In this document: positions 1-64,000 of the stretch, one piece after another
Position numbering within the stretch: position 1 is the first letter of the stretch
Layout: the number at the start of each line of letters is the position of its first letter
DNA from: an uncultured Opitutales bacterium
GTDB lineage: Bacteria; Verrucomicrobiota; Verrucomicrobiia; Opitutales; CAYWEO01
Length of the DNA stretch: 64,000 nt
Assembly (NCBI GenBank): GCA_964457855.1
Contig: CAYWEO010000002.1
Span: 9,015 to 73,014, forward strand
Direction: 5' to 3'
The notes under the pieces: generated by a model
What the model was told of the DNA's origin: nothing
Seen by the model: only the letters and a program-made list of their open reading frames with translations
Database searches by the model: none
Position numbers and translations under genes: made by a program

Positions 1-524
1 AAGAGTTTTGTCTCTGCCTCAGCATCGCCAACAAACACCTTATCGGTGCGTAAAAAGCTTCTCCCAGTAATAATAGCCCAGCATCCTGGGCTCCCACGGT
101 TAAATTCGAGTCCATAAACGCAATGACTCACCACATGCAACCGATATGAGGCACTCGTATATGGCTTTGATGCTTTGTCCTTAAAAGAGTGATAATCGAA
201 GGGTACCTGAATGCAAAACCTCACAAAATCGGTATTCGCTGGCACTGCACAATCATATTCGTAACAATTTTTTAGAGAGCTACTTCTTTTCATATCATAA
301 TAAACATCGTCGATGATGATTTTCACATGAGTCTTAGCATCACTACCCGCAACGATTGCGCGAATAGGATATTTGTTTGATTCTTGATAACGATATTCGA
401 CGACATTATCCTTTACTGTCTTCCCATCGGGATCCAAAACTTCTATTAAACCTGCACGAACCGTTACCGCACTCGCGCAAATCAAAACACCTAATAAGAA
501 ACTTGATTTATTGAATTGTCTCAT
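1..524 (-). CDS. hypothetical secreted protein; the C-terminal part runs off the left edge (partial)
   Basis: ATG at 524-522 on the minus strand. My manual translation MRQFNKSSFLLGVLICASAVTVRAGLIEVLDPDGKTVKDNVVEYRYQESNKYPIR... stays open to position 3. The N-terminus is hydrophobic and signal-like. It is absent from the ORF track because there is no stop in the window. Confidence 0.45.
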   Translation of the reverse strand, partial: MRQFNKSSFLLGVLICASAVTVRAGLIEVLDPDGKTVKDNVVEYRYQESNKYPIRAIVAGSDAKTHVKIIIDDVYYDMKRSSSLKNCYEYDCAVPANTDFVRFCIQVPFDYHSFKDKASKPYTSASYRLHVVSHCVYGLEFNRGSPGCWAIITGRSFLRTDKVFVGDAEAETKL

Positions 525-737
525 AAAAACGAATGTTAATTATTGAAAGTGCCCGGATGGATATTGGTAGCAAGATAGCTACAAAATCCACTAGCACCAA
601 ACAACTATTTGTGAAGTTTAGTGAAGAATCGTTCAGGAATCAACATCTTTTTTAAAATTTTTGGAATTTCCAAAAATCCAACGAAACCCCCCACCAAAAT
701 CAACAGCTTGTTCAGGAGAAATTTATAGTGTATTGCA

Positions 738-1030
738 CGGAGGGGGTATTTTTTGCAAAAACAACCCACTCTTGAACCCTCTCCTAAAAAACTCTCAGGA
801 CCGCATCAAAAGCTTAAGATGCAAGGTAGGCGCGCAAGGTCGAAGCTGCGGAGCTTACTAAAGGTAAGTAAGTAAGCAAGCCAAGATCCGATGCGCAACC
901 CCCCCTGGCATCTTAAGCTTTTGATGCGGTCCAGCTCGCGCGCCGATCGTTCCATCTCAAAATCAAGGCCGTCCCTTTTACCCAGTATGGGAAAAAATAC
1001 CGTTTTTCTTTGAAAGGTTCGGAAGGCGTT
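738..1030. repeat. repeat locus R1: degenerate H3 half (738-770), FB-alpha variant foldback (798-932), FB and linker fragments to about 1030
   Basis: Perfect 25-bp outer stem GGACCGCATCAAAAGCTTAAGATGC (798-822) / GCATCTTAAGCTTTTGATGCGGTCC (908-932). The core shares AGGCGCGC...GATCCGATGCGCAAC with other FB-alpha copies. The apex is altered (see findings). Confidence 0.85.
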
Positions 1031-1054
1031 GGGACTTTGGGCGTAGTTTCTATT

Positions 1055-1867
1055 TTAGTCCTCTCGGATAAACAAGTCGAACTCAGTGTCGTCTTGGTAG
1101 TCGTGGATGATCTTAACTCCCTTGAGATTTTCGATCATTGCGTGTATCAATTCTGGAGTGATGTTCGTGCCTAATATGGATATCTCTTTGAGCTTTTGAC
1201 CATATTTTATGAGATGATAGGCTGCTGCATCGCCTATGGGCGTCTTATTCACACTGAAAGACGTTATGCTTGGACCATTTTTCAGAATAGTTTCAATGTC
1301 CGAATCCTTCAGCTGCCTACTCCCATCCAAATCCAGAAATTCTATGGTGTTATCTTTGAATGCTTGAATAAGCTCACTCATATATAATTTACCAACTAAT
1401 CTCACGCGATTGCCCTTTGCCTTTTTTGGAGATGGAGCGTTGTACTTTTGTGACTCGTTCATCACTAGCGACCCATCATTGAGTTCTTTCATTATGTCTT
1501 CACATTCTGAGAATTCAGAATCTTCATCGTCGCTGTCAATAGTGCTTACATCATTGTTCGTATTATTGTTGATAGCATTGATAAGACTGAGGTTGTTGAG
1601 AACAATGAGGTTGTTGATAAGATTGAGTTTACTGCTAGGATTGAGGTTATTTATGAAGTTGTTTAGGGCTTTGATGTTATTGTCTATATTGACGCCATTG
1701 TTATTGGGGTTGTTATTGATGGTGTTGTTTCCATTAACAAAATTCCCATTGGAATTCGCATTGCGCATCATTCCGTAGCTATTCGGCATGATGAATCCCG
1801 AGCAGATGCCGACGCATGTTGCGGCAATGAAAAATTGTCTTATTGTGTTTGAGTGTAGTGTAATCAT
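1055..1867 (-). CDS. secreted Asn-rich protein with an LRR-like (leucine-rich-repeat, RNI-type) C-terminus; eukaryote-like effector candidate
   Basis: 270-aa ORF with four parts: a signal-like N-terminus (FFIAATCVGICSGFIM), a long Asn-rich low-complexity tract, an acidic patch DSDDEDSEFSECED, and a C-terminal LRR-like periodicity (LDLDGSRQLKDSDIETILKNGPSITSFSVNKTPIGDAAAYHLIKYGQKLKEISILGTNITPELIHAMIENLKGVKII). It is AT-rich by eye. Confidence 0.6.
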   Translation of the reverse strand: MITLHSNTIRQFFIAATCVGICSGFIMPNSYGMMRNANSNGNFVNGNNTINNNPNNNGVNIDNNIKALNNFINNLNPSSKLNLINNLIVLNNLSLINAINNNTNNDVSTIDSDDEDSEFSECEDIMKELNDGSLVMNESQKYNAPSPKKAKGNRVRLVGKLYMSELIQAFKDNTIEFLDLDGSRQLKDSDIETILKNGPSITSFSVNKTPIGDAAAYHLIKYGQKLKEISILGTNITPELIHAMIENLKGVKIIHDYQDDTEFDLFIRED

Positions 1868-2052
1868 AGTTGTGTCCTCTTTAGTTAAATTTGCTTCAGT
1901 TGAAACAAATAAATTGTAGTTTATGTTCGCATATGGAAGTCGCGTTTTTAAAGACTGTCAAGTCTTATTACTGATTTTTCTCACTAAAAGTCAGAAAAAA
2001 ACTTCCCTTGTTCTCTAAAACGCGATAGGATTGAGGTAACCAAGGTTGTTTT

Positions 2053-2706
2053 ATGCAAAAGTCGAATTCTGGAAAATTGTTGTTTACGTTTGTGTTAAGT
2101 GCTGGGTTTTTATGCATTTCGCTCTTCTGTTTCAGTGCGTTTTTGGCCTTCAAGCACGCTCCTCATCATGCCATGCACAATCATCACGTTCCAATGGCAT
2201 CGACTGCGCAAGAGGCGGTTGCACGTTCGTTATTTTCTGCACACAAGTCGCCTAAAGCCGACTACGCCGATAGCGCCGCACGCGCGCAAAGTTCTTTTAG
2301 ATCAAGGGTTTTCGTGCAACAATTCCCCCACTACGCCTCGCATATAGCCATTCAGGGCATTAAGAATTTCTATAACAACACCCTCACAGCTTTATGGAGC
2401 CCGCAATCGACGGATCTTTCTGTCGCGCAAGCAGTTAACGGAATAAAAGTCTTGGAAGAAACTGCCATAGCATCCCTTGCGCCGAAGGGCCCCACCCACG
2501 ATCAAGAATTGTCTCATTTCGTTAATCAATCCAACGTCTCGAGCGTTTACGTCAACGGTGACACAAGCAAAATCAGGATGAACCAAGATATGTTTTCCTT
2601 GAATGCGATCGTTCACTCCAAGAACAAGTTGCGTTTGACAGAGATTGCTCAGGACTCGATTGTTTTTACCGATGAAAATGGCTTGATATACGAAAAATCG
2701 CTGTAA
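2053..2706 (+). CDS. membrane-anchored hypothetical protein, possibly a GspC/PilP-like secretion or pilus accessory protein
   Basis: 217-aa ORF with one N-terminal TM segment (LLFTFVLSAGFLCISLFCFSAFLAF). Its stop is 2 nt before the GspF-like start, which suggests translational coupling. The function is guessed from context only. Confidence 0.5.
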   Translation: MQKSNSGKLLFTFVLSAGFLCISLFCFSAFLAFKHAPHHAMHNHHVPMASTAQEAVARSLFSAHKSPKADYADSAARAQSSFRSRVFVQQFPHYASHIAIQGIKNFYNNTLTALWSPQSTDLSVAQAVNGIKVLEETAIASLAPKGPTHDQELSHFVNQSNVSSVYVNGDTSKIRMNQDMFSLNAIVHSKNKLRLTEIAQDSIVFTDENGLIYEKSL

Positions 2707-2708
2707 AA

Positions 2709-3944
2709 ATGCCGCTTTTCCACTATTCAGCTATCGACAAGGACGGCGTCGAGAAACAAGGCACGCTTTGGTCCAAAAGTCACACAACGGTAACGAAAAA
2801 GCTGCTCGATCGTAAGTGTGTGATTATCAGCATCGAAACGTGTGATCGCAAGAGTACTTTTGTCGAAAAAATCAAGTCGTTCAGCGGTCTTTTCACGCAA
2901 CCGGTATCGAAAAAAATCCTGCTGTCATTTACGCAACAACTCACCATTCTCCTTCAATCCAAAATTCCCCTTCTCGATTCCCTGCAAATCACTCTGGCGC
3001 AAACGAAAAACGCCTCCCTAAAAATTGCTCTAGACTCCATTTTATCTCATCTGAAAAATGGGTCACGATTTTCCCAAGAATTGCAGGCTTTCCCGAAGAT
3101 TTTTGACGACTTTTACATCAGTATGGTCATTTGTGGGGAAAAATCCGGCCATTTGGAGAAGACGTTACCGAAAATCTGCGAACTCATCGAACGTCGTATT
3201 CGCACACGCAAAAGTATCCAGCTCGCAATGATTTACCCCAGCTTTGTCATCTCTCTGGCGATGACCGTAGCGTACCTGTTCATTCTGTACGTTGTTCCAA
3301 AATTCCAGGCCGTTTTCTTCCAAAATACGTCCATGAAAGTCCCTCCTTTCACGGCCTTTATCTTCGACTCAAGCCGCTGGCTGCAGGAGCATTCTCTCTC
3401 AGTACTGGTGACTGTCATCATCGTCCTGAGCGTCATTGCCCTTTTCATCCTAAAATCCTCCAATCAGGCACTTTTGAGCAACACGCTCATCAAACTGCCC
3501 TACATCGGACGCTTTTTCCAGCTGTTCACGCTCAACATTTTTTGCTACAACTTGAGCCTCTTCCTCAACAACGGAATTCCCATTCTCACTGCCCTGGAAC
3601 TCATTCAAAAGGCCATCAAATTCAAAAATTACCAGAATGCCCTCATGGCCGTTCGCGCAACCCTCAGCAACGGAATCGCCCTTTCCGATGCCCTCTCCAT
3701 CCACCACACCCTATTTCCGCCCATCACCATCCATCTCATCAAAATCGGCGAGGAAACCGGAAAATTGAACGGCATTCTCCATAAACTAGCCGAACAGTTC
3801 GAGCTCGAGTACCAACAAATGATCAAGCAATTCCTCACCCTCCTCGAACCCGCCCTCATCATCGCCCTAGCTCTCTTCATCGGCATCATGATTCTGTCGC
3901 TGTTTATACCCCTGTCGCAACTCCTGCAAAATTCCTTCGTTTAG
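2709..3944 (+). CDS. type II secretion system F / type IV pilus PilC-family inner-membrane platform protein
   Basis: 411 aa. The N-terminus is typical (MPLFHYSAIDKDGVEKQGTL), there are two T2SS-F-like repeats (FTQQLTILLQSKIPLLDSLQI ... LSLFLNNGIPILTALELI), and there are three TM segments. Confidence 0.85.
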   Translation: MPLFHYSAIDKDGVEKQGTLWSKSHTTVTKKLLDRKCVIISIETCDRKSTFVEKIKSFSGLFTQPVSKKILLSFTQQLTILLQSKIPLLDSLQITLAQTKNASLKIALDSILSHLKNGSRFSQELQAFPKIFDDFYISMVICGEKSGHLEKTLPKICELIERRIRTRKSIQLAMIYPSFVISLAMTVAYLFILYVVPKFQAVFFQNTSMKVPPFTAFIFDSSRWLQEHSLSVLVTVIIVLSVIALFILKSSNQALLSNTLIKLPYIGRFFQLFTLNIFCYNLSLFLNNGIPILTALELIQKAIKFKNYQNALMAVRATLSNGIALSDALSIHHTLFPPITIHLIKIGEETGKLNGILHKLAEQFELEYQQMIKQFLTLLEPALIIALALFIGIMILSLFIPLSQLLQNSFV

Positions 3945-3952
3945 GAATGCCC

Positions 3953-4202
3953 CGCTTTTGAGCGGCGGGTTCTTTGCGCTCGGCATCAATGCCATCACGT
4001 ACGTTAGTACGCTCAGGCATCTTGTCCTCGCGCGCTCGTCATCTTAAGCTAGATAGTTTCTAACGTTTTATAGAACTTTTCATGGAAAGTCGCATCGGGA
4101 GGCATTTTTTGGCACGTAGTGCCAAAAAATGCCTCCCGAATAAAAATTTTTAGGGGGAAGGGTTCGGGAACCCCCCTTTTTTACAAAAAAGGGGGGTTCC
4201 CG
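3953..4202. repeat. repeat locus R2: FB-alpha in reverse orientation (3953-4050), degenerate H1, H2 (4095-4139), H3 variant (4165-4202)
   Basis: CATCACGTACGTTAGTACGCTCAG apex. H2 has a 21-bp stem TCGGGAGGCATTTTTTGGCAC/GTGCCAAAAAATGCCTCCCGA. H3 is CGGGAACCCCCCTTTTTT/AAAAAAGGGGGGTTCCCG. Confidence 0.9.
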
Positions 4203-4271
4203 GGAAAAACACCCCACGTTGCACAAAACCTTGCATTTTCGGATCATTAGCCTTAGGTTTTGTTATTCATT

Positions 4272-5684
4272 ATGGCTGTACGTCTTTACAATACGCTTTC
4301 TCGCACCATCGAGCCGTTGACCTTTGGGAAGTCAGGGGAGAACTTCAATGTTTACTGTTGCGGACCAACGGTTTATGGGCCTGCGCACATAGGTAATTTC
4401 CGGACATTTGTATTGCAAGATGTTCTACGACGCGTATTGGAAGTTGATAGACTTAAACCGTTCTGGGTTAGGAACTTAACGGATGTTGATGATAAAACGA
4501 TCCGTGGGGCGCAACAAGAGGGTGTTTCATTGCAAGAATTTACGCAAAAATGGGCGGAGCGTTTCCATCATGATTGCGATCAACTGAACTTGTTACGTCC
4601 GCACAGAGAACCCTTGGCGACAGAGCATATCGCTATGCAAATCAACATCATACAAGGTTTACTGGACAAGGGATACGCGTATGCAGCGGAGGACGGGATT
4701 TATTTCAAAGTGAGCGCTTTTGAAAATTATGGAAAATTGTCCCGTATTGAAGCAAAAAGCCTTCTGAGTGAAGGAGTTGAGCGGCATTCCCAGGACGAGT
4801 ACGGCCGGGAAAGCGTGCGGGATTTTGCTCTTTGGAAGTCGTATAAGCCGACCGATGGCGACGTCTATTGGGAAAGTCCGTGGGGGCGTGGGCGTCCGGG
4901 TTGGCATATTGAGTGCACGGCGATGTCGATTCAACACCTGGGTGGCAACATTGATTTGCATGGAGGCGGCATCGATCTCTGCTTTCCGCACCACGAGAAC
5001 GAAATTGCGCAATCGGAGGCGTTTTTGGGTGAGCCATGGGTTCGCCATTGGTTTCACGTGGCTCATTTGATGGTTAACGGTGAGAAAATGTCGAAGAGTT
5101 TGGGTAATTTGTGGACGCTGGAAGACATTGTTAATAAGGGCTATTCGGTCGCGGCGTTGCGTTATTTGCTGATTTCTGGGCACTACCATCAAACATTAAA
5201 TTTTACGTTCGAGGGCCTTTCTGCGGCGGAGAAAGCCGTCGCAAAACTGGAGCGTTTCGTCGAGGAAAATCTTGGGCGGGAATCTATTATCGATGATCCA
5301 AAGAGTTCGCAAAAAGTCCCAAAATTGCCCGAAAAATGGCAGTTTTTTGGCGATTGTTGGGACAGTTTGACAAACAACCTCAATACTCCGGAAGCGCTTG
5401 GGCTGTTGTTTAAAAAAATAGGGTCCATTAACGGCTTAACGCCATCTGAAAGGGATATCTGCGCGGCAGAATTGCGAGTGGTTCTTTACGGATTTGGTGT
5501 AAAGTTGTTTGATAAGAAGGAGTTAGTTGTTCCGCAAGAAATTCAGTTGTTGGCTGAAAAACGTTGGCAGGCAAAGAATGATCGTAAATTTGAAGAATCA
5601 GATCGTTTGCGTAAGGAGCTTTTAGCGCTCGGCTGGAACGTGTTAGATCAGAAAGATGGCTATCAACTGGAGAAGCAAAAGTGA
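4272..5684 (+). CDS. cysS: cysteine--tRNA ligase
   Basis: HIGH-type motif GPAHIGNFRT, KMSKS motif GEKMSKSLGN, and CGWHIEC-like PGWHIECTAM. The track ORF begins at TTG 4260; the ATG at 4272 (MAVRLYNTLS) fits homologs. Confidence 0.95.
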   Translation: MAVRLYNTLSRTIEPLTFGKSGENFNVYCCGPTVYGPAHIGNFRTFVLQDVLRRVLEVDRLKPFWVRNLTDVDDKTIRGAQQEGVSLQEFTQKWAERFHHDCDQLNLLRPHREPLATEHIAMQINIIQGLLDKGYAYAAEDGIYFKVSAFENYGKLSRIEAKSLLSEGVERHSQDEYGRESVRDFALWKSYKPTDGDVYWESPWGRGRPGWHIECTAMSIQHLGGNIDLHGGGIDLCFPHHENEIAQSEAFLGEPWVRHWFHVAHLMVNGEKMSKSLGNLWTLEDIVNKGYSVAALRYLLISGHYHQTLNFTFEGLSAAEKAVAKLERFVEENLGRESIIDDPKSSQKVPKLPEKWQFFGDCWDSLTNNLNTPEALGLLFKKIGSINGLTPSERDICAAELRVVLYGFGVKLFDKKELVVPQEIQLLAEKRWQAKNDRKFEESDRLRKELLALGWNVLDQKDGYQLEKQK

Positions 5685-6772
5685 CCGCGCAGTCTTTTTA
5701 CGAGCAAGATTCGGATGCCCTTTGGAAAAACCTACAAGTTGTTGCTAGCCAAGCGAATATTCCGCTGGAGGCGTACAGGATTCGGCAGATAAAAGATTGG
5801 GCTTACTGTCGACGAATAGCGTCATGGGATTTGGCGGCAAATCTGCCTAAACCCTTGCGCCAGTTGATGATAGGGCGGTATTATTTACGTTCTGCGGAGT
5901 GTGTTTTGTCGGAAAAATCGTCAGATTCGACGGAAAAATTCCTCTTGAAACTGCGTGATGGTGCCCTCATCGAATCGGTGGTGATTTGCGATGGCGAGAG
6001 GCGGACATTATGTGTGTCGTCGCAGGTGGGTTGCGCGTACGGATGTCGCTTTTGCGCTTCTGGATTAAGGGGTTACGAGAGAAATTTGAGCACAGATGAA
6101 ATTTTGTCTCAAGTGCTGGTTGTTGAAGATGTCCTTGTCACAAGGGGACTTGCGAAGCAAAGCGATCACCTGTTGCTAGACAACATTGTGTACATGGGTA
6201 TGGGCGAACCTTTGGCGAATCGCGAGAATGTTGAGGCGTCGATTAAGATTTTGAACGCGCGGTTTCATTTTGGAGCTCGGCGCATAACGGTTTCGACGTC
6301 CGGTGTGGTTGACGAAATGGACGTTTTGGCGAAAAATCCCCTGCAGTTTCGGCTTGCCGTGAGTTTGCACGCGACGAGAAATGACGTGCGCGACGCCATC
6401 ATGCCCGTAAACAAAAAATATCCGTTGGAGAAGCTGTTGCAGGCAATTGAACGGTTTTCGCAGACCCACCACGGAATGGTGACGCTCGAATATATTTTGA
6501 TCAAGGGGCTCAACGATTCTCTCACGGATGCCCGCGAGTTGAGCGCAATTGCGAAAAAATTGCACGCACACGTGAATTTAATTCCCTACAACCCAATCGA
6601 AGAATTCGCTTGGGAACGGCCTTCCGTCAGAGAATGTACCGCTTTTTTTGATGTTTTGCAAAATTGCGGCATATCCTCAACCTTGCGCAGAGAAAAAGGT
6701 TGCGGAATCAACGCCGCTTGTGGACAATTACGTCTAAGGGGGATGGTCGTTAAGGCGCCGGCGGAGAAGTAG
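5681..6772 (+). CDS. rlmN: 23S rRNA/tRNA adenine-C2 methyltransferase, radical SAM
   Basis: CxxxCxxC radical SAM motif (GCAYGCRFCASG). Length and the C-terminal CGQL motif (INAACGQLR) fit. It has a 4-nt overlap with cysS. Confidence 0.9.
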   Translation: MTAQSFYEQDSDALWKNLQVVASQANIPLEAYRIRQIKDWAYCRRIASWDLAANLPKPLRQLMIGRYYLRSAECVLSEKSSDSTEKFLLKLRDGALIESVVICDGERRTLCVSSQVGCAYGCRFCASGLRGYERNLSTDEILSQVLVVEDVLVTRGLAKQSDHLLLDNIVYMGMGEPLANRENVEASIKILNARFHFGARRITVSTSGVVDEMDVLAKNPLQFRLAVSLHATRNDVRDAIMPVNKKYPLEKLLQAIERFSQTHHGMVTLEYILIKGLNDSLTDARELSAIAKKLHAHVNLIPYNPIEEFAWERPSVRECTAFFDVLQNCGISSTLRREKGCGINAACGQLRLRGMVVKAPAEK

Positions 6773-6780
6773 GAGAATAA

Positions 6781-6951
6781 TTCGGAAAACTTTCTTTTCA
6801 GAAGAAAAGAAAAGTTTTCCGAACCTTTCAAAGAAAAGTCGCATCGGAAGGCATTTTTATGGCACGGAGTGCCAAAAAATGCCTTCCGAATAAGAGTTTT
6901 TTCAGGGGAGGTCCGGAGGGGGTTGTTTTTGCAAAAAATACCCCCTCCGGA
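6781..6951 (+). repeat. repeat locus R3: complete H1 (6781-6823), H2 (6844-6889), H3 (6912-6951) array
   Basis: Three consecutive palindromes with the conserved linkers CCTTTCAAAGAAAAGTCGCA and ATAAGAGTTTTTTCAGGGGAGG. The array fills the rlmN-MBL gap. Confidence 0.95.
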
Positions 6952-6979
6952 AAACTCCAACCATCTACATACAATCACT

Positions 6980-7729
6980 ATGAATTTTAAATTTCAGATC
7001 CTTGGCAGCAGCAGTTCGGGAAATTGTGCCCTTTTGGAATCGTCGGAGGGGTGTTTTTTGATCGACGCCGGCTTTAGCGCGAAACGCATCGGGGAGTTGT
7101 TGGGGAATGTCGGGAAAGAAATGGGCGATATCGTGGGGATTTTTTTGACACACGAACACAGCGATCATGCGGAGGGCTTGCGAGGAATTTCGCGAAAATG
7201 GGATATCCCGTGTTTTGCAAATGCACCTACGGCAAAGGCTGTCCAGTCGCGTTTAGGCAAAGAGGCGAATTGGAAGATTTTTGAGACTGGAAAGTGCTTT
7301 CAGCACAAAGACTTACAAGTCAAAACCTTCGCGATTCCGCACGATGCTTACGAGCCTGTGGGGTTTGTCATCAAGATCGGCAACGAAAGTCTCGCTTGGG
7401 CTACAGATCTCGGCTACGTTTCCCCGATGGTTGCTGAACACGTTTGCGCAGTGGATGTTCTCGTTATCGAAGCAAATCACGATATCGCTCTGTTGCAACA
7501 AGATACCAAGCGCCCCTGGAGCGTCAAACAACGCGTTCTTGGACGCCATGGACACTTGTCCAACGACGCAACATTCGCCTTCATCGAGAAAACCCCACAC
7601 GCCTCCTGGAAAAAGATCTACCTCGCCCACCTCAGCCAAGACTGCAACGACGTGCGCATTGTTGACAAACTTTTCGAGCCCATACGGCAGCGAGGTTTAG
7701 ACGTCAAAGTGGTCGATCCGAAGGGGTAG
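6980..7729 (+). CDS. MBL-fold metallo-hydrolase
   Basis: HxHxDH motif (LTHEHSDHAEG). Start moved to ATG 6980 (MNFKFQILGSSSSGNC) because 6869-6979 is H2/H3 repeat sequence. Confidence 0.85.
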   Translation: MNFKFQILGSSSSGNCALLESSEGCFLIDAGFSAKRIGELLGNVGKEMGDIVGIFLTHEHSDHAEGLRGISRKWDIPCFANAPTAKAVQSRLGKEANWKIFETGKCFQHKDLQVKTFAIPHDAYEPVGFVIKIGNESLAWATDLGYVSPMVAEHVCAVDVLVIEANHDIALLQQDTKRPWSVKQRVLGRHGHLSNDATFAFIEKTPHASWKKIYLAHLSQDCNDVRIVDKLFEPIRQRGLDVKVVDPKG

Positions 7730-7743
7730 GGTGGGGGGTATTT

Positions 7744-7782
7744 CCGGGAAACCTTCTTTTCTTCTGCAAAGAAGGTTCTCCG
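7744..7782. repeat. repeat locus R4: single hybrid H3/H1-like hairpin between convergent genes, possibly a bidirectional terminator
   Basis: CCGGGAAACCTTCTTT-loop-AAAGAAGGTTCTCCGG, sitting between the MBL stop (7729) and the secretin stop (7791). Confidence 0.7.
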
Positions 7783-7790
7783 GTTTTCTT

Positions 7791-9689
7791 TTACCTCTCC
7801 GGCGTCTCGGTTAGGATATTTCCTTTCGTAGACAATAGGCTCGCCGTCACAAAGATGAGCAAGTTGCGTTTTTGGGAGGTTTCGCCTTTGGATTGGAAGA
7901 GGCGGCCGAGGAGGGGGAGGTTGCCGAGGAGAGGGACTTTATCCTGGACTTCCTTGACTTCTTCGCGCGTGAGTCCACCCATAACGACGGTGGCGTGGTT
8001 TTGGATGATGACTTCCGTATGGATGCGTCGCACGGAGAAAATTGGTTGGAAGTAGCCGGAGGGGGAGCGCACGGTTGTGGAGCCGGAAATGGCGATATTG
8101 GAGCCGCCGTATTCGACGAATCCCTCGAATTCTGTGACGGAAGGCTCGAGTTTGAGGCAAATTTGGTTATCTTGTTGGACGGTTGGGGTAACGGACATTT
8201 GGACGCCGACGTTACGGACAGCGAAATCTGAGGGAGTTCCTGCCGTGATCGTGACACCAGCTGCGCCGGCTGCCCCTCCACCACCCGTTGCGTAACCTGT
8301 TCCTACGTTGGATCTTGCATGCGAATAAGCTTGCGGATAGCGCATTTCTTGTGCGACAACGATTTCCGCCTTCTTGCCCGATAAAACCGTTATGCGTGGG
8401 GCGCTCATCAAGTCAGATCCGCTTTGCTGTTCAAGGGCTTGCATGACGAAATTCATCTGATAGCCGTTGAGGACCCCGAGCATATTGGCGATGGGGGCTG
8501 ATTGCGAGCCCGTATTGATGCTATTGGGAAAATTTGGAGAGTTGTTCGGAATATCGATGTTTGTGGTTCCTGACAAAATAGTTCCGTTGCCGCTCGTGTA
8601 GGTTTGTTTTGCAAAAGCGTTGAGAGTGCGCAAGTTACTGACGGAATCGTTGCCAGTCATGACTTGCGCCTGGTTGTTTTTTCCCATGTTCCATTTAAAC
8701 CCAATTTCTTCGAGGGCGCCCTGTTGGACTTCGAGGAATTTGGCTTCGATTTGAACTTGTTTGATTTCCAGGTAGCGCGAAAGGATATTTTTGATGCGTT
8801 GAAGGTTCTTTTGTGTTTGCGTGACAATGAGTTGAGTGCCATCGAAGGCGAGGGATGATTTTGGAATATCGAAATCAACGCCTGCCCGCGAGAGGAAATT
8901 TTTCAGCGACTTTTCTTCTTGGGAGAGAAGATGATTGGGTGCGTTTTGGGGATTGAGATCAGCCTCTAACTTTTGTGGAACTTCGCCGATGAGTTGGATT
9001 ACGGTGGCCCGCGAAATCGGGAAGGTTTTGGTGTTAAGGATGGCCTTAATGTCATCTTCGCGCTTGATAATAACGGCATCTTTTTCGACTTCGATTTGGA
9101 AATTGATTGATTGGGCGATGTAGTTTAAAATCGTTAATAGAGAAAGGTTTTTGAGCGAAAGCGTGACGTTTGGATTGACGGATTTTGGGTCCATCAGAAT
9201 GAGGTTGATGGGGTTATCTGGAGACGGATTGTATTTTTCGGCCAGATTTGCTAAAAGTGCAACCACTTCTTTGATCGGAACATCTTTCAACTGAATGGAG
9301 GGAAGGACGATCGTCTTAAGTTGTTGGAGAAGAGGGACTTTTGTGGAAGCTTTTTGGGTAATGGGGAGCGTGAGGACTTCTACTTCGGGCTTGATCCATG
9401 CTTGATCCACTTGTTTGAGAAAGTCTGTACGGGTGGTTTGGCGCTGCAGCGAATAGGGGGGCATGCGCCATTGTTGGACTTTGAGGAGGAGTTCCTTGGC
9501 TTGTTCGTGGTTGGGGTATGCCTTTATAAAATCCGTAAGTTCTTTCTGCGCAAGGTCAAATTGGGCGGCAAAGTAGTGGATTTTGATCGCAGAAAATTGC
9601 TTATCTTCTTCAGGCGTGTGCGGAGGATCTGCATAAACGCTGACGGAAGGCAGGAAAAAAAGGCAAATGATGATCAACGAGTTGCGCAT
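7791..9689 (-). CDS. secretin (GspD/PilQ family outer-membrane channel)
   Basis: 632 aa with a signal peptide. The C-terminal secretin domain has VPLLGNLPLLGRLF and a Gly/Ala-rich gate region. Confidence 0.9.
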   Translation of the reverse strand: MRNSLIIICLFFLPSVSVYADPPHTPEEDKQFSAIKIHYFAAQFDLAQKELTDFIKAYPNHEQAKELLLKVQQWRMPPYSLQRQTTRTDFLKQVDQAWIKPEVEVLTLPITQKASTKVPLLQQLKTIVLPSIQLKDVPIKEVVALLANLAEKYNPSPDNPINLILMDPKSVNPNVTLSLKNLSLLTILNYIAQSINFQIEVEKDAVIIKREDDIKAILNTKTFPISRATVIQLIGEVPQKLEADLNPQNAPNHLLSQEEKSLKNFLSRAGVDFDIPKSSLAFDGTQLIVTQTQKNLQRIKNILSRYLEIKQVQIEAKFLEVQQGALEEIGFKWNMGKNNQAQVMTGNDSVSNLRTLNAFAKQTYTSGNGTILSGTTNIDIPNNSPNFPNSINTGSQSAPIANMLGVLNGYQMNFVMQALEQQSGSDLMSAPRITVLSGKKAEIVVAQEMRYPQAYSHARSNVGTGYATGGGGAAGAAGVTITAGTPSDFAVRNVGVQMSVTPTVQQDNQICLKLEPSVTEFEGFVEYGGSNIAISGSTTVRSPSGYFQPIFSVRRIHTEVIIQNHATVVMGGLTREEVKEVQDKVPLLGNLPLLGRLFQSKGETSQKRNLLIFVTASLLSTKGNILTETPER

Positions 9690-9698
9690 AATATGTGC

Positions 9699-11102
9699 CT
9701 AGCCTTTGCGTGTAAGATGGTAAATCTGTGGAATGTTGCTGTCGATAGCCTTTATTGTAATGGTTTGCTGCTTGGGGTCAAAGTTTAAAATGTAAAAATA
9801 GGTGTTCTGGAAACGAAACTTCTTTTCTGAGCCGTCGATAGTGAACGTTTCGAGTGGAGAGGCTGTGGGTTCGAAGGCTAAAAGAAAGTGGTTTTCGTAA
9901 AAAACGGGTTTATCTGCGAGGACAAAAGAGGCGTTTTCTGCATGATCGAGAACGGTTGCTTGCGGCTGAGGAGTCGCAGAAAAGGCCGTCAAAGTGACGT
10001 TTAAAGCGGGGTCACGTTGATTGAGGAGGAGCGTGTAAATGTCCTTCGACGATGCGGAGGATACGAGAACGGCTTGTTGTTTGTTAGGAAGTTCCAAAGA
10101 GCCCTTGAATTGCAGCTTGTACGGCTTTTGCGAGATGCCCTTCAGAACGAAAGGAAGGGGTTTCTGTTTGGCCTGAGCTTCGCGGGAACTTTCAAACAAC
10201 TCGCGAGCGTTTTTCGGGGGCGATTTCCAAGGGATGGTGACAACTTGTGAGAGGGCCGCTGGCACTGTTTTTTGTGCGTTTTTTGCGGCTGCGGCCTCTT
10301 CGACGGAGTGGATGTCGACGAATTCAAGGACCACTTTAAACTGCTGAACGGGCGTTTGATCGGCGTGTGGTTTTGCGGATAATTCCCTGACAATCAGCGG
10401 GATAGGTGCTGAGGCAATGCCGTTCAGGAAAGCTCTGAGGGTGCGAGTTCCAGACGCGAACTGGATAGAAAAAGCCGTTGTGGAAAGCTTGTGAAAAATG
10501 GCCCCAAGGGAGGCACTGGGGGATAAGGCAAAAGTGTCGGGGGTGTTTTCCAGGGGCGAAATGGGTTGCCTTTGAACAGAGAGGAGAGTGTGAGGAGGTG
10601 GTGTAGCATTAAAGAGGAGATCGAGTAAGAATCTGACAATAAAGTATTGTTGGATAAGGGGTTGGAGTTGCGTTTGATCGGGTATTCTGCTTAAACAATC
10701 GGAGAAACTAAAAGCGCAATTTTCGGGAATTTTGATTGATTTTTCTTTTGCGATGACCTGTTGTTGGCGAATGAATTCCTGTAGATTGAGCGTGAAATCG
10801 AGGGCTGTTTGCTGAGTATTGGGGAAAAATTGTGTTTGCTGCGTAATGAATTTCTTTGTCAGGTCAGCGAGTTTGAAGTTGAGGGTTTCGAGTTTTTTTT
10901 GAGAAGATTCCAGCCGTTGATCAATGGGGCCCGGATGCGAACGGAGCGTTTGCTGAATCTTTTGCTGGGTCGTGCGCAGGAGCTTTTTGGCCTTGCGGAT
11001 TTGGCAAATATAGTAGATGTTTACGAAGAAAATGCACAAAAGGAACCCTAGGCCAGTCAACAGAACGGCCTGTTTTTTACTAAGATTTTTCAGTCCCATC
11101 AT
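9699..11102 (-). CDS. hypothetical bitopic membrane protein in the pilus/secretin operon
   Basis: 467 aa with a single N-terminal TM (AVLLTGLGFLLCIFFVNIYYI) followed by a coiled-coil-like segment. It lies between the PilM-like gene and the secretin, where pilN/O/P normally sit. Confidence 0.6.
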   Translation of the reverse strand: MMGLKNLSKKQAVLLTGLGFLLCIFFVNIYYICQIRKAKKLLRTTQQKIQQTLRSHPGPIDQRLESSQKKLETLNFKLADLTKKFITQQTQFFPNTQQTALDFTLNLQEFIRQQQVIAKEKSIKIPENCAFSFSDCLSRIPDQTQLQPLIQQYFIVRFLLDLLFNATPPPHTLLSVQRQPISPLENTPDTFALSPSASLGAIFHKLSTTAFSIQFASGTRTLRAFLNGIASAPIPLIVRELSAKPHADQTPVQQFKVVLEFVDIHSVEEAAAAKNAQKTVPAALSQVVTIPWKSPPKNARELFESSREAQAKQKPLPFVLKGISQKPYKLQFKGSLELPNKQQAVLVSSASSKDIYTLLLNQRDPALNVTLTAFSATPQPQATVLDHAENASFVLADKPVFYENHFLLAFEPTASPLETFTIDGSEKKFRFQNTYFYILNFDPKQQTITIKAIDSNIPQIYHLTRKG

Positions 11103-11121
11103 GGATTTCTGTAAAACGTTC

Positions 11122-12660
11122 CTAGAGATAACTATCGGGATCTAGCATCATGGAACAAGTGAATTGAGTTGCATTGTTTTTTTGGTCGTGTTTGGTTTGC
11201 GTGATATTCATGGATGTGATGAGTTTGGAGTGTTTGAGTTTGTCGACAAATTGGGCAATTTTGCTGGTGATTTTCGATGGACCATTGCCATTGGGCGAAT
11301 CGGAAGCAATCGCTCCTGAAATATCCAAAGAGCATTGCGGGAGAGAGATTAAAGTGGGTGGAGTTGCGGAAACCGTTGGGCTGATGATTGCATAGCGAGT
11401 ATCTAACTTGTTGATGGAGATAATGTCGGTTGAGCGCAAGTTTTCTTGAATATGGTTGAAAATATTGACCCATTGGTACTGGCATTTCTGGAGGGCGTTG
11501 ATCAAATTGATCTTAAAGAGCGTGGTGTCAGAGAGTTGAGTGTTTTGCGCCAATGAGAGGAGTTTTCTCTCTAAAAGCTGGAGTTGCTGATTGGACGAAA
11601 CCAGTACTTTTTTGAGCAGGTTGTGTTGATGCTTCAGAATTAGGAACAGTAGGGAGAGCGAAACCGATGCAGAAAGGGTTAAAAAAGAAGCATTTTGCGC
11701 AATGATTTGCCTGTGGCGTTTTGCCGAATCGATGGGGAGGAAATTGACGTAAATGGGGTTTTGTGACGATAAATTGTTTTCAAGCGCGATGGTTTCAAAC
11801 GGATACGTACAGGTGTGTTTCGGCAAGAGATCGCAAAGATGATTCGCTGGAATCAAGAATGTTTTTTCAAAGGCAACTTTAAAGACGTGGGCGAGTTCTT
11901 GCGGAGATTGGATGATCAGCGACGAAAATGGGGGGAGCTCAATTTGAGATTCCAGTTGGGCCACAAAGACATTTTCTTGAATTTTTTGGCAAAATGAGAG
12001 GATATCTTTGGGATTTGTGGGGAATTTTTGGAAAATGTTCCTCATCCAGAAGATTTTTTGATCCGAAACATAGGCGACGTTCGTCATGTCTTGTTTTATG
12101 TGGATCAAGAGGGAAGGCTGGAGCTCTTGAGGGACCAAATTTGCCAGAGAGATCGCTTGGAATAGAAGGGAGGGGGAAACGGAAGCGATCGGAAAGTAAT
12201 AATCCTGGAAAACCTTCATGAAATCTTCTGCAAAGGTCTTTTTAAGCGCGAAAATGAGGAAATTCTGGTTAGATGGCGACGGGAAACACGGAATGGATTT
12301 CCAGAAAAAAGTTTTGAGGAAATGAGGAAATTTTTGGTTGAGTGCAAGCGCAATTGATTGTTTAACGGAGTCAACGTCCGAGGGCGGCACCGAAACGTTT
12401 GAAATGAAAACTTCATGGTCCGGCGGCGTGATCAGGAAGGGGTGCGAGAGGGACTTTTTCCTGATAAATTGATGGAGCGACGCACGGAAGTTTTGCAGCC
12501 AGATATTCGAATCTAACAATAAAGGAACGTTCGTGTGTGACTTAATGGAATATTTGCTGTTGTCTTTGATGAGCTCTGAAAAGTAAAAGGCATTTTTTTC
12601 GCAATGAATCGAATACAGCACATCATGCCGTTTGTTAAGCTTTGGGAGGAGAGCGTTCAC
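11122..12660 (-). CDS. PilM-like (actin-ATPase-fold) assembly protein fused to a TM/PilN-like segment; assignment tentative
   Basis: 512 aa and first gene of the operon that ends with the secretin. It has an internal TM (FLTLSASVSLSLLFLILK) after a cytoplasmic domain of about 330 aa. The call rests on position and architecture only. Confidence 0.5.
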   Translation of the reverse strand: MNALLPKLNKRHDVLYSIHCEKNAFYFSELIKDNSKYSIKSHTNVPLLLDSNIWLQNFRASLHQFIRKKSLSHPFLITPPDHEVFISNVSVPPSDVDSVKQSIALALNQKFPHFLKTFFWKSIPCFPSPSNQNFLIFALKKTFAEDFMKVFQDYYFPIASVSPSLLFQAISLANLVPQELQPSLLIHIKQDMTNVAYVSDQKIFWMRNIFQKFPTNPKDILSFCQKIQENVFVAQLESQIELPPFSSLIIQSPQELAHVFKVAFEKTFLIPANHLCDLLPKHTCTYPFETIALENNLSSQNPIYVNFLPIDSAKRHRQIIAQNASFLTLSASVSLSLLFLILKHQHNLLKKVLVSSNQQLQLLERKLLSLAQNTQLSDTTLFKINLINALQKCQYQWVNIFNHIQENLRSTDIISINKLDTRYAIISPTVSATPPTLISLPQCSLDISGAIASDSPNGNGPSKITSKIAQFVDKLKHSKLITSMNITQTKHDQKNNATQFTCSMMLDPDSYL

Positions 12661-12774
12661 TAACCTTCATGCTAAAGTAAAAATCCACTGAAGGGAAGCC
12701 AAAATATGCGGTAGAAAAATTTACCGTTCATAGGGAACGAATTAAAGAAGGCAAGAGGAAACTTTAGGGAATTT

Positions 12775-13084
12775 TTCCGGAGGGGGGCTTTTTAGGTTAA
12801 TTCCGGAGAACCAATTTTTTGCAAAAAAATGGTTCTCCGGGCCTCTCCAAAAAAAACTCTTAATTCGGAAGGCATTTTTTGGCACATAGTGCCAAAAAAT
12901 GCCTTCCGATACCGCTTTTCTTGTGAAAATTAGGAAAACGTCGGAACCTCTGGCGTGGCTTCTATTTCGAGATGACGGGCAGGCGCGCGCGGACGAAATC
13001 CCTGAGCGTACTAACACGTGATGGGATTGAGATCCGATGCGTAACGAACCCGCCGCTCGAAATAGAGGCTACGCCAGAGGTTCC
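12775..13084 (-). repeat. repeat locus R5: reverse-order array with H3 half plus H3 (12803-12840), H2 (12865-12909), degenerate H1, then FB-alpha (12943-13084) overlapping the xseB 3' end
   Basis: FB arms GGAACCTCTGGCGTGGCTTCTATTTCGAG (12943-12971) / CTCGAAATAGAGGCTACGCCAGAGGTTCC (13056-13084). The right arm contains the xseB stop (13069-13071) and its last 4 codons. Confidence 0.9.
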
Positions 13085-13293
13085 ACCATCGACTCCTTAA
13101 TCTGCTGAACCCTCATGTCTGCGTGTTTGAGTTGAGCCTCGCAGATTCTCAGATAGCGGACGCCTTCTTCGTACTTTGCAACCAATTCAGACAGCGGCAT
13201 GGTGCCCGACTCCATACTCTTGACGACGTCATTTAATGCCCCGAGAGCGGACTCAAAACTGACCTGCTGCGGCTTTTCCTTTTTTTTCGTCAT
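13069..13293 (-). CDS. xseB: exodeoxyribonuclease VII small subunit
   Basis: 74 aa with the typical FESALGALNDVVKSMESGTMPLSELVAKYEEGVRYLRICEAQL. Confidence 0.9.
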   Translation of the reverse strand: MTKKKEKPQQVSFESALGALNDVVKSMESGTMPLSELVAKYEEGVRYLRICEAQLKHADMRVQQIKESMVEPLA

Positions 13294-13326
13294 AAAAGAT
13301 ACGAAAAGTGGCTCGTTGCGCTCATG

Positions 13327-14115
13327 TTACTTGGCAACAACATTGCCTCCCGCTTTCCCTTGATTAGCAACGGATTGCATCGCGTCCTGGACTGCACTGG
13401 CATCCCCGAGGTAGTAATGTGAAAGGGGTCTTAGATGGGCGTCTAATTCGTACACCAGAGGAATGCCCGTTGGAATGTTCAAGTTAGATACGCCGTTATC
13501 GGTCATATTGTCGACGTACTTGACCAACGCGCGTAGGGAATTTCCATGAGCCACGACAAAGACGCGCTTGTTCTTTTTGATTTCTGGAACGATGAATTGG
13601 TGCCAGTAGGGCAAAAAGCGATCGACGGTGTCTTTCAAAGATTCTCTAACGGGGATTTCTTCCCTGCGGAGTCCCGCATAACGAGGGTCGTTTCCAGGAT
13701 AGCGGGGATCTTGTTCGGGAAGTGGGGGAGGGGGCGTATCATAACTTCTGCGCCAGATTTGCACTTGATCTTCCCCGTATTTAGCGGCGATTTCCGACTT
13801 GTTAAGTCCTTGCAGCGCACCGTAATGACGTTCATTGAGGCGCCAAGATTTGTCCGTAGGAATCCACATTTGATCAAGGTCGTCGAGAACGATCCATAAC
13901 GTACGGATAGCGCGTTTCAGAACGGATGTGAAGGCTCTATCAAAGGAATAGCCACCCTCCTTGAGGAGTTTAGCGGCGCTTTTTGCTTCCCTGATGCCAT
14001 CTTCCGAAAGATCAACGTCCGTCCAGCCTGTAAAGCGATTTTCCTTGTTCCAGGTACTTTCGCCGTGGCGCAGGAGCACGAGTTTATGCATAACGAGTGA
14101 AGATGATAATGCCAT
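13327..14115 (-). CDS. gpmA: 2,3-bisphosphoglycerate-dependent phosphoglycerate mutase
   Basis: [27 protein letters not shown] and the later HGNSLRAL motif. Start trimmed to ATG 14115; an alternative ATG at 14091 gives [12 protein letters not shown]. Confidence 0.9.
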
Positions 14116-14296
14116 GGTGTTGATGTATTGAATTGTTTTTGTATTGAATTGTTTTGGATGAAAAAAGTGGGTGAAAGACCAATCAGAATGCACATGGAAA
14201 ACATGGGCACTTTTGGTATCATGCACACATAGTATGCCATTTTTCAACCACAAAATTGCGGAAAATAGTGTTTTTTTTCAATTGTCAATGTCAACT

Positions 14297-14641
14297 TCAA
14301 CCGGGTGGCCACTGAAAAGATCGTCCGCTGAGAAAATGCAAATGAAGATGCGGAATCGTTTCACCAGCGGACGGACCGTTATTGATGACAAGACGGAAAT
14401 CCAGGACATGCAGCCTCTCGGCCAAGATTTTCGCAACCAAAAAGAGGTGCGATAGGGCTTCGGAATCCCCTTCTGTCACGCCAGATACCCGCGGAATAGG
14501 CTTTTTCGGGATGATTAGGCAATGGATGGGAGCCTGCGGATTCCGATCGCGAATGGCAATGGCAAGGGTATCCTCGTACTCAATCACCGCCGGAATTTTC
14601 CCCTGAATAATCTTTTGAAAAAGCGTCAGTTGTTCCTCCAT
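14297..14641 (-). CDS. HIT-family (HinT-like) nucleotide hydrolase
   Basis: Histidine triad HLHLHFLSG. Start trimmed to ATG 14641 (MEEQLTLFQKIIQGKIPA) because 14685-14734 is the H1 repeat. Confidence 0.85.
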   Translation of the reverse strand: MEEQLTLFQKIIQGKIPAVIEYEDTLAIAIRDRNPQAPIHCLIIPKKPIPRVSGVTEGDSEALSHLFLVAKILAERLHVLDFRLVINNGPSAGETIPHLHLHFLSGRSFQWPPG

Positions 14642-14684
14642 AAGAGATAAAAGTAGCCAATACTCAGCTTTTTGGAAGGGTAAA

Positions 14685-14745
14685 TTCGGAAACTTTTCTT
14701 TTCTGCGGGAAAAGAAAAGTTTCCGAACCTTCAAAAGAAAAGCGA
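14685..14745 (+). repeat. repeat locus R6: H1 (14685-14727) plus linker, truncated
   Basis: TTCGGAAACTTTTCTTTTC-TGCGG-GAAAAGAAAAGTTTCCGAA followed by CCTTCAAAAGAAAAGCGAT. Confidence 0.9.
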
Positions 14746-14772
14746 TATTTTTTGCTTATGCCGTCCAAAAAA

Positions 14773-16053
14773 CTACTCATTATGGCCGGAATAACTTTCC
14801 CTCATGCAGCAGCAGATGATGACGCCGATGAGCATGGAAATGGGGAGGATCGATAGGGCGAGGCGGTAGTCATTTTGGGTGTAGTGTGTGGCTCCAGTGA
14901 GCATTGCCTGTTTATCGGTGACGAAATCTAGGATGAAGCCCACAGCTGGTTGCAAAAAGGCGCCCAGCAACATCACAATCATGTTGACGGCGGCGATCGC
15001 ACTTCCGCGGGCGAAATGGGGGGCATTCTCGATTCCAACGATAAAGCTAACGACTTCGCTGCTCGATAACACTCCCAACAGGAACAACCAAATGCCTAAG
15101 CTAAATAACGACATTGATGGGACGGATAAAAGAAATATCAATATGCACGAGCAACCGATCGTGCTGAATAATAACGGCTTTTTGCGCGTTTGCAGTCTGT
15201 CTGACAACCACCCGGCAATAGGGCCTCCGACGAGCCACCCGAGGTAGAGCATGGCCACGACGGTCGCCGCTTGCGCCTTTGTAGAACCCGTGACAGTCCG
15301 GATGTATTGGACGCCCCACAAGTCTGCAAAAACGCTCAGTGGGAGGAATAAAATGCCTCCAACAATGCCAACGAGCCATACTTGTTTGTTTTTGATGACG
15401 CAGAACAAATTCCTGAAAAAATCTTGAACAATTCCTCTTTGTTCGTGTGGTTTATCTTCTTCCCAAAAGGGACGTACCGGGATAAAAAGAAACAAAATTC
15501 CCGCCATAATAATCCCCAGGATTCCCGCCAGAATCCACGTTTGCTGCCAGCCCACGTTATCAACGACTTTGGATAGGGGTCCTTGGCCAACAATGGCGCC
15601 CAGCATGCCAAGACCCGTCGTTAGACCCGACAGCAATGCGAGCTGGTTCTTACGAAACCATACGGTGCACAAATACATGACGCCGACAAAGCCGAACGCC
15701 GAACCAAATCCCATTAAAAACCGACCAGCTGCCAATAAACTCGGCGTTTTCGCGGGAACCATCGCTAAAAAACATCCCACCGCGATCAGTAAACTCGCCG
15801 GAATCAGGAGCTTCCTTCCCCCATAGTAATCAAACAATCCACCGACGACCAGCTGCATCGGCGAATAAATGAAGTAGTACATCCCGACGGCTATCGCCAC
15901 CTCGCTCGCACCAATCGAAAAGGCCGACTGCAGCTCGTGCTCCATGACGCTCGGGATCACGCGAACAAAGTATTCGTATAAATAAAATAAAGACGCGACG
16001 AGCCAAATCACTTTCGCACGCGTTTTTCCAATATAACGTTCTTTAGTTTTCAT
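14773..16053 (-). CDS. MFS transporter
   Basis: 426 aa with about 12 predicted TM segments and MFS-like loop motifs. Confidence 0.8.
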   Translation of the reverse strand: MKTKERYIGKTRAKVIWLVASLFYLYEYFVRVIPSVMEHELQSAFSIGASEVAIAVGMYYFIYSPMQLVVGGLFDYYGGRKLLIPASLLIAVGCFLAMVPAKTPSLLAAGRFLMGFGSAFGFVGVMYLCTVWFRKNQLALLSGLTTGLGMLGAIVGQGPLSKVVDNVGWQQTWILAGILGIIMAGILFLFIPVRPFWEEDKPHEQRGIVQDFFRNLFCVIKNKQVWLVGIVGGILFLPLSVFADLWGVQYIRTVTGSTKAQAATVVAMLYLGWLVGGPIAGWLSDRLQTRKKPLLFSTIGCSCILIFLLSVPSMSLFSLGIWLFLLGVLSSSEVVSFIVGIENAPHFARGSAIAAVNMIVMLLGAFLQPAVGFILDFVTDKQAMLTGATHYTQNDYRLALSILPISMLIGVIICCCMRESYSGHNE

Positions 16054-16112
16054 ACAAAATTTTTAGAGGAATCGATCGTGTACCTGCTGGCAATCCAAAA
16101 ATGAAAAAATGT

Positions 16113-16757
16113 TTAATCAGAAATTCCCATCGACAGAATTTTTTTCATCGCATCTCGCGGACTCATCTCCAAAACGTGGATGTTGCTCCGCGACACCATC
16201 ATCCAAAAACCTGTTGTGGGATTCGGCGTCATTGGCACAAAAACGCCTACAGGTTGATCGACGCCTTTTTCGCCCAGTTCTCCCAACTTGTCGCAAGCGA
16301 TAAACCCCAGCGTATAAATGCCTTTTTTGGGAAATTCGATCATCACTACCTGCTGAAACGACGACTGCCCAGACGATTGAAAAGTCGCGATCATCTGCTT
16401 CACCAAGCCGTAAATCCCCTTCACAAACGGCACACGCCCCACACCGGTTTCAAAAACGTCGAGAAGATACTTCGCGAAATAACGCTTTGATATCCAGCCA
16501 CAAAACGTAATCACGATCATGAAGCACGCAACCGACACGACTCCAAAACAAATCTGCCACAAAATGCTCTGTGAAAACGAGGCATTGAAAAACGTTAACA
16601 AAAATTCGCTCGCCGGTATACCGATGTTTTCGATCACAATATCGGTTAAAAAGAGCGTAACGAACAGCGGAAACAGCAACAACAGACCCGTCCCCAATGC
16701 ATTTTTGAAGGCCTTTAAAAAGCTGTGGAATAATCCTGTCATGGTTTTCAGTCTCAA
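16113..16757 (-). CDS. DUF502-family membrane protein
   Basis: 214 aa. Architecture and PTTPNPTTGFWMMV-type motif are shared with the adjacent paralog. Confidence 0.75.
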   Translation of the reverse strand: MRLKTMTGLFHSFLKAFKNALGTGLLLLFPLFVTLFLTDIVIENIGIPASEFLLTFFNASFSQSILWQICFGVVSVACFMIVITFCGWISKRYFAKYLLDVFETGVGRVPFVKGIYGLVKQMIATFQSSGQSSFQQVVMIEFPKKGIYTLGFIACDKLGELGEKGVDQPVGVFVPMTPNPTTGFWMMVSRSNIHVLEMSPRDAMKKILSMGISD

Positions 16758-16765
16758 AGACTTGC

Positions 16766-17512
16766 CTACAAGGTCTTTACGGTTGATGGAAGGTTGCCCT
16801 CTTGCGTCACTTTCGTCAAGGACTCTCCATTTTTCTTCACATATTCCGGCGTAACCGCACCACCAGAAATCACCGTTTTAATCCCGTCCGTTACGCTCAT
16901 TTCCAGTTCCATAACCTTTTCTTCAGGAACGAGTAAGAGGAATCCACTCGTCGGGTTCGGCGTTGTCGGAACGAACACCGTAACCAGGCGCTTCGCAACC
17001 TTATCTTCCATCTCGCTCCGTTTGCGATTCGTGATAAATCCTATAGAATAAATGCCATCCCTCGGGAATTCGACCAACACAGTTTTCTGAAAAACCACCC
17101 GTTCCGTCCCAGAAAATGCTTCCACCATCTGCTTAACCGTCTTGTATACGGTCTTCACAAGCGGCAGACGCTCAATCGTGATCTCCGTAAATCGCAAAAT
17201 ATACTTCCCTAAGAAGTGCTTAGACAACCACCCAAACAACGTGATCAAGATGATGACAAAGATAATCGAAATCACCTTCAGAACGATTGGCGCCCAACTC
17301 TTGTCTAACCACGCAGTGTCCAAGAACCCAAAAAATACCCGGCTGCTCGGCCCACCAATCTTCTCTATCAACAAGTTAACGACAAACACTGTCACCACCA
17401 ACGGCAAAAGCAATATCAACCCCGATATAAACGACGCCCTCACCCTCTTCAAAAAAATCATAAACCAATGCATAGATAAAATTATTTCGAGAATATTTTT
17501 TAAAGCAAGCAT
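16766..17512 (-). CDS. DUF502-family membrane protein (tandem paralog)
   Basis: VPTTPNPTSGFLLLVP motif, colinear with 16113-16757. Start trimmed out of the H1 repeat to ATG 17512; an alternative ATG is at 17473. Confidence 0.75.
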   Translation of the reverse strand: MLALKNILEIILSMHWFMIFLKRVRASFISGLILLLPLVVTVFVVNLLIEKIGGPSSRVFFGFLDTAWLDKSWAPIVLKVISIIFVIILITLFGWLSKHFLGKYILRFTEITIERLPLVKTVYKTVKQMVEAFSGTERVVFQKTVLVEFPRDGIYSIGFITNRKRSEMEDKVAKRLVTVFVPTTPNPTSGFLLLVPEEKVMELEMSVTDGIKTVISGGAVTPEYVKKNGESLTKVTQEGNLPSTVKTL

Positions 17513-17520
17513 GGATATAT

Positions 17521-17689
17521 TCAGGGAAACTTTCTTTTCGGAGAAAAGAAAGTTTCCCTGACCCTTCAAAGAAAAGCATATCGAAGCGCATTTTTGTGGC
17601 ACTACGTGCCTAAAAAATGCGCTTCGAATGAAGAGTTTTTTTGGAAAGGGCCCGGGAAAACCAATTTTTGCAAAAAATGGTTTTCCCGG
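17521..17689 (+). repeat. repeat locus R7: complete H1 (17521-17561), H2 (17581-17627), H3 (17652-17689) array
   Basis: All three palindromes lie between the DUF502 start and the tRNA-Arg(CCG) 3' end. The stems carry compensated variants (TCAGGGAAAC.../...GTTTCCCTGA). Confidence 0.95.
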
Positions 17690-17705
17690 AATATCAACAA
17701 AAACC

Positions 17706-17780
17706 TGGTACTCCCGTTGGGATTCGAACCCAAATTTTTGGCTTCGGAGGCCAACGTCCTATCCGTTGGACGACGGAAGC
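17706..17780 (-). tRNA. tRNA-Arg (anticodon CCG)
   Basis: Hand-folded cloverleaf. Acceptor GCUUCCG/CGGGAGU, anticodon arm UUGGC-CUCCGAA-GCCAA, T arm UUGGG-UUCGAAU-CCCAA, with CCA encoded. Confidence 0.85.
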
Positions 17781-17905
17781 GTGCTTGACAGCAGTGAGCT
17801 TGTTTTAAGTTGGCGTATCGGGGGGCGAATGACAATAAGAAATTGAAAAATACGCAATAATGGGGAGTAATGGACGCGAGTTATGGGAATTAGGCGTGAA
17901 ATGAG

Positions 17906-18376
17906 CTAGGATTTTAGGGTGAAGTTGGGGAATAAGTGGCGCTCTGAAATCCAGGACATGAGGTGGGATTCGTGAGTTTTCATGACGGTGTAGGCTGTTG
18001 GGGTGAGGTCTGCGAGGCCCGTGAGGTGGAGCCAACCGTGAAGGAGGTAGAGGGTGAGCTCGTGTGCGAGGGGGAGAGAATGTTGCTTGGCGACCGTGAT
18101 GGCGCAGTCGACGGAGACGCAAATTTCGCCGGCTATGGTGTTTTCGGGATCCGTTTCGGGATTATTTGGGAACGTGATGACGTCCGTTGGTGAGGGGTCA
18201 TTGAGGAAACGTTGGTGGAGTTCTGAAAGGGCGTGATCCGGCAGAAATGCGATGGATAGGGTGCCCTTTGGAGGAGCGTAATCAGGGAGCGTGTCGAGGG
18301 CACGAAATAACGTCTGAACGGATTTTTTTGAAAAACGGAGCGCTGGGTACGCATTAAAAACTTCGATCGTGCGCAT
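17906..18376 (-). CDS. ybeY: rRNA maturation endoribonuclease YbeY
   Basis: Metal-binding motif HGWLHLTGL. Start trimmed to ATG 18376 (MRTIEVFNAYP), giving 156 aa; the longer track ORF would overlap the upstream gene. Confidence 0.85.
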   Translation of the reverse strand: MRTIEVFNAYPALRFSKKSVQTLFRALDTLPDYAPPKGTLSIAFLPDHALSELHQRFLNDPSPTDVITFPNNPETDPENTIAGEICVSVDCAITVAKQHSLPLAHELTLYLLHGWLHLTGLADLTPTAYTVMKTHESHLMSWISERHLFPNFTLKS

Positions 18377-18408
18377 AAAATGCCAACCATTCTGCCCGCG
18401 AGAGCTTG

Positions 18409-20685
18409 TTACAGCGTAGGTAGAGCCGCTTGTTCTAATTCCTGCATTTTTGGGTAATGGATGCGCGAGTGTAGGGTATTCAAAAGCGTGAGGCAAAAAC
18501 TGCGTTGGATGATGTCAATTTCCTTGAGGGAAATTTGGCAGGAAGAGAGTTGCTGGTCGTGCATTTTCTCCTGGGTGATGGAATGGACGAGCTCTTCGAT
18601 GCTTTGGGACGAGACCTTTTTTAGCGTTCGGCTGGCGGCTTCGATGGCGTCCGCTAGCATGATAATGGCGGATTCCTTTGTCTGCGGTTTTGGGCCGTCG
18701 TAGCGGAAGATCGTTTCGTGCGAGGCATCCGTGTGCTGCTTAAGGGCTTTGTGGTAGAAATATTGGATGAGCGATGTTCCGTGATGTTGTTCAATGACGT
18801 CGATGATGGGGTCGGGGAGGCGAGCGGCTTTCGCGATGGCAACGCCTTCTTTGACGTGGCTTTTGATGATGAGGGCGCTCATGGAGGGATTTTGCTTCGT
18901 ATGGGGATTCTCCATTGAATCGACCTGATTTTCGATAAAATATTCTGGCTTAACGAGCTTCCCAATGTCGTGGAAGAGGGAGCAGCAGCGGCAAAAAAGG
19001 GGGTTCGCCTTGATTTCGAGGGCGGCCCGTTCGGCAAGACTGGCGACCATGAGGCTGTGATGGTACGTGCCGGGCGCGATGAGTTGCAGTTTTCGAAGGA
19101 GAGGGTGATTGTAATCGGTGAGTTCAAGAAGGGTAATGTCTGTCGTGTGGCGGAACAATCGTTCCAATAAGGGCAAAATTCCCGTCGTTAGGACGCCCGT
19201 AAGAATGCCCGTAAACAGAGCCGTTCCCATTTGTTCGCTGATGGTGGACAGCTGTAGATTATTTTGATTAATCAACGTTGAAATGAGTGTTATAACGGCC
19301 AAAATCGCTCCAGAAAGGGTTCCCGCCTTGATGATGTTTTCACGCAACTTCGTTCTCCTGGCGAAATAGACGACAGAAACGATGGGGAGAAATAGGATGA
19401 TAAAGAATTCAAACGTCGCGCTTTGCATGAGCGTGTTAAGCGCAGCCACCAGCAGGGATAGGATGAATCCCGTTGGCGTATCGACCATGATGGTGATAAT
19501 GAGGCTCCCCATGGCAATCGGCAGTGTGTAGGGGAGGATGGACAAAAGGGTGTCGTTTTGGCTGAAGAGATGGGTGTCTGTGAGTTGATGCAGGAGGCGG
19601 AAAGCAAGCAGATTGGCCATCAAAACAACGAAGGTCAACGAGGCAAGGCGTGGAGATGATTTAATTTTTGATTGCGTTAAATACACGCCAATGAATGCAC
19701 AAAGGAGCAGAATCGACGTTGAAAAAGCGCGTTGAAAAAAGAGGAGGTTAAAGCCCCAAATAAGGCTTTGGCGGCGTTGAAATTCCTGTCTGTAAGCGCT
19801 TAATTTCTCGTAATCTTCTTTGGAAACAATGGAGCCGACGTCGACGATTAAACTACCTTCTTCGATGTGAACGATCTGAGGATGTACGGATTGCGTGATA
19901 TTTTTGGTTTTTTCTGTCGTTTTTTGCTTATCGTAAACGAAATTGGGAGTGATGCCGGATTTGAAAATATGAATGATCGCGTTGATGGCTTCTTGCGGAA
20001 TATCTGCAGAACGCAGATTGGTTTTGAAGTCATGAATGGCCGACTTTTCTGATTTCATGAATAGCGGTTGGTCTTGTTGGTCAGAAGACAACCGAACGAA
20101 CGACGATGTATCGTGTCCTGAACCAATACCCTCTTGAACGATTTCTCTTAAAATAGAAAGGGCTTCAGAGAACGCGTTGGAAATTTGCGCCGGCTTCAAG
20201 CTGATCAAATGCAGGACGTCGCTTGTGGAGATGGAAAACTTGGGTGATTGGTACTTGTTGGTGATTTCAAAGACTTTCGGGTGGTTCGTTTTTTTGATAT
20301 TGAGGAGCGCCAGTTGTTCGAGATCTTTTTTGAGGGATAAGGCTGTTTGCTCGAATTGTTTGTGGTCTGAAAGATCGATTTTATAGCACGGATTGATGGT
20401 ATCTGTCTTTTGCTTGATGATTTCTTTTGTGCGGATTTTGCTTTCGTAGTTGAAGGGAAAGTCTGCGACGATGCGCTGTCTGGCTATTTGCTTGGGGAGC
20501 AAGATGGGAATGATGGGGGATTGCCCCACAAAGCAGATCAGGAGGATGCCCGCGTAGCATAGAAGGAATTGGAAAGCGACGGTAAATTGCTGTGCCGCCG
20601 GGATGGCATCCTGGTGGTTGTCTGAGAATTCCTTGCGTCTCTTGATGACTTCGGGGATTGCCTGTTTTTTAGAGAAAAATAACAT
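18409..20685 (-). CDS. 7TM-HD (HDIG) membrane phosphohydrolase, PgpH/YqfF-like
   Basis: 758 aa with an extracellular N-domain, a 7-TM block and a C-terminal HD domain (HHSLMVASLAE...LFHDIGKL). It sits directly upstream of ybeY, as in many bacteria. Confidence 0.85.
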   Translation of the reverse strand: MLFFSKKQAIPEVIKRRKEFSDNHQDAIPAAQQFTVAFQFLLCYAGILLICFVGQSPIIPILLPKQIARQRIVADFPFNYESKIRTKEIIKQKTDTINPCYKIDLSDHKQFEQTALSLKKDLEQLALLNIKKTNHPKVFEITNKYQSPKFSISTSDVLHLISLKPAQISNAFSEALSILREIVQEGIGSGHDTSSFVRLSSDQQDQPLFMKSEKSAIHDFKTNLRSADIPQEAINAIIHIFKSGITPNFVYDKQKTTEKTKNITQSVHPQIVHIEEGSLIVDVGSIVSKEDYEKLSAYRQEFQRRQSLIWGFNLLFFQRAFSTSILLLCAFIGVYLTQSKIKSSPRLASLTFVVLMANLLAFRLLHQLTDTHLFSQNDTLLSILPYTLPIAMGSLIITIMVDTPTGFILSLLVAALNTLMQSATFEFFIILFLPIVSVVYFARRTKLRENIIKAGTLSGAILAVITLISTLINQNNLQLSTISEQMGTALFTGILTGVLTTGILPLLERLFRHTTDITLLELTDYNHPLLRKLQLIAPGTYHHSLMVASLAERAALEIKANPLFCRCCSLFHDIGKLVKPEYFIENQVDSMENPHTKQNPSMSALIIKSHVKEGVAIAKAARLPDPIIDVIEQHHGTSLIQYFYHKALKQHTDASHETIFRYDGPKPQTKESAIIMLADAIEAASRTLKKVSSQSIEELVHSITQEKMHDQQLSSCQISLKEIDIIQRSFCLTLLNTLHSRIHYPKMQELEQAALPTL

Positions 20686-20694
20686 AAATGTCCT

Positions 20695-21201
20695 TTATGG
20701 TGTCGATATTGTCGGGGTGATCGACGAAAGCAGCGTCCAGAGGTGGTCAAGAGCTTGAGGAAGAACGCGTGTATCGCCAATGACGGGCATGAAATTAGTG
20801 TCGCCATTCCACCGCGGAACAATGTGGCAATGAAGGTGTTGCGCAATGCCCGCTCCGGCCGCAGATCCGATGTTAAAGCCGATGTTAAAACCGTCAGGAT
20901 GCATCGTCTTTTCGAGCATTTTCTGACCCTTGATGATGGAATCTAAAAAATCCGCGCGTTCTGGCTGCGTCAAATCTGTGAGTGAAGGAACCGTTTTGTA
21001 AGAAACAACGAGAAGGTGTCCGGCATTGTAGGGGTAGCGATTGAGGAGGATACAAGAAGAAACGTTGCGAAAAATGATCAATTTTTCGCGGTCATTTTCG
21101 CAAGTTTGAAGATCGGCAAACGGATTGTCTCGCTGGGCATCATTTTGTGTTTCCTTGCGTTGGATGTAATCGATTCTCCAATAAGCGTGCAGATGATCCA
21201 T
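20695..21201 (-). CDS. HIT-family protein (Ap4A phosphorylase/GalT-like branch)
   Basis: 168 aa with the histidine triad QHLHCHIVPRWNGDTNFMP. Confidence 0.8.
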   Translation of the reverse strand: MDHLHAYWRIDYIQRKETQNDAQRDNPFADLQTCENDREKLIIFRNVSSCILLNRYPYNAGHLLVVSYKTVPSLTDLTQPERADFLDSIIKGQKMLEKTMHPDGFNIGFNIGSAAGAGIAQHLHCHIVPRWNGDTNFMPVIGDTRVLPQALDHLWTLLSSITPTISTP

Positions 21202-21349
21202 GAAAGCTATCTAGCAGACTATATTGCAGTGTGGGGAGAGTTTGTCTATGAAAATTTGTATTTCTCCATTTTTTTCTGCAATAATGTGGAGAATTTTTTT
21301 AAAACTGCTTTTACTGATACACTAATGAGGCATGATAGGGGTTGGATGA

Positions 21350-23548
21350 ATGATCAATGAGGATGTCAAACAGTTAGAAGGAACGGTCGAAAGAATTGTC
21401 TTTTTCAACGAGGAAAATGGCTATTTCGTCGGGGAATTCAGGGTTAACGAAGGGAAGATAATCACCATCGTTGGCATTTTGCCTGCCGTGCACTGCGGAG
21501 AAACGTTAAGGATTAAGGGGAAATGGACCCGACATCCCGAGTACGGAGATCAATTTAAGGTTGAGGGAGTCGAATCTCAATTGCCCGCAACGGTTTATGG
21601 AATTAAAAAATACCTATCCAGTGGCCTGATTGATGGGGTAGGGAAGGGTTACGCCGACCGCATCGTGGATCATTTCGGCGAGGACACCTTTCGCGTTATC
21701 AGTGAGCAATCCGCCCGTTTGAAAGAAGTCCCTGGGATCGGAAAACAGAGGGCGCAAGCGATTAAAAAGTCGTGGGATCAGCAGAGAGTTGTGCGCGACA
21801 TCATGATTTTTTTCCAAACCTACGGGATTACGATTGGGCAGTGTTTACGTTTGCACAAAACCTACGGGGATCGTGCTTGCGAAGTGGTTAAGGCGAATCC
21901 CTACCGCATGGCTCGCGAAATCGACGGCATTGGTTTCAAAACGGCGGACAAAATCGCTTTAAACTTGGGATTTGCGAGCGATAGTCCCTTCCGCATTGAA
22001 GGCGGAATTTTGTTCGGAATGAGCGAGTTAGAGACGAATGGCCACACGTGTCTTGAATTGCAGGTTTTTATCGACTACGTTCTGGGTATTTTGGGTGTCG
22101 AGGAGGAAAAAATCAAGGAACGTCTGAAAGTTCTCATTGATGAGCGGCGTATTATCGATTTGGGGGATGGCAGGGTGCAAAGCGTGAATGCGTACTTGGC
22201 GGAGAGCCGGATCGGCGAGGACGTTTGCAGAATCTTGAAAGCGAAGTCACTTTTGCCACAATTTGACGTAGAATTGGCGCTGCAATGGGTGGAAAAGCGT
22301 CTCGGATTTGATTTGGCGATCGAACAGCGGGATTGGGTCCTCAAAGCCTTGCATTCCAAAATATCGATTCTAACGGGCGGTCCTGGTACGGGTAAAACCA
22401 CCGTTTTAAGGGTTCTGGCGTCGATTTTGCGAGCGAAGAAGGTCAACGTCGTTCTAACGGCTCCAACGGGTCGTGCGGCTCAACGAATGAAGGAGGCTAT
22501 TGGGTTTGAAGCGCGAACGGTTCACCGCTTGTTGAAACTGGAACCTGGTACGAGGCGTTTTTTCCACAACGAAGAGCGTCCGTTAACGGGTGACTTTTTC
22601 ATCGTCGATGAAGCGAGTATGTTGGACATTTATCTCATGAGTGCGTTGATAAAGGCAATCCCAAGCGAGGCCCATGTACTGTTCGTTGGAGACGTTTTCC
22701 AATTGCCGTCCGTGGGTCCTGGAAACGTTTTGAAGGATCTTATTGATTCGAAGTTGATGAACGTCAAATACTTAAAGCGCATTTACCGTCAAAGCGAGCG
22801 GAGTGGTATCATCGAAGTCGCCCACGGAATTCTGGAAGGGGCTCATCTCGTTCCCAACATGAGAGAGCGTATTGAGGATATCGATCCAGCAGGCGACGTG
22901 CATTTTATTAAGGAAATCGACCCGGCGAAATGCGTGGAGATTGTGAAGAAATTGTGCAACGATCAACTGACGCGATGGTACCTTTCGGATCCGATGGCGG
23001 ACGTGCAGGTTTTGGTTCCCATGCACAAAGGAACGGCGGGGATTAGTACGTTTAACGTTGAGCTCCAATCGGTTCTGAATAACCTATCGGCTGCTCAGGG
23101 ACCTGTGGACACGTGGCGCCAATTCCGTGTTGGGGACAGGATTTTGCAGCTCAAGAATAACTACGACAAAAACATCTTTAATGGCGATTTGGGGCGTATC
23201 TTATTCATTGACAAAGAAAAATCCCGCATGGTCATGGACTTTAACGGAGAAGAGGTTGCCTTGGAAGGAGTTGAATTGGAAGACGTCGGGCTTGCCTATG
23301 CAATGAGCATCCATAAATCCCAAGGGAGCGAATTCCCCATTGTTATCATTCCTCTGTTGAAGCAGCATTTCTTGTTGCTGCAGAGGAACTTACTCTACAC
23401 TGCCTTGACGCGTGGGCGGCATAAGGTCTTTTTTGTCGGAGATCCAGTTGCCTACCAAATGGCTGTTCGCAATGCGGAAAGTGTCTCTCGCGTAACGGGT
23501 TTGAAGGAACAGCTCCTGAAATTCGCGAAGATGTTTGGCTTAATTTAG
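21350..23548 (+). CDS. recD2: RecD2-like SF1B ATP-dependent DNA helicase
   Basis: 732 aa. Walker A GGPGTGKTT, DEASML, a helix-hairpin-helix-like region, and the C-terminal SIHKSQGSEF...LLYTALTRG. Confidence 0.9.
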   Translation: MINEDVKQLEGTVERIVFFNEENGYFVGEFRVNEGKIITIVGILPAVHCGETLRIKGKWTRHPEYGDQFKVEGVESQLPATVYGIKKYLSSGLIDGVGKGYADRIVDHFGEDTFRVISEQSARLKEVPGIGKQRAQAIKKSWDQQRVVRDIMIFFQTYGITIGQCLRLHKTYGDRACEVVKANPYRMAREIDGIGFKTADKIALNLGFASDSPFRIEGGILFGMSELETNGHTCLELQVFIDYVLGILGVEEEKIKERLKVLIDERRIIDLGDGRVQSVNAYLAESRIGEDVCRILKAKSLLPQFDVELALQWVEKRLGFDLAIEQRDWVLKALHSKISILTGGPGTGKTTVLRVLASILRAKKVNVVLTAPTGRAAQRMKEAIGFEARTVHRLLKLEPGTRRFFHNEERPLTGDFFIVDEASMLDIYLMSALIKAIPSEAHVLFVGDVFQLPSVGPGNVLKDLIDSKLMNVKYLKRIYRQSERSGIIEVAHGILEGAHLVPNMRERIEDIDPAGDVHFIKEIDPAKCVEIVKKLCNDQLTRWYLSDPMADVQVLVPMHKGTAGISTFNVELQSVLNNLSAAQGPVDTWRQFRVGDRILQLKNNYDKNIFNGDLGRILFIDKEKSRMVMDFNGEEVALEGVELEDVGLAYAMSIHKSQGSEFPIVIIPLLKQHFLLLQRNLLYTALTRGRHKVFFVGDPVAYQMAVRNAESVSRVTGLKEQLLKFAKMFGLI

Positions 23549-23914
23549 GCGGCGTAGCGATTTGTAATCGCTAGGGTTCGTTAAGACAGAGCCGATTTTG
23601 AGCGGCGAGTTCGTTGCGCATCGGATCTCGATCTCATCACGTACGTTAGTACGCTCAGAGATCTCGACCTCGTGCGCCTGCTCGTCGTCTCAAAATCGGC
23701 TCTGTCTGAAAAATTCCAACCCCGTCACGTACGTTAGTACGCTCGGGGGTTAAAATTTTTCCGTAGCCGTCCCTATCATCTCGAACTTACTACGCCGCCC
23801 CACCTTAAGCGAAGATAAATTCCCATTTTTTTGCTCAGCATGAGCAAAAAATAACGCTTTTCTTTTGAAGGTTCGGAAACTTCTTCTTTTCTCGGGAAAA
23901 GAAAAGTTTCCGAA
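23548..23914. repeat. repeat locus R8: FB-beta (23548-23799) with a complete FB-alpha nested in one arm (23585-23706), then an H2 variant (about 23824-23852) and H1 (23872-23914)
   Basis: Two apex motifs (CATCACGTACGTTAGTACGCTCAG and GTCACGTACGTTAGTACGCTCG). Inner perfect 18-bp arms GACAGAGCCGATTTTGAG/CTCAAAATCGGCTCTGTC. Outer arms GGCGGCGTAG/CTACGCCGCC. Confidence 0.9.
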
Positions 23915-25732
23915 TTATCTAAAGAATTTGGGTTCTATGTGCAGCCGTGCCTGCTTGGCGTACAAATCTTTTGTTTTGACGTCGCCTCTCCAGCGTTTGA
24001 CGTCGAAGAAGGTGACATAGAGCATGAGGGCGAGGAAGAGGAAGAGGAACGTCATCTGAATGGCGTTGATAAATTTTTCGTTTAAAGGGCGACGGATGAT
24101 GGCTTCGATTCCGGCGAAGAGGATGTGTCCGCCGTCGAGGATGGGGATGGGCAGGAGGTTGAGGATCGCAAGATTGACGTTGAGGACAATGACAAACCAG
24201 AATAACAGGCGGAACCCCTCTGTGGAGAATTTGTGGAGGGCTCGGATGATACCTGGGGGACCCATGAGCTGGTTAAGTTTGACATCAGAGTCTTTATTGA
24301 CGAGGCTTTTGAGGGTATTCCACGTCATGAGGAAGCTGTCTTGGCACTGCTTAAATGGGTTAACATGAACGATTTTCGTGGGTTGCGCGATCTGAACGCC
24401 GAGTAGAGCGATCTCTTGCGGTTTTTTGATCGAAAAAATGACATTGGAGAGTTGAAGCTCAACGACCGTATCGGATTTCGCGCGCTTAACGGTCAGAATA
24501 GACGATGGATGTTTTTGCAAACCGTTCATCATGTCCTGCAAAGAGCCGATTTTTTGGCGATTGAGGGAAACGATGCGATCACCTTCCTTAAGGGCGTCAA
24601 GGATCGAGCCAACCCCTTGGACGTCAAAAATTTGCAGCCAAGCATGCGTCTCGGGCTTGCTCAAATCCGACTTTGCCGTCGTTTTTTTCGTATCTGGCTG
24701 GACTGGAATGATTTCCGCGAAAGATTTTTGTTCTCCCTTCTGCCAAATTTTCACAACTGGGCGCGTATAGGGCACCATTTGCGGTGTGAGCAAAATGTTG
24801 AGGTCCTTTTCGCCACGCCGGACCAGTAATTGAATGGGGTCGGTGGGATGCTTTCTTACAATTTCTAGCAAGGTGAATAGGGAATACGCGGGGTTTCCGT
24901 TGAGCTCACAAATAATGTCTTTGGGGCGTATTCCTGCGAGGAAAGCGGGAGAATTTTCCATAATTTCGGCGACCTCGAGGGTCTGTTTCGGCCAAATTCC
25001 GATGAAACGGATGAGGTGGTTTGAAAAGGGACCTGTTTTCAGCAATTCCGGAAACACATCTACGTCCAACAACTGCCCCTTGCGTTCGATTTTAAACGTT
25101 ACCTTTGGCCTCGCATCGGGCGTGCGTCCGGCACTCATCATGATAGTTCGGTTAATTTCGCCAAAATTAGAAACCGTTACGCCATCGATACTTATAATGC
25201 GATCTCCTGCCATCAAACCCGCCGTAAATGCCGGGCTTGCAAACGGTTTTTGACTCTTGGAGTCCGTCACCGTTTCCTGTACGAACCCAATCACGGTCGT
25301 TCGCTCCTCTTCGGAAACCGGTTGGCCCACCATCCATAGAATGAACGCTAGTGCAAACGCAAATAGGCAGTTAAAGACCGCTCCCATCACGGAAACGATG
25401 AATTTGTCCCAAAATCCGGCCGGCGGAAGCGGGTGGGCGTCATCCAATTTTCCTCCCTCAATCGATTGCATATCAGCGACTTGTGGTATTGCAACATACC
25501 CACCAAGCGGAATCAACGATAGGCAGTATTCCACGCCGTTGCGTTCCCAAGTAAACAGTTTCGGTCCAAAACCGATCGAAAATCGAGTTACGCGGAGTCC
25601 TCTCTTACGTGCAGCCCAAAAGTGGCCCAATTCGTGGACTAAAATCGATCCGCAAAAGAAGATGATCACTAAAAAAATTGCCCACAAATTCGCAAACAAT
25701 GCGCTAAAAATGCCTAAATTCATAAATGCCAT
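23915..25732 (-). CDS. rseP: RIP site-2 zinc metalloprotease RseP, long multi-PDZ form
   Basis: HELGHFWAA (HExxH) in TM1 and a C-terminal LNLLPIPILDGGH motif. At 605 aa it has a longer PDZ region than the E. coli protein. Confidence 0.9.
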   Translation of the reverse strand: MAFMNLGIFSALFANLWAIFLVIIFFCGSILVHELGHFWAARKRGLRVTRFSIGFGPKLFTWERNGVEYCLSLIPLGGYVAIPQVADMQSIEGGKLDDAHPLPPAGFWDKFIVSVMGAVFNCLFAFALAFILWMVGQPVSEEERTTVIGFVQETVTDSKSQKPFASPAFTAGLMAGDRIISIDGVTVSNFGEINRTIMMSAGRTPDARPKVTFKIERKGQLLDVDVFPELLKTGPFSNHLIRFIGIWPKQTLEVAEIMENSPAFLAGIRPKDIICELNGNPAYSLFTLLEIVRKHPTDPIQLLVRRGEKDLNILLTPQMVPYTRPVVKIWQKGEQKSFAEIIPVQPDTKKTTAKSDLSKPETHAWLQIFDVQGVGSILDALKEGDRIVSLNRQKIGSLQDMMNGLQKHPSSILTVKRAKSDTVVELQLSNVIFSIKKPQEIALLGVQIAQPTKIVHVNPFKQCQDSFLMTWNTLKSLVNKDSDVKLNQLMGPPGIIRALHKFSTEGFRLLFWFVIVLNVNLAILNLLPIPILDGGHILFAGIEAIIRRPLNEKFINAIQMTFLFLFLALMLYVTFFDVKRWRGDVKTKDLYAKQARLHIEPKFFR

Positions 25733-26892
25733 TTATCTTGAACGAAAAACCTTGTTTGACAATCCCTATTTAACACTTCTTCAATTGTATCAACCGCTCC
25801 GCAATCCATGCCATCGAGCGCAGAAGCGATGATTTTCGGAATGTCCAAATATGCAATTTTGCGATTAAAAAAGGCTTCCACCGCCACCTCATTCGCCGCA
25901 TTGAACACCGCCGGAGCCGTACTACGCAAGTCCTTCGCTGCCTCGCGAGCCGATCGCAGACACGGGAAACGCCGAGTATCTTCCGGATAAAAATGCCAAT
26001 TCTGCGCACGTCTGAAATCGATCGTTCGCTCCAAAATTCTCCCACGCTCCGGATAAAATAAGCAATATTCGATCGGAAACACCATCGAAGGCGTCGCCAT
26101 TTGCCCTAAAATCGATCCGTCGCGAAACTGGACCATCGAGTGGATCATTTGCTCGGGATGCACGACAATGTCCACTTCTTCGGGCGTTTTGTCGAATAAA
26201 CAGCACGTTTCGATCAGTTCTAACCCTTTGTTGGCCATCGTCGCAGAATCTACGGTAATCTTTTTCCCCATCGAAAAATTGGGATGCTTCAACGCGTCTT
26301 CCACAGAAATGTTCTTGAACGCCTCTTCAGGCCAATTCCAAAACGGTCCGCCAGAAGCCGTCAAAAGGAGTTTTTCGACCCCTCGCCGTTCCTCTTCAGA
26401 ATTTCCCTGCAAGCACTGAAAAATGGCATTGAGTTCGCTATCGATCGGCAGCAATTGGCCTTTTCCGTTGCGCACTAAATCCATCACGAACTTCCCCGCA
26501 ACGACAAGCACTTCTTTACTCGCCAACGCCACCGTTTTGCCCAACTTCAGCGCCTCGATCGTCGCAAAAATCCCATGGATCCCCGGAATTGCCATCACCA
26601 CACAATCCACTTCCGCCAGCGTCGCAAGCTCACGTACTCCTTCAGCGCCCGCAACTACGTTAACTGACTCCGGTAGAAGGCTTTTCGCTTTAGCGTAAAG
26701 CTTTTCATCGAAAACCCCCGCGTGCGCGATCCCAAACTCCCTCGCAATCGCCCCCAACCCCTCGCAATCCCCCCCAACGACAGCCGCCACAAGCTCAAAA
26801 TCGTCAGGAAAAGCCCTCAGAACCCGCAACGTCGTCCCCCCAATCGACCCCGTTGCGCCGAATAATGCGATGCGTTTGCGTTTTTTGTTCAT
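25720..26892 (-). CDS. dxr: 1-deoxy-D-xylulose-5-phosphate reductoisomerase
   Basis: IALFGATGSIGGTTL NADPH-binding motif. Start trimmed to ATG 26892 (MNKKRKRIALFG) because 26911-26961 is the H3 repeat. It overlaps the rseP start by 13 nt. Confidence 0.9.
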   Translation of the reverse strand: MNKKRKRIALFGATGSIGGTTLRVLRAFPDDFELVAAVVGGDCEGLGAIAREFGIAHAGVFDEKLYAKAKSLLPESVNVVAGAEGVRELATLAEVDCVVMAIPGIHGIFATIEALKLGKTVALASKEVLVVAGKFVMDLVRNGKGQLLPIDSELNAIFQCLQGNSEEERRGVEKLLLTASGGPFWNWPEEAFKNISVEDALKHPNFSMGKKITVDSATMANKGLELIETCCLFDKTPEEVDIVVHPEQMIHSMVQFRDGSILGQMATPSMVFPIEYCLFYPERGRILERTIDFRRAQNWHFYPEDTRRFPCLRSAREAAKDLRSTAPAVFNAANEVAVEAFFNRKIAYLDIPKIIASALDGMDCGAVDTIEEVLNRDCQTRFFVQDKWHL

Positions 26893-26910
26893 AAATTGTG
26901 GTTTGTAAAT

Positions 26911-27037
26911 TTGGAGAACCATTTTTTTGCAAAAAATAGGTTCTCCAAACCTCTCCCCCAAAAACTCTTATTCGGAAGGCATTTCTTTTGAAGGTTCGGA
27001 AACTATTTCTTTTCTTCGGAAAAGAAAAGTTTCCGAA
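26911..27037 (-). repeat. repeat locus R9: reverse-order H3 (26911-26948), half H2 (26971-26983), H1 (26995-27037)
   Basis: TTGGAGAACCATTTTTTTGCAAAAAATAGGTTCTCCAA. H2 is cut to one arm. H1 is TTCGGAAACTATTTCTTTTC/GAAAAGAAAAGTTTCCGAA. Confidence 0.9.
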
Positions 27038-27077
27038 ATAACTTTTCCGATTCTTTGCCCAAAATCGCCCTGTCTCG

Positions 27078-28223
27078 CTAGGCGTCGCCGCAGGCGATAG
27101 CAAACGCCTCGAGTTTTTTGCGTTGGTCGGAGGTGAGTTTTTCGGGCACTTCGACAGCGACTTTGACGAGGAGGTCGCCCTCGTGTTGCGTTTTGAGATT
27201 GGGCATGCCATAACCCTTGAGGCGGAAAGTCGTGCCGGATTGAGTGCCGGGAGGGATCTTTAGGGTCATTTTGCCTTGGAGGGTGGGGATTTCGATGGAG
27301 CCTCCGAGGGTGGCGAGGGTGAATTTGATAGGTTGTTGGTAAAAGAGTTGATCGCCCTCGCGGTCAAAGAGTTCGTGCTCCTTGACGTTAATGACGACGT
27401 ACAAATCGCCTGCGGGACCGCCATGTGCGCCGCTTTCGCCATGTCCGGAAGAACGCAGTTTGGAGCCAGTATCAACGCCCGGTGGAATGCGCATTTTGAT
27501 CTTCGTGACTTCTTGAATGTGGCCAGTTCCGCCGCATTGTGTGCAGGGTTTTTCAATGATTTCGCCGGCTCCGTGACAGGTGGGGCAGGTTTGGGTCATG
27601 CTGAAGAATCCTCGGGAAGTCGTGACTTGGCCGCGGCCGTGGCACGTGGGGCACGTTTTGTGGGAGCTGCCGGGTTGAGCGCCGGTTCCGTGGCACGATG
27701 GGCAAGCGACGGCCCGCTTATACTGGATGTCTTTTTCGACACCCTTCGCGGCCTCCTCGAGGGTAACTTCTAAATCATAACGCAAATCAGATCCGCGCGG
27801 GGCTTGACTTCTTTGCGCGCTACGACCGCTGCCGCCATCGCTGAAAAAGCCGTCAAAGAAGCCGCCAGATCCGCCGAAAACTTCGCGAAAAATGTCAAAT
27901 GGATCGTGAAAATTGCCCCCCGCCCCAGTACCTGTGCCCATTCCGCCGCTTCCCCCGCCTCTTCGTTGAGCTCCCGGGTAGTTTTGGAAGCCGCCGGGTG
28001 CGAAGGCAGCGTGGCCGAATTTGTCGTAAGCGGTGCGTTTATCGGCGTCCTGTAAAACCTCGTAGGCTTCGGAAACTTTCTTGAATTTTTCCTCAGCAGC
28101 CTTATTTCCCGGGTTTTTATCTGGATGATGCTGAACGGCTTTCTTCCGATACGCTTTTTTAATTTCTTCCGCCGAGGCGTCCTTTTTAACGCCCAATAAA
28201 GTATAATAATCGTCCTTTTGCAT
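27078..28223 (-). CDS. dnaJ: molecular chaperone DnaJ
   Basis: J domain with HPD ([11 protein letters not shown]), a G/F-rich region and four CxxCxGxG zinc-finger repeats. Confidence 0.95.
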
Positions 28224-28241
28224 AGGATTTTTTTTGAAAAA

Positions 28242-28877
28242 TTAGGAGTGGGGTTCTTTTGAAGCACTTGAGTTTGCGGGTCCGCTCGAAACAACGACCG
28301 TTGCTGGGCGGATCAAGCGCTCCTTCCATTGGTAACCTAGGCGGATGGTTTGGACAACGTGATCCTCCGGGATCGTGTCGTGCGCGATGTGAGAGACGCA
28401 CTCGTGCTTCAATGGATTGAAGGGACTGTTGGCGGCCGGAGAAATGCGCTCGATCCCCCTGTTGGTAAGGAGCGATTCCAGTTGATTGTAAATGATTTGG
28501 AACCCGCTAATGACGGCTGCGTCCTCGGTCGCCTGCTTTGTAGATTGAAGCCCCATCGCGAAATTGTCGATGATCGGTAAAAGGTCCTCCGTAAGGTTAA
28601 CAAACGCGTTCTGGATCATCTCCTCACGCTCGCGGATCATGCGCTTCCGGGAATTCTCTAAGTCCGCGTACGTGCGCAGATACTTTTCCTTAAAACTTTC
28701 CGCCTCCTGCTGAAGACTCTCCACCTTTGCCAACAGCTCCGAAAGATGCGTATGATCGCCATGATGCCCCTTCCCCCCCTTCTCGTGATCGCACGCCTCA
28801 CACGTGTGCTTGTGCGTATGAGAAGAATGCTCCTTCTTGTGCGAAGAACCTTTGTCCGTAGTTTCGTGCTGTGTCAT
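28242..28877 (-). CDS. grpE: nucleotide exchange factor GrpE with a His/Cys-rich N-terminal extension
   Basis: GrpE core (YLRTYADLENSRKRMIRE ... RLIRPATVVVS). The N-terminal ~45 aa read SSHKKEHSSHTHKHTCEACDHEKGGKGHHGDHTH. Confidence 0.9.
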   Translation of the reverse strand: MTQHETTDKGSSHKKEHSSHTHKHTCEACDHEKGGKGHHGDHTHLSELLAKVESLQQEAESFKEKYLRTYADLENSRKRMIREREEMIQNAFVNLTEDLLPIIDNFAMGLQSTKQATEDAAVISGFQIIYNQLESLLTNRGIERISPAANSPFNPLKHECVSHIAHDTIPEDHVVQTIRLGYQWKERLIRPATVVVSSGPANSSASKEPHS

Positions 28878-28911
28878 ATTGATGGAAAGGGATAGAAATA
28901 GGAAAGGTATA

Positions 28912-29194
28912 TTCGGAAACTTTTCTTTTCAAGAGAAAAGAAATAGTTTCCGAACCTTCAAAAGAAAAGCTATATCGGAAGGCATTTTAGTTCGGCCTGT
29001 AAGGCCGAACTAAAATGCCTTCCGAATACGAAAAGAAAAGAAGAGCAAAATCGGTTTGGCGCCGTCGATTTCGAGATGATAGGCAGGCGCACGAGATCAA
29101 GATGCCTGAGCGTACTAACACGTACGTGATGGCATTGAGATCGATGTGCAACGAACCTAGCGCTCGAAATCGCTACGGCGCCAAACCGATTTTT
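28912..29194 (+). repeat. repeat locus R10: H1 (28912-28954), H2 apex variant (28975-29025), FB-alpha (29047-29194)
   Basis: FB arms AAAATCGGTTTGGCGCCGTCGATTTCGAG / CTCGAAATCGCTACGGCGCCAAACCGATTTT. The right arm ends inside the hsp20 stop codon (29193-29195). Confidence 0.9.
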
Positions 29195-29663
29195 AGGCGA
29201 TATTTATTTTACTGGGCTTCTTTATGGCGAGTTTGGGGATGGAGATAGAAAGGATACCGTTATCGTATTTCGCGACGATTTTATCTGGGGTGATGCCATC
29301 TGGGATGGAGATGGAGCGAGTGACGTAGGATTGGTAGGAGGACTCGCAGGATTTGTTTTTGCATTCTTTGTGGGCAGAGGCCTTGATGGTGAGGATGTTA
29401 TTTTCGAATTCGATGGAAACATCCTCTTTGTTGAACCCTGGGAGGGCGGCCTTTGCGATGTATTGCACATCGTCTTCGTAGAGGTCGATGGGGAAGCTCT
29501 TCATGTCGTGGGAGCCTTCGATTTCGTCGTCTAGGAAGTATTTGAACCATCTGTCGACGATGGAGAAGGGGCTTTCTTCGTGATGAAAAACGCCGAATGG
29601 ATCCATGAGTCTTCTTTCTGGATGGTTATGGTGATGATGGTGGTTATGTTTCATTAGTTGCAT
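29193..29663 (-). CDS. Hsp20/alpha-crystallin small heat-shock protein with an N-terminal His run
   Basis: Alpha-crystallin domain (AALPGFNKEDVSIEFENNILTIKA ... AKYDNGILSISIPK). The N-terminus is MQLMKHNHHHHHNHPE. Confidence 0.9.
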   Translation of the reverse strand: MQLMKHNHHHHHNHPERRLMDPFGVFHHEESPFSIVDRWFKYFLDDEIEGSHDMKSFPIDLYEDDVQYIAKAALPGFNKEDVSIEFENNILTIKASAHKECKNKSCESSYQSYVTRSISIPDGITPDKIVAKYDNGILSISIPKLAIKKPSKINIA

Positions 29664-29711
29664 AGTATTGTCTTTGTTAAGGTTAATTAAATTAAACGAC
29701 TAATCTTTATT

Positions 29712-29727
29712 AGCAATTCACGTGCCA
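29712..29727 (-). promoter_or_regulatory. sigma54-type -24/-12 promoter candidate for hsp20
   Basis: The minus strand reads TGGCACGTGAATTGCT, i.e. TGGCACG-N4-TTGCT. The -12 GC lies about 50 nt upstream of the hsp20 ATG (29663). Confidence 0.55.
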
Positions 29728-29787
29728 TTATATAATTGAAAAAATGAAAAGTAAAGACGTCATTTTTTTATCACAGAAGGCGCGTGT

Positions 29788-29805
29788 TGTGTCAGAATTG
29801 ACACA
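29788..29805. promoter_or_regulatory. inverted repeat TGTGTCA-N4-TGACACA, candidate activator (UAS) or operator site upstream of the hsp20 promoter
   Basis: 7-bp perfect arms centred about 70 bp upstream of the -24 element. The half-site resembles the dnaK upstream repeat (CCTGTG[A/T]CA). Confidence 0.4.
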
Positions 29806-30011
29806 GGGTGGGGCGTTTTTTCACGTATTTCGTTGAAAAACCGTTCCAAAGATTTTTTTAAAAAAAGAATTTTTCTGTTGAGTTTTTCACAGATAAGGGT
29901 TAAATGGCAGGATTTAAGTAATTAAAAAAATGTTCAGAAATCAAATTTTACGTCGAAAAGAGAAGCTTATGGAACTTGTCTTTTCACATTTTTTTAGATT
30001 AGTGTTTTGTT

Positions 30012-30500
30012 ATGGAGTCGGGTGAAGTTAGTGCAGGTAAACAGCGGAGGGGTTCTCGTAGAGAGAATCGAGTGATTTGTCTGCAGTTTTTGTATTTTTG
30101 GGAAACCAAAATGGATCAGCCGTTGGACGATTTGTTGACGACTTTTTTTGATGGCTTGGAAAAGGACCGTTCGTTGTTTGGCTTTGCTGAGGCTTTAATT
30201 TTCGGGACGATCGAGAATGTGAAGTTGATTGACGAAAAGATCCAGGTTTGTGCAGATAATTGGACGTTAGATCGCATTTCGAAGGTGGATTTGGCGATTT
30301 TGAGAGTCGCTGTGTATGAATTATTCTACCGCGAAGACATTCCACCGATCGTGACCATTAACGAGGCCATAGAGCTGAGTAAGTTGTTCTCTGATAGAGA
30401 GTCCAAGCGTTTTGTGAATGGCGTGTTGGATAAAATGAAGGAATCATTGGGACGTCCGTTGCGTTCGGTAGCGGTCTTAGAGAAAGTGGAGAAAGTTTAG
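30012..30500 (+). CDS. nusB: transcription antitermination factor NusB
   Basis: 162 aa with RENRVICLQFLY...DRISKVDLAILRVAVYEL...INEAIELSK...FVNGVLDK. Confidence 0.85.
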   Translation: MESGEVSAGKQRRGSRRENRVICLQFLYFWETKMDQPLDDLLTTFFDGLEKDRSLFGFAEALIFGTIENVKLIDEKIQVCADNWTLDRISKVDLAILRVAVYELFYREDIPPIVTINEAIELSKLFSDRESKRFVNGVLDKMKESLGRPLRSVAVLEKVEKV

Positions 30501-30504
30501 GACG

Positions 30505-31416
30505 ATGTTTGGCTTCCTAAAGAAATTCAAAGATGGGCTGAAGAAAACAAGCGGGAAGATTCTCAACGCCTTTACGCAACTCCTTAATAGAGAGATTGAT
30601 GAGGACGCTTTGGCGGAATTGGAAGAGGCCCTTTATGAGGCGGATTTGGGTGTGGAAACCGTTCACGATCTCGTGGCGGAAATTCGGCAATTGGCCAATC
30701 AGGATAAACATTTGCAAAAGCAGCCCATTATAGAGGTTGGTTGTCGCTTGCTAGAACGCTTTTTAGAGGGCTCGGAAGCCACTCTGCGCGTGTCGAAGGG
30801 GCAGCAGGAAGTGATTTTACTCGTGGGTATTAATGGCGTTGGCAAGACGACGACGGCGGCCAAATTGGCTGCGTTTTTTAAAGCTCAGGGGTACGGCGTG
30901 ATTCTCGGAGCATGCGATACGTTTCGTGCGGCGGCTAATGAGCAGATTGATATTTGGAGCCAACGTTTGGGAATCGATTTGGTTTCGAGCCACCATGGTG
31001 CCGATTCCGCCGCTGTTGCGTTTGACACCTGCCAGGCGGCGAAAAGTCGTCAGCTGGACGTCGTTATTTTGGACACTGCCGGACGTTTGCACAATAAGGA
31101 AAATCTGATGGGCGAGCTCGCGAAAATGGAGCGTGTTTTGCAGCGTCAGGGGGTGACTTCTCTGCACAAATGGCTCGTCATCGACGGGACTTTGGGGAGT
31201 AATTCCATTTCGCAGGCGCAGCTATTCCATCAAAAAATTCAACTTTCTGGGCTGATTGTCACCAAGTTAGATGGAACGAGCCGTGGGGGGGCATTGGTGG
31301 GCATTTACCGTCAGTTGCGCTTACCCATTTATTTTGTGGGTTTAGGCGAAAAAGTTGATGACCTGCAACCGTTTATTATCAAGGATTATGTCAGTGGATT
31401 GTTTAAATCCGAGTGA
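30505..31416 (+). CDS. ftsY: signal recognition particle receptor FtsY (NG domain only)
   Basis: GINGVGKTTTAAKLA, DTAGR, TKLDGT. Confidence 0.9.
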   Translation: MFGFLKKFKDGLKKTSGKILNAFTQLLNREIDEDALAELEEALYEADLGVETVHDLVAEIRQLANQDKHLQKQPIIEVGCRLLERFLEGSEATLRVSKGQQEVILLVGINGVGKTTTAAKLAAFFKAQGYGVILGACDTFRAAANEQIDIWSQRLGIDLVSSHHGADSAAVAFDTCQAAKSRQLDVVILDTAGRLHNKENLMGELAKMERVLQRQGVTSLHKWLVIDGTLGSNSISQAQLFHQKIQLSGLIVTKLDGTSRGGALVGIYRQLRLPIYFVGLGEKVDDLQPFIIKDYVSGLFKSE

Positions 31417-32368
31417 GGATTTAGGGCCAAATCAGTGTCTAGAAGTTGGTGAAAGTAGCGATCCATGGTGCGAATACGTCCTGGATCCGCTGTCTGATGG
31501 GGATCGGTTGGACAAAGTTCTGACCTTGCATTTGAATGGGCAGGTGAGCCGTCAGCAACTTCAAAAATCCTTTGATCAACAACAGGTTCTGCTCAATGGC
31601 GTTCCCGTGAGTAAGGACTGCCGTGCGGCCAATGGCGGCGTGCTTCGGTACCGTTTAATTGATCTCATTCCGACTGAGTTGAAGCCGATCGATTTGGAGA
31701 TGACGTATCTCTTTGAAGATGAGCATATTGTCGTCGTTGACAAGCCTTCCGGTCTCGTTGTTTACCCGGGTCATGGCAAGGAGGAAGTCTCTGTCGTTCA
31801 AGCAGTTCTGTCGCATTGTCCCCTAAGTGCTGCTTCAGGTAAGGATCGGCCAGGAATTGTGCATCGTCTCGACAAAGAAACGTCCGGTGTGATGGTTTTG
31901 GCCAAGACGGATAAGGCGTATCATAAGCTCGTTAAGTTGTTTGCTGCCAGAGAGATCAAGAAGATTTACTGGGCTCTCGTAAAGGGTATTCCTCGCTTGC
32001 GGTCCGGCGTTATTCAGCTGCCCATCATGCGGCATTCCACCGTGAAGACGAAGATGATGACGCACGCGAGGGGTCTGCAAGCCCGCACCGATTGGGTTCT
32101 TGAAACTGCTTTCCAGCGTTGCTGCCTTCTTCGCTGCACCCTCCACTCGGGACGCACCCACCAAATTCGCGTCCACCTAAGCGCCATCGGGCACCCCGTT
32201 GTCGGTGATCGTGAGTACGGTTATGGGGACCAAAAACTGCCTCCAACCCCTCGTTTCTTCCTCCACGCGCACATTCTCGGCTTCTCCCATCCCCTTACCC
32301 ACCAACCCCTTACGTTCGTCTCCGAACTGCCAGAGGACTTTAAGGGGTATGTTAAGGCAGTGACTTGA
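31388..32368 (+). CDS. rluD: RluD/RluA-family 23S rRNA pseudouridine synthase
   Basis: S4-like N-terminal domain and catalytic HRLDKETSGVMVLAKT. The start is uncertain: ATG 31388 is chosen, while the track start 31355 overlaps ftsY by 62 nt. Confidence 0.75.
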   Translation: MSVDCLNPSEDLGPNQCLEVGESSDPWCEYVLDPLSDGDRLDKVLTLHLNGQVSRQQLQKSFDQQQVLLNGVPVSKDCRAANGGVLRYRLIDLIPTELKPIDLEMTYLFEDEHIVVVDKPSGLVVYPGHGKEEVSVVQAVLSHCPLSAASGKDRPGIVHRLDKETSGVMVLAKTDKAYHKLVKLFAAREIKKIYWALVKGIPRLRSGVIQLPIMRHSTVKTKMMTHARGLQARTDWVLETAFQRCCLLRCTLHSGRTHQIRVHLSAIGHPVVGDREYGYGDQKLPPTPRFFLHAHILGFSHPLTHQPLTFVSELPEDFKGYVKAVT

Positions 32369-32388
32369 AGGGTGAGCGAATGTTGTTA

Positions 32389-32734
32389 TTTCGGGAACCT
32401 TTCTGTTCACGAGAACAGAAAAGGTTCCCGAACCCTCCAAAGAAAAGCGGTATCGGAAGGCATTTTTATCGCCAAAAACCGCTAAGAAAACATCGATTTT
32501 GAGGGGTCGTTTTGTAAAAAATAACTTTGGCCCACCACTTTGAGGGAGACAGTAGTCAGTTTGCCCAGAAACCGAACAGATTCCTGGCACAAACCGCAAA
32601 GAAGGCACCGATTTTGAGATGATAGAGACGGCTTAGAAAAAATTTTACTCCTGAGCGTACTAACGTACGTGATGGGGTAAAATTTTTTCTAAACGGAACT
32701 CTAGCGCTCAAAAGCGACACCTTCTTTGCGGTTT

Positions 32735-32744
<10 letters not shown>
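32389..32744 (+). repeat. repeat locus R11: H1 variant (32389-32432), half H2, degenerate segment, FB-beta (32583-32744) overlapping the tRNA(CAU) 3' end
   Basis: Outer arms CCTGGCACAAACCGCAAAGAAGG (32583-32605) / CCTTCTTTGCGGTTTTGGTGCCAGG (32720-32744). The right arm includes the tRNA acceptor 3' strand and CCA. Confidence 0.9.
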
Positions 32745-32809
<65 letters not shown>

Positions 32810-32851
32810 GTGCACGGAAATCCTAACGAAACGAGCCTCCCTAATTAAAAA

Positions 32852-32923
32852 GCGCCTCCACCCGGAATCGAACCGAGATTAACGGTTTAGGAAACCGCGG
32901 TTCTGTCCATTGAACTATGGAGA
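32852..32923 (-). tRNA. tRNA-Arg (anticodon CCU)
   Basis: Hand-folded. Acceptor GUCUCCA/UGGAGGC, anticodon arm GCGGU-UUCCUAA-ACCGU, T arm CUCGG-UUCGAUU-CCGGG. CCA is not encoded. Confidence 0.75.
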
Positions 32924-33115
32924 CACGAACTTTTAAGGAAGAATATGAAGATTTCACTCGACAACATCCTGATAAAAAAGTCAAACAAAAGATCGATCGG
33001 TCGAGAGATTTTTTTGATAAAAGGGTGTTTTCTAAACGAACAAAGGCTTCTGAACTAAAAAGCACTTTTTTATAGATTGCAAAATTTTAGAATTTGTTTT
33101 CTAATAGAAGGATTG

Positions 33116-33937
33116 ATGCGTTTATTAAAGGGTTATTGTTTCTTTGTGGTGTGTGCGCTGGGTGTGGCGTGGGCGAGTGGCTTTGGCGTGAAGTACCTGA
33201 AGGAGAAGGAGTTGCCGAAGCTGATAGCTTATACGGAAAATTTTCCGCCGTTCAATTATCCAGATGAGAAGGGGAATGTTGTGGGGATTTCTGCTGACAT
33301 TTTGAAGCATATTGCGAAGGAAATGGGTCTGGCGTTGGAGATTCAGTGTGTTTCGTGGGAGCAGGCTTATGAGAAGACGAGGGCGCGTCAGGTGGGGAAG
33401 GTGGCAGCCAACGTCGTACTGCACTCTGCTGTTCGCACGCCAGAAAGGGAAGGGTTTTTCAAGTGGGCTGGTCCGATTGTGGATGATTACAGTACGTGCG
33501 TATTGGGACTGGGCACAAACCGCAAAATCGCGGCTCTCAAAAAGCTTGCGGATATTGCTCAATACACGGTGGCGCTGATTCCAGATGATGTGGATACGCA
33601 GTATTTGATGCACCAAAAAATCGTTAAGAAGGATACCGGTCGCGTGATCTTCGAAAAAGGCATTACTGAGTGCGTAAAAAGTTTGTACGCAGGAAAATGC
33701 GATTTGATCGTGATGCCATTCGGTCCTGCAAAGATTCAGGCTCAGGATAACCATTTTGATGTTTCCTTGCTAAAGAAAATCCTTCCCGTAAAGGGGCTTG
33801 CGAAGAGAGAAATTTACTTTGCATTTAGCAGGGAAACGTCAGATGATGTTGTGACAAAGTTTCAAAGAATTTTGGATGCATTCAAAAAATCGCCTGCTTA
33901 TTCCAACATGATTAATAGGTATCTCCAAATGTTTTAA
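33116..33937 (+). CDS. periplasmic solute-binding protein (family 3, amino-acid type); orphan, with no adjacent permease or ATPase
   Basis: Signal peptide MRLLKGYCFFVVCALGVAWA. ENFPPFNYPDEKGNVVGISADILKHIAKEMGL is typical of SBP_bac_3. ATG 33116 is preferred over the TTG at 33077. Confidence 0.75.
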   Translation: MRLLKGYCFFVVCALGVAWASGFGVKYLKEKELPKLIAYTENFPPFNYPDEKGNVVGISADILKHIAKEMGLALEIQCVSWEQAYEKTRARQVGKVAANVVLHSAVRTPEREGFFKWAGPIVDDYSTCVLGLGTNRKIAALKKLADIAQYTVALIPDDVDTQYLMHQKIVKKDTGRVIFEKGITECVKSLYAGKCDLIVMPFGPAKIQAQDNHFDVSLLKKILPVKGLAKREIYFAFSRETSDDVVTKFQRILDAFKKSPAYSNMINRYLQMF

Positions 33938-34072
33938 GGGAGAAATTAGTTATCTATTTATTTCGAGAGAAATACTTGACATCCTCTTGGTTGTTATGTC
34001 AACGTCTCCCTGAAGGTCAAGAACCATTTAGAATTTGAGTACTACGTCCTTAACTTTAACAAAAAAAATAGT

Positions 34073-36106
34073 ATGAAAACCAATACATTCTTTAAACACA
34101 TTGCAACGAGTTCCCTCGCTTTGATGATCGGCCTGCAGGCACCATTCGCCTTAGGAATGCTCGATAAAAAAGATAACCCAAGCGCGCCTCAGCAATATCA
34201 AAATACGCAAGACCCTCAACATCAATTGCTTAGAAATCGCTTGCTGAACGAACTCCGTGTATTAAGCGCTGGTCTCTCCGAGCATCTCCGCAACATAAAA
34301 GCAGATAACAGTGATAACAGTGACGACAGTGACGACGAAATATCGATCAATGGGGAAAATTTCAGCATCGAAAGCAAAGAAGGTTTAGATGTCGAAAAAC
34401 AAAAACAAGCACTCAACATTCCAAAAAGAAAGTTCCAAGCACAAGATTTTCGACGTCTCGAATTCCTGCTCGGTAAAGAAGATAGTCTTCAAATTTTCGC
34501 ATTAATGATTCAGAATGGCCTTGATATAAAAGATATTATGAAGGACATTCAAGACGCAAAAGATAAGCACAATCAAACATACAGCAAAAAAAATGCCTTT
34601 TTAGATCTCAAAATCAAGTTTGCCGATGACTATTACAAAGGTGATGGTTCTTTGAAAAATGCTGAGGTTTCTGAACCAGAAAAGATTCAGGATTTCAGCT
34701 ATAAAGCAAATTATGATTATTTACATGAAGGCCATCCCAGGCGTGAAGTTCACCAATTGATTAAGAATCTACATCCGAAACAAATAAAAATATTCAAAAC
34801 GTCTGACTTTTTAGGAGGTTTGAGCTGGTTCGATTTTAAAGAGATGAAGAATGATAAAGGTTACCGTTACTTAGAGTGGGGTACTGGTCGTGATGTCGAG
34901 ATTCGCATAGGTAAAGGTGTTGAGGAATTTGTCAATAAGCGGTCGCCTAGCAAAGGATTGGTTTTTGTTTCTCACGACGGCTATACAAAATTTGTTTTCA
35001 ATAGACGTTATGGAATCGTAAACGATGAAGAAAAAACAAGCTACACCAAAGATTTTTTGGATACATGTTTCAACAGTGAAGAAAAAAACAAACGATTAAC
35101 GGAGATACTCCAACAATGTCATCAATTACGTAAACAATCAGCACCTGTGTTCTCGGAGCAGACATGCAATCGCTTTTTTGATGCTAGATTTGACCTTATG
35201 GTTCATCTCGAAGAGAATAAAGGGCGTTCAAAATTTATTAAAAAATGTTATCAAGATAGTCATCTTGAGGTCAATGAAAGTAAAGGTAGACTAGAGTTGC
35301 TAAACGATAAAAATGAACTCATCAGCGTTGTGATTCCATTTGAGGACTTAGTGGAATGCTTCAAGTCAGTTAAAAAAATTAGTTTTTCGTACGATAGTGA
35401 TCAAATCAACCAAATATTATTCGATAAATTAAGTGCAAAAAATGTGTCACATTTCCAAATATCTAAGGTTGATATTCCAAAACTTTTTAAATGGATTAAA
35501 GAGACAGGGAGTGACACATTTAACAACCGCAAGGAATTCAGTCTCACGTGCTTGCCATACTTTAGTATCAGCAGTCAGCCTAATTATCTCGAATACGTTA
35601 ATACTGGTGTCAGCGTTCCAGAAGATCCTAACGGAGTTAAGCCTTTAATCAATTTCTTAAAAGATCACCCTACAATCGAACGTTTAAATTTGGCCGGTTT
35701 GTGGTTCGACGTGCCCACCATTCTGGAGATTTGCAAAGTCCTACCAAATCTCAAAATACTCGTTATCGGAGTGGGTGGTTATGATGTACCTGGGAATTTC
35801 AAATTTGACAATTTTATACCCTATGGCAGTAGTATGATTACGCTGTATAAATTTTCCGATACATTGAAGATCGAAGCTGAATTGCCAAAAAATGCTAAAT
35901 TGATTGTAGTGTCTGTGTTGCCAACAATCAATAATAACGAAATAAAAATCAAGCCTTATGTTGGAAAGGAACTCAATACTGATTTATTCGATAAAGAGCA
36001 TATGATCATCAAGGGTACAAAGATTGTTTTTGAGGGTAAAGTTAAGTACAACAACGACTTCCAAAACAAGAAAATGGAGAAAGAAATCGAAATTAAAAAA
36101 GAGTAG
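34073..36106 (+). CDS. large secreted hypothetical protein with an acidic DNSD repeat and a C-terminal LRR-like segment
   Basis: 677 aa with signal peptide (SSLALMIGLQAPFALG) and DNSDNSDDSDDE. The C-terminus reads HPTIERLNLAGLWFDVPTILEICKVLPNLKILVIG. It is Lys/Asn-rich and AT-rich by eye. Confidence 0.65.
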   Translation: MKTNTFFKHIATSSLALMIGLQAPFALGMLDKKDNPSAPQQYQNTQDPQHQLLRNRLLNELRVLSAGLSEHLRNIKADNSDNSDDSDDEISINGENFSIESKEGLDVEKQKQALNIPKRKFQAQDFRRLEFLLGKEDSLQIFALMIQNGLDIKDIMKDIQDAKDKHNQTYSKKNAFLDLKIKFADDYYKGDGSLKNAEVSEPEKIQDFSYKANYDYLHEGHPRREVHQLIKNLHPKQIKIFKTSDFLGGLSWFDFKEMKNDKGYRYLEWGTGRDVEIRIGKGVEEFVNKRSPSKGLVFVSHDGYTKFVFNRRYGIVNDEEKTSYTKDFLDTCFNSEEKNKRLTEILQQCHQLRKQSAPVFSEQTCNRFFDARFDLMVHLEENKGRSKFIKKCYQDSHLEVNESKGRLELLNDKNELISVVIPFEDLVECFKSVKKISFSYDSDQINQILFDKLSAKNVSHFQISKVDIPKLFKWIKETGSDTFNNRKEFSLTCLPYFSISSQPNYLEYVNTGVSVPEDPNGVKPLINFLKDHPTIERLNLAGLWFDVPTILEICKVLPNLKILVIGVGGYDVPGNFKFDNFIPYGSSMITLYKFSDTLKIEAELPKNAKLIVVSVLPTINNNEIKIKPYVGKELNTDLFDKEHMIIKGTKIVFEGKVKYNNDFQNKKMEKEIEIKKE

Positions 36107-36160
36107 TCAAACTAAAGGCCCTAGACCATTAGAGTTAAAAATTAACCGACCAATTTTAGG

Positions 36161-36197
36161 ATAGAGCCAATAACCCCGAAGAGGTTATTGGCTCTAT
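36161..36197 (+). terminator. hairpin downstream of the 677-aa gene (terminator candidate, no U-tract)
   Basis: ATAGAGCCAATAACC-CCGAAGA-GGTTATTGGCTCTAT, a 15-bp perfect stem 55 nt after the stop at 36106. Confidence 0.4.
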
Positions 36198-36253
36198 GAT
36201 TAAACCTAAAATTCGCACTCTTTTAAGTACAAAGTAAAGGTCGGTGCGCTCAT

Positions 36254-36336
36254 GCCGTTGGACTTCGCGAGCTGACTTGTTTGGACAAGCTCCAAAAGCA
36301 TTCGTTCCCCGCCGCACAACGGCCTGTTTTTATTTT
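36254..36336 (+). ncRNA. GC-rich structured segment ending in a T-run (candidate small RNA or intrinsic terminator)
   Basis: GCCGTTG (36254-36260) pairs with CAACGGC (36317-36323), followed by CTGTTTTTATTTT. There is an internal hairpin GAGC-TGA-CTTGT-TTGG-ACAAG-CTC. The segment is locally much more GC-rich than the surrounding islet. Confidence 0.25.
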
Positions 36337-36404
36337 CGAGAAAAACATTTGACCTTCCTCAGTTTCAAATGTGAACTACTCAGTCTTCAAAAGGAAAAGT
36401 TTTC

Positions 36405-45527: not shown

Positions 45528-45812
45528 TCGGAAAACTTTCTTTTCAGAAGAAAAGAAGAGTTTTCCGAACCTTTCAAAGAAAAGTCATATCGGAAGGCAT
45601 TTTAGTTCGGCCTTACAGGCCAAACTAAAATGCCTTCCGAACTAAGAGTTTGTTTTGGCCAAAATTTTTGCGCCTTATGGACGTAGGGAACCGCACGATT
45701 TTGAGATGACGAGCAGGCGCGCGAGGACGAGATGCCTGAGCGTACTAACGTACGTGATGGCATCGAGATCCGATGCGCAACGAACTCGCCGCTCAAAATC
45801 GTGCGTTCCCTA
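45528..45812 (+). repeat. repeat locus R13: H1 (45528-45569), H2 apex variant (45590-45640), degenerate H3, FB-alpha (45684-45812) overlapping the recombinase 3' end
   Basis: FB arms TAGGGAACCGCACGATTTTGAG (45684-45705) / CTCAAAATCGTGCGTTCCCTA (45792-45812). The right arm contains the stop (45793-45795) and the last 5-6 codons. Confidence 0.9.
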
Positions 45813-46704
45813 GTGGATGGCAATCGCGGTATGCCTGCACGAGGTTTTTCGTGGAGAGGGAGGTATAGATTTGGGTAGTGGCGATGTTGGCATGGCCGAG
45901 CATTTCCTGAATGGCGCGGAGATCGGCTCCGTTGGTGAGGAGGTGGGTGGCGAAGGAATGTCGGAGCATGTGGGGTTTGAGGTTTTTTTGAATGCCGAGT
46001 TGTTGGGCGTAGTGTTTGATGAGGGCCCAAACCGTCTTTCTGGAAATGGCTCTTCCTCGTTGAGTCAGAAAGACTTTCGCATTTGTCCAACGTTTGACAA
46101 ATTGCGGGCGCGCAACGGTTAAGTAGTTTTTAAGTGCCGTGATGGCCTGGGAACCGATGGGAATGATCCGCTCTTTGCTGCCCTTTCCCATGACGAGAAC
46201 GTATTGGGGATCGAAGTGAACGTGCGTGAGGTCGAGTTCGCAGAGTTCCGTTACGCGCAACCCGCTGCTGTACATGAGTTCGAAGATCGCGCGGTCCCGG
46301 ATACCCTCGTTTGAGTGAAGATTCGGGGCGTTTAACAAGCGCGCAATGTCTTCTACGGAAACGACTTCTGGCAAACGGCGTACCGTCTTTGGATTGCGAA
46401 ATTCTGCCAGAAAACTCTTCTCTAAAACGTTCTCTTGGATTAAGTAACGAATGAGGGTCCGTGCGGCGGATAATTTTCTTGAAATCGTTGTGGAGCAGCA
46501 ACTTGCGTCCATCAACTGCGACATCCATAGCGAAATGTCATTCGGTGATACGTCTTCCCAGCGAGACTTTTTTTGCTGCAATAGAAAAGCGACCAACTGC
46601 TCCAAATCCTTGCCGTAGCTTTGAAGTGTGTTCTTGGACAAACCACGCTCAAGGCCGAGAAACGCCAGAAACGCGCCCACAGACTTCTGTAAAATCGATT
46701 GCAT
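45793..46704 (-). CDS. XerC/XerD-family tyrosine recombinase
   Basis: C-terminal catalytic region HMLRHSFATHLLTNGADLRAIQEMLGHANIATTQIYT. Start trimmed to ATG 46704 (MQSILQKSVGAFLAFL) because 46722-46820 is repeat sequence. Confidence 0.9.
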   Translation of the reverse strand: MQSILQKSVGAFLAFLGLERGLSKNTLQSYGKDLEQLVAFLLQQKKSRWEDVSPNDISLWMSQLMDASCCSTTISRKLSAARTLIRYLIQENVLEKSFLAEFRNPKTVRRLPEVVSVEDIARLLNAPNLHSNEGIRDRAIFELMYSSGLRVTELCELDLTHVHFDPQYVLVMGKGSKERIIPIGSQAITALKNYLTVARPQFVKRWTNAKVFLTQRGRAISRKTVWALIKHYAQQLGIQKNLKPHMLRHSFATHLLTNGADLRAIQEMLGHANIATTQIYTSLSTKNLVQAYRDCHPLGNARF

Positions 46705-46721
46705 GTGATTGTTTGGTTTTT

Positions 46722-46820
46722 CCGGGAAACCCCCTTTTTTATAAAAAAGGGGGTTTCCCGATACCGCTTTTCTTTTGAAGGTTCGGAAACTTTTTCTGTT
46801 CTGGAACAGAAAAGTTTCCG
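46722..46820 (-). repeat. repeat locus R14: H3 variant (46722-46760), linker, H1 (46782-46820), with H2 missing
   Basis: CCGGGAAACCCCCTTTTTTATAAAAAAGGGGGTTTCCCG, then ATACCGCTTTTCTTTTGAAGG, then TTCGGAAACTTTTTCTGTTC/GAACAGAAAAGTTTCCG. Confidence 0.9.
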
Positions 46821-46840
46821 CATATACCCCCACCAGCCTA

Positions 46841-47638
46841 TCACTGTATGCGGACCCAGCCGCGTCCTATTTGATTGGGCTTCAGCTGTTTACCGTCGCT
46901 TCCCTCGATGATGAGGTGGGAGCCGTCAGAGAATAAAACTTGTACGGGGCCCGATTTTGTAATGACTTTTCGGGTGTTGCTATGTAGGACGCCGGCGAAG
47001 ATGTGTTTTTTGTCAGACTCTTGCCGCACAACGACATGGACGTCTCCCGTGCTGTACAAAACGATGGATTCAGCAGCAGATTGACCGGAAGCAAAATTGG
47101 TTTGCTGACGATAGGGCTCTCTCGTTTCTGCCGCCAATTGCTTCGAATGGGCCGGGAAAAACATCCATTTGATCATGAAAATGAACAAAACGAATGCCAA
47201 TACGCATCCCGCCAAAAGCCACTTAAAGTACGTCTGCTGAGAGAGTTGCGAAAGAATATCGGCAATGCTCTCACGCTGACCCCCATGTTGCGATTCTTTA
47301 TCGCCCTGAGGATTCTCATGCGGATGGTTAGGGACTTCTAACGCAAGCTGCTGCATCCACTCGCTTTTCGTCAAACGCTGCTTTGACGGCTTCTTCACAC
47401 CCCCAGAAATAACCGAATCGTAGTTCGCAAGCACGTTGCTTGTATCCAAACCCAGGAAATTCGAATAGTTTTTGATAAATCCACGCTTGTAAATGTCAGG
47501 CAAAGGGATGTCGAAGTCGTTGTTCTCGAACGCTTCTAGGAAATCCTTGCGAATCTTCGTGGCGTCCGCAACATCCTTCATTGAAAGATTCTTGTGCTTC
47601 CTCGCTTGCTCGAAAAGCTCTCCTATTGACTCATGCAT
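46841..47638 (-). CDS. RodZ-like cytoskeletal protein (HTH plus TM plus C-terminal domain)
   Basis: N-terminal XRE-type HTH (IGELFEQARKHKNLSMKDVADATKIRKDFLEAFE) and a central TM (WLLAGCVLAFVLFIFMI). Start trimmed to ATG 47638 to exclude the repeats. Confidence 0.7.
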   Translation of the reverse strand: MHESIGELFEQARKHKNLSMKDVADATKIRKDFLEAFENNDFDIPLPDIYKRGFIKNYSNFLGLDTSNVLANYDSVISGGVKKPSKQRLTKSEWMQQLALEVPNHPHENPQGDKESQHGGQRESIADILSQLSQQTYFKWLLAGCVLAFVLFIFMIKWMFFPAHSKQLAAETREPYRQQTNFASGQSAAESIVLYSTGDVHVVVRQESDKKHIFAGVLHSNTRKVITKSGPVQVLFSDGSHLIIEGSDGKQLKPNQIGRGWVRIQ

Positions 47639-47680
47639 AACTTGGTAGAAAAACACCGTTTTTGGAGAGTTGCAACAATA

Positions 47681-47831
47681 TTCGGGAACCTTCAAAGAAA
47701 AGCATATCGAAAGGCATTTTTGTGGCACTAAGCGCCACAAAAATGCCTTTCTAACGAGAGTTTTTAAGGGGGAGGTCCATAGAATCAATTTTATATACGA
47801 CGGCATCGATTTTGAGCGGCGAGTTCGCTGC
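47681..47831 (+). repeat. repeat locus R15: half H1, H2 variant (47707-47752), half H3, truncated FB-alpha end (47802-47831) abutting the parB stop
   Basis: TCGAAAGGCATTTTTGTGGC...GCCACAAAAATGCCTTTC, and GGCATCGATTTTGAGCGGCGAGTTCGCTGC, which matches the FB-alpha terminus. Confidence 0.8.
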
Positions 47832-47835
47832 TGTC

Positions 47836-48792
47836 TCATACTCCGAAGACTTTCAAAATCCTTTGCAACTCATCATGTCCGGAGAAGTCGATGATAATGC
47901 GACCGCCTTGGGCGGAAGGCTTGAGGGTAACGGGGGTATTGAGCTTTTGGCAAATCTTTTTCTCGAGGTGCTTGAAGGCGTTGAGGCTTTCGCTGTGCGG
48001 ATTTGGAGGGGGCTGAGAGGGATTTTTGATGCGTTGGACGTAGAGTTCTGTTTCGCGGACGGAGAGGTTGGATTCGGTGATTTTTTTAGCAATAGCGTGT
48101 TGTTGATCAACGTCTTCCAGTGAGAGGAGGACCTTTGCGTGACCAGCAGATAGTTGGGAGGACGCGATGAGGTTCTGGATCTGCGGACTGAGGTTGAGGA
48201 GGCGAATGGAGTTGGCGATAGTTGAGCGGTCTTTCCCAACGCGTTGGGCGAGAACGTCTTGCGTGATGCCGAAATCCTTCATAAAAGTGGAAAATGCGAG
48301 AGCCTCTTCGATGGGATCAAGTTGCTCGCGTTGGAGATTTTCGACGAGCGAAAGGATAGCGGACGTGCTGTCATTAGCGGTCAGAATCCTCGCCAGAATC
48401 GTTTCCGTTGCGAGCAGTCGGCAGGCCTGCAAACGTCTTTCTCCCGCAATGAGTTCGTAGCGGTCATCGCCCATTTTTCGCACAACGATGGGCTGCAAGA
48501 GGCCCTCATGCTGGATGTTGTGCGCAAGTTCTTGGAGCTTAAGGGGATCGATGTGCTTGCGTGGTTGGTGGGGATTCGCTTGGATGGCGCTGATAGAAAT
48601 CTCAATGCATTGTGGATCTTGCGGTTGAGGAATTTTTTTCTCCTTCTCAAAAAGCGTTGAATGATCAACATCACCCGAATTTGTCAAACAACCGCTCGTT
48701 TCGCGAACCACCATCGTATCTGGCAAATCCTGCGGTAAACCTTTGTGAATCAAGCTGGAAAGTCCTCTTCCTAATCGCGTTTTTTTAGACAT
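47836..48792 (-). CDS. parB: chromosome partitioning protein ParB
   Basis: GRGLSSLI, ParB box LQPIVVRK...YELIAGERR, and HTH region QDVLAQRVGKDRSTIANSIRLL. There is no adjacent parA. Confidence 0.9.
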   Translation of the reverse strand: MSKKTRLGRGLSSLIHKGLPQDLPDTMVVRETSGCLTNSGDVDHSTLFEKEKKIPQPQDPQCIEISISAIQANPHQPRKHIDPLKLQELAHNIQHEGLLQPIVVRKMGDDRYELIAGERRLQACRLLATETILARILTANDSTSAILSLVENLQREQLDPIEEALAFSTFMKDFGITQDVLAQRVGKDRSTIANSIRLLNLSPQIQNLIASSQLSAGHAKVLLSLEDVDQQHAIAKKITESNLSVRETELYVQRIKNPSQPPPNPHSESLNAFKHLEKKICQKLNTPVTLKPSAQGGRIIIDFSGHDELQRILKVFGV

Positions 48793-48795
48793 AAA

Positions 48796-49413
48796 TTATG
48801 ACCTTTTTTGCGGAATAAAAATCACCTGGCCAACGCGAATTTTGCTCGGGTGCGCAATCCGATTGGCGTTTAAAATATCTTTTGATCGAGACTTCTGTTT
48901 ACGCGCGATCGAGGCAATGGTATCCCCCTTCTGCACAGTGTACGCGAACCCCTCCCGCGGATAGTCGTCAGAAAACACCTTTGTTGCGGCCGTCTCACTG
49001 TGGTGGCTGGTCATTGCGGCAGGTACCGTGACAGCTTTCGCGAGGCTCTGGATGGCGTTTTGCGTCTGTCGTGCAAGATCTTGCAAGGCAACTCTCTGCG
49101 CCTGGTCAGTCGCTTGCAGTTTCGTCGCCAACGACTCAATTTTCACCTGCATCGTTTGACTTTGACCCTCTACAATCTCCCCATGCTTTTCCTGCAACCG
49201 CTGAACCGACTGAAGCAACTGCTGCTGACTGTTCTGACAATTCTCCAACTTCATGGACATTTCATTAACCCGTTGATTGAGCGCATTAAAGTCCTCCCTT
49301 AAATCCGCCAAATCAGAACTTTTTACCCGCGTCGGCTCAGCGAGATTCGAAAAAAGCCCCCCCCATGAACCTAGCAACCCACTCACAACAATCGCCCACC
49401 CATTCATCCTCAT
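48796..49413 (-). CDS. LysM-domain protein with an N-terminal anchor and coiled coil
   Basis: C-terminal LysM (YTVQKGDTIASIARKQKSRSKDILNANRIAHPSKIRVGQVIFIP). Start set at ATG 49413; an alternative is 49407. Confidence 0.75.
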   Translation of the reverse strand: MRMNGWAIVVSGLLGSWGGLFSNLAEPTRVKSSDLADLREDFNALNQRVNEMSMKLENCQNSQQQLLQSVQRLQEKHGEIVEGQSQTMQVKIESLATKLQATDQAQRVALQDLARQTQNAIQSLAKAVTVPAAMTSHHSETAATKVFSDDYPREGFAYTVQKGDTIASIARKQKSRSKDILNANRIAHPSKIRVGQVIFIPQKRS

Positions 49414-49506
49414 AAATTCATCCTTAAATAAAAATCGAAACACGATCGTAAAGGACCCCAAACCGCAATGTCAACCCCAGAGCACGAGAGGGAGGAGAAG
49501 AAAATA

Positions 49507-49746
49507 TTTCTGGAACCTTTGTTTTCACGAGAAAACAAAATGTTCATGAACCCTCCAAAGAAAAGCGGTATTTTTACACAAAAGCGCAAAAAAGGGCTCC
49601 AAAAAAACTTATCCAAGAGACACCGTAGTAAGTTCGAGATGATAGGGACGGCTACGGGAAAATTTTAACCCTCGAGAGTACTGTAACGTGACGGGGTTGG
49701 AATTTTCCTGTAACGGCACCCTAGCGCTCGAAATCGCTACGGTGTC
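49507..49746 (+). repeat. repeat locus R16: degenerate H1 (49507-49550), linker, FB-beta (49619-49746) overlapping the glgB stop
   Basis: Arms GACACCGTAG (49619-49628) / CTACGGTGTC (49737-49746). The apex variant is TCGAGAGTACTGTAACGTGACGG. Confidence 0.85.
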
Positions 49747-51647
49747 CCCTTATACCTTAAAACCACCGTCGTGAGCGGCGGCAGCATTAAATTGATGGAA
49801 AACGGTTGATCGTTCCAGGTGAGGGGGTTAGTGGGGGTTGCGGTGGAGTTTCCGGTGCCGGAACCTGCGTATTCGACAGCATTGGTGTTGAGGATTTCTT
49901 GCCAGTTACCTGCGTGGGGGACGCCGATGCGGTATTCCCAGCGAATAACGGGGGTAAAATTGCCGACAACGAGGAGGGTCTCCTGCGGTTGATTGCCGAG
50001 ACGTAAATAGCTGAGAACGCTGTTATCGACATCATTGGGGTTAACCCATTGGAATCCAGAGGGTTTCTGGTCGGTTTCTGCCAAGAAGGAGTACTTACGG
50101 TAAAGGCAATTCAGATCAGCGACAACGCGTTGAATACCAGCATGATCTGCGTACTCCAAAAGATGCCAATCGAGACTGGATTGTTCGTTCCACTCGGACG
50201 TTTGGCCGAATTCTGAGCCCATGAAGAGGCATTTTTTCCCCGGCCAAGTCCACATGTAGGCGTAAAGAGCGCGCAACGTCTGCGCCTTTTCGGCAATCGA
50301 TAAGGATCCCATTTTCGTGATGAGGGAGCCCTTTCCGTGAACAACTTCGTCGTGCGAGAGGGTTGAGATGAAGTTCTCAGAGTCATGATAAAGTCTTTCG
50401 AAAGTCAGCAGATTGTGCTCGAATTTGCGGTAAATAGGGTCCCTTGAGAAATACTTTAGTGTGTCGTGCATCCAACCCATGTTCCACTTGAAATCGAACC
50501 CAAGTCCGTGATCGGACGTGGGATGCGAAACGCGCCCAAAAGAAGTGGATTCCTCCGCTATCATAAGGGATCCGGGATGGTATTTATGCACTAAGTCGTT
50601 GACTGTACGCAAAAATTCGATCGCATCAATATTTTCCTTTCCGCCGTAACGATTGGGAATCCATTCCCCCTCTTGCCTGGAATAATTTAGGTACAGCATC
50701 GAAGCAACGGCATCCACACGCATGCCATCGATGTGGAAGCGATCAAACCACGACAAAGCACTCCCAATCAGGAAGTTACGCACTTCGTTTCGCCCATAAT
50801 TAAAGATCAGCGTCCCCCAATCCTGATGCTCTCCCTGGCGCGGATCCTCGTGTTCGTATAGACATGTCCCATCAAATTGTGCGAGCGCAAAAAAATCTTT
50901 CGGAAAATGCCCAGGTACCCAATCCATGATAACCCCAATGCCGTTTTGATGCAGCACATCAACGAGATACATGAAATCCTGCGGAGTCCCATACCGGTGC
51001 GTTGGTGCAAAAAACCCCGTCACTTGATACCCCCAAGAGCCCGAAAACGGATGCTCTGCCAACGGTAAAAATTCAACGTGCGTAAAGCCCATCTCCTTCA
51101 CGTACTGCGCAAGCTCGTCCGCCACTTCCGGGTACAAAAATGGCCGATTTCCGTCCTCAACCACGCGTTTCCAAGAGCCCAAATGCACCTCGTAAATAGA
51201 AATGGGTTGCTGTTGCCAATCCTTTGTCTGAGAACGCTTTTCGATCCATTCGTCGTCCCCCCAGGTGTAGTTCGAAACGTCGCAAATAATCGATGCATTA
51301 AACGGCGGGGATTCGAAATAAGTCGCATACGGATCGCTCTTTAACACCAGTTGATTGTGCGCATTGATCAACTCGTACTTGTATTTCATACCCGCCTCAA
51401 GCCCCGAAATGAACAACTCCCACAACCCCGATCCTACCCGATGCATGAGATTGCGACGCCCATCCCAATGGTTGAAATCGCCTACAACCGAAACCCTCTT
51501 CGCATTCGGCGCCCAAACAACGAACGCAACTCCTTGCACACCATCAACAAAACGAACGTGCGCCCCTAACTTCCGATACGCGTGATGATACGTCCCCTCA
51601 TGAAACAAATAAATCTCCTCCTGAGAAAGCGTTTGACTCCTATGCAC
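49737..51647 (-). CDS. glgB: 1,4-alpha-glucan branching enzyme
   Basis: 636 aa with GH13 motifs (DWVPGHF, GMRVDAVASM, EESTSF, LSHDEVVHGK). Confidence 0.95.
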   Translation of the reverse strand: MHRSQTLSQEEIYLFHEGTYHHAYRKLGAHVRFVDGVQGVAFVVWAPNAKRVSVVGDFNHWDGRRNLMHRVGSGLWELFISGLEAGMKYKYELINAHNQLVLKSDPYATYFESPPFNASIICDVSNYTWGDDEWIEKRSQTKDWQQQPISIYEVHLGSWKRVVEDGNRPFLYPEVADELAQYVKEMGFTHVEFLPLAEHPFSGSWGYQVTGFFAPTHRYGTPQDFMYLVDVLHQNGIGVIMDWVPGHFPKDFFALAQFDGTCLYEHEDPRQGEHQDWGTLIFNYGRNEVRNFLIGSALSWFDRFHIDGMRVDAVASMLYLNYSRQEGEWIPNRYGGKENIDAIEFLRTVNDLVHKYHPGSLMIAEESTSFGRVSHPTSDHGLGFDFKWNMGWMHDTLKYFSRDPIYRKFEHNLLTFERLYHDSENFISTLSHDEVVHGKGSLITKMGSLSIAEKAQTLRALYAYMWTWPGKKCLFMGSEFGQTSEWNEQSSLDWHLLEYADHAGIQRVVADLNCLYRKYSFLAETDQKPSGFQWVNPNDVDNSVLSYLRLGNQPQETLLVVGNFTPVIRWEYRIGVPHAGNWQEILNTNAVEYAGSGTGNSTATPTNPLTWNDQPFSINLMLPPLTTVVLRYKGTP

Positions 51648-51695
51648 ACTTTAAAGTATGTTATGTCTTTTGTTAATTTGCAATCATTTAATGCC

Positions 51696-52016
51696 TCGGA
51701 AACTTTTCTGTTCCAGAACAGAAAAAGTTTCCGAACCTTCAAAAGAAAAGCGATATCGGAAGGCATTTTTTGGCACTACGTGCCAAAAAATGCCTTCCGA
51801 ACAAAGATTTTTTTGGAAAGGGTCCAGGGAAACCTATTTTTTGCAAAAAATGGTTTTTTCGGCACAAAACATCTAAAAACAACGAACCAAAGGACGCCGT
51901 AGTAAGTTCGAGATGACGAGCAGGCGCGCGAGGATTTTAACCCCTGAGCGTATTGTAATACGTGATGGGGTTGAAATTTGAGCGCAACGAACTCGCCGCT
52001 CGAAATCGCTACGGCG
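51696..52016 (+). repeat. repeat locus R17: the full four-module array H1 (51696-51735), H2 (51756-51800), H3 (51824-51862), FB alpha/beta chimera (51905-52016)
   Basis: All modules lie in canonical order between the divergent glgB and dnaG starts. The FB ends 8 nt before the dnaG ATG. Confidence 0.95.
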
Positions 52017-52023
52017 AAGAAAT

Positions 52024-53859
52024 ATGCCGCTTATAAAGCGTAGTACGATCGACGATATCAAGCAGAGAGTGAACATTTTTGATGTTGTTTCTGCGTATGT
52101 GACGTTGAAGCGAGTGGGGTCGAGTTGGAAGGGATTGAGTCCATTTACGCATGAGAAGACGGCGTCGTTTTTCGTGCATCCGGAGAAGGGTCTTTTCAAG
52201 TGTTTTAGCAGTAATTGCGCTGGGGACGTGTTTCGGTTTATCCAGTTGAAGGAGAATGTTTCGTTTCAGGAGGCAGTGGAGATTTTGGCGAAACGTTTCA
52301 ATATCACGGTGGAGTACGAGCAGTCTGGACATGACAATTTTGATTCGGCGCAACAGCAATCGGCGAAGGGGGACATTTATGGCTTGTATGAGTTTGCGGT
52401 GCAGTTTTTTCAACAGCAGTTCTTGGCGAAAAACGACGTTGCGGAAAGCGTTCGGTCGTATTGGGTTAACGAGAGGAAGTTGGCGCTGAAAACGGCAGAG
52501 GCGTACAAGATTGGATTTGCGCCGGTTGATGGCCAAGTATTTGTCAAGCAAGCACTTGCAAAGGGATATTCTCGGCAGGCAATCGAGCAATCGGGATTGT
52601 TTTTTTATTCGTCGAAAACGGAACAATTTTATTCGCGGTTTCGTGGGCGCCTGATGATTCCTATTCGGGATATCCAGGGACGTCCGATCGCGTTCTCTGC
52701 GAGGCAGCTTTTTTGTACGCCTAAGGAAGATCCCTCGTACGACGCGAAATACATCAATTCTCCGGAAACGCCTATCTTCATCAAGGGCAACACGTTATTT
52801 AACATCGATGTCGCGCGTAAGCACATCCAAGAGACGAACTTTTTCGTGCTCGTTGAGGGGCAAATCGACGCGATGCGGTGTTGGGAATGCGGGATTTTGA
52901 CGGCGGTGGCGCCACAGGGGACGGCGATTACGGATCAGCAGTTGCAACTGCTGCATCGGTATTGCGGATCTGTGAGGTGTTTTTTAGATGGCGATGGCGC
53001 AGGGCAAAAAGCGGCCTTGCGGGCTTTGCCGATGGCGCTCAAGTGGGGGATTGAGATGACCTTTCTTCCGCTTCCGGAGAAAACCGATCCAGACGCCTTT
53101 TTATTGGCCAATGGGAAGGCCGGATTGGATATTTTGTCGAAAAATCAGCAGAGGCCAATGCAATTTGCGACAAACGCCCTTTTTTCGGGTGTCGATTCTC
53201 CGATTCAGAAGCAAAAGGCTCTGCAGAGTATTTTTGAAATAATTTTGCAATGCGGCTCCAAAGTTTTGCAAAAAGACTATCTGGCGGACGTTTCCGAGAC
53301 TATTTGCGTTGATAAGCAAGCACTTGAGAGCGATTTTCTCGTATTTTCGCAGGGGAAAAACCGAAAAGATCTTGCTCAACAAGACTATTTTTTTCAAAAA
53401 CAACCAAACTCAAAATTGACAAGTGTTGAATATCAGCTTTTGTTATTATTACTGAACTATGAAAACCTTGTCAAAAGCATTGTCACCAACCTTCACCCAG
53501 ATTGGTTATCGCCAGGGGACCTATATTCAAAATTGCTTATACGTGCCTTGGCGGTTCTTCATCAGGACCCTGATGACAACCCCGATCCCCATTCCCTTAT
53601 TCAACGTATTGCGGAGGGAGAGGAAGAAAAAAACGTTCTTTATCTCATTTTCGAAGAACAACCTCAGTTTGAGGACCCAAAAGCTGTAGCCAACCTGTGT
53701 ATTCAAGCTGTCTACAAAAATCACTTAAAGGAACGCATCGCTCAGATTGATCGGGAAATTGCTTCCCTTCCACCGGGTAGCGAAAACCTAAAAGCTCTTC
53801 AAGCAGAACGCCTTCAATTAAGAAAATTACTTCACTCTCCATTACCGAATATTCTCTAA
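52024..53859 (+). CDS. dnaG: DNA primase
   Basis: N-terminal zinc-ribbon region (degenerate, see findings), RNA polymerase core ([11 protein letters not shown]), and TOPRIM ([10 protein letters not shown] ... [11 protein letters not shown]). Confidence 0.9.
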
Positions 53860-53863
53860 ATTT

Positions 53864-55681
53864 ATGTCCATACAACGAAAAGTCAGGGCTGTCAAAGCGA
53901 CAGAAATTCTCAATGACATCATCCGTCAGCTGATTAATTTATCCAAGCAACAGGGCGGTTTCTTGACGATTCAAGACATCAATCGCCATTTGCCAGAGGG
54001 CGTTAAAAAGCCAGAGGAAATCGAAAATATCATCAATATTTTGGAAAACCTCGGCATCTCGATCATCGATAACGACGAGATTGAGCGTTACAACCAGCAG
54101 CTGGAAAAAACGGAAGAACAGGAACTGAAATCTGCACAGTCAGAAATTGTCGACGATCCCGTCCGCATGTACCTCAAACAGATGGGAGAAGTCCCGCTTT
54201 TGACGAGGGAACGCGAGGTCGAGATTTCCAAGCAATTCGAGAAATTCGAACACGCCGCCTACGACAAGCTGTTTTCCTCGAGCTTAACAAAAGAATTTCA
54301 GCGCGAATTGGCCATGAAGCTCATCAATCGCGAAGAACGTTTTGATCGCGTTGTCCTCGACAAAAAAATCGATAGCCGGGAAGAGTACTACAACACGCTC
54401 CCGCAATTGGTTGAGGAGTGCGACGCCATTGCAAAAAAATTAGACGAGGCGTGGGAAGAATGTAAAACAAGTACTACTCCTGAAGACATTGCTAAGGCTA
54501 AGCTACGTTTTAAGAAATACGAAATCCAACTCAAGCCTCTCCTGAAGCGTTTTTGCTTCAAGCTGAAGGTTTTTGAGGAATTTCTGGACGCCCTCTCTCC
54601 GACCGTTCGCCGCGTAGAGGAAATCCTGAATTTTCTCAACTCGATCAACAAAAAAGAGGCGATCAAGTTCAAGACGATCAATCCCGAAGCGCTTCAAAAA
54701 GAACTCAATAAAATCGAAGATTTCTATAGAATTTGCCCAAGAGAACTCCTCGTCATGGTAAAGGCCGTGCGTAAGAGCATGAAGGAAGCCCATCAAGCGA
54801 AAACCGAAATGGTTGAGGCCAATTTGCGGCTTGTCATCAGTATTGCCAAAAAATACACCAATCGCGGACTTTCGTTCTTAGACCTCATTCAGGAGGGCAA
54901 CATGGGACTCATGAAAGCCGTGGAAAAATTTGAGTACCGGCGAGGATACAAATTCTCCACCTACGCAACCTGGTGGATTCGGCAGGCCATTACGCGCTCC
55001 ATCGCCGATCAAGCGAGGACGATTCGGATCCCCGTCCACATGATCGAAACCCTCAACAAGGTCATTCAGGTTCAAAAGCAGCTCATCCAGGAACTCGGAC
55101 ATGACCCAACGCCAGAGGAGGTTGCTGACGAGCTCCAGATGCCCGTTGAACGCATCCAAGCGATCATGAAGATGGCTCAGCAACCGATTTCCCTCCAAAG
55201 TCCCGTTGGCGACGCGGATGACACCCATTTCGGCGATTTCATCGAGGACAAGACCGCAGAAAATCCCTATGACATGACGGCCTACACGATTTTACGGGAA
55301 AAAATCATCGACGTTCTGGACAGTTTGACTGAACGTGAGCGCTCCGTTCTTTCTTTGCGTTTTGGCCTACAAGACGGCTACGGCCGGACGCTGGAAGAAG
55401 TCGGACGCCAATTTAACGTTACGCGCGAACGCATCCGTCAAATCGAGGCTAAAGCCCTCCGGAAAATGCGCCACCCCACCCGCAAACGCCAACTCGACGA
55501 CGAAAAGCGTAACATGAAGCGTCCCGGATTTAACGATCTCAAAACCCTGAATAAAAAACGCAAAATCACGTTCTCCATCAAAACCCTCATCCAGGACCCC
55601 CTCCTCAACAACCTCTCCGTCTCTCAAACCACCCTCACATCGACACCCATGCAAGGCGATGGCTGGATTGCAGGGAGGTAG
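53864..55681 (+). CDS. rpoD: primary sigma factor RpoD with a 59-aa C-terminal extension
   Basis: Region 1.2 [11 protein letters not shown], region 2 [36 protein letters not shown], region 4.2 [30 protein letters not shown]. Confidence 0.95.
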
Positions 55682-55727
55682 AGGAGAGGCAGGTGGGTGG
55701 AAGTAGATAGGTGGGTAAATAGATATA

Positions 55728-55835
55728 TTCGGAAAACTTTCTTTTCGAAGAAAAGAAACGTTTTCCGGACCTTTCAAAGAAAAGCGTATCGGAAGGCAAT
55801 TTTATGGCATTACATGCCGCAAAAATGCCTCCCGA
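55728..55835 (+). repeat. repeat locus R18: H1 (55728-55769), H2 variant (55789-55835)
   Basis: TTCGGAAAACTTTCTTTTC/GAAAAGAAACGTTTTCCGGA, and TCGGAAGGCAATTTTATGGCAT/ATGCCGCAAAAATGCCTCCCGA. Confidence 0.9.
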
Positions 55836-55910
55836 AGTTGTTAAATTGGCCAGCGTAACTATTTTTTCTCACCTGCTGCAAATCCTGTTAAGCGTAGTGC
55901 AACACCTCAT

Positions 55911-56471
55911 TTAGGGGAGTAGTGGCTGAAGTTTATCCCGAATTGCACTTCTCGCATTGTAGTTGCCGACACCGATGATAGAATTGTAGGGTCCTACATA
56001 CACATTTAGCTCATCCCTGTTAAGTCTCGGGAACTCAACATTCTCTGGGTTTGATCCCGGCGTATTTTTTAGATCAACTGCGGCTACATACCAATTAACT
56101 CGCGCGTCTAGCAAATTTTTCTCGCCGGCGTCTATTTGACATTCAAGCTGTCTAATGCGATCCGCCGCCGCCGCAGGAGCCCCTGGCTTAAAAATGATAT
56201 TAGCTATTCCTTCCCCGCTTCTTAAATACGCTTCGTCAGCCGCTTTTGCGTTCTTGAAGGTATTGATATCCGCCTGTATTGTCCAAAAAGCTGTTCTCGC
56301 TGTTTCGTATGCCTTCGTGCATGCTGCTAAAGCTTGTGTATCTACGCCAGAAACTGCGCAAAGGAACCCAGGTGCGGCAGTCGTAGCGTAGGCTGGCATA
56401 TTGATTAGCTCATTGTCGGATTGGATTATTGGCTGGTTGACTGGTTGGGATTGTACACTACCGGTTGACAT
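55911..56471 (-). CDS. hypothetical protein (orphan, Ala-rich, no signal peptide seen)
   Basis: 186-aa ORF preceded by a near-consensus sigma70-type promoter. I recognise no motif. Confidence 0.55.
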   Translation of the reverse strand: MSTGSVQSQPVNQPIIQSDNELINMPAYATTAAPGFLCAVSGVDTQALAACTKAYETARTAFWTIQADINTFKNAKAADEAYLRSGEGIANIIFKPGAPAAAADRIRQLECQIDAGEKNLLDARVNWYVAAVDLKNTPGSNPENVEFPRLNRDELNVYVGPYNSIIGVGNYNARSAIRDKLQPLLP

Positions 56472-56505
56472 AAAATAAATGAAATTAGGTTAAAGATTTA
56501 CTAAA

Positions 56506-56534
56506 ATTCTAACCCTCGTTTTACATCTTGTCAA
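56506..56534 (-). promoter_or_regulatory. sigma70-like promoter TTGACA-N17-TAGAAT for the orphan 186-aa gene
   Basis: On the minus strand, TTGACA is at 56534-56529 and TAGAAT at 56511-56506 with a 17-nt spacer. The -10 element lies about 35 nt upstream of the ATG at 56471. Confidence 0.55.
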
Positions 56535-56554
56535 GAAAAACTAAAATCAGCGGA

Positions 56555-56842
56555 ACTTCCAGAGTTTCCGACCCTTCCAAAGAAAAGCCCTCCGAATGTT
56601 GCAAATTTGCATCTTAAGCGATGGCCCACTCCCCACAAGGTGGCTTAGCAAGTTTGAGATGATAGAAACGGCTACAAAAAAAATTCAATCCTAAGCCATC
56701 GAACCACACTCGACAGAATACCGCCGATTTTAAGATGACGAGCAGGCGCGCGAGGGGGAAATGCCCGAGCGTACTAACGTACGTGATGGCATCGAGATCC
56801 GATGCGCAACGAACTAGCCGCTTTAAAATCGGCGGTATTCTG
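56555..56842 (+). repeat. repeat locus R19: H1/H2 fragments, half FB-beta, FB-alpha (56714-56842) abutting the tRNA-Val(GAC) 3' end
   Basis: Arms CAGAATACCGCCGATTTTAAG / CTTTAAAATCGGCGGTATTCTG. The right arm overlaps the encoded CCA by 2 nt. Confidence 0.85.
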
Positions 56843-56917
56843 GTGGGAGATACTGGATTCGAACCAGTGACCCCTAGCGTGTCATGCTAATGCTCTAACC
56901 AACTGAGCTAATCCCCC
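56841..56917 (-). tRNA. tRNA-Val (anticodon GAC)
   Basis: Hand-folded. Acceptor GGGGGAU/AUCUCCC, D arm GCUC-AGUUGGUUA-GAGC, anticodon arm UUAGC-AUGACAC-GCUAG, T arm ACUGG-UUCGAAU-CCAGU, CCA encoded. Confidence 0.85.
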
Positions 56918-57068
56918 AAAAGAGCTTTTAAAAGAACCCAAAAAACGTAAAACATCAAGTCAAAAATCACGCAAATTCCATTTTATTGCGCAAAACGACA
57001 ATTTTGACTCATTTTTTATGCTTTTAATCTTGAGATTGTTAAGAAATTCCTGTGGTTTGAAAATACGT

Positions 57069-57142
57069 GGGGGATTAGCTCAGTTGGTTAGAGCGCTAGT
57101 ATCACACACTAGATGTCGTTGGTTCGAATCCAATATCTCCCA
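57069..57142 (+). tRNA. tRNA-Val (anticodon CAC)
   Basis: Hand-folded. Acceptor and D arm are the same as in the GAC isoacceptor. Anticodon arm CUAGU-AUCACAC-ACUAG, T arm GUUGG-UUCGAAU-CCAAU. CCA is not encoded. Confidence 0.85.
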
Positions 57143-57146
57143 TTCT

Positions 57147-57478
57147 CGTGGCCAGGAAGGTGTCAATTTTGAACGCTAGAGTTCCGTTACAAAAAAATTT
57201 CAACCCATCACGTACGTTAAGTACGCTCAGGGATTGAAATTTTTTTGTAGCCGTCTCTATCATCTCGAACTTGCTACGCCACATCGCGAGGAGTGGGATT
57301 TTCTTCAGAGGATTCCAAAAATTGACGCCTTCCTGGCCACGATGGGTCGAAGCAAATTTGTAAAATTCCAAAATTCGAAAGGCATTTTTGGCCTGTAGGG
57401 CCAAAAATGCCTTTCGATACCGCTTTTCTTTTGAAGGTTCGGAAACTTCTTCTGTTCTGGAACAGAAAAGTTTCCGAA
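57147..57478 (-). repeat. repeat locus R20: long hairpin (57147-57341) enclosing FB-beta in reverse orientation, then H2 (57375-57417) and H1 (57438-57478)
   Basis: 24-nt arms CGTGGCCAGGAAGGTGTCAATTTT (57147-57170) / AAAATTGACGCCTTCCTGGCCACG (57318-57341) with one mismatch. The hairpin starts 5 nt after tRNA-Val(CAC). Confidence 0.9.
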
Positions 57479-57498
57479 ATTTATTCTTATTCTACACC

Positions 57499-58602
57499 AT
57501 GCCATCGAAAATCCTCATAGCCCTTTCTGGGGGGGTAGATAGCTCTGTAGCGGCGCTTTTGTTGAAGCGGCGGGGGTTTGACGTGAGTGGGGCGTACATG
57601 AGGACGTGGAAGAGTTTGCAAAAGTCGGAGGTTTTTGGAGAATGTGGGTGGCAAGAGGACGTTGCAGATGCGCGGGCGGTTGCCGAGAAACTGGGGATTG
57701 AGTTCGAAGTGGTCAACATGATCGACGATTACCGCAAGCATATCGTTGATTATCTGATCGATGGGTACCGAAGGGGCATCACGCCGAATCCTGACAGCAA
57801 GTGCAACCGCGACATCAAGTTCGGCGTTTTGCGGGAATTTGCAAAAGCGAACGGCTTTTCTCATGTGGCAACCGGACACTATTGTCGTAAGGTTCTGGGC
57901 GAGAATGGGTTATATCAGCTTCTCGAGGGGGTCGACAAGAATAAAGATCAATCGTACTTTTTGGCCCTTCTTCAGCAGCAACAGCTTGCAGACGCGCTGT
58001 TCCCGATAGGCGATTTGAAAAAGTCAGAAGTGCGCGCAATTGCGGAGGAATTTCAGCTCAAAACCGCCCATAAAAAGGACAGCCAGGGCATCTGCTTTTT
58101 GGGGGAAATGCCCATTCAAGCCTTTCTGAGGGAACACATTCCAGATAATCCTGGGCCTATCGTCGATCCCTTAGGGAAAGTTCTCGGAGAACACAAAGGT
58201 CTTCATTTCTTCACCATCGGGCAACGCAGGGGCATCGGGGTCGCTTCCAACGTCGATTTCGAGAATTATGTCGTTGTTGGAAAAGATCTTACGCACAATG
58301 CCCTCATCATCGCATTCGAGGCTCCCAACACTCCTGGCCTCTACTGCAAAAGCGTTGAAATTGAGAATCTTAGCTTCATTGGTCAACCCCTAACCACCCC
58401 CTGCCAGCTTCTCGGGAAAACACGCTATCGCAATCCCTCCCAACCCCTCACCTTCACCCCCCTTAGCCAAACCCGCGCTCACATTGCCTTCGACTCTCCC
58501 CAACGCGCCCTCACCCTCGGCCAAATCCTCGCCCTCTACGACGGGCCCACCACCCTCGGCGGCGGTACTTATTGTAGGATAGGGGAGGGGGGAATAAAAT
58601 AA
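57499..58602 (+). CDS. mnmA: tRNA 2-thiouridine(34) synthase
   Basis: PP-loop ALSGGVDSSVAA and downstream KDQSYFL. Start trimmed to ATG 57499 because 57375-57478 is H2/H1 repeat. Confidence 0.9.
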   Translation: MPSKILIALSGGVDSSVAALLLKRRGFDVSGAYMRTWKSLQKSEVFGECGWQEDVADARAVAEKLGIEFEVVNMIDDYRKHIVDYLIDGYRRGITPNPDSKCNRDIKFGVLREFAKANGFSHVATGHYCRKVLGENGLYQLLEGVDKNKDQSYFLALLQQQQLADALFPIGDLKKSEVRAIAEEFQLKTAHKKDSQGICFLGEMPIQAFLREHIPDNPGPIVDPLGKVLGEHKGLHFFTIGQRRGIGVASNVDFENYVVVGKDLTHNALIIAFEAPNTPGLYCKSVEIENLSFIGQPLTTPCQLLGKTRYRNPSQPLTFTPLSQTRAHIAFDSPQRALTLGQILALYDGPTTLGGGTYCRIGEGGIK

Positions 58603-58605
58603 TAA

Positions 58606-58776
58606 TTCGGAAACTTTTCTTTTCCAGAGAAAAGAAATAGTTTCCGAACCTTCAAAAGAAAAGCGTATCGAAAGGCATTTTTCTGGCATGTAATGCCAGA
58701 AAAATGCCTTTCGAATTAAGAGTTTTTAAGGGGGAGGCCCGGAGGGGGTGCTTTTTGCAAAAAACACCCCCTCCGG
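58606..58776 (+). repeat. repeat locus R21: complete H1 (58606-58648), H2 (58668-58714), H3 (58739-58776) array
   Basis: The array starts 4 nt after the mnmA stop. The H3 variant is CCGGAGGGGGTGCTTTTTGCAAAAAACACCCCCTCCGG. Confidence 0.95.
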
Positions 58777-58808
58777 AAAATCTTTTACCCATACTGCGCC
58801 TTTTCGCT

Positions 58809-58839
58809 CAACTCCTGTGACATTTTGTCACAGGAGTTG
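58809..58839. promoter_or_regulatory. perfect 14-bp inverted repeat CAACTCCTGTGACA-TTT-TGTCACAGGAGTTG, candidate activator or operator site upstream of dnaK
   Basis: Arms at 58809-58822 and 58826-58839, centred about 63 bp upstream of the -24 element. It is not part of the H/FB repeat families. Confidence 0.45.
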
Positions 58840-58885
58840 GGCGAAAATGAGTTGACGGTGGGGGATTTTGTTGTCTTATTGGATG

Positions 58886-58901
58886 TGGCACGGAAATTGC
58901 T
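58886..58901 (+). promoter_or_regulatory. sigma54-type -24/-12 promoter candidate for dnaK(-groES-groEL)
   Basis: TGGCACGGAAATTGCT, i.e. TGGCACG-N4-TTGCT. The -12 GC is only 15 nt upstream of the dnaK ATG (58915), implying a very short leader. Confidence 0.5.
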
Positions 58902-58914
58902 TTGGAGTATAATC

Positions 58915-60870
58915 ATGACAAATCGAGATTCTAAAAAAGTTTTAGGAATTGACTTAGGGACGACTAATTCCTGCATGGCGATCATGGAAGGCGGCCAGCC
59001 GGTCGTCATCCCAAATGCTGAGGGTGCCCGGACAACGCCTTCGGTGGTGGCCTTTACGAAAACGGGGGAGCGCATCGTGGGACAAGCGGCTAAAAGGCAG
59101 GCCGTAACCAATCCTGCCAACACCATTTTTTCTGCTAAGCGCTTGATTGGACGCAAGTTCAAGGAAGTGCAGAGCATTACGAAACGCCTACCGTACAAGG
59201 TTGTTGAAGGGAAAAATGGCGATGCGTTTATCGAGTGCCAGGTGGGCGGTAAGACCGAACGCTTTGCGCCAGAACAGATTTCTGCCATGGTGCTGGCGAA
59301 ATTGAAGGCCGATGCGGAAGCTTATTTGGGCGAAAATATCAAGCAAGCGGTGATTACAGTTCCCGCGTATTTCAATGATTCCCAACGACAAGCGACGAAA
59401 GATGCCGGTATGATCGCTGGCCTTGAGGTGTTGCGCATCATCAACGAACCCACAGCGGCGTCTCTTGCATACGGTCTGGACAAGAAAAAAGACGAAACAA
59501 TCGCTGTTTATGACTTGGGTGGAGGGACTTACGACATTTCCATTTTGGAAATCGGCGACGGCGTTTTCGAGGTAAAAGCGACGAATGGCGATACGTTGCT
59601 GGGCGGAGATGACTGGGATGAGGCCATTATTGCGTGGTTGGCAGACGGATTTCAAAAAGAGTATGGGATCGATTTGCGTAAAGATCCCATGGCGCACCAA
59701 CGACTTAAGGAAGAGGCGGAAAAGGCAAAAATCACCCTCTCTTCGGCTCAAGAAACCGATATCAACCTGCCTTTCATTACGGCAGACGCGAGCGGTCCTA
59801 AGCACTTGAATGTCAAGCTTTCGCGCTCCAAGCTAGAACAAATTTGCGACGCTTTACTGCAACGGACAATTGCTCCGTTTGAAGCTTGCTTAAAAGACGC
59901 GAAACTAACGACGGCGAACATCAAAGAGCTTGTGCTGGTGGGCGGTATGACGCGCATGCCGAAAGTCATCGAGCTTGCGGACCGTTTGACGGGTAAAAAT
60001 GCCAATCAAGGTGTTAATCCAGACGAAGTTGTGGCCGTTGGAGCTGCGATTCAAGGAGGCGTGCTAAAGGGAGAAGTCGGCGACATTCTTTTGCTCGACG
60101 TGACTCCACTGACGCTCGGTATCGAGACAGCCGGCGCAGTTGCCACTCCCATGATCGATCGCAACACGACGATTCCCACGAAAAAGGCCCAAATCTTTAC
60201 GACGTACGCCGACAATCAGACGGGCGTTGACATCAAGGTCCTTCAAGGAGAACGTCCGATGGCGCGTGATAACAAGCTATTGGGCAACTTCCGACTGGAA
60301 GGCCTTCCGATGGCGCAACGCGGACAACCGCAGATTGAAGTCACATTCGACATCGACGCGAATGGCATTTTGCACGTGACAGCCAAGGACTTAGGTACTG
60401 GGAAGGATCAAAAAATCACCATTACAAGCGCGTCCGGTCTGTCCAAGGACGAAATCGATAAGCTCAAACGCGAGGCCGAGAAAAATGCCGAGCAAGATAA
60501 GGTTATTAAAGAAACCATCGAGGCTAGAAACCACTTGGATTCTCTCGTTTATCACGCAGAAAAGCAGATGAGCGAGTTTGCGAGCAAGTTACCAGCAGAC
60601 AAAAAGCAGGAAATCGAAACTTCTCTTGCCGATGCAAAGAAAGTTTTGGCCAACGAAAACGCTTCTTTGAACGAGATCAAGGACGCTGAAAACGCCCTCA
60701 GTGCGAAGATTCAGGAGATCGGAAAGGCCGTCTATGCCAATGTCAATCCTCAGCAGCAGCCCGGGACCGAAGCACAGTCCTCCCAACAAGGGCAAGGATC
60801 GGCAAAAACGGAACCCAACCCAGCTGAAAAAGTCGTTGATGCTGAAGTCATTGACGAGAGTAAGAAGTAA
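58915..60870 (+). CDS. dnaK: molecular chaperone DnaK
   Basis: [28 protein letters not shown]. Start trimmed to ATG 58915 ([15 protein letters not shown]). Confidence 0.95.
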
Positions 60871-60924
60871 TTAATTTTCAACAAATATCAAAATTTTGTT
60901 ATCTAATTCAAACATTAACCAACT

Positions 60925-61233
60925 ATGAGTGTAGAAAAAATGAAAATCAAACCAATTGGAGATCGTATTCTCGTTAAGAGATTGGACGACAAGGAAGAAC
61001 AAGTCAAGGGAGGCATTATCATCCCAGATTCGGCCAAAGAGAAGCCACAAGAAGGAGAAGTGATTGCTCTTGGGACGGGACACAGGAATCAGGATGGGAA
61101 AATCACTCCCTTCGAGGTTAAGGTCGGCGATCGCGTCCTCATCAGTAAGTATGGTGGGAGCGAAGTCAAAATTGGAGACGAGAAGTATCATCTTCTTAGA
61201 GAAGAAGATATCTTGGGCGTTTTCAGTAAATAA
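60925..61233 (+). CDS. groES: co-chaperonin GroES
   Basis: [12 protein letters not shown] ... [21 protein letters not shown]. An alternative start at ATG 60940 gives MKIKPIGDR. Confidence 0.9.
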
Positions 61234-61255
61234 CTAATCAAAAAGGACAAACAAT

Positions 61256-62896
61256 ATGGCAAAACAATTATTATTTGATGAAGCAGCACGGAAGAAGATT
61301 CTAAAAGGCGTCGATATTCTCGGCAATGCCGTGAAGGTGACGCTTGGACCTAGAGGACGAAACGTCGCTATTGAGAAAAAGTTTGGCGCCCCGATGGTGA
61401 CCAAAGACGGCGTTACAGTTGCTAAGGAAATTGATCTACAGGATCCCTTTGAAAACATTGGTGCTCAGATGGTGAAGGAAGTCGCTTCCAAGACCTCCGA
61501 TAAGGCGGGCGATGGGACCACGACGGCAACCGTTTTGGCAGCAGCGATTTACCGCGAAGGCCTCAAAAATGTGGCCGCTGGGGTTAATCCCATTTACTTA
61601 AAGCGCGGCATCGACAAGGCAGTTGAGGCGATCGTCAAGGAACTCGCCAATAACAGTCAGAAAATTAACGGACGCGACGATATTTGCAAAGTGGCGACCG
61701 TTTCCGCAAACTGGGACGCCAGTATCGGTAAGATCATCGCCGATGCCATGGACAAAGTGGGCAAAGACGGCACTATCACCGTTGAAGAGGCCAAAGGCAT
61801 CGAAACATCGCTCGACGTCGTCGAAGGCATGCAATTTGACAAGGGTTATTCAAGCCCCTATTTCGTCAGCAATGCCGAGAGAATGGAATGTGTTCTTGAC
61901 GACCCTTACATCCTGATTCACGAAAAGAAAATCAGCAGTTTGAATGACTTACTGCCTTTGCTCCAAACCATCGCGAAATCCGGCAAACCTCTCTTGATCA
62001 TTTCAGAAGAAGTTGAAGGAGAAGCCCTTGCGGCCTTGGTGGTCAATAAGTTGCGCGGGACGCTCAATGTTTGCGCAGTCAAAGCTCCCGGATTCGGCGA
62101 TCGTCGGAAAGCGATCATCGAAGACATCGCAGTCTTAACCGGTGGCCGTTGTATTACGGAAGACTTGGGCGTTAAGCTCGAAAACATTCACATCGAAGAC
62201 CTCGGAAAAGCCAAGAGGGTCACTGTTGACAAAGACAACACGACCATCGTCGAAGGCTACGGAAAAGACAAAGATATCCAAGCACGCGTGAAACAAATTC
62301 GTCACCAAATCGAGGAAACCACCTCGGATTATGATCGCGAGAAATTGCAAGAACGCTTGGCAAAATTGGCAGGCGGGGTTGCCGTCATCAAAGTTGGCGC
62401 TGCGACAGAGCCAGAAATGAAAGAAAAGAAGGCTCGCGTTGAAGACGCTTTACATGCGACACGCGCTGCCGTCGAAGAAGGTATCCTTCCAGGCGGAGGC
62501 GTTGCCTTATTGAGAGCAGCAAAGGTGATTGATGCCCTGCAATTCTCCGACCCAGACGAAGCCAGCGGTGCACAAATCGTTCGCAAAACGATGTCTGCCC
62601 CTCTTCGCGAACTCTGCAACAATGCCGGAATCGAGGGCTCCGTGATCGTCGAGAAAGTTCAGGCTGGGACACCCTACGGCTACGGCTATAACGTTGCCAC
62701 AGGCCAGTTCGAAGACCTCCTCAAAACGGGTGTCGTCGATCCCACAAAGGTCACACGCTCGGCTCTGCAAAATGCAGCCTCCGTCGCAGGTCTCCTCCTA
62801 ACGACAGAGTGCGTCATTGCCGACATCCGCGAGGAAAAATCCTCCAAAGGTTCCCCAGATATGGGCGACATGGGTGGAATGGGCGGCATGATGTAA
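61256..62896 (+). CDS. groEL: chaperonin GroEL
   Basis: [12 protein letters not shown] and the C-terminal GGMGGMM tail, 546 aa. Confidence 0.97.
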
Positions 62897-62911
62897 AACA
62901 CGCCGTAGCCA

Positions 62912-63079
62912 CGGGAAAACCATTTTTTGCAAAAATAGGTTTTCCCGCACCCTTTCCAAAAAAACTCTTCATTCGGAAGGCATTTTTGAGGCACGTAGTG
63001 CCACAAAAATGCCTTCCGATACGCTTTTCTTTGAAGGGTCCGGGAAACTTTCTTTTCTTCGAAAAGAAAGTTTCCCGGA
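62912..63079 (-). repeat. repeat locus R22: complete reverse-order array H3 (62912-62947), H2 (62973-63019), H1 (63039-63079)
   Basis: It fills the convergent groEL/acpS gap almost exactly, from stop 62896 to stop 63081. Confidence 0.95.
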
Positions 63080-63080
63080 T

Positions 63081-63491
63081 CTACTCCATAATCACGCAAA
63101 CGGCTTGGGCCAAAAGCCGCGTATGCGTTAGGCTAACCAAAACACGGGAGCCGCCGAGTTTTTTAAGGAGGGCGGTTGTGCGGTCGTCGAGGAGGACGGT
63201 GGGGGCACCGGATGGGTCGTTGAGGATGGAAGCGGACTTCCAGGAAAAATTTTCGCCAATACCGGTTTTAAACGCCTTTGCAATGGCTTCCTTTGCGGCA
63301 AAGCGGGCAGCTAAATGGATCCATGGGCGGGATGATTGCTTGAGGCAATGGCGTTGTTCGTCTTCGGTAAAAACAAGACGGAGAAAGTGGGCTTGCGAAT
63401 TTCGGTACAGTTTTTCAATGCGAGGAATGTCAACTAAATCGATACCAATGCCGATGATGGCGGGGTTATTTGGGAAGATTTCTAGGCTCAT
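63081..63491 (-). CDS. acpS: holo-[acyl-carrier-protein] synthase
   Basis: [15 protein letters not shown] and [10 protein letters not shown] motifs. It has a 4-nt overlap with prfB. Confidence 0.85.

Positions 63492-64000: not shown

Follow-up and report, generated by a model that had tools for sequence, protein, structure and literature searches.

REPs, imperfect palindromes of 20-40 nt with an unpaired GTAG or CGTC tag, are for the most part located 3' of genes or in the gaps of convergent ORFs; an Opitutae species, Opitutus terrae, has many of them (PMC3733652). In E. coli, a REP cluster acts both as a partial terminator and as an mRNA stabiliser (bioRxiv 10.64898/2026.03.23.713779). REPIN/RAYT systems include a repeat-flanked RAYT gene encoding an IS200/IS605-like Y1 HUH enzyme (PMC3116915, PMC3479197). 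BOX elements are modular (boxA-boxB(n)-boxC) and, along with RUP and SPRITE repeats, favour regions downstream of coding sequences (PMC3049150).

Here, we describe a family of palindromic repeats in a 64-kb stretch of Opitutales DNA (the window), in which three hairpins and two conserved linkers follow each other in the fixed order H1-L1-H2-L2-H3. With moderate confidence, we read these arrays as mosaic palindromic repeats of intergenic DNA, specific to one lineage, that are a functional and evolutionary analogue of the REP/BIME clusters of enterobacteria and the BOX elements of streptococci; the family adds a case to that kind and is no new kind of system.

Like REPs and BIMEs, the arrays consist of short imperfect palindromes that are present in high copy number and strictly extragenic (PMC3733652, PMC3116915, PMC3479197); both prefer positions 3' of genes and convergent gaps, and in both, paired changes keep the stems. 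As in BIMEs, subtype hairpins form mosaics joined by conserved linkers, with modules lost, swapped or recombined, and both are supposed to stabilise mRNA 3' ends and to terminate partially. However, the flanks of H1, H2 and H3 lack an unpaired GTAG/CGTC tag, the hairpins are longer (38-51 nt, H1, H2 and H3 alike), and three hairpin types stand in fixed order instead of as alternating-orientation dimers. The array sequence is unlike any described REP, and no homology to the enterobacterial BIME units Y, Z1 and Z2 emerged (Rfam below threshold; exact H2 signature absent from GTDB; blastn against plasmids and phages empty). No RAYT gene lies within the window.

BOX elements, like the arrays, are composites whose distinct modules keep a fixed order and are often lost or altered; the two also have in common predicted stem-loops, enrichment 3' of coding sequences, restriction to a lineage, and a habit of adjoining or nesting with other repeat families (PMC3049150). 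Nevertheless, the middle module H2 occurs zero times or once per array and never in tandem, whereas the number of boxB units varies; each array module is a near-perfect palindrome and all three are mutually related; BOX is reported with terminal inverted repeats and target-site duplications, of which the arrays show no duplication; and the sequences are not similar. SPRITE repeats have the look of dispersed, oversized terminators, with a long stem and then a T-rich tract near gene 3' ends, and have likewise been proposed as co-opted terminators. Unlike the arrays, they are single hairpins with the U-rich tract directly after the stem, whereas the array T-run is offset by 7-9 nt and the array unit is symmetric, with an A-run upstream and two further hairpins flanking it.

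Architecture and mosaicism of the arrays

A profile built from the five complete arrays finds 21 loci in the window at E<1e-3, about 16 arrays being partial (Table 1). Covariance models, with every position scored, recover 40 hairpins (15 H1, 13 H2, 11 H3 and the hybrid at 7743-7784), none of them in coding sequence, and an H2 pattern matches 15 times in the window as against 0 in 100 shuffles. The hairpins, linkers and fixed order that a first-pass annotation had read from the DNA are confirmed, as are their positions. The full arrays it placed at 6781-6951, 17521-17689, 51696-51862 and 58606-58776 (plus strand) and at 62912-63079 (minus strand) are confirmed. Its sixth, at 12803-12942, is incomplete, with an H1 remnant fused to a copy of FB, the second (foldback) repeat family of the window. 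All 14 partial arrays that it listed exist, and it missed two loci (736-796 with 993-1029, and 56561-56598).

Table 1. Positions, module content and surroundings of the arrays in the 64-kb window
Feature	Position	Strand	Modules	Context
Split array	736..1029	-	L2+H3 at 736-796, L1 remnant 993-1029; ~190-nt FB-like foldback in H2 slot	
Partial array	4062..4203	+	H1 remnant with L1 variant, H2 4095-4139, L2, H3 4164-4203 (GGGAACCCCCC subtype)	FB copy 3942-4055 ahead of array
Complete array	6781..6951	+	H1 6781-6823, L1, H2 6844-6889, L2, H3 6912-6951	begins 8 nt past radical-SAM gene stop; ends 29 nt ahead of next start
Solitary hairpin	7743..7784	.	H3-like base, H1-like apex; 30.5 bits with H1 model	in 61-nt convergent gap
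Partial array	12802..12942	-	H3 12802-12841, L2, H2 12865-12909, L1, H1 3'-arm remnant	H1 remnant fused to FB copy 12947-13080
Partial array	14685..14748	+	H1 14685-14727, L1	
Complete array	17521..17690	+	H1 17521-17561, H2 17581-17627, H3 17651-17690	between tRNA-Arg 3' end and DUF502 gene start; anti-oriented to transcription
Partial array	23824..23914	-	H1 23872-23914, then L1; unrelated small hairpin 23825-23852 in H2 slot	H1 abuts rseP stop codon
Partial array	26910..27037	-	H1 26995-27037, L1, H2 lost save 3' tip, L2, H3 26910-26949	between dnaJ and dxr
Partial array	28912..29025	+	H1 28912-28954, L1, H2 28975-29025 (AGTTCGGCC apex variant)	FB copy 29051-29183 after
Partial array	32390..32475	+	H1 32390-32432 (GGGAACC subtype), L1, H2 5' half	
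Partial array	39282..39424	+	H1 remnant with L1 variant, H2 39315-39360, L2, H3 39385-39424	
Partial array	45527..45657	+	H1 45527-45569, L1, H2 45590-45640 (AGTTCGGCC apex), L2 remnant	begins 4 nt past penicillin-binding-protein gene stop
Partial array	46722..46822	-	H1 46782-46822, L1, H3-type hairpin 46722-46761 in H2 slot	
Partial array	47678..47786	+	collapsed H1, L1, H2 47707-47753, L2	
Partial array	49508..49571	+	decayed H1 (three unpaired positions), L1	
Complete array	51695..51863	+	H1 51695-51735, H2 51756-51800, H3 51823-51863	only array in divergent gap (glgB / dnaG); FB copy after
Partial array	55728..55835	+	H1 55728-55769, L1, H2 55789-55835	begins 46 nt past rpoD stop
Fragment	56561..56598	+	L1 plus end of H1 3' arm	
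Partial array	57375..57478	-	H1 57438-57478, L1, H2 57375-57417 (GGCC apex)	between tRNA-Val + FB copy and mnmA
Complete array	58606..58777	+	H1 58606-58648, H2 58668-58714, H3 58738-58777	begins 3 nt past mnmA stop; upstream of dnaK operator region
Complete array	62910..63079	-	H3 62910-62949, H2 62973-63019, H1 63039-63079	fills convergent gap groEL / acpS

The three hairpin types have a TCGGAA…TTCCGA base in common and vary at the apex, and each hairpin model picks up both other types at 15-38 bits. Because the base is shared, H1, H2 and H3 are diverged copies of one unit, a hairpin of about 40-50 nt. Both linkers are A/T-rich, and L2 approximates L1 read as its reverse complement. A full array is therefore a 170-nt pseudo-palindrome that on each strand folds into three hairpins side by side. 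The array profile finds a match on the opposite strand too, along most of its length, and L1-L2 pairing is present in the minimum-energy fold. For example, array 6781-6951 is predicted to fold into three hairpins at -95.5 kcal/mol as RNA (z=-12.9) and -60.8 kcal/mol as DNA (z=-12.1). The arrays carry no coding capacity. Neither REP tag stands at the hairpin borders: …ATAA precedes TTCGG and CCTTC follows CCGAA in H1, …GCGTA precedes TCGG and ATAAGAG follows CCGA in H2, and …GGGTC precedes CGGG and AAAA follows CCGG in H3. A CGTAG motif is confined to the separate FB family.

The compensated variation reported in the first-pass annotation is real. Stems are 97.5% paired in H1, 97.0% in H2 and 88.9% in H3, and both sides have changed at 7/19, 7/24 and 10/18 pairs, respectively. 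The covariation score was reached in 0/500 shuffles and slid controls collapse, although the covariation counts overstate the number of independent events, as copies are related and the structure was derived from the same sequences. Stem mismatches are symmetric (16 G·T vs 12 A·C), so no single strand is marked as a dedicated RNA.

H1 subtypes, H2 apexes and H3 subtypes are found in all combinations, and modules therefore recombine. For example, H1 types a and c each combine with AGTTCGGCC and also with other H2 apexes, the H3 cores 17652-17689 and 39386-39423 are identical although the H2 hairpins of their arrays differ, and H1+L1 at 46.8 kb matches H1+L1 at 57.4 kb with 98% identity over 62 nt. 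Moreover, the H2 slot may hold an H3-type or an unrelated hairpin, and a composite junction with the FB family is common to three loci.

Placement in the window and distribution beyond it

Arrays occupy 20 of the 46 intergenic gaps of the window, and 20 of the 30 gaps of at least 100 nt. All convergent gaps carry one (6/6); among tandem gaps with 100 nt or more, 13 of 17 do, and among divergent gaps just one in seven (p=0.002-0.005; convergent against divergent, Fisher p=0.005). None occurs in low-GC island gaps. The earlier wording, 'almost every intergenic gap' and 'essentially all' intergenic DNA, was therefore too strong. So was the coverage of about 5 kb or 8% of the window: arrays amount to 2.7 kb (4.2% of all window DNA, 32% of the intergenic part) and FB elements to 1.5 kb (2.3%), together 6.5%. 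The tight fits to groEL/acpS and to the rseP and mnmA stops were correctly noted, as was the independence of array orientation from flanking transcription: arrays in tandem gaps are co-oriented in six cases and anti-oriented in seven, and overall 14 lie on the plus and seven on the minus strand (p=0.19).

The probability of an all-non-coding placement by chance is ~2e-18. Seven ORFs extend into arrays; however, we rejected arrays inside genes, since these ORFs have over-extended start-codon calls and their Pfam domains begin well downstream of the arrays. The palindrome at 58801-58847 was also rejected as a family member: it has a TGTGACA-n-TGTCACA motif, found upstream of dnaK in relatives as well, and is probably a heat-shock operator. 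The 3'-end bias of the arrays fits selection for termination and purifying selection against promoter disruption equally well.

The arrays are not an assembly artefact, as independent Logan assemblies from other sequencing runs break inside arrays beside the same genes; within the groEL/acpS array, for example, contigs end at window positions 62941, 62963 and 63051. In sequence these contigs do not differ from the window (same strain), and they revealed no empty sites or polymorphism.

Beyond this strain, the family was not found in the collections searched. At gathering thresholds, Rfam recognised only 6 tRNAs in the window and left the arrays unmatched, and with the permissive E-value setting all that appeared were matches to generic hairpins, scoring far under threshold. 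The exact H2 signature had 0 matches in GTDB species genomes and 0 in viral contigs, and blastn of a full array found no match in plasmids and phages. One JGI metagenome match of the H2 pattern, inside a xylulokinase gene, was discarded as chance. Neither nhmmer nor three covariance models detected the family in the groEL neighbourhoods of 80 relatives (1.26 Mb) or in the loci of the three nearest relatives (~1.3 Mb for all relatives together). By these sequence searches, the family is lineage-specific. The window GroEL is at most 80% identical to any other match, the best being from Opitutaceae, Opitutales and Puniceicoccales; P0002 (75% identity), apparently its closest match, is a chimeric MAG protein.

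Transcript-end features and competing readings

The groEL 3' slot is the one slot that can be compared with relatives. In four loci, drawn from the genomes of three relatives, a canonical terminator stands exactly where the window has an array: in L089/L090, L091 and L010, a GC-rich hairpin and then 7-8 T lie within 60-130 nt past groEL, whereas the slot in the window contains the array and nothing else. Additionally, canonical terminators are not in excess in the window (24 vs 26 expected, 23 vs 24.7 and 17 vs 27.4), in contrast to L089, where they are (33 vs 20.7±4.4). The L1-H2-L2 stretch itself is laid out as A-run, hairpin and T-run: 12/13 H2 copies have an A-run 5-6 nt upstream and 9/13 have 5-8 consecutive T downstream. 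Palindromic hairpins would function in both orientations. Together with the presence of an array in every convergent gap and near absence from divergent ones, these features speak for arrays that are primarily terminators or insulators: a bidirectional three-hairpin unit would have replaced the canonical ones, with selection and gene conversion rather than selfish spread keeping copies similar.

We nonetheless regard that account as unlikely. In a canonical intrinsic terminator, the U-tract starts 0-2 nt after the stem; the T-run downstream of H2 begins 7-9 nt past it, and for this reason a simple rule for intrinsic terminators accepts only 2/13 H2 copies. A T-tract is missing from H1 and H3, and termination needs fewer than three hairpins. 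Several arrays end 8-30 nt from the next co-directional start (DUF502, dxr, xerC-like and rodZ-like genes; provisional starts), too close for a promoter to fit in between; transcription must therefore read through these arrays, which argues against strong termination at them. Furthermore, one array occupies a divergent gap, and truncated, decayed and module-swapped copies, together with FB nesting, resemble selfish-DNA turnover. The first-pass idea of a bidirectional terminator or insulator thus keeps the 3'-end bias, the A-run/hairpin/T-run layout and the groEL slot in its favour, but the terminator rule and the arrays close to starts count against it.

Another possibility is that the arrays are DNA-level binding or recombination sites for a nucleoid-associated protein, gyrase/IHF or a tyrosine recombinase, organising supercoiling domains or recombination. 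Gyrase or IHF act at BIMEs, a tyrosine recombinase recognises integron attC sites, and protein-recognised hairpins often show fixed mid-stem imperfections. Such an imperfection is present in each hairpin type (a 3'-arm bulge in H1, a mismatch at the T-run/GGCAC junction in H2 and an A·A or T·T mismatch in H3), mismatch types are strand-symmetric, the A/T-tract linkers could bend DNA, and an XerC/D-type recombinase gene (45793-46704) has arrays on either side. However, this recombinase resembles the usual chromosomal XerC/D, nothing cassette-like lies between arrays, no protein partner emerged, descent from a few master copies explains the imperfections as well, and a role in chromosome organisation predicts neither the 3'-end bias nor the avoidance of divergent gaps. 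We therefore consider such sites very unlikely.

Least probable is a reading of each array as a small-RNA gene or cis-regulatory RNA, or as DNA containing one, whose function is sequence-specific: the structure predicted for the arrays has high stability and covaries, but ~21 copies in 64 kb lie in both orientations beside functionally unrelated housekeeping genes, modules are freely lost and swapped, G·T is not favoured over A·C on either strand, Rfam holds no matching family, and no conserved promoter-plus-terminator architecture surrounds the arrays.

Proposed spread, retention and significance

Returning to a mosaic repeat family of the REP/BIME and BOX kind, the arrays are probably selfish in origin, and we infer their mobility from the sequence. 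The first-pass annotation saw in them a structure-dependent, non-autonomous repeat; high copy number, non-coding placement, preserved structure and a BIME/BOX-like mosaic agree with this. Marks of mobility (a target-site duplication, an empty site or a cognate enzyme) were not found, and the GTAG/CGTC tag is absent. Specifically, no target-site duplication borders any of 15 H1 and 11 H3 ends, whose flanks have only an A/T-rich preference, loosely …TA[TA]A before H1 and AAAA after H3. Pfam scans of ~50 ORFs in the window found no transposase, as the annotation had stated, and no cognate enzyme, only the XerC/D-type recombinase.

Two classes of mobile element offer further comparison. With MITEs (Correia elements in Neisseria, ERIC/IRU, RUP), the arrays share a non-coding, pseudo-palindromic, intergenic nature, a length of 100-170 nt, and RNA hairpins able to affect neighbouring gene expression. 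The likeness of the H1 base to the H3 base makes array ends resemble inverted repeats. Yet the arrays lack a target-site duplication (e.g. TA) or identifiable parent insertion sequence, and their interior consists of three autonomous hairpins and not of terminal repeats around a core. Palindrome-associated elements of the IS200/IS605 type have subterminal imperfect hairpins, no target duplication, a fixed tetra- or pentanucleotide and a replication strand bias; the arrays have bulged end hairpins and likewise no duplication, with a loose left flank and no significant strand preference.

We propose that copies multiplied within the genome by hairpin-dependent copying, for which the candidates would be a single-strand-DNA enzyme of HUH/RAYT type with its gene outside the window, or else gene conversion combined with template switching. 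Recombination between shared linkers and hairpin bases would keep reshuffling the modules, and stem pairing could be kept by selection on the hairpin or by arm-to-arm correction. Copies would survive where they do little harm, just past stop codons and between convergent genes, and divergent promoter regions would be purged of them. Once transcribed, arrays would form very stable RNA hairpins, most likely 3'-end barriers that stabilise the mRNA and partly terminate or insulate transcription in both directions. The arrays probably act as such transcript-end hairpins.

Although REP/BIME, BOX and SPRITE elements already cover the concept, the family is a clean example of it: it is modular, its three hairpins have visibly diverged from one unit, and its reshuffling can be read in the sequence. 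Arrays and FB together make up about half of the intergenic DNA of the region; because these two families fill so much of it, short-read assemblies of this organism shatter at gene boundaries, and start-codon calls are distorted by them. Finally, the array in the slot of the relatives' groEL terminator raises a testable idea, that of a spreading repeat replacing the terminators of its lineage. In its full form, which we hold to be doubtful, the selfish three-hairpin repeat and FB would have taken over the terminator niche genome-wide, canonical terminators, which relatives still have, being lost and the symmetric A-run/hairpin/T-run module with its two guard hairpins supplying transcript ends and insulating convergent genes from each other. 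If true, this takeover would mean that repeats had replaced a basic signal of gene expression wholesale.

Anatomy and census of the arrays

The arrays of the window are built from three hairpin types (H1, H2, H3) joined by linkers (L1, L2) in the order H1-L1-H2-L2-H3. The same families were regained by an unbiased repeat search (D1-D11), and the stems by an inverted-repeat search. A profile from five full arrays located 21 loci in the window (E<1e-3; 2,692 nt in total), a 24-base H2 signature matched 15 times in the window vs 0 in 100 shuffles, and covariance models run at every position on both strands returned 15 H1, 13 H2 and 11 H3 hairpins, plus one hybrid; across the whole window and both strands, no coding DNA scored better than E ~0.4. 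Apparent array overlaps with ORFs reflect over-extended starts, as the domains start well downstream of the arrays.

The first-pass annotation listed coordinates that all hold sequences of the stated type, and it lacked two loci (736-796 with 993-1029, and 56561-56598). Its supposedly complete array at 12803-12942 retains only an H1 remnant, joined to an element of the window's second repeat family, the foldback (FB) element, and its coverage of about 8% is replaced by a measured 4.2% for arrays and 2.3% for FB. Logan assemblies of other sequencing runs (SRR21799894-98, SRR12261224/27) contain the same genes and break off within arrays or the FB family at window positions 62941, 62963, 63051, 4015, 47699 and 49655. 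As they are otherwise identical to the window, the repeats are genuine and disrupt short-read assemblies.

A 186-nt stretch around a full array is predicted to fold into three successive hairpins (RNA -95.5 kcal/mol, z=-12.9; DNA -60.8 kcal/mol, z=-12.1), with L1 pairing with L2 and thereby lengthening H2. Most of the array profile also aligns to the opposite strand, making the array a pseudo-palindrome centred on H2. All three hairpins have a common base (H1 TTCGGAAAC…, H2 TCGGAAGGC…, H3 TCCGGGAAA…) and the model of any one type picks up both others, with scores of 15-38 bits; from these sequence likenesses, we take H1, H2 and H3 to be copies of a single hairpin unit that have diverged. Every type carries an imperfection at a fixed place: a one-base bulge in the 3' arm of H1, a mismatch or bulge where the T-run meets GGCAC in H2, and an A·A or T·T mismatch in H3. 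Because of its bulge H1 is strand-asymmetric, and its model scores 10-20 bits higher on the forward than on the reverse strand, a polarity that with respect to L1 is always the same.

The stems are maintained across copies. Paired cells make up 97.5% in H1 (7/19 pairs changed on both sides, 23 cells), 97.0% in H2 (7/24) and 88.9% in H3 (10/18, 37 cells), the covariation score being reached in 0/500 shuffles for each, although these counts are not independent events, since the copies are kin by descent and the structures derive from the same sequences. Sliding the partner column by one lowered pairing to 47-73%. Non-Watson-Crick cells on the array-forward strand (16 G·T vs 12 A·C) single out neither strand as a functional RNA, a pattern consistent with stems being maintained as DNA or with both strands being used.

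Module shuffling and the FB family

The L1 subtype follows the H1 subtype (CCTTCAAAAG in types a and b, CCTTTCAAAG in c, CCCTTCAAAG in d, CCCTCCAAAG in e), yet H1 subtypes mix freely with the variants of the H2 apex and the subtypes of H3. For example, H1 of type a and H1 of type c are each found both with the complex AGTTCGGCC apex and with other apexes, giving all four possible combinations. Moreover, identical H3 cores (17652-17689 and 39386-39423) lie beside different H2 copies, H1 plus L1 is 98% identical between 46759-46820 and 57415-57476 with differing sequence beyond, and other hairpins occupy the H2 slot at several loci. One junction, from an FB 3' half through an H1 remnant into L1-H2-L2-H3, is common to three loci (4.0, 12.9 and 39.2 kb). 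Together, subtype shuffling, slot swaps and this junction show that modules recombine and that the two repeat families nest, as described for BIME and BOX-type repeats.

FB, 110-135 nt long, is a foldback with a rod-like shape (predicted RNA -74 kcal/mol, z about -9), two subtypes, a conserved core (…TTCGAGATGA…GGCGCGCGAGG…CTGAGCGTACTAACGTACGTGATGG…GCGCAACGAAC…GCTCGAAA…) and a conserved mini-hairpin, CGTAC-nnnn-GTACG, at its top. It adjoins three-hairpin arrays in ~12 gaps, and a CGTAG motif near its 5' end recalls the REP GTAG tag. The outermost 10-20 bp of FB stems vary in sequence between copies and are complementary within each, looking as if FB had inserted into pre-existing hairpins or extended its own foldback. 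FB also directly abuts 4/6 tRNA genes of the window.

Coordinates of repeat modules and associated features (window positions unless a relative's locus is named)
Feature	Position	Remarks
Full array, example	H1 6781-6823; H2 6844-6889; H3 6912-6951	L1 and L2 between; reading of 6700-7050
Hybrid hairpin	7743-7784	Covariance models; extra to H1/H2/H3 counts; alone in 61-nt convergent gap
H2 slot: H3-type hairpin	46722-46761	
H2 slot: small unrelated hairpins	23825-23852; directly past 14748	
H2 slot: 190-nt foldback	797-992	FB-like copy
FB copies	3942-4055, 12947-13080, 23582-23703, 23713-23800, 29051-29183, 32600-32723, 39064-39190, 39214-39259, 45682-45813, 49633-49743, 51907-52015, 56640-56700, 56715-56842, 57153-57300	
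Variable complementary FB stem ends	45684-45705 with 45792-45812; 29057-29067 with 29172-29183; 56717-56730 with 56828-56841; 12947-12960 with 13066-13080	Examples
tRNA gene ends abutted by FB	32735, 39050, 56841, 57143	tRNA-Met, tRNA-Leu, both tRNA-Val
Post-groEL terminator, L089/L090	11689-11712	Relatives' loci
Post-groEL terminator, L091	11739-11772	Relative's locus
Post-groEL terminator, L010	11666-11693	Relative's locus
Island ORFs	34073-36106, 36405-37421, 37572-38867	No Pfam match

Gene 3' ends and the terminator question

Once gene starts had been moved out of the repeats, and with tRNAs treated as genes, there were 46 positive gaps in the window (8,104 nt), of which arrays make up 32% and FB elements 17%. 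Among gaps of at least 100 nt, arrays occur in 6/6 convergent, 13/17 tandem and 1/7 divergent ones (Fisher, convergent vs divergent, p=0.005; gaps with a 3' end vs divergent, p=0.002), and none lies in the window's short operon junctions or in the three gaps within its low-GC island. The earlier view that almost every gap holds an array is therefore wrong; most gaps holding a gene's 3' end do carry one. Orientation is independent of the flanking genes, as previously claimed (tandem gaps: 6 co-oriented vs 7 anti-oriented to transcription). Arrays start 0-10 nt from the stop codon at rseP, acpS, mnmA, the PBP gene, the radical-SAM gene and lptF/G, and several end 8-30 nt short of the next gene's start, start calls being provisional.

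Within L1-H2-L2, an A-run ends 5-6 nt ahead of H2 in 12/13 copies and a run of 5-8 T starts 7-9 nt past it in 9/13, an arrangement that matches a bidirectional terminator except for the offset. Only two H2 copies were flagged by a simple terminator scan, and simple scans of 60 kb of the window gave no surplus of terminator-like sites (24 vs 26±5, 23 vs 24.7±6, 17 vs 27.4±5). The examined loci of relatives hold neither arrays nor FB, and at 60-130 nt past groEL every one of them carries a GC-rich hairpin followed by a T-run, as in a textbook terminator; L089 overall shows a surplus of terminator-like sites (33 vs 20.7±4.4). The window's 184-nt groEL-acpS gap is occupied by an array, without a canonical terminator, a comparison that is suggestive, not proof, of an array replacing one. 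Clear canonical intrinsic terminators were seen at gene ends in the related Opitutae-like genomes compared (L089, L091, L010).

Host, distribution and classification

GroEL is closest, at 77-80% identity, to proteins from MAGs of Opitutaceae, Opitutales and Puniceicoccales, so the host is an Opitutae-like verrucomicrobium that has no close relatives among sequenced genomes. Pfam scans of ~50 ORFs found ordinary housekeeping content (including cysS, rseP, dxr, dnaJ-grpE, hsp20, nusB, ftsY, lptF/G, mraZ-rsmH, PBP, an XerC/D-like recombinase, parB, glgB, dnaG, rpoD, mnmA, dnaK-groES-groEL and acpS) and, in agreement with the first-pass annotation, no transposase. A unique palindrome directly upstream of dnaK (58801-58847; 22-bp stem, …CTCCTGTGACA-TTT-TGTCACAGGAG…) is probably a heat-shock operator and does not belong to the repeat family; in relatives' loci L023, L032, L089 and L091 the DNA upstream of dnaK likewise contains a TGTGACA-n-TGTCACA-like motif, and the listed dnaK start (TTG, 58825), inside the palindrome, is probably over-extended.

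G+C is ~47% except in an island (34-38.9 kb; 34000-38950) of 37-39%, which adjoins tRNA-Leu and was probably horizontally acquired. Its intergenic gaps hold neither arrays nor FB elements, which fits repeats having spread through older DNA only. The gap after its first ORF contains a unique perfect 15-bp hairpin (36161-36197; ATAGAGCCAATAACC-n7-GGTTATTGGCTCTAT), unrelated to arrays or FB and without a T-run behind it.

The array family had no match in Rfam, in plasmids and phages, or in 1.3 Mb from relatives. It appears confined to this lineage, exact-pattern scans, which would miss diverged versions, finding nothing in 185,579 GTDB species genomes or viral contigs and one chance match, in a coding sequence, in JGI metagenomes. 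The arrays do not qualify as canonical terminators, no MITE-like target duplication was found at them, and they lack both the tandem B module of BOX and the GTAG or CGTC tag of REPs. They work like a BIME or BOX mosaic, yet stand outside all named families; the evidence best supports a mosaic palindromic repeat of REP/BIME/BOX-like type that is specific to this lineage. Such arrays would have spread by a hairpin-dependent process and been purged from promoter regions, and may act as RNA 3'-end hairpins, by analogy with REPs and SPRITE (PMC3733652, PMC3049150, bioRxiv 10.64898/2026.03.23.713779). The concept of such mosaic repeats is well established; notable here are the striking density, the clean modular anatomy and the testable terminator-slot observation.

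Follow-up and report, generated by a model that had tools for sequence, protein, structure and literature searches.

A complete hairpin repeat of the alpha type lies within the 5' arm of a hairpin repeat of the beta type, directly behind a recD2-type helicase gene in the 64-kb stretch of DNA from a Verrucomicrobia-like bacterium analysed here (the window). The composite probably arose by nested insertion of a structure-defined, ERIC-like Verrucomicrobial miniature inverted-repeat element (MITE), host and insert being two members of one non-coding family. Past mobility is suggested by the nesting only; of about 60 copies examined, a single one is nested, and the targeting of loops therefore rests on n = 1 and on analogy.

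The recD2-type gene is located at 21350..23548 on the plus strand (ORF; Pfam OB_YrrC, HHH_RecD2, AAA_30, SH3_13 and UvrD_C_2). The last base of its TAG stop codon (23546-23548) is at the same time the first of the outer repeat, so that the original prediction was correct in starting the beta at the last base of the stop; every string that it quoted was also found in its place. The outer beta-type repeat (23548-23799) measures 128 bp once the alpha is left out, and its ends are GGCGGCGTAG (23548-23557) and CTACGCCGCC (23790-23799). On the plus strand it comprises the base of the 5' arm together with the terminal repeat (23548..23583, colinear with intact betas after splicing), the beta-specific, AT-rich upper part of the same arm with GAAAAATTCCAACCCCG (23708..23724, inverted repeat and splice alignment), an apex identical to the inner one (23725..23744, direct repeat; partial covariance-model match at 23711-23759, 39.6 bits) and the complete 3' arm, which ends in its terminal repeat (23745..23799, repeat match and splice alignment). 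The outer 10-bp repeat is the terminal repeat of the subfamily; its counterpart is GGCGCCGTAG in the copy at 29108, while CGCCGTAG is found at 51946 and GGCGTAG at 13004.

The inner alpha-type element is complete and 124 bp long. It had been described as a whole alpha with perfect 18-bp arms inside the beta 5' arm; its completeness and position were confirmed, and the perfect terminal inverted repeat was found to be 19 bp long (AGACAGAGCCGATTTTGAG, 23584-23602 / 23689-23707), for which reason the element is placed here at 23584..23707 (plus strand). The inverted repeat extends to 22 nt at 95% (23581-23602 / 23689-23710). The covariance model matches the alpha over its full length (113.5 bits, E = 7e-27), and the element folds alone as DNA with -41.7 kcal/mol (z = -8.9). 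Its apex, T-CA-CGTAC-GTTA-GTACG-CTC (23637..23656, plus strand), and the beta apex form an identical 20-nt direct repeat, 88 nt apart.

In the 5' arm of the beta, the alpha is preceded by GTTA and followed by GAAAAA, and the junctions read TTA/AGACAG...CTGTCT/GAA. Ten of its arm bases (CGATTTTGAG) belong to the consensus of the family; the remaining nine (AGACAGAGC) are peculiar to this copy and unlike the beta sequence on either side of the insertion. The insert brings a 9-bp copy-specific outer stem whose source is not the beta. The arms are the terminal repeat of the alpha itself and not, as had been proposed, inverted duplications of the flanks. Junction microhomology amounts to no more than 1-3 nt, and a search for direct target-site duplications gave none at the nested copy or at the other 12 window copies. 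The nearest relative of the alpha in the window is 93% identical over 106 nt (45696-45801), that of the host beta 86% (39098-39184), figures which fit a younger insert in an older host.

Removal of 23584-23707 leaves a sequence that aligns over its whole length with four intact betas (39053-39197, 49612-49752, 32590-32740 and 57146-57290) and one hybrid (51888-52024). Because the spliced beta is colinear with copies that lack the segment, the concern voiced with the original prediction, that the segment might be present in most betas, does not apply: it is an extra unit, missing from every other beta copy, and not part of the beta consensus. The copy at 49619..49746 (minus strand; covariance model and splice alignment) serves as the empty-site reference and reads CCTGTAACGG, as claimed, which is the reverse complement of the site GTTAC/AGG.

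The distinction of alpha and beta as two families was not upheld. Both have the apex and a basal arm module in common (GATTTYGAGCG..GTTC.GTT / GCC..TCATCTCRAA) and differ only in the middle stem, and a natural hybrid of the two occurs at 51895-52013 (minus strand). The common basal modules and apex are seen in an alignment (A1) of 27 copies from the window and from the related metagenome-assembled genome Verrucomicrobia bacterium GWC2_42_7. Compensatory changes were found in 23 of 28 consensus pairs, and on 56 copies 93.4% of cells are paired, as against 66% in shuffles and 30-43% with slid partners. At the elements, no Rfam match was obtained at gathering thresholds for the window and 14 loci, nor at E <= 10 for the region, and a literature search by sequence gave no match.

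The nested fold is not due to chance: the 266-nt region reaches -127.9 kcal/mol as RNA (z = -10.8), a value that none of 200 shuffles equalled, and as DNA -72.9 kcal/mol (z = -10.6). The alpha sits in an asymmetric internal loop between the basal and upper stems of the beta; in the intact beta 39053-39197, the 8 nt of TTCCGTTA are unpaired, and the point of insertion is at the 3' edge of this stretch. The composite fold keeps both hairpins and the outer stem with no pairing lost, and the strand is predicted to form a three-way junction with two identical tips. The best-folding strand is GAGCG...UGA in 52 of 56 copies; as it is usually not the mRNA-sense strand, a reading at the RNA level is tentative.

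A covariance-model search found 13 family copies in the window, with units of 119-145 bp, all intergenic and most of them directly 3' of stop codons or tRNA 3' ends. Besides the reference copy, intact betas are located at 39053-39197 (plus), 32583-32744 (minus) and 57146-57342 (plus), each recognised by covariance model and splice alignment. The closest alpha relative of the inner element is at 45684..45812 (minus; 93% over 106 nt), further alphas are at 56714-56842, 12943-13084 and 29047-29193 (all minus) and 3948-4060 (plus), and a diverged copy is at 798-932 (minus). The apex typically lies 40-66 nt past the stop codon or tRNA end, four of the six window tRNAs have a copy immediately downstream, and the orientation to the upstream gene is sense in about 27 copies and antisense in about 8. 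No transposase was recognised among 14 window proteins scanned, which are part of the window's genes, and an all-against-all ORF comparison revealed no protein common to the neighbourhoods of 42 loci. A recombinase adjoining one alpha copy resembles an ordinary XerC/D-type gene.

In the proposed nested insertion, the unit would be moved or copied as a folded single strand. Its ends would be set by the end of the hairpin and not by a fixed terminal sequence, and landing would be preferred in the unpaired loops of other hairpins and also at sites right behind genes or tRNAs. The strongly conserved apex would be recognised by a putative trans-acting factor encoded outside the element. Later hairpin-templated correction (intrastrand template switching) would keep the arms complementary and could lengthen them.

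A rather unlikely alternative involves no transposition: the nesting would be due to copy-choice (template switching) or to recombination, homologous or illegitimate, among dispersed copies while the DNA was replicated or repaired. The polymerase would have left the beta at the internal loop, copied a whole alpha hairpin elsewhere and returned. Several traits of the family suit such events, among them junctions without target-site duplication, the alpha/beta hybrid, the chimeric copy 57146-57342 with its two alternative right ends, and solo arms at 39224-39259, 56625-56691, 32533-32555 and 933-962. Recombination or copy-choice must on the evidence of these hybrids, chimeras and solo arms be frequent, and could also build the nesting. 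However, the insert is exactly one complete unit with its own perfect 19-bp inverted repeat, and to obtain it the polymerase would have had to switch twice, each time precisely where the donor hairpin begins or ends. Microhomology at the junctions does not exceed 1-3 nt; the spread to new loci behind unrelated genes would also be left unexplained.

Signs of intrastrand templating, which likewise speak for copy-choice, are present at two loci. A perfect mini-hairpin, TAGCGATT-TGT-AATCGCTA (23554..23575, plus strand), lies in the beta 5' arm and is part of the minimum-free-energy fold computed for DNA. At this position the other beta copies have TAGCG-ATTTCGAG-CGCTA, and the mini-hairpin resembles the outcome of a 'perfecting' event in a quasi-palindrome. 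The outer inverted repeat of the tRNA-Met copy takes in 8 nt of the tRNA 3' end. Together the two features argue that template switching is active. The proposed rule that copies are bounded by inverted flank duplications was borne out at the tRNA-Met copy only; permutation tests on 12 copies were otherwise not significant. Quasi-palindrome template-switch mutagenesis, reportedly the Ripley model and the subject of work in the Lovett laboratory, accounts for the perfect copy-specific outer stems, the mini-hairpin and the inverted tRNA-Met 3' end, but it acts on existing palindromes and alone does not disperse elements to new loci. Copy-specific stems recur elsewhere, CTTTGAGGGAGAC.GTAG at 39053/39180 and 32538 and ATAGAAGCCACGC at both 12953 and 39247; from this recurrence at other loci, the element ends travel with the unit.

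It is improbable that the two-tipped Y has been selected as a functional RNA of the 3' untranslated region of recD2 (for instance as a stabiliser, a processing site or a platform for protein binding) and is no accident of insertion. The very stable fold (z about -10.8), the strong family covariation and the biased orientation of copies right after stop codons and tRNAs would be expected of such an RNA, and ERIC, which is co-transcribed, is reported to modulate mRNA stability (PMC2229807). Against this, only 1 of 13 window copies is branched, and of about 45 copies from other genomes not one is. The inner unit has 93% identity with an alpha of the ordinary kind, the nested structure contains no promoter signal or terminator-like T-run, and Rfam holds no match. 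For the nested insertion favoured here, the present effect is most likely that the 3' untranslated region of recD2 forms a Y of very high stability, which is probably either neutral or, by analogy with ERIC in Yersinia, a modulator of 3'-end stability.

The apex is the conserved core of the family. Its exact 19-nt core (the motif minus the leading T) was found in 42 stretches from four phyla, as against about 4 expected by chance, and nearly all matches are at hairpin tips. It caps unrelated hairpins in Bacteroidetes, Firmicutes and Gammaproteobacteria, the variants of the apex stem (CGTAC, TGTAC, CGTAT, CTTAC) are compensatory, and arm homology between phyla is not detectable. The exact apex was not found in viral contigs; a degenerate apex occurs in 18 of them, about the estimated chance number, roughly 8 being in hairpin context. 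A phage vector was rejected on these counts.

In other phyla the apex forms the loop of short terminator-like hairpins flanked by A/T runs (loci L002, L023, L010, L006 and L041), and AAAATCGGTTTGGCGCC..GGCGCCAAACCGATTTT encloses the hsp20 copy, with a T-rich tail behind it. Both observations favour an explanation of the flank complementarity by insertion into pre-existing host hairpins such as terminators, the private stems being captured target stems and AGACAGAGC of the alpha an older small hairpin already present in the beta arm; repetitive extragenic palindromes (REPs) have likewise been reported within palindromes (PMC3733652). This explanation is nevertheless very improbable: the site is empty in all other beta copies, most outer stems in the window are without T-runs, the tRNA-Met stem contains constrained tRNA sequence, and some private stems recur elsewhere along with the element ends.

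The nearest known system is ERIC / IRU (RU-1) of the Enterobacteriaceae and Vibrionaceae, imperfect palindromes of about 120-130 bp that are non-coding, multi-copy and intergenic, and are co-transcribed behind genes in both orientations (PMC2229807, PMC2759123). The window family (119-145 bp, 13 copies in 64 kb) agrees in size, non-coding nature, multiple copies and intergenic position. The design of the apex is also common, with T-CA-CTTAC-TTAT-GTAAG-CTC in E. coli ERIC (L045); compared with the ERIC1R/ERIC2 primer region CACTTACTTATGTAAGCTC, spacing and flanks match, the stem change is compensatory and the loop differs, the likeness extending over only about 20 nt. With a model built from Verrucomicrobial copies only, canonical ERIC can be aligned from end to end (28.7 bits, E about 3e-4). 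The arms have no significant similarity to those of ERIC, as arms-only nhmmer HMMs from alignment A1 miss both L045 and L044, and blastn gave E = 1. ERIC further differs in its TA termini and TA target duplication, which the window family lacks; TA flanks are present only at 45684-45812 (TAG...CTA) and possibly at 3996. The ends of the window copies are not fixed, each copy having extra private complementarity, and the host phylum is different. Rfam RF02818 (V_AS5) matches E. coli ERIC weakly (46.9 bits) and the window region not at E <= 10. Long forms of ERIC with insertions of about 70 bp at specific internal sites are said to have been described by Sharp in 1997 and by Wilson and Sharp in 2006.

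On a tentative wider reading, doubtful at present, the real unit might be the apex: a mini-hairpin cassette about 21 nt long, in which T-CA is followed by a 5-bp stem with a 4-nt loop and then by CTC (mostly TCACGTACGTTAGTACGCTC), and which caps unrelated intergenic hairpins across phyla, including ERIC and a second E. coli repeat, located between nuoL and nuoM. It could be the recognition module of a putative trans-acting factor that mobilises hairpins or binds their RNAs. The arms would then be captured or extended target hairpins, layered like Russian dolls, and the alpha within the beta a side-branch. If true, this would define a pan-bacterial superfamily for ERIC-type repeats and offer a handle on their spread.

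Two other groups of repeats were compared. REPs, REPINs and BIMEs are hairpin repeats that cluster, form mosaics and occur inside other palindromes, like the window family, and they are abundant in Opitutus, including Opitutus terrae (PMC3733652). A REP stem-loop bears GTAG (or CGTC) at one end, and doublets give a long hairpin; the beta ends CCGTAG...CTACGG include an outward-facing GTAG/CTAC, the alphas being mostly without it, and stems vary by complementary changes in both groups. REPs with the GTAG tag owe their mobility to REP-associated tyrosine transposases (RAYTs); none of the copies examined here has a RAYT gene beside it. REP units are 20-40 bp long with conserved stems, whereas the window units are 120-145 bp long and most conserved at the apex (PMC3733652). 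Classical MITEs (Correia/NEMIS, RUP, Nezha, Chunjie) resemble the window family in being small and non-autonomous, with terminal inverted repeats, stable RNA hairpins and positions at gene 3' ends, but have fixed IS-related terminal repeats and direct target-site duplications, neither of which is seen here. The generic traits of MITEs (terminal inverted repeats, small size, non-coding sequence and many copies) apply to the window family. Nesting and mosaics in MITEs have been read as traces of mobility, and MITE cores from different bacteria are without similarity according to a review (PMC3184786).

Further identities were considered and rejected. A terminator scan found no terminator-like site in 23548-23799 and no T-run follows CTACGCCGCC, which disagrees with an intrinsic terminator, although some copies in other phyla do qualify. 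An integron attC site, a protelomerase target, an ssoA-type single-strand replication origin, group II intron domain V, a sarcin-ricin or kink-turn mimic and rRNA boxA were dropped, since their defining motifs or contexts do not agree with the family: its copies are dispersed, its apex is asymmetric and an R'/R'' core is absent. A sequencing or hairpin-adapter artefact is contradicted by imperfect arms with conserved mismatches and by copies in isolate genomes; ERIC itself is present in 5,426 of 5,426 E. coli genomes.

The locus itself is of small significance, nested selfish hairpin repeats in a 3' untranslated region being ordinary behaviour for selfish repeats. Of wider value are the apex conserved across phyla with a design common to ERIC, the structure-defined ends with layered private stems in place of a fixed terminus and target duplication, and the preference for the base right after stop codons and tRNA 3' ends. 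In use for typing since 1991, ERIC has to our knowledge no established mechanism of spread and no known cognate enzyme. A shared apex would permit phylogenetic profiling for a partner protein, as well as direct binding and cleavage assays.

The best RecD2 matches are about 53% identical, and the organism is without a close relative in the collections. The M50 peptidase of the locus has no match on record, the Verrucomicrobia bacterium GWC2_42_7 assemblies are mutually 100% identical, and another relative checked at the locus has no copies there. Dense near-perfect palindromes break short-read assemblies, of which the recD2 gene is an instance: the exact protein is found only on one 2.3-kb Logan contig, the sole public contig for this gene, which stops 28 nt into the repeat. 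Separate from the nested elements, a perfect palindrome, TTTTTTGCTCA-GCA-TGAGCAAAAAA (23827..23851, no strand assigned), separates the convergent genes; it has the look of a terminator acting in both directions and was not flagged by the simple terminator scan. A copy of a different hairpin-repeat family (TTCGGAAAC..GTTTCCGAA; 23854..23918, no strand assigned), recognised by direct and inverted repeat matches, adjoins the 3' end of the convergent M50 peptidase gene (Pfam Peptidase_M50).

The region behind the recD2-type helicase gene (Pfam OB_YrrC, HHH_RecD2, AAA_30 and SH3_13; TAG stop 23546-23548) carries one hairpin repeat within the 5' arm of another, and on inspection of the sequence all strings quoted in the original prediction were present at their positions. 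The outer (beta) element is bounded by the inverted repeat GGCGGCGTAG (23548-23557) / CTACGCCGCC (23790-23799), whose first base is the G of the recD2 stop codon. A perfect 19-bp inverted repeat, AGACAGAGCCGATTTTGAG (23584-23602 / 23689-23707), which reaches 22 nt at 95%, delimits the inner (alpha) element. The two tips are an identical 20-nt direct repeat with a spacing of 88 nt. The nested region folds at -127.9 kcal/mol as RNA (z = -10.8 versus shuffled sequence) and at -72.9 kcal/mol as DNA (z = -10.6), and the predicted fold is a three-way junction in which the outer stem encloses two hairpins, each with the same apex. That this Y shape serves a selected function is unlikely, since the branched form is unique among about 60 copies. 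A terminator scan found no terminator-like T-run after the nested element; between the convergent genes lies a separate palindrome (23827-23851), which is probably their terminator.

Plain alignment of the unspliced element is misleading because the arms of alpha and beta are alike. After 23584-23707 was spliced out, the remaining 128 bp aligned over its full length with four intact beta copies and a hybrid, which makes the alpha an insertion when it is set against all the other beta copies of the window. At the empty site the sequence is GTT(A/T)(A/C) before the insertion point and (G/A)(A/G)AAAA after it. In the predicted fold of the intact copy at 39053-39197, TTCCGTTA forms one side of an asymmetric internal loop, 8 nt without pairing, and the insertion point lies at the 3' edge of this stretch; the site where the alpha landed was thus unpaired, and the pairing of both hairpins was kept. 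No direct duplication was found at the alpha junctions (TTA, then AGACAG...CTGTCT, then GAA). The inner alpha and the alpha at 45696-45801 share 93% identity, and the host beta is at most 86% identical to any other beta, which would fit an alpha younger than its host. The nested arrangement is real, and it can reasonably be read as a trace of earlier mobility; the locus is ordinary repeat biology.

A reading of alpha and beta as two families is wrong. Once oriented on the apex, all copies have three features in common: a basal module (left GATTTYGAGCG(GC/CT)(GA/AG)GTTC(C)GTT, right GCC(TGC/GTC)..(A)TCATCTCRAA), the apex T-CA-CGTAC-GTTA-GTACG-CTC, and a variable middle stem, GC-rich in alpha and AT-rich in beta, by which the variants are distinguished. 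A natural hybrid (51895-52013) joins an alpha base to a beta upper stem, and alpha and beta are one family. A covariance model rests on 27 copies, of which the window supplied 11 and the metagenome-assembled genome Verrucomicrobia bacterium GWC2_42_7 the other 16; compensatory changes occur in 23 of its 28 consensus pairs. Its search of the window returned 12 full-length copies and the interrupted beta, which makes 13 copies in 64 kb. Across 56 copies from all sources, in an alignment fitted to the model and thus favouring the structure, standard pairs fill 93.4% of the pair cells, versus 66% in shuffles and 30-43% with slid partners. The strand reading GAGCGUACUAACGUACGUGA (GAGCG..UGA), on which a tandem G.A and one G.U adjoin the apex stem, is the more stable in 52 of these 56 copies (mean advantage 7.7 kcal/mol, maximum 28); it is sense only in Firmicute tRNA and rRNA operons and elsewhere usually antisense to the upstream gene. 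Head-to-tail arrays of 2-3 copies, about 22 nt apart and not nested, were observed in GWC2_42_7 (L039 4243-4639 and L009 4113-4374).

Every window copy carries additional perfect complementarity of 9-25 bp outside the family consensus. That of the outer element is not flank-derived, and its terminal GGCG(G/C)CGTAG is also found in the copies at 29108, 51946 and 13004. The inserted copy had been described as bounded by inverted flank duplications; this does not hold for the nested copy, as the 9-bp alpha stem AGACAGAGC has no match in beta and came with the alpha unit. Such private, copy-specific stems recur elsewhere as solo ends (CTAC.GTCTCCCTCAAAGTGGTG at 39180 and 32533; ATAGAAGCCACGC at 12953 and 39247), and the stems are therefore layered into core, subfamily and private parts. 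An inverted flank duplication is real at one copy, next to tRNA-Met (32735-32809, minus strand): the outer repeat of a beta copy (32583-32618 / 32707-32744) takes in 8 nt, CCTGGCAC, of the acceptor 3' strand, the inverted copy of the tRNA sequence is at the opposite end of the element, and the tRNA sequence must be the template and not the copy. Permutation tests for inverted flank duplication at the other copies were not significant. In the 5' arm of the host beta, 23554-23575 form a perfect mini-hairpin, TAGCGATT-TGT-AATCGCTA, in place of the TAGCG-ATTTCGAG-CGCTA of other copies; the change looks like the result of template switching at a quasi-palindrome, of which it has the classic signature.

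At the nested locus a discrete, complete hairpin unit was added within another copy, at an unpaired loop and without target duplication, and the unit brought its own private outer stem. Exchange between copies is frequent, as shown by hybrids, by a chimera with two alternative right ends (57146-57342) and by solo arms or fragments (39224-39259, 56625-56691, 32533-32555 and 933-962), two of which bear private stems of full copies elsewhere; copy-choice or recombination between copies, with no dedicated enzyme, is the main rival explanation. In the proposed mechanism, the unit would move, or be copied, while folded as a single strand, and the base of the hairpin would define its limits. It would land by preference in unpaired loops and on the bases that directly follow genes, the apex may be read by a trans-acting factor, and arm complementarity would be kept and lengthened by hairpin-templated correction.

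Copies lie directly 3' of genes, the apex typically 40-66 nt past the stop codon or tRNA end, and the TCAC...CTC strand is sense to the upstream gene in about 27 copies and reverse in about 8. The window has six tRNAs, and four of them are followed by a copy 0-3 nt past the 3' end. The tRNA-Val pair 56841-56917 (anticodon GAC) / 57068-57143 (CAC) is an inverted duplication with an element after each gene; the beta at the CAC locus is intact, and at the GAC locus its left half and apex are replaced by a complete alpha with a further 24 nt. The TAG stop of a XerC/D-type tyrosine recombinase gene (45796-46833, minus strand) lies within the outer inverted repeat of the alpha copy at 45684-45812. 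The segment 33000-39000, between tRNA genes, has a lower GC content (0.41-0.42) and may be an island; three long ORFs in it (34073-36103, 36405-37418 and 37572-38864) have no Pfam match. Among database proteins the best relatives of RecD2 reach only about 52-54% identity; they come from Verrucomicrobia and Opitutales and include one from GWC2_42_7. The exact protein was found in one 2.3-kb Logan contig that ends 28 nt into the repeat.

The part worth following is the apex, which is found across phyla and has a design in common with ERIC. A search of the species-representative genome collection for the exact 19-mer CACGTACGTTAGTACGCTC gave 42 stretches, with about 4 expected by chance (2 x 596 Gb / 4^19), from Verrucomicrobia, Bacteroidetes, Firmicutes and Gammaproteobacteria; the cross-phylum identity is partly ascertainment, because the exact apex was the search bait. 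In nearly all matches it is the tip of an imperfect hairpin with lineage-specific arms, and in some minimal cases (L002, L023 and L010) it does no more than form the loop on a short terminator-like hairpin with A/T flanks. In nearby copies the loop varies and the stem changes in a compensatory way, and the TCA/CTC flanks stay constant. The Planococcaceae copies of the element have the opposite orientation and are located between tRNA-Asp and tRNA-Phe and in 16S leaders. No protein family common to the neighbourhoods of the apex loci was found. In IMG/VR about 8 of 18 degenerate-apex matches are in hairpin context (L052/L059, L056/L061, L055, L057, L067 and L069), so some predicted (pro)phage contigs bear such elements.

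A Pantoea copy (L014 139-248) is orthologous to the nuoL-nuoM repeat of E. coli (L044 600-715), which nearly every E. coli genome carries (median 3 places per genome); its arms are distinct from ERIC but its apex, CACGTACTTAAGTACGCTC, is near-identical. A 44-mer made by joining the two standard ERIC primers had an exact match in each of the 5,426 E. coli genomes (median 9 places per genome). The canonical ERIC copy between ybhI and ybhJ (L045) has the centre T-CA-CTTAC-TTAT-GTAAG-CTC, which is the window-apex design with a compensatory stem change and another loop, a likeness over about 20 nt, and a Verrucomicrobia-only model aligned the copy full-length (28.7 bits, E about 3e-4 in 0.24-0.3 Mb). 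The ERIC and window arms, however, have no significant similarity, and the TA termini and TA target duplication that define ERIC as a MITE (PMC2759123, PMC3184786) are absent from the window element. ERIC (L045 113-236) also gave a sub-threshold full-length match to Rfam RF02818 V_AS5 ('Vibrio RNA AS5'; 46.9 bits versus a gathering score of 96), and RF02818 therefore appears to be an ERIC-type repeat family; the window copies gave no match to it. Because the apex design is alike over this short stretch but the arms differ and both the TA features and the V_AS5 match are absent, ERIC is the closest known kind of element and not the family of the window element. The second comparator is the GTAG-tagged REPs, which are abundant in Opitutus and sometimes lie inside palindromes (PMC3733652).

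At least three further hairpin-repeat families, unrelated to the apex family, were observed in mosaic intergenic arrays (6782-6954, 12800-12940, 51694-51862, 62912-63080 and 23854-23918), with the cores TCGGAAGGCATTTTT..GGCACGTAGTGCC.. (10 copies), TCGGAAACTTTTCTTTTC.. (9-13 copies) and CGGGAAACCCCCTTTTTTATAAAAAAGGGGGTTTCCCG (7 copies).

Follow-up and report, generated by a model that had tools for sequence, protein, structure and literature searches.

A putative sigma-54 promoter and upstream palindromic enhancer at hsp20 in an Opitutales-like bacterium, with counterparts at dnaK in related phyla

The textbook controls of bacterial chaperone genes are sigma-32, HrcA/CIRCE, HspR and CtsR; to our knowledge, how chaperones are switched outside the well-studied phyla is largely unknown. 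Promoters of the sigma-54 type stay silent unless an ATP-driven activator opens them. In Myxococcus xanthus, an NtrC-type response regulator and a histidine kinase (HsfA/HsfB) activate the heat-shock gene lonD from such a promoter. This system belongs to a different phylum from that considered here, its target is a protease and its binding site is unrelated, whereas the genes described below are core chaperone genes. In Escherichia coli, a -24/-12 element precedes the small heat-shock gene ibpB as an internal, secondary promoter in the sigma-32-controlled ibpAB operon; at the present locus, in contrast, there is no sigma-32 element and the same core also appears to serve dnaK-groESL. The NtrC enhancer at glnAp2, TGCACCA-N3-TGGTGCA, is a 17-bp dyad of two heptamers with a 3-bp spacer. 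The likeness to the sites described here lies in the heptamer-3-heptamer dyad, at a distance of at least ~100 bp before a -24/-12 promoter; the differences are a half-site that reads TGTGNCA rather than TGCACCA, a 4-bp spacer at hsp20, and chaperone rather than nitrogen assimilation genes downstream. In Chlamydia, the sigma-54 activator has no DNA-binding domain.

Tandem housekeeping and sigma-54 promoters have been reported at Chlamydia hrcA-grpE (PMC8762339). The resemblance to the present locus comprises membership of the PVC group, a sigma-54 promoter at a heat-shock operon and a possible overlap with a housekeeping promoter; Chlamydia, however, keeps HrcA/CIRCE as its main control, whereas here CIRCE is absent and a conserved palindromic element, putatively an enhancer, is present. 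A 2025 PSSM survey (PMC12316311) found GroEL, IbpA/Hsp20, GroES, GrpE, DnaJ and DnaK to be enriched among the predicted sigma-54 targets of Planctomycetota and Bacteroidota, in the part of its text available to us; for Opitutia, the same part lists only motility, nitrogen fixation and ABC transporters and does not report the chaperone cluster as enriched. The likeness lies in sigma-54-type promoters before chaperone genes and in Planctomycetota being part of the same PVC superphylum. Control of core chaperones by sigma-54 is therefore less unusual than the initial annotation of this DNA had supposed, at least on the predictions in the available part of that survey (PMC12316311). The same part of the survey defines no enhancer motif or activator, whereas the present work gives the motif TGTGNCA-N3-TGNCACA together with its position and shows that promoter and gene order (dnaK-groES-groEL) go together. 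References to dnaK, groEL and Verrucomicrobia are all absent from the text of Francke et al. (2011), and our literature search returned no description of sigma-54 chaperone control or of heat-shock control in Verrucomicrobiota, or of a TGTGACA enhancer. Measured against the available part of the survey, what is known is the enhancer-dependent sigma-54 promoter and, as a prediction in neighbouring phyla, the target class; what is new is the defined enhancer motif, itself putative, and the comparative support for it.

The 64-kb stretch of DNA analysed here (the window) encodes a GrpE with no more than 48% identity to known proteins, the named matches being from Opitutales, Coraliomargarita, Didemnitutus and Opitutaceae TAV strains, and a DnaK whose best matches (up to 77% identity) are from Opitutaceae, Puniceicoccales and Opitutales MAGs. 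The window is therefore assigned to a poorly sampled Opitutales-like verrucomicrobium. Its six chaperone genes all fall in two clusters, each behind one of the two promoter cores described below, and a Pfam scan of 30 of the larger window ORFs found no further heat-shock gene. The first cluster lies on the minus strand and consists of hsp20 (29193-29663; an ORF of 156 aa with a His-rich N-terminus that matches Pfam HSP20, PF00011, with E = 2.4e-17), grpE (28242-28877) and dnaJ (27078-28223), the latter two identified as ORFs and by Pfam. The genes nusB, ftsY and rluD (ORFs and Pfam) run in the opposite direction to hsp20 from position 30012.

The 315-nt spacer between hsp20 and grpE (28878-29192, minus strand) contains three stable hairpins made of repeat elements and folds with -150 kcal/mol (z-score -19.9); its inverted repeats include 24-nt perfect arms at 28975-29025, and a U-rich run comes after the middle hairpin. 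These hairpins may terminate or attenuate transcription from hsp20. It is possible that grpE and dnaJ are downstream members of the hsp20 transcription unit, but they may not be co-transcribed; exact and one-mismatch scans of the window found no further sigma-54 core near grpE-dnaJ.

Upstream of hsp20, the minus strand reads TGGCACGTGAATTGCT at 29712-29727, a -24/-12 core of the sigma-54 type, within the context ...tataaTGGCACGTGAATTGCTaataaag... The T of TGGCAC lies at 29727, the GG doublet at 29726-29725, the GC doublet at 29714-29713 and the last T at 29712. All specified positions of the consensus are matched (12 when it is written as TGGCACG-N4-TTGCW and 11 as TGGCAC-N5-TTGCW), and the GG and GC doublets are exactly 10 bp apart, which is the spacing that defines sigma-54 promoters. 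The core lies in the sense orientation 48 nt before the hsp20 ATG, inside the 348-nt intergenic gap between hsp20 and nusB. The initial annotation had described a full -24/-12 core with correct doublet spacing ~50 nt before this ATG, and both this description and its coordinates were borne out when the sequence was reread. Transcription of hsp20 is predicted to start near 29701 because the standard rule puts the C of the GC doublet at -12. This start would give a 5' leader of ~38 nt (29664-29701, minus strand) that is AU-rich and unstructured and has no Shine-Dalgarno sequence (minimum free energy -1.6 kcal/mol, z-score +0.5).

The window holds exactly two copies of this core. The second, TGGCACGGAAATTGCT, lies at 58886-58901 on the plus strand, with its GC doublet 14 nt before the dnaK ATG at 58915, and heads the cluster dnaK (58915-60870), groES (60925-61233) and groEL (61256-62896). 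Both exact cores are intergenic and oriented towards a chaperone gene. In first-order Markov simulations, the mean number of exact TGGCACG-N4-TTGCW matches per 64-kb window was 0.017 and none of the 300 runs reached two; when one mismatch was tolerated, the window still held only the hsp20 and dnaK cores. The suggestion that a single 16-nt core recurs at dnaK holds for the 12 specified positions, which are identical, and fails for the 4-nt spacers (TGAA versus GAAA). The two promoter regions are 29 kb apart.

A sigma-70-like sequence, TTTACT-17-TATAAT (29755-29727 on the minus strand), also lies in front of hsp20; it may have arisen by chance or may provide basal expression. If it were the working promoter, the housekeeping sigma factor would transcribe hsp20 and the sigma-54-like core would be non-functional or would act as a roadblock or operator. 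The match is a good one (10/12 positions), with a perfect TATAAT that abuts the core and overlaps the T of TGGCAC, and the tandem promoters of Chlamydia hrcA-grpE (PMC8762339) illustrate that a basal sigma-70 promoter could coexist with a sigma-54 promoter at hsp20. However, such matches are no more frequent here than expected by chance (one match in the region, whereas 2.7 are expected from its shuffled versions), and the analogous TATAAT on the dnaK side lies only 1 nt before the ATG and cannot serve dnaK. The housekeeping reading also leaves unexplained the second exact core at dnaK and the phylum-wide conservation of the -24/-12 element, and we consider it quite improbable.

The second part of the proposed sigma-54 arrangement lies further upstream. 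At 29788-29805, the minus strand carries TGTGTCA-ATTC-TGACACA (29805-29788, ccCTGTGTCAattcTGACACAac), a perfect palindrome with no mismatches and a putative upstream activator site. Counted from its centre, the palindrome lies 71 bp before the GG doublet and ~95 bp before the predicted transcription start, which places the dyad within the typical zone of NtrC-type enhancers (roughly 80-150 bp upstream of the start). A repeat at this position, ~70 bp beyond the core, had been noted in the initial annotation, all of whose coordinates proved right. The stretch between the palindrome and the promoter is AT-rich and contains, read from the sequence, a degenerate half-site, TGTGATA (29769-29775, minus strand), that matches TGTGACA at 6/7 positions and could conceivably act as an extra half-site.

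At dnaK, the corresponding element, 60-70 bp upstream of the second core, is TGTGACA-TTT-TGTCACA (58816-58832, plus strand), which lies within a 31-bp perfect palindrome (58809-58839, plus strand). It matches perfectly the heptamer-3-heptamer consensus derived below from related genomes. The half-sites of the hsp20 palindrome are the same heptamers that are enriched upstream of dnaK in PVC loci, but its spacer is 4 bp, so that it departs from the geometry of the regulon, which the dnaK site of the window follows. The earlier view of the hsp20 palindrome as a site typical of enhancers is thus upheld by its distance and symmetry and weakened by this spacer, which differs from the 3 bp found phylum-wide. 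The palindrome-to-core distances (71 bp at hsp20 and 63.5 bp at dnaK) are not in helical phase, and no claim about phasing is made.

Could both elements at hsp20 be chance matches in AT-rich intergenic DNA? Taken singly, the heptamers TGTGWCA/TGWCACA show no enrichment in the window (13 against 10.7 expected), as chance would have it; what is special is only the pairing of a palindrome with each core, upstream of it. Against chance stand the two exact cores where 0.017 are expected, each preceded at 60-80 bp by a perfect palindrome built from the same half-site and followed by chaperone genes, and the conservation of both core and heptamer at dnaK across phyla. A coincidence of this kind is very unlikely.

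The established heat-shock controls were also sought. No match to CIRCE (TTAGCACTC-N9-GAGTGCTAA) was found in the window within three mismatches, nor any match to the sigma-32 consensus CTTGAA-N12-16-CCCCAT, in agreement with the initial annotation, which had seen neither at hsp20. By way of positive contrast, the locus of an unrelated Hsp20 homologue (L081) does bear a perfect CIRCE. No HAIR element was found near the chaperone genes, and a search of the hsp20 leader for RNA thermometers (ROSE, fourU) gave no relevant Rfam match at E values up to 1.

To place the two promoters in a wider context, 80 dnaK loci were compared, 31 of them from PVC bacteria (Verrucomicrobiota, Lentisphaerota, Omnitrophota and relatives) and 49 from non-PVC bacteria (Acidobacteriota, Chloroflexota and others). 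A core was scored in the 250 nt upstream of dnaK where GG-N10-GC occurred with at least 9/11 matches to TGGCAC-N5-TTGCW. The element was present on the upstream sense strand of 22/31 PVC loci and of 2/49 loci from Acidobacteriota, Chloroflexota and others; in the PVC controls it was found in 0/31 regions of the same size inside dnaK and in 2/31 on the antisense strand. The five Omnitrophota-like loci miss the filter only through a -12 element that reads TTGA or TTGT (for example TGGCACGATAATTGA). The other sigma-54-like matches in the compared loci fall inside genes, look like chance and were set aside. Verrucomicrobiota and Lentisphaerota keep the genes in the order dnaK-groES-groEL throughout, and an Akkermansia (locus L019) and Opitutaceae isolates bear the same promoter device.

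An unbiased 7-mer count over 26 PVC loci, covering the 280 nt before dnaK in each, returned TGTGACA/TGTCACA as the most enriched word (21 seen against 0.16 expected, 129-fold, in 11 loci), in agreement with the half-site CCTGTG[AT]CA proposed earlier for the window. The next-ranked words overlap TGTGACA or are TGGCACA, the -24 element itself; TGTGTCA/TGACACA, the half-site of the hsp20 palindrome, was seen nine times against 0.31 expected (29-fold, eight loci). Counted from the T of TGGCAC, nearly all heptamers fall within -160 to -60, and none is closer. When 42 left half-sites were anchored and a right half-site was scored as at least 5/6 matches to TGNCACA, the partner was found at a spacer of 3 bp in 11/42 cases and at spacers of 1, 2, 4, 5 and 6 bp in 0-1/42; at the 4-bp spacer of the hsp20 palindrome, the count in relatives was 0/42. 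Because the partner half-sites concentrate at spacer 3, the conserved putative enhancer is TGTGNCA-N3-TGNCACA. A filter that combines the core with an upstream heptamer gave 27 matches in 1.27 Mb, of which 21 lie before dnaK or hsp20; an hsp20 from an unrelated contig (L089/L090) is among these genes.

These data also bear on what might bind the palindrome. The sigma-54 promoter could be real while the palindrome is a structural element or the operator of some other regulator that acts as a dimer (a repressor or a protein of the CRP/FNR type, for instance), with the activator binding elsewhere or acting from solution as the Chlamydia activator, devoid of a DNA-binding domain, would suggest. 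TGTGA...TCACA does resemble the half-sites of the CRP family, and the spacer of the hsp20 palindrome differs from that at dnaK. The CRP-family consensus is TGTGA-N6-TCACA, however, and a CRP/FNR-type operator was rejected on the spacing of the pentamers, which is 7 bp at dnaK and 8 bp at hsp20 (where they read TGTGT/ACACA), not 6. Heptamers located 60-160 bp upstream of the -24 element that never overlap the promoter occupy the position of an enhancer rather than of an operator, heptamer-3-heptamer is the classical geometry of NtrC sites, and it is specifically at chaperone genes that the motif is found together with -24/-12 cores. A role of the palindrome other than that of an enhancer is in our view unlikely.

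The candidate trans-acting factors were looked for in the window and in the compared loci. Neither rpoN nor a Sigma54_activat protein turned up in the 64-kb window in the Pfam scan, which took in 30 of its larger ORFs. In L008, a Chthoniobacterales MAG, the gene directly upstream of dnaK is a complete rpoN, whose end lies ~280 bp before dnaK; the encoded protein has the activator-interacting, core-binding and DNA-binding domains (three Pfam families) and the RpoN box ARRTVAKYR. In five further loci (L022, L030, L049, L053 and L055; three Omnitrophota and two unclassified), the gene directly upstream of dnaK encodes an activator with a receiver domain, a Sigma54_activat domain (with GAFTGA) and an HTH_8 domain, and the five proteins are 65-68% identical to one another. 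Such gene linkage ties sigma-54 and, by domain content, a predicted activator of the response-regulator type to dnaK in the wider group. Among the best 120 matches listed in a profile search built on the five activators, every protein bore either an Omnitrophota label or no taxonomic label (one of the latter named simply 'bacterium') and none was labelled Verrucomicrobiota, a result that also fits the alternative in which the palindrome is not the activator site. In L027, an incomplete activator found 5 kb before dnaK was dropped, as it has a different helix-turn-helix and unrelated genes lie between.

The hsp20 locus itself has few counterparts. Homologues of this Hsp20 are few and distant (best identity 44%) and their contexts belong to unrelated organisms, one with the CIRCE mentioned above and one beside a homing endonuclease gene; only the distant L089 resembles the window, with the same core and heptamer device. 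A GrpE-based scan of species genomes gave no match. A DnaJ-based metagenome scan returned 27 peat-metagenome loci (~55% identity) with sigma-70-like promoters before grpE; none of the 27 grpE-dnaJ loci has an upstream hsp20 or a sigma-54 core before grpE. Neither feature was found before grpE in the closest GrpE homologues (an Opitutales MAG, Coraliomargarita parva, Opitutaceae TAV4 and a Logan contig), and in the Opitutales relatives L125 and L126 grpE is preceded by a conserved sigma-32-like sequence, GCCCTTGAA-N14-CCRCACAC. Since the grpE-dnaJ genes of relatives have no upstream hsp20 or sigma-54 core, the hsp20 arrangement may be specific to this lineage, which likely put an hsp20 with the promoter design of the regulon in front of grpE-dnaJ.

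Taken together, the promoter core, the palindrome and the comparison with dnaK support the initial interpretation of the hsp20 promoter as a predicted sigma-54 promoter, and we think it probable that hsp20 is transcribed from the element at 29712-29727 under the control of an activator bound at the palindrome. In this mechanism, sigma-54 RNA polymerase would bind TGGCACG-N4-TTGCT as a closed complex that is unable to open alone. An activator of the NtrC family (an AAA+ ATPase with a Fis-type helix-turn-helix) would bind TGTGTCA-N4-TGACACA ~95 bp upstream of the start and reach the polymerase through looping of the intervening AT-rich DNA, and its hydrolysis of ATP would open the promoter; transcription would then begin near 29701 and yield the unstructured leader of ~38 nt. 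We infer binding, looping and the start site from the arrangement of these elements. The activator would presumably be a response regulator like that of Omnitrophota, and the inducing signal is presumed to be heat or protein-folding stress.

The dnaK-groES-groEL cluster of the window is predicted to be driven by the same two-part device. Within Opitutae, the -12 element adjoins the start codon of dnaK and a stress-induced dnaK mRNA would therefore be leaderless; the arrangement is near-leaderless as judged from the sequence, and a leaderless stress mRNA is possible. The device at dnaK is conserved through Verrucomicrobiota and Lentisphaerota, and the hsp20 gene of the window would thus take its place in a lineage-wide sigma-54 chaperone regulon. 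On this comparison, Verrucomicrobiota and Lentisphaerota appear to control their core chaperones through an ATP-dependent activator rather than through sigma-32 or HrcA. The fuller proposition, in which Verrucomicrobiota, Lentisphaerota and related PVC bacteria would place the core chaperones (dnaK-groES-groEL and, in this lineage, hsp20) under sigma-54 and a dedicated activator at the 17-bp site TGTGNCA-N3-TGNCACA, with leaderless dnaK mRNA in Opitutae, has in our judgement an even chance of holding in all its parts.

Placing dnaK, groESL and hsp20 behind sigma-54 would imply tight, on-demand control by a signalling protein, in contrast to control through the stability of a sigma factor or the folding of a repressor. 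If this is true, sigma-54 with its activator would be a third general solution to heat-shock control beside sigma-32 and HrcA/CIRCE. The finding supplies an enhancer motif, a promoter model and organisms in which both can be tested (Akkermansia and Opitutaceae isolates), together with a candidate family of activators from which to start, the receiver-AAA+-HTH proteins encoded beside dnaK in Omnitrophota. What it offers is not a new mechanism but a testable entry into the chaperone control of a large and little-studied bacterial group.

The enhancer of dnaK lies within a 31-bp perfect palindrome (58809-58839) composed of two 14-nt arms, CAACTCCTGTGACA ttt TGTCACAGGAGTTG, which makes it longer than the 17-bp enhancer consensus. 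Downstream of it, the distance from the GC of the -12 element to the dnaK start codon is only 10-15 nt, both in the window (58899-58917) and in the Opitutae-like loci used for comparison (L001, L003, L004, L005, L006, L007 and L009). Because of this short distance, a dnaK mRNA initiated at the predicted sigma-54 promoter in any of these loci would be leaderless, or nearly so, with at most about 3 nt preceding the start codon. The GGAG at 58904-58907 in the window would then lie upstream of the sigma-54 start site. The dnaK leaders of other Verrucomicrobiota and of Lentisphaerota are 50-130 nt in length and contain AGGAG. A perfect TATAAT (58908-58913) is also present 1 nt 5' of the dnaK ATG in the window, and was paired with GTGGCA in a scan for sigma-70-like promoters; transcription directed by this hexamer would start inside the dnaK coding region.

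In related lineages, regulatory genes adjoin dnaK. In a Chthoniobacterales MAG (L008) a complete rpoN gene (locus positions 4347-5723) is located directly 5' of dnaK-groES-groEL, where the dnaK promoter reads TGGCATATCACTAGCT and a TGTGTCA is found 147 bp upstream. In three Omnitrophota and two unclassified MAGs, the 5' side of dnaK is adjoined by a conserved sigma-54 activator gene with receiver, AAA+ (GAFTGA) and HTH_8 domains (L022, 4443-5804; L030, 3568-4941; L049, 4437-5789; L053, 4438-5790; L055, 4403-5761). The five dnaK-linked activators share 65-68% pairwise identity, and the -12 element of the dnaK promoter in these loci is TTGA or TTGT, not TTGC.

The arrangement at hsp20 also has a distant counterpart. 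An hsp20 gene on an unrelated contig (L089/L090), the product of which is 43% identical to the window Hsp20, is preceded, in the region 3780-4001, by CGGCAAAGATTTTGCA 98 nt 5' of the ATG and by a TGTGACA approximately 110 nt farther upstream. Its upstream region has the same two-part design of sigma-54 core and upstream heptamer as in the window. The Hsp20 and GrpE proteins of the window both have histidine-rich N-terminal extensions (MQLMKHNHHHHHNHPERRL..., 29606-29663, and ...HKKEHSSHTHKHTCEACDHEKGGKGHHGDHTH..., 28770-28877, respectively). A JGI gene call for an Hsp20 that is 99% identical to that of the window is shorter by 19 residues, an indication that the call starts at an internal Met.

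Between hsp20 and grpE, the spacer (28878-29192) folds into three successive hairpins (-150 kcal/mol, z-score -19.9), one of which is a 147-bp element (29047-29193) with 19-nt terminal inverted repeats that begins directly at the hsp20 stop codon. One possible effect of this spacer is to uncouple grpE-dnaJ from hsp20; another is to stabilize the hsp20 mRNA. Both chaperone promoters, those of hsp20 and dnaK, are flanked by copies of a dispersed intergenic repeat with the core TTTCCGAACCTTCAAAAGAAAAG, of which the window holds 14 copies versus 0.05 expected (for example at 14720-14742, 28947-28969, 51728-51750 and 58641-58663). The copies often lie within long perfect hairpins, such as that with 24-nt arms at 28975-29025, and the family resembles REP or MITE elements.

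The grpE-dnaJ loci of an Opitutales MAG and Coraliomargarita parva (L125 and L126) have in common a conserved block, GCCCTTGAATTCTSYGAATTTATCMSCACAC, situated approximately 60-110 nt 5' of the grpE gene (around position 4890-4950 of the locus), the sequence of which resembles a sigma-32 promoter. Chaperone control may thus be divided in some Opitutales, with sigma-32 serving grpE-dnaJ and sigma-54 serving dnaK-groESL.

Follow-up and report, generated by a model that had tools for sequence, protein, structure and literature searches.

The repeats scattered over the DNA analysed here are, judged by their sequence, members of the ERIC-type (IRU, RU-1) hairpin superfamily in a new host phylum. Homologues of XerD and RluD identify the window (the whole stretch of 64 kb) as DNA of an Opitutales-like member of the Verrucomicrobiota, and a scan for shared ends, with each copy folded, found at least 13 copies plus fragments in it. 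We consider it probable that the observations, taken jointly, reflect an ERIC-type copy that proliferated with fixed polarity, rewrote the end of a xerD gene, and has layered arms that include an edge made in place. ERIC-type hairpin repeats are already known as a kind; what appears to be new, as far as the open-access literature shows, is an ERIC-type repeat in Verrucomicrobiota with unusual outer arms and strict polarity, and the conservation of its core across phyla.

The focal copy spans 45684-45812. Its arms, 45684-45705 (TAGGGAACCGCACGATTTTGAG) and 45792-45812 (CTCAAAATCGTGCGTTCCCTA), are inverted copies of each other with one indel between them, placed around a conserved core, and the initial annotation had both their positions and their sequences right. 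The 129 nt form a near-perfect single hairpin (-73.2 kcal/mol, z -10 against dinucleotide shuffles), and the opposite strand folds nearly as strongly (z -9). The landmarks of the core are the ends TTTGAG...CTCAAA, the internal loop CAGGC/AACGAA and the apex CTGAGCGTACTAACGTACGTGATG. The features of this locus are as follows, with scores from a covariance model (R1) described below.

45684-45694, plus strand: left outer arm, beyond the cross-phylum core (TAGGGAACCGC); pairs with 45802-45812.
45695-45801, plus strand: ERIC-like core, alpha type; R1 54.9 bits, E 3.1e-10, model positions 1-108; E. coli ERIC consensus colinear, z 5.1.
45802-45812, plus strand: right outer arm, within the xerD coding sequence; pairs with 45684-45694.
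45793-46704, minus strand: xerD, 303 aa; its last codons (NARF) and stop are element sequence, and the conserved HPR is lost (HPL).

Several other readings of this hairpin were rejected. An intrinsic terminator (a GC-rich hairpin with a U tract) does not fit, as a terminator scan of 45400-45950 scored no such site; both strands of the hairpin read 5'-UUUUGAG...CUCAAAA-3'. In box C/D and k-turn RNAs the C box and D box form tandem G.A pairs beside a 3-nt bulge. The CUGA...GAUG of the focal copy forms instead a symmetric U.U, G.A, A.G loop with no bulge, and the only Rfam match was sR43 (8.9 bits, E 5.9). Resemblances to the hammerhead and to group II domain V/VI were dismissed on core nucleotides that misfit and on the lack of an Rfam match.

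To place the repeat, we used R1, a covariance model built from 40 aligned hairpins of other phyla, from which the window, ERIC-like sequences and known Verrucomicrobial sequences had been excluded. Its alignment covaries strongly: 86.4% of the cells are paired, compared with 62.5% after shuffling and 29-42% with the partners slid, and cells with a double change number 252 versus 93, a level reached by none of 500 shuffles. R1 matched the alpha copies of the window at E 2.5e-11 to 6e-9, beta copies at E 1.4e-6 and 7.9e-6, and two E. coli ERIC copies at E 2.5e-7 and 4.7e-5. These matches in the window and in E. coli ERIC run end to end (model positions 1-108), and a further 40 matches fell on genome loci of other phyla. 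The 127-nt E. coli ERIC consensus printed in Delihas 2007 (PMC2759123), aligned globally, gave z 5.1 with the focal alpha copy, z 4.3 with the copy at 798-932 and, on sequence alone, z 0.5 with beta. From the R1 matches to both groups and the colinear ERIC consensus we therefore assign the element to the ERIC-type superfamily, where the initial annotation had recognised no described element class. Over the whole window, no Rfam family matched the repeat copies at the gathering threshold, and over 45640-45860 none did at E<=10, and in the open-access literature we found neither a report of the apex sequence nor a description of cross-phylum conservation of the ERIC core.

A scan of one genome per species found the central 20-mer at 42 loci, which belong to Bacillota (Planococcaceae, Bacillaceae, Clostridia), Bacteroidota, Verrucomicrobiota and Pseudomonadota; at all of them it is the tip of a long hairpin, with arms that differ by lineage. 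When any tetraloop was allowed, a metagenome scan gave at least 120 matches with at least 62 different loops on an otherwise fixed apex, and several of the metagenomic matches are plainly ERIC-like; a metagenome scan with a lineage-specific 25-mer gave no match. The extracted hairpins (n=169, of which 102 are mutually <80% identical) have in common CAAGGC, 24-26 nt ahead of the apex, and AACG, 17-21 nt past it. Common to the family are the ends TTYGAG...CTYRAA, the internal loop CAAGGC/AACGMA and the apex GAGCKUAC-N4-GUAMGUGA. In E. coli itself, the canonical ERIC core is found at 100% identity in 5424 of 5426 genomes, and full copies lie between ybhJ/ybhI and between rpsB/tsf. The family core is a structured unit of ~108 nt with TTYGAG/CTYRAA termini, with CAAGGC/AACGMA as a 5x6 internal loop, and with an apex that consists of tandem G.A pairs, a G.U pair, a CGUAC/GUACG helix and a free tetraloop; it is conserved from Pseudomonadota to Bacillota, Bacteroidota and Verrucomicrobiota. 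The same core in Verrucomicrobiota, Bacteroidota, Bacillota and many metagenomic lineages offers a comparative handle on the part that is recognised.

The window copies fall into two main core types, alpha and beta, that have the same ends and apex, plus one hybrid, and one alpha copy is nested in a beta copy. Two of them, at 808-921 and the alpha in beta at 23584-23707, were missing from the earlier list. Besides the focal copy, the copies and fragments are:

798-932, plus strand: copy whose apex is of ERIC type (GGAGCTTAC..GTAAGT) and whose 25-nt arms are perfect; R1 match 808-921, E 5.5e-6.
3956-4047, minus strand: alpha copy, nearly devoid of outer arm, 11 nt past the stop of a T2SS-F gene.
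12943-13084, plus strand: alpha copy; the right arm holds the last four codons of xseB, with the TAG stop in the CGTAG subfamily motif.
23548-23799, minus strand: beta host copy with interrupted right arm; the right end reaches 1 nt into the stop of a RecD2-like gene.
23584-23707, minus strand: alpha copy nested in beta, whose arms AGACAGAGC/GCTCTGTCT are its own and do not come from the target.
29047-29193, plus strand: alpha-like copy; the right arm terminates in the hsp20 stop codon.
32518-32561, plus strand: remnant left end with the recurrent arm TTTGAGGGAGACAGTAG.
32583-32744, plus strand: beta copy; 10 nt at the 3' end of tRNA-Met lie within the 23-25 nt arms and have their mirror at 32583-32590.
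39053-39197, minus strand: beta copy 2 nt after tRNA-Leu; arms identical to the tRNA-Met arms of a related strain.
39223-39259, minus strand: truncated alpha left end (GCGTGGCTTCTATT-TCGAGATGACGAGCAGGCGCGCG).
49619-49746, plus strand: degenerate beta copy, undetected by R1; the right arm holds the final 3 codons of a glgB-like gene together with its TAG stop.
51895-52016, plus strand: alpha/beta hybrid with hardly any unique arm; the polarity exception, with a start codon 7 nt downstream.
56654-56700, plus strand: truncated beta left half.
56714-56842, plus strand: alpha copy; the right arm overlaps the CCA of tRNA-Val(GAC) by 2 nt.
57148-57282, minus strand: beta copy 4 nt after tRNA-Val(CAC).

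The cases described earlier at xseB, tRNA-Met, hsp20 and tRNA-Val(GAC) all lie where the initial annotation had put them. Three protein genes of the window end inside a repeat, which matters for annotation. Fusion to a gene end, a location feature of ERIC, is visible in the sequence at xerD, xseB and the glgB-like gene, and the TAG stops of xseB and the glgB-like gene both lie within the CGTAG subfamily motif. The Pfam domain ends 1-4 residues before the C-terminus in the hsp20 product and the glgB-like protein, and 10 residues before it in XseB. For xseB, the relatives found were the identical strain only, in three samples with identical DNA.

The orientation of the copies is nearly invariant. 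Read along the strand that bears the tandem G.A pairs, the right end lies -20 to +11 nt from the 3' end of a convergent gene or tRNA at 10 of the 12 loci, the measured distances being +122, +11, -16, -1, -1, -10, +2, -20, -10, -2 and +4 nt; the hybrid copy is the single exception in polarity. Five tRNA transcription units lie in the window, and a copy comes directly after four of them. Where a tRNA is nearby in other phyla it stands on the same side in 13 of 13 cases (~8 of them independent); what follows in Planococcaceae is the 5' end of the tRNA, or of 16S or 23S. By a rough ORF heuristic, right-hand neighbours are 56 convergent versus 35 co-directional. We propose that the element proliferated in this Opitutales-like genome, as differences in presence between strains, nested copies and fragments suggest, and that it did so with fixed polarity, the 3' end of its G.A strand facing the convergent 3' end. 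The cause of the polarity may be targeted insertion, arm growth that is halted by functional sequence, or orientation-dependent selection, the last of which is reported for ERIC in Yersinia (PMC2229807, PMC10969869).

How the arms are related to the neighbouring gene was addressed by comparing xerD with its orthologue in a related strain. The minus-strand xerD-family ORF of the window has the C-terminus ...CHPLGNARF and its stop at 45793-45795, inside the right arm, in agreement with the earlier reading of this XerC/D-family gene (...LGNARF). The related strain has a XerD that is 97% identical (P0002, JGI contig) with the C-terminus ...CHPRA*, and HPR is retained in every XerD homologue inspected, this one included, where the window protein has HPLGNARF*. 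Because the homologues keep HPR, the last codons and stop of the window xerD are element sequence. The initial annotation had derived the arms from the end of the neighbouring gene, and had named orthologues that end differently as speaking against this; the two genes do end differently (HPRA* against HPLGNARF*), and at the focal locus the derivation runs the other way, from the element to the gene tail. Fusion of ERIC to gene 3' ends, with removal of the stop codon and addition of a tail, has been described, and in those fusions the gene reads the same element strand as the window xerD (PMC2759123).

In the related strain the xerD 3' end reads ...CACCCTAGGGCGTAAGGCGC..., an empty site that lacks any hairpin of arm sequence, compared with CATCCACTAGGG[AACGCACGA-core-TCGTGCGGTT]CCCTACGTCCATAAGGCGC in the window. 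The empty site lacks both AACCGC, from the left outer arm, and its partner, and TAGGG is the sole arm sequence that insertion and empty site have in common. Since the related strain has an empty site, there was no pre-existing hairpin at xerD and the inner arms arrived with the element. TAGGG/CCCTA, the only possible mirrored target at this locus, is a faint hint at best, being 5 nt long and possibly a product of chance; alternatively, the same 5 nt can be read as TA plus GGG...CCC. The focal copy entered the last codons of xerD with its own inner arms, and it now supplies the C-terminal residues and the stop.

These data bear directly on the first of two models in the initial annotation, by which a mobile core enters the apex of gene-proximal hairpins already in place, terminators among them; the arms would then be old terminator stems. 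Bacteroidales relatives, in which the core lies inside terminator-like stems of A-tract and T-tract beside tRNAs, would suit such a model. The xerD empty site has no hairpin, however, and the insertion there is in coding sequence; the nested copy inserted away from the apex, in the side of an arm; the acceptor 3' strand of a tRNA cannot belong to an ancestral terminator stem; and there is no terminator-like site around the focal copy. We reject insertion into the apex of a pre-existing hairpin, and regard the model as a whole as very improbable.

The tRNA-Met locus gives a view of the outer arms in two strains. The related strain, at ~91% nucleotide identity (via RluD; JGI 3300077323/4), has an orthologous beta element adjoining tRNA-Met. 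The 23 nt from the tRNA to the core, with the matching far arm, are nevertheless entirely different between the strains, and the arms in the related strain are those of the window tRNA-Leu copy. The far arm in the window (CCTGGCAC...) is the mirror of 8-10 nt at the tRNA 3' end, which is under constraint, and the homologous flank in the related strain, TCTGGTCT, has no pairing partner. The window far-arm sequence is found in the related strain as an unpaired flank beside a truncated element (...TGCTTTCTTTGCGGTTTTAGACCAGAATTTG); the window version of that flank, ...GTGCCAGG, is a mirror image of CCTGGCAC at the tRNA 3' end. Element ends are scattered through positions 32518-32984, a segment that is inverted between the strains, and the tRNA-Met region is rearranged as well.

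The 8-10 nt that derive from the tRNA must have the tRNA side as their source, since constraint holds the tRNA end in place; we calculate a probability of ~1.5e-5 per locus that such a match arose in register by chance. Whatever the order of events, the two sequences indicate that at least one lineage swapped the tRNA-proximal arm for a mirror of the far arm, length for length. Such a change is what template switching at a quasi-palindrome does, and we infer that process here; gene conversion between copies could be another route of arm swap. Mirroring in place draws on two loci, of which xerD, with its 5 nt, could owe the match to chance. Retro-insertion primed by the tRNA CCA was also considered and was rejected, as CCA is encoded in 3 of 6 tRNAs irrespective of the presence of an element.

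Comparison among the window copies separates what is constant in the element from what is not. The 24-nt apex has 7 matches in the window at up to 3 mismatches, versus 0 expected. It is not constant across copies as had been claimed: indels or substitutions occur at 12967, 29071, 49634, 51908, 57268 and 808, and one variant is compensatory (GCGTAT...ATACGT). The core as drawn earlier, ~85-100 nt, was too short, for CGATT/AATCG or CCGTAG-yaagt/tcrCTACGG, each common to a subset of the copies, is subfamily consensus. Beyond the cross-phylum core, pairing extends a further 7-28 nt in 10 of 12 copies (scores 4-14, with a null 99th percentile of 3). The idea of outer arms unique to each locus holds in part. 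Nine arm pairs have no third copy within the 64-kb window, and source copies with the same arms are possible elsewhere in the genome; the inner layers, by contrast, are subfamily consensus, and some arms recur. The 23-nt pair with the arm CACTCCTTTGAGGGAGACCGTAG is present at the window tRNA-Leu and at tRNA-Met of the related strain, the arm is found again as a remnant at 32539, and GCGTRGYTTCTATT occurs three times.

The nested alpha copy lies in the side of the beta arm and has its own arms, with no mirroring of the target. As these arms are unrelated to the target, the element also carries arms along, and we reject a scheme in which each insertion copies its target by fold-back. Target duplication of TA is likewise rejected, since TA flanks both sides of 1 of 12 copies only, the focal one, and no direct repeats were seen at the others. 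The second earlier model, outward growth of the palindrome by template switching, is supported in part, by the tRNA-Met arms, which differ between strains and include a far arm that mirrors the tRNA end; the nested copy shows no such mirroring. The arms therefore appear both to travel with the element and to change in place. We propose three layers: a first that would be subfamily consensus, a second that would be sequence carried from earlier sites, and a third, the outer edge, that would be made in place when template switching at the quasi-palindrome copies one flank onto the other. Because this edge would be copied in place, the far arm can mirror the tRNA 3' end.

A rival account would have the copy and its arms as the transposed unit, drawn from many source subfamilies elsewhere, with nothing copied in place; the tRNA-like arm would have been gained at an earlier site adjacent to a tRNA, or by recombination between tRNA-adjacent copies. 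It explains why the empty site has none of the inner arms seen at xerD, why the nested copy has its own arms, and why the CACTCCTTTGAGGGAGACCGTAG pair is at tRNA-Leu and at tRNA-Met of the related strain with the identical junction GGCAC|TCC and GCGTRGYTTCTATT is found three times. It fits poorly with nine arm pairs that have no third copy in the window, with a tRNA-Met arm that mirrors its own tRNA 3' end, inverted and in register, and with different arm pairs on the same orthologous element in two strains. On balance we think this account rather unlikely and prefer layered arms with an edge made in place.

A different question is whether the hairpins are functional RNA genes or cis-elements and not mobile DNA, with stems kept by compensatory evolution under selection at the RNA level. 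The strong cross-phylum covariation would agree with this, as would several other observations. Of 50 copies compared, 49 give the better RNA fold on the strand with the tandem G.A pairs, and in Bacillota and Bacteroidota that strand has many G.U pairs (e.g. 11 vs 0), which indicates an RNA-level constraint on it in these phyla and suggests that selection acts on a single strand. In E. coli, a single-copy relative is conserved between pyrH and frr (3513 genomes), and ERIC transcripts appear in Rfam as the sRNAs V_AS5 and CssrA. The window copies do not follow this pattern: their two strands fold about equally, with G.U counts of 46 vs 41. They are near-perfect DNA palindromes that differ in presence between strains, are nested and truncated and insert in coding sequence, and at ~9% nucleotide divergence point-wise compensation would be too slow to replace a 23-nt arm. 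An origin as functional RNA is therefore improbable for the window copies, which, from their sequence, behave as young DNA palindromes. By analogy with ERIC, a mobile hairpin of the kind we favour, if it is transcribed together with the gene, would still form a 3' structure of the mRNA or tRNA precursor, and might act there as a determinant of stability or processing.

A wider reading, to which we give less than an even chance and which we offer tentatively, is that ERIC is one branch of a pan-bacterial hairpin family. The apex and the CAAGGC/AACGMA loop would form a recognition module for a putative, widely conserved partner. In this genome the family would be polar and gene-end-seeking, with arms grown by templated mirroring of the flanks, and it would rewrite protein C-termini and tRNA trailers. 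Strict polarity together with the orthologous arm differences makes these repeats a natural system for the study of site choice and of lengthening by template switching.

Among known systems, ERIC is the closest. ERIC (enterobacterial repetitive intergenic consensus), IRU or RU-1 repeats, known from E. coli since 1990, were reportedly described by Sharples & Lloyd in 1990 and Hulton et al. in 1991, and ERIC has been in use for decades as a typing target, in non-enteric bacteria as well. Like ERIC, the window repeat is a single long imperfect-palindrome hairpin of ~110-130 nt in intergenic or 3'-UTR positions (cores ~108 nt, full palindromes 92-162 nt), with the colinear landmarks TTCGAG...CTTGAA at the ends, AGCAAGGCG and CAACGCAGC, and with stop-replacing fusions to gene 3' ends in the same orientation. 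The apex is GAGCTTAC-N4-GTAAGTGA in ERIC and GAGCGTAC-N4-GTACGTGA in the window, a compensatory difference of G-C to U-A. The central 20 nt of the 44-nt central inverted repeat of ERIC (GTGAATCCCCAGGAGCTTACATAAGTAAGTGACTGGGGTGAGCG) are common to the window except for this compensatory pair and the loop. The 12-nt blocks that flank the ERIC apex (GAATCCCCAG/CTGGGGTGAGCG) are not conserved in the window sequence, and still pair.

The two also differ. ERIC has been described only for Enterobacteriaceae and Vibrionaceae (PMC10969869, PMC2267715), and the host here is a Verrucomicrobiota. ERIC has 5'-TA-3' at both termini or a target duplication of it (PMC3184786, PMC2229807), and in the window such flanks are found at the focal copy only. 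The window repeats have two or three core types that share ends and apex, 8-25 nt of extra outer arm that is mostly confined to a single locus, and near-absolute polarity to gene and tRNA 3' ends. We know of no mobilising gene for ERIC. No transposase or other mobilising gene was found among those window ORFs that were screened, and no parent IS was seen beside the copies; an autonomous element was rejected, as the ORFs between inverted copies in L035 are not transposase-like by eye, one being ferredoxin-like. In Rfam, V_AS5 (RF02818, Vibrio RNA AS5) matches E. coli ERIC copies over the full length at 46.4 and 24.6 bits, below its gathering threshold of 96, and CssrA (RF02798) overlaps the rpsB-tsf ERIC in its right half; ERIC-type hairpins are thereby already on record as transcripts.

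Correia/NEMIS of Neisseria and other MITEs are abundant units of ~100-150 bp at gene borders that are co-transcribed as hairpins and affect mRNA processing (PMC3184786, PMC10969869). Correia shows no sequence relation to the window repeats: it has 26-bp terminal repeats, TA duplication and an IHF site, whereas in the window the whole unit is one hairpin with conserved internal loops. A generic MITE has terminal inverted repeats that match those of an autonomous IS, and a target site duplication; of these features the window copies have the inverted ends, with no duplication seen. Rickettsia palindromic elements (RPE) insert into genes and RNA genes and join the product (PMC2229807). They do so in frame inside coding regions, in contrast to the window copies, which touch extreme 3' ends only.

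Finally, the arm changes resemble quasi-palindrome template-switch mutagenesis, which is a mutational process and not an element family, and which here is deduced from the comparison of two strains. To our knowledge it is unreported for ERIC-type repeats. Template switching at quasi-palindromes homogenises and perfects the arms of inverted repeats and can lengthen them (PMC7202029, PMC8794818, PMC8604942, PMC13100816), and the likeness lies in the like-for-like replacement of a 23-nt arm and in the mirrored tRNA end.

At the 3' end of the window's xerD, where the focal ERIC-like hairpin repeat lies, a 2-nt insertion together with the element has cost the encoded protein (C-terminus at 45793-45812) the Arg of its C-terminal HPR motif, which is otherwise invariant. 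Downstream of xerD in a related strain (L044, 2040-2100) lies a different hairpin (CCGGAGGGGGT...ACCCCCTCCGG) that is absent from the window, so that turnover of this intergenic region is evident in both lineages.

Window segment 32518-32984, carrying tRNA-Arg(CCT) and tRNA-Met together with elements, is inverted relative to rluD when compared with positions 1429-1907 of the corresponding locus of a related strain (L047), and the inversion breakpoints fall within repeat copies. Further short remnants of element ends occur in the window as follows; R1 is a covariance model built from 40 hairpins of other phyla, without window or ERIC-like sequences.

1041-1054, remnant GCGTAGTTTCTATT
17578-17631, remnant adjoining tRNA-Arg(CCG), weak R1 match (E 0.43)
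32440-32470, remnant CATCGATTTTGAGGGG

Another repeat family in the window is more abundant than the ERIC-like one, with at least 15 copies; it consists of a hairpin GGAAGGCATTTT...AAAATGCCTTCCGA plus GAAAGGTTCGGAAAAC...CTGTTC..GAACAG. These copies frequently lie between a gene and an ERIC-like copy, and this second family may be the real terminator. Example copies are:

12865-12937
45575-45640
51696-51801
57374-57478
62972-63075

Hairpins sharing the apex (the conserved hairpin tip) are found in several phyla. In Planococcaceae they are oriented in the sense direction and precede, by a few nt, the mature 5' ends of the following genes:

16S rRNA, sense (loci L003, L004, L025, L028)
23S rRNA, sense (L012, L024)
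tRNA-Phe, sense (L006, L007, L016, L019, L021, L042)

This placement, together with stems rich in G.U pairs, suggests that the hairpins play a part in the rRNA-operon precursor. Elsewhere the hairpins are arrayed in tandem: L101 (3977-4437) has four apexes at intervals of exactly 147 nt, and L057, L142, L154 and L157 have pairs 126-196 nt apart.

An un-annotated hairpin is also present in E. coli K-12:

L168 3001-3160, hairpin of about 150 nt, pyrH/frr intergenic region

Its apex is that of the ERIC-type family (GAGCGTAC-AAAA-GTACGTGA) and its arms are different; R1 matched only the apex (E 0.003). Of 5426 E. coli genomes, 3513 carry this hairpin once (at least 95% identity), and hairpins that resemble it are found in Pantoea and in numerous metagenomic contigs.

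Rfam holds no family for ERIC as such. Two of its models bear on the E. coli stretches L168 1060-1169 and L169 359-482: the Shigella sRNA model CssrA overlaps the ERIC between rpsB and tsf in its right half, and the Vibrio model V_AS5 amounts in effect to an ERIC model.

Follow-up and report, generated by a model that had tools for sequence, protein, structure and literature searches.

The interval 58809-58901 of the window (the whole stretch of DNA that was analysed, 64 kb long) is probably a genuine enhancer-dependent sigma-54 promoter that serves a dnaK-groES-groEL operon. The reading draws on sequence comparison: a -24/-12 element with a full consensus match lies directly before dnaK, a perfect palindrome lies upstream of it, and both recur before dnaK in related phyla. 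The window belongs to a divergent verrucomicrobium of Opitutae/Puniceicoccales type.

The putative promoter region and the probable operon downstream

The features of the locus are as follows.

58609-58651 and 58664-58708: two further palindromes upstream
58739-58776, no strand: hairpin of the same family as 62912-62947, lying past mnmA (last position 58602) and before the putative enhancer
58809-58839, no strand: putative upstream activating sequence CAACTCCTGTGACA-TTT-TGTCACAGGAGTTG, perfectly palindromic (arms 14 bp, centre 3 nt)
58815-58833: conserved palindrome core CTGTGACA-TTT-TGTCACAG
58852-58857 and 58875-58880, plus strand: weak sigma-70-like candidate TTGACG-N17-CTTATT, a possible basal promoter
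58886-58901, plus strand: predicted sigma-54 (-24/-12) promoter TGGCACGGAAATTGCT, matching 12 of 12 consensus positions (TGGCACG-N4-TTGCW)
58911-58913, plus strand: predicted transcription start, placed by taking the C of the GC as position -12
58915-60870, plus strand: dnaK, 651 aa (Pfam HSP70, E = 1e-258)
60871-60924, plus strand: dnaK-groES spacer, 54 nt, with no sigma-54 site, terminator-like hairpin or CIRCE
60925-61233, plus strand: groES, 102 aa (Pfam Cpn10)
61256-62896, plus strand: groEL, 546 aa (Pfam Cpn60_TCP1)
62912-62947, no strand: long palindrome directly 3' of groEL, of a repeated hairpin family

The coordinates and letters of the TGGCACG-N4-TTGCT block and of the perfect inverted repeat with 14-bp arms were re-read and agree with the preliminary description of this DNA. 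Within TGGCACGGAAATTGCT, the GG (58887-58888) and the GC (58899-58900) are exactly 10 nt apart. TGGCACG-N4-TTGCT has exactly two matches on both strands of the 64 kb and none in 100 shuffles; one lies before dnaK and the other before hsp20, each no more than 65 nt from the start of the chaperone gene, and the chance probability of this joint placement is approximately 4e-6. The centre of the palindrome is approximately 88 nt upstream of the predicted dnaK start, so the dyad-symmetric site, at about -88, falls in the 70-150 bp range of enhancer-dependent promoters. Its CTGTGWCA-N3-TGWCACAG core occurs once in the window, with zero occurrences expected. By chance, 64 kb should contain approximately 0.001 perfect inverted repeats whose arms reach 14 bp or more; other long palindromes are, however, abundant in this genome.

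Downstream of this region, re-measurement gave the gaps that had been claimed between the contiguous dnaK, groES and groEL genes, 54 nt and 22 nt (61234-61255), and the spacers hold no sigma-54 site, terminator-like hairpin or CIRCE element. The earlier suggestion that one promoter drives all three genes fits the synteny, the site-free spacers, the position of hairpins outside the gene cluster only, and the contigs that span it. Contigs of a 97-98% identical strain cover all three genes, and L201-L204 cross the dnaK-groES-groEL junctions, in a library that may be DNA or RNA; the GroEL protein is identical on Logan contigs L201-L205. In the window, hairpin families flank the three genes and none is internal. 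The dnaK-groES spacer of most relatives contains a GC-rich hairpin. From this arrangement, we infer that dnaK, groES and groEL are co-transcribed. The operon probably ends or terminates at the 62912-62947 palindrome, near which the related-strain contigs stop (62909, 62941 and 62963); the 58739-58776 hairpin probably shields dnaK from upstream transcription.

DnaK itself has a short basic N-terminal extension, MTNRDSKK, ahead of a conserved 11-residue stretch, and similar extensions are found in L002, L009 and L207. For the dnaK upstream region, the protein database offered nothing closer; its best N-terminal DnaK fragment is 86% identical. No known RNA thermometer or leader element was found in the window, where Rfam at gathering thresholds gave tRNAs only.

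Conservation in related phyla and at hsp20

Upstream regions of 26 dnaK loci from Verrucomicrobiota, Lentisphaerota and Kiritimatiellia were compared with those of 54 loci from other phyla. To count as a site, a GG-N10-GC on the coding strand had to agree with the consensus at 9 or more of 12 positions and to lie no more than 250 nt from dnaK. Such a site precedes dnaK in 22/26 related loci versus 3/54 in other phyla (Fisher p = 1e-12), and the opposite strand carries one in 4/26 versus the 22/26 of the coding strand (Fisher p = 9e-7); the compared loci are phylogenetically related, so these p-values overstate independence. Conservation of the TGGCACG-N4-TTGCT type of block in orthologous promoters had been set as the test of the proposed promoter, and the counts above show that the block is kept. 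Further Opitutae-type contigs with a sigma-54 site are L207-L210.

The palindrome follows the same phyla. GTGACA/TGTCAC was enriched as a k-mer upstream of dnaK (18/27 in related phyla versus 5/54 elsewhere), as was CTGTGAC (10/27 versus 0/54). The GYGACA-TTT-TGTCRC dyad also occurs in one Akkermansiaceae locus and one Victivallales locus (L026 and L027), and across these two and the window its distance to the promoter varies from 54 to 112 nt, a variation that would be typical of enhancers.

The gene order is conserved as well: dnaK-groES-groEL was found in 25/26 related loci versus 0/54, the 26th contig stopping within dnaK, and none of the 25 dnaK-groES spacers contains a sigma-54 site. The usual heat-shock elements were not detected. 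CIRCE, TTAGCACTC-N9-GAGTGCTAA, was absent at up to five mismatches in the window and up to four in the 26 related loci; among the control loci it was perfect in three of Chloroflexi type and had one mismatch in a fourth. A simple regular-expression scan for the sigma-32-like CTTGAA-N13-17-CCCCAT found no match upstream of dnaK, groES or hsp20. Transcription from the dnaK promoter would depend on sigma-54.

A broader pattern, the dyad followed by N85-115 and TGGCAY-N6-TGC, gave at least 120 metagenome matches. Among the matches listed, the genes directly downstream include three dnaK-groES-groEL operons, three hsp20, three clpB and one J-domain gene, which is far more chaperone genes than chance would give (the hsp20 and clpB contigs being of any taxon). 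PilZ, formate-dehydrogenase-like and flagellar genes also follow the pattern among the matches listed; it is too permissive, picking up other regulons as well as chance matches, and is usable for chaperone enrichment only.

The second exact match in the window belongs to hsp20, where two elements correspond to those before dnaK.

29712-29727, minus strand: sister sigma-54 promoter TGGCACGTGAATTGCT, upstream of hsp20 (29663-29193, minus strand)
29788-29806, minus strand: sister enhancer-like palindrome CTGTGTCA-ATTC-TGACACA

Approximately 96 nt separate the centre of the hsp20 palindrome from the predicted hsp20 start downstream. In L206, a relative of approximately 95% identity, the hsp20 promoter is unchanged and the left arm of the palindrome has a G-to-C substitution. 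The dnaK half-site had been said to resemble the hsp20 site; the two dyads differ in their central base (TGTGTCA at hsp20 versus TGTGACA at dnaK) and spacer length (4 nt versus 3 nt). Their centres are also approximately 7.5 bp out of helical phase. Pfam identified the products of hsp20-grpE-dnaJ as HSP20, GrpE and DnaJ. The earlier view that this block and dnaK-groES-groEL share one logic fits the exact promoter occurring twice; the hsp20-grpE spacer is 315 nt long and full of hairpins, and the block may therefore not be one transcript. Because a like activator site and a promoter of identical class precede hsp20, the chaperone set is probably one sigma-54 stress regulon, in which dnaK and hsp20 would be regulated in common.

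Predicted start, leader and alternative promoters

The dnaK ATG at 58915 lies 15 nt past the C of the -12 GC (58900). In the standard geometry this C is position -12, so the 5' untranslated region would be approximately 2-4 nt long. The preliminary description had listed this near-leaderless arrangement as a caveat; the distance is confirmed, and it is no objection to the promoter, the short distance being kept across the clade. In 12 Opitutae-type loci (9 first compared, plus L208, L209 and L210), 11-14 nt separate the end of the -12 element from the start codon, and the same geometry predicts a leader of 0-1 nt in six Opitutaceae-type loci. L207 has a gap of 28 nt from the -12 element to the start codon, versus 13 nt, and L002 has a -24 element without GG. 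The Opitutae-type dnaK mRNA would thus be leaderless or nearly so. In Akkermansia, approximately 10% of transcription starts give leaderless transcripts (PMC4782308).

A Shine-Dalgarno-like GGAG is present at 58904-58907, 7 nt before the dnaK ATG and upstream of the predicted start, and L005 has AGGAGG and a GTG start codon at the equivalent place. Both runs would be left out of a sigma-54 transcript, a hint that transcription may also begin further upstream. As long as no activator acts on them, sigma-54 promoters are normally silent, with no basal activity; since these chaperones are essential, a second, basal promoter may exist. Control could accordingly be dual, with a sigma-70 promoter upstream (58852-58880 or another) giving a basal mRNA that includes the Shine-Dalgarno sequence, and sigma-54 adding stress-induced leaderless transcripts. 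Besides the GGAG of the window, L005, L006 and L009 agree with this: they have Shine-Dalgarno-like runs past the -12 element and ahead of the start codon, which only transcripts that start further upstream could use. The weak sigma-70 alternative TTGACG/CTTATT that had been pointed out at 58852-58880 is present, but it is below the threshold of the promoter scan, its candidate -10 matches TATAAT at 3/6 positions, and no conserved sigma-70-like motif was seen at the equivalent place in relatives. The hairpins at 58609-58776 speak against read-through from mnmA, and the related-strain contigs begin no further upstream than 58964, a weak point against an upstream start. We regard dual control as possible but rather unlikely.

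It is very improbable that the sigma-54 match arose by chance or is a relic and that sigma-70 transcribes dnaK, with the palindrome acting as a conventional repressor or activator operator like those of HrcA or HspR. Heat-shock operons are often controlled by repressors that bind inverted repeats, and the palindrome ends 13 nt before the putative -35 TTGACG. There is also a perfect TATAAT at 58908-58913 with GTGGCA 17 nt before it, overlapping the sigma-54 site. As a promoter, this TATAAT was rejected: it is not conserved, and its start would be within the coding sequence. GG-N10-GC, on the other hand, is strand- and position-specific in 22/26 related loci, a dyad-promoter distance of 54-112 nt would not be tolerable for an operator, and the exact sigma-54 consensus also occurs before hsp20.

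That the palindrome is one more intergenic hairpin repeat or terminator copy, not a protein-binding enhancer, is hardly credible. Long perfect palindromes of three or more families do lie between genes in the window, three of them directly upstream (58609-58776). The 58809-58839 sequence, however, occurs only once in the window, resembles none of those families, has no T-tract, and contains as its core the top enriched k-mer before dnaK in distant relatives that lack those repeats.

Proposed mechanism, activator and known systems

If the dnaK promoter is enhancer dependent, as we favour, sigma-54 RNA polymerase would form a closed complex on the -24/-12 element (58886-58901), and a bacterial enhancer-binding protein would occupy the 17-bp dyad TGTGACA-N3-TGTCACA near -88 as a dimer or oligomer. 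With looping of the DNA, the activator would open the promoter by ATP hydrolysis. Transcription would start at approximately 58911-58913, 2-4 nt ahead of the dnaK ATG, and a nearly leaderless polycistronic mRNA would extend as far as the 62912-62947 hairpin behind groEL. This activator, or a close relative of it, would probably also serve hsp20 in one sigma-54 stress regulon, which would stand in for the sigma-32 or HrcA/CIRCE control usual in bacteria. Because the sigma-54 promoter and the palindrome are conserved across the superphylum, a dedicated ATP-driven activator is probably needed for heat-shock control.

More broadly, and with a likelihood that we put a little short of even, Verrucomicrobiota, Lentisphaerota and Kiritimatiellota (with a variant in Omnitrophota) may have an ancient heat-shock regulon, in which sigma-54 and one dedicated GTGACA-N3-TGTCAC activator replace sigma-32/HrcA for dnaK-groESL, hsp20, clpB and probably grpE-dnaJ. 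In Opitutae, transcription would start at or near the start codon, giving a leaderless stress mRNA whose translation would not use a Shine-Dalgarno sequence.

We infer an activator that responds to heat or unfolded protein. Motif scans of the 64-kb window found no ORF with an RpoN box and no enhancer-binding protein (GAFTGA and Walker A scans). Flanks of 4-10 kb around the verrucomicrobial dnaK loci of relatives were also scanned by motif, including 10-kb contexts of three further Opitutae-type contigs; apart from L008, neither rpoN nor an activator was found there. In L008, which is within this flank scan, rpoN adjoins dnaK directly upstream, showing that rpoN exists in the lineage. The gene is listed for 6/6 Opitutia and 4/4 Verrucomicrobiia genomes (supplement of PMC12316311). 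Five Omnitrophota-type loci have a REC-AAA+-HTH_8 activator and its partner histidine kinase directly upstream of dnaK; this pair is only a lead towards the activator. The genomes of Akkermansia muciniphila, Opitutus terrae and Coraliomargarita akajimensis encode 6-8 activators each. The Omnitrophota activator is 44% identical to that of L114, a value generic for this protein family. L114 has a response-regulator activator gene after GGACATTTTGTCAC and a sigma-54 site, and it was set aside as the activator because its closest homologs are named Tectomicrobia/Entotheonella. In other phyla, as with L114 of Tectomicrobia, unrelated activators use GACA-N3-TGTC-type sites too, and the motif alone cannot name the regulator.

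Essential chaperones behind an activator-only class of promoter would represent a different regulatory logic. Two questions follow from the arrangement: by what means basal expression is secured, and whether the activator responds to temperature, to unfolded protein or to a phosphorelay. For essential chaperones, a class of promoter normally silent until activated is an awkward fit. The 17-bp dyad, the -24/-12 element and the 11-14 nt spacing from promoter to ATG could serve as bait for the activator in species such as Akkermansia muciniphila or Opitutus terrae, and would allow a direct test of leaderless mRNA from a sigma-54 promoter. The same elements could aid stress-regulon prediction in uncultured verrucomicrobia and symbionts and provide a tightly controlled inducible promoter for Akkermansia genetic tools.

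In the NtrC-type promoter glnAp2, a 7-N3-7 dyad with the half-site TGCACCA lies approximately 90-140 bp upstream of TGGCAC-N5-TTGCW, and NtrC-type activation tolerates variable distance and uses DNA looping and ATP hydrolysis. The 7-N3-7 dyad and the -24/-12 promoter architecture are common to both, whereas here the half-site is TGTGACA, the target is chaperones and not nitrogen assimilation, and the predicted start abuts the start codon. dnaK and groESL are textbook targets of sigma-32 promoters or HrcA/CIRCE. The target genes and the presumed physiological role are the same, but here control would be positive, by an ATPase activator, and not by sigma replacement or repression. E. coli pspA (activated by PspF) and ibpB resemble the present case in placing sigma-54 on a stress or small-heat-shock gene; these sigma-54-dependent stress promoters are accessory, however, and dnaK/groESL there are sigma-32/sigma-70 dependent.

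As far as the account in PMC9109919 extends, the Myxococcus xanthus HsfB/HsfA two-component system activates the heat-shock gene lonD (Ueki and Inouye, 2002, cited in PMC9109919). On that account, HsfA is an NtrC-like enhancer-binding response regulator acting directly on a heat-shock gene, and the pair resembles the Omnitrophota-type layout of histidine kinase, response-regulator activator and dnaK. Its described target is Lon protease, not dnaK/groESL, in another phylum, and the likeness seen is one of arrangement.

Closest in content is a PSSM survey that predicted sigma-54 promoters on GroEL, GroES, IbpA, GrpE, DnaJ, DnaK, ClpB and Lon genes in Planctomycetota and Bacteroidota (PMC12316311, PLoS One 2025). 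The promoter class and gene set are the same, Planctomycetota belong to the same superphylum, and in both studies, each computational, sigma-54 is assigned to proteostasis genes. The survey names neither Verrucomicrobiota nor Lentisphaerota for this gene cluster and describes no enhancer motif, activator, fused dnaK-groES-groEL operon or leaderless geometry. Sigma-54 chaperone promoters had thus already been predicted elsewhere, and the details that would be new here are the enhancer motif, the fused operon and the leaderless geometry.

Elements at the dnaK and hsp20 loci

The predicted sigma-54 element and the palindrome upstream of dnaK (the dyad, a putative enhancer) were re-read in the window and have the sequences and positions reported in the preliminary description. 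The dnaK, groES and groEL genes are contiguous, as it stated, with coordinates and Pfam assignments agreeing on spacers of 54 nt (dnaK-groES) and 22 nt (groES-groEL).

Features of the two chaperone loci
58809-58839, palindrome CAACTCCTGTGACA-TTT-TGTCACAGGAGTTG
58886-58901, + strand, predicted sigma-54 element TGGCACGGAAATTGCT
58915, + strand, dnaK start codon (ATG); Pfam HSP70
60925-61233, + strand, groES; Pfam Cpn10
61256-62896, + strand, groEL; Pfam Cpn60
upstream of dnaK, mnmA, assigned by Pfam
29712-29727, - strand, predicted sister promoter upstream of hsp20, exact TGGCACG-N4-TTGCT
sister locus, hsp20, grpE and dnaJ; Pfam HSP20, GrpE and DnaJ

The motif TGGCACG-N4-TTGCT has two exact matches in the window (G+C 47%), the second being the copy already noted in front of hsp20, and none in 100 shuffles; the dyad core CTGTGWCA-N3-TGWCACAG occurs once. 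The chance of both exact sites lying less than about 120 nt upstream of two chaperone operon starts is ~4e-6, and the elements are rarer than expected by chance. Among species-representative genomes, the closest DnaK proteins share at most 77% identity and belong to metagenome-assembled genomes of Opitutaceae and Puniceicoccales, and the best non-identical matches in a large protein collection reach 74-76%, mostly labelled Puniceicoccales, which places the window in a divergent Opitutae-type verrucomicrobium.

The hsp20 dyad, CTGTGTCA-ATTC-TGACACA, is the sole match to the N4 version in the window. Its proposed resemblance to the dnaK half-site holds in part: CCTGTG[A/T]CA is common to both, but the spacer is 4 nt at hsp20 and 3 nt at dnaK. 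In L206, a contig from a ~95% identical relative, the hsp20 promoter is identical and the left dyad arm reads TGTCTCA instead of TGTGTCA. Nine substitutions fall within 63 nt around this dyad (L206 529-591; alignment A1 columns 230-292; window ~29769-29831), and the promoter itself and 130 nt beyond the cluster on its upstream side are nearly invariant. A single activator for both sites is likely but not secure on these sequences. The suggestion that the two chaperone blocks follow one sigma-54/activator logic is favored by the exact promoter at both, but the dyads differ and the 315-nt hsp20-grpE spacer contains three long hairpins; because of these palindromes, hsp20 may not share a transcript with grpE-dnaJ. 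Both Hsp20 (MQLMKHNHHHHHNHPE..., 29616-29663) and GrpE (...HKKEHSSHTHKHTCEACDHEKGGKGHHGDHTH..., 28780-28877) have unusually histidine-rich N-terminal extensions.

Conservation of the operon, promoter and dyad

Eighty dnaK loci were compared: 26 from a related group (those assigned by label to Verrucomicrobiota, Lentisphaerota or Kiritimatiellia, together with a few unlabelled loci ranked next to them) and 54 others. The order dnaK-groES-groEL was found in 25/26 related loci, the remaining contig stopping within dnaK, and in 0/54 others. Conservation of the sigma-54 blocks in orthologous promoters, a check proposed in the preliminary description, was scored as GG-N10-GC with at least 9/12 consensus positions, no more than 250 nt from dnaK and on its coding strand. 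Such a site was present in 22 of the 26 related loci, compared with 3 of the 54 others and 4 of 26 on the opposite strand of the related loci (Fisher p ~1e-12 and 9e-7, respectively, both overstating significance, since loci with shared ancestry are not independent). No GG-N10-GC site was found in the 25 related dnaK-groES spacers. CIRCE, the HrcA operator, was absent not only between the three genes, as previously observed, but from the whole window and all 26 related loci; Chloroflexi-type control loci yielded three perfect copies and a fourth with one mismatch. A search for a sigma-32-like motif found none.

Upstream of dnaK in the related group, the strongest k-mer enrichment was that of the palindrome core: GTGACA/TGTCAC in 18/27 related loci versus 5/54, TGTGACA in 12/27 versus 1/54, and CTGTGAC in 10/27 versus 0/54. 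The dyad is found nearly unchanged in the distant lineages Akkermansiaceae (L026, GTGACAtttTGTCGC) and Victivallales (L027, GCGACAtttTGTCAC), with further copies in Akkermansia (L019, TGTCACactGTGACA) and locus L001 (GTGACAgcacTGTCGC). Its distance to the -24 element varies from 54 to 112 nt, a flexibility typical of enhancers and not of operators. In five Opitutaceae-type loci (L003, L006, L007, L209 and L210), a LON substrate-binding-domain gene diverges from dnaK, and GTGACA-type repeats sit in the intergenic region common to both; this gene may therefore be a regulon member.

A metagenome scan with GACA-N3-TGTCRC, N85-115, TGGCAY-N6-TGC gave at least 120 matches and was noisy. Among the matches listed, the genes directly 3' included at least three dnaK-groES-groEL operons, three hsp20, three clpB and one J-domain gene, which supports a putative chaperone regulon including ClpB. 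Six contigs (L128, L137, L172, L182, L185 and L187) have in common CGACAATATGTCAC, ~97 nt and TGGCATAATTYTTGCT before small PilZ-domain genes, and these contigs, at least six, appear to represent a separate conserved sigma-54 regulon.

Predicted transcript extent and start

The exact GroEL protein was found on five Logan contigs of a related strain (L201-L205; runs SRR21799893-SRR21799898), which are 97-98% identical to window 58964-62963 and cover dnaK-groES-groEL only. Four are unbroken through both gene junctions; L205 begins in groES and spans groES-groEL only. Their 5' ends are staggered within the operon and their 3' ends (62909, 62941 or 62963) adjoin the hairpin that follows groEL; Illumina adapter sequence joins the contig sequence at 58964 and at 62909. 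The contigs may represent an RNA-derived assembly of a polycistronic dnaK-groES-groEL mRNA. Most related loci (e.g., L001, L003, L004, L006, L019-L021, L026 and L031) have a GC-rich hairpin in the dnaK-groES spacer, which the 54-nt spacer of the window lacks; it could be an attenuator, processing site or mRNA stabiliser setting the DnaK:GroESL ratio.

Three families of palindromes recur in the window. The first, CCGG[GA]..TTTTTGCAAAAA..CCGG, is long, near-perfect, intergenic and often right after gene ends, with copies after dnaJ, after groEL and before the dnaK enhancer; its members could be terminators or REP/MITE-like repeats. The others, TTCGGAAAC..GTTTCCGAA and CG[GA]AAGGCATTTT..AAAATGCCTT[TC]CG, form tandem copies both ahead of dnaK and within the hsp20-grpE spacer.

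Palindrome families
CCGG family: 740-771, 6912-6951, 12789-12854, 17652-17689, 26910-26949, 39385-39424, 51830-51857, 58739-58776, 62912-62947
Two further families: 58609-58651, 58664-58708, 28915-28958, 28975-29020, 27015-27037

With the C of the GC (58900) set as position -12, transcription would begin at ~58911-58913, 2-4 nt ahead of the dnaK ATG. From the end of the -12 element to the start codon there are 13 nt in the window and L004, 14 nt in L002, L006 and L009, and 11 nt from TGCT/TGCA in L001, L003, L005, L007, L208, L209 and L210; in the remaining verrucomicrobial and lentisphaeral loci the promoter lies 26-124 nt from dnaK. Exceptions among the closer relatives are L207, with TGGCACGAAAATTGCT 28 nt ahead of the ATG, and L002, without the GG of the -24 element. 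Across these loci, short spacing is a trait of the clade and no anomaly of the predicted promoter. Leaderless translation is plausible in Verrucomicrobiota, since ~10% of transcription starts in Akkermansia muciniphila were leaderless by Cappable-seq (PMC4782308).

The predicted, nearly leaderless mRNA raised earlier as a caveat thus matches a clade-wide spacing of 11-14 nt, but Shine-Dalgarno-like runs oppose a purely leaderless design: the window has GGAG at 58904-58907 and L005 has AGGAGG with a GTG start, in each case between the -12 element and the start codon. Because such runs would be usable only by transcripts beginning further upstream, an additional upstream start besides the sigma-54 promoter is kept as the main rival. 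The sigma-70 candidate for that start is as weak as originally judged, however, matching the -10 hexamer at 3/6 positions, falling below the promoter scan's reporting and showing no conservation. A perfect TATAAT at 58908-58913, immediately ahead of the dnaK ATG, which with GTGGCA 17 nt upstream (58885-58913 in all) matches 10/12 of the sigma-70 consensus and overlaps the sigma-54 element, was rejected because its start would fall inside the coding sequence and it is not kept in relatives.

Regulators and known systems

Neither rpoN nor an enhancer-binding protein was found in the window or near the verrucomicrobial dnaK genes examined. At the lineage level rpoN is present: in a Chthoniobacterales locus (L008; rpoN-dnaK-groES-groEL, with a sigma-54-type dnaK promoter), rpoN (~3600-3760, RpoN box ARRTVAKYR) ends ~240 nt upstream of dnaK (4001), and the gene is listed for 6/6 Opitutia and 4/4 Verrucomicrobiia genomes (PMC12316311 supplement). 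Five Omnitrophota-type loci (L022, L030, L049, L053 and L055; ~1200-4000) encode, in order, a soluble PAS-like histidine kinase, an NtrC-like REC-AAA+-HTH_8 activator and, directly downstream, dnaK, with no groESL after it. Their activator-dnaK spacer carries TGGCACG-N4-TTGA/TTGT (-12 GC changed to GA or GT) and GACAC/GTGTC repeats. These loci provide the only lead to the regulator type, an NtrC-family two-component system. The activator on metagenome contig L114 was discarded as a candidate because of its Tectomicrobia origin; GACA-N3-TGTC sites evidently serve unrelated activators too.

Strong comparative evidence supports the interpretation that the predicted enhancer-dependent sigma-54 promoter on these chaperone genes is real. 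Full-text literature searches beyond the survey discussed here found no report in Verrucomicrobia of dnaK or groESL under sigma-54 control. What appears to be new is the conserved GTGACA-N3-TGTCAC putative enhancer, a dnaK-groES-groEL operon spanning the superphylum and, in Opitutae, a promoter geometry that would leave almost no leader. Chaperone-gene sigma-54 promoters are already known as a kind, and the dnaK case is a well-delimited addition: a 2025 PSSM survey found them enriched on GroEL, GroES, IbpA, GrpE, DnaJ, DnaK, ClpB and Lon genes in Planctomycetota and Bacteroidota, without naming Verrucomicrobiota for the chaperone cluster or giving an enhancer motif or activator (PMC12316311). 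Among experimentally studied systems, the nearest counterpart is the HsfB/HsfA phosphorelay, which activates lonD in Myxococcus xanthus (PMC9109919).
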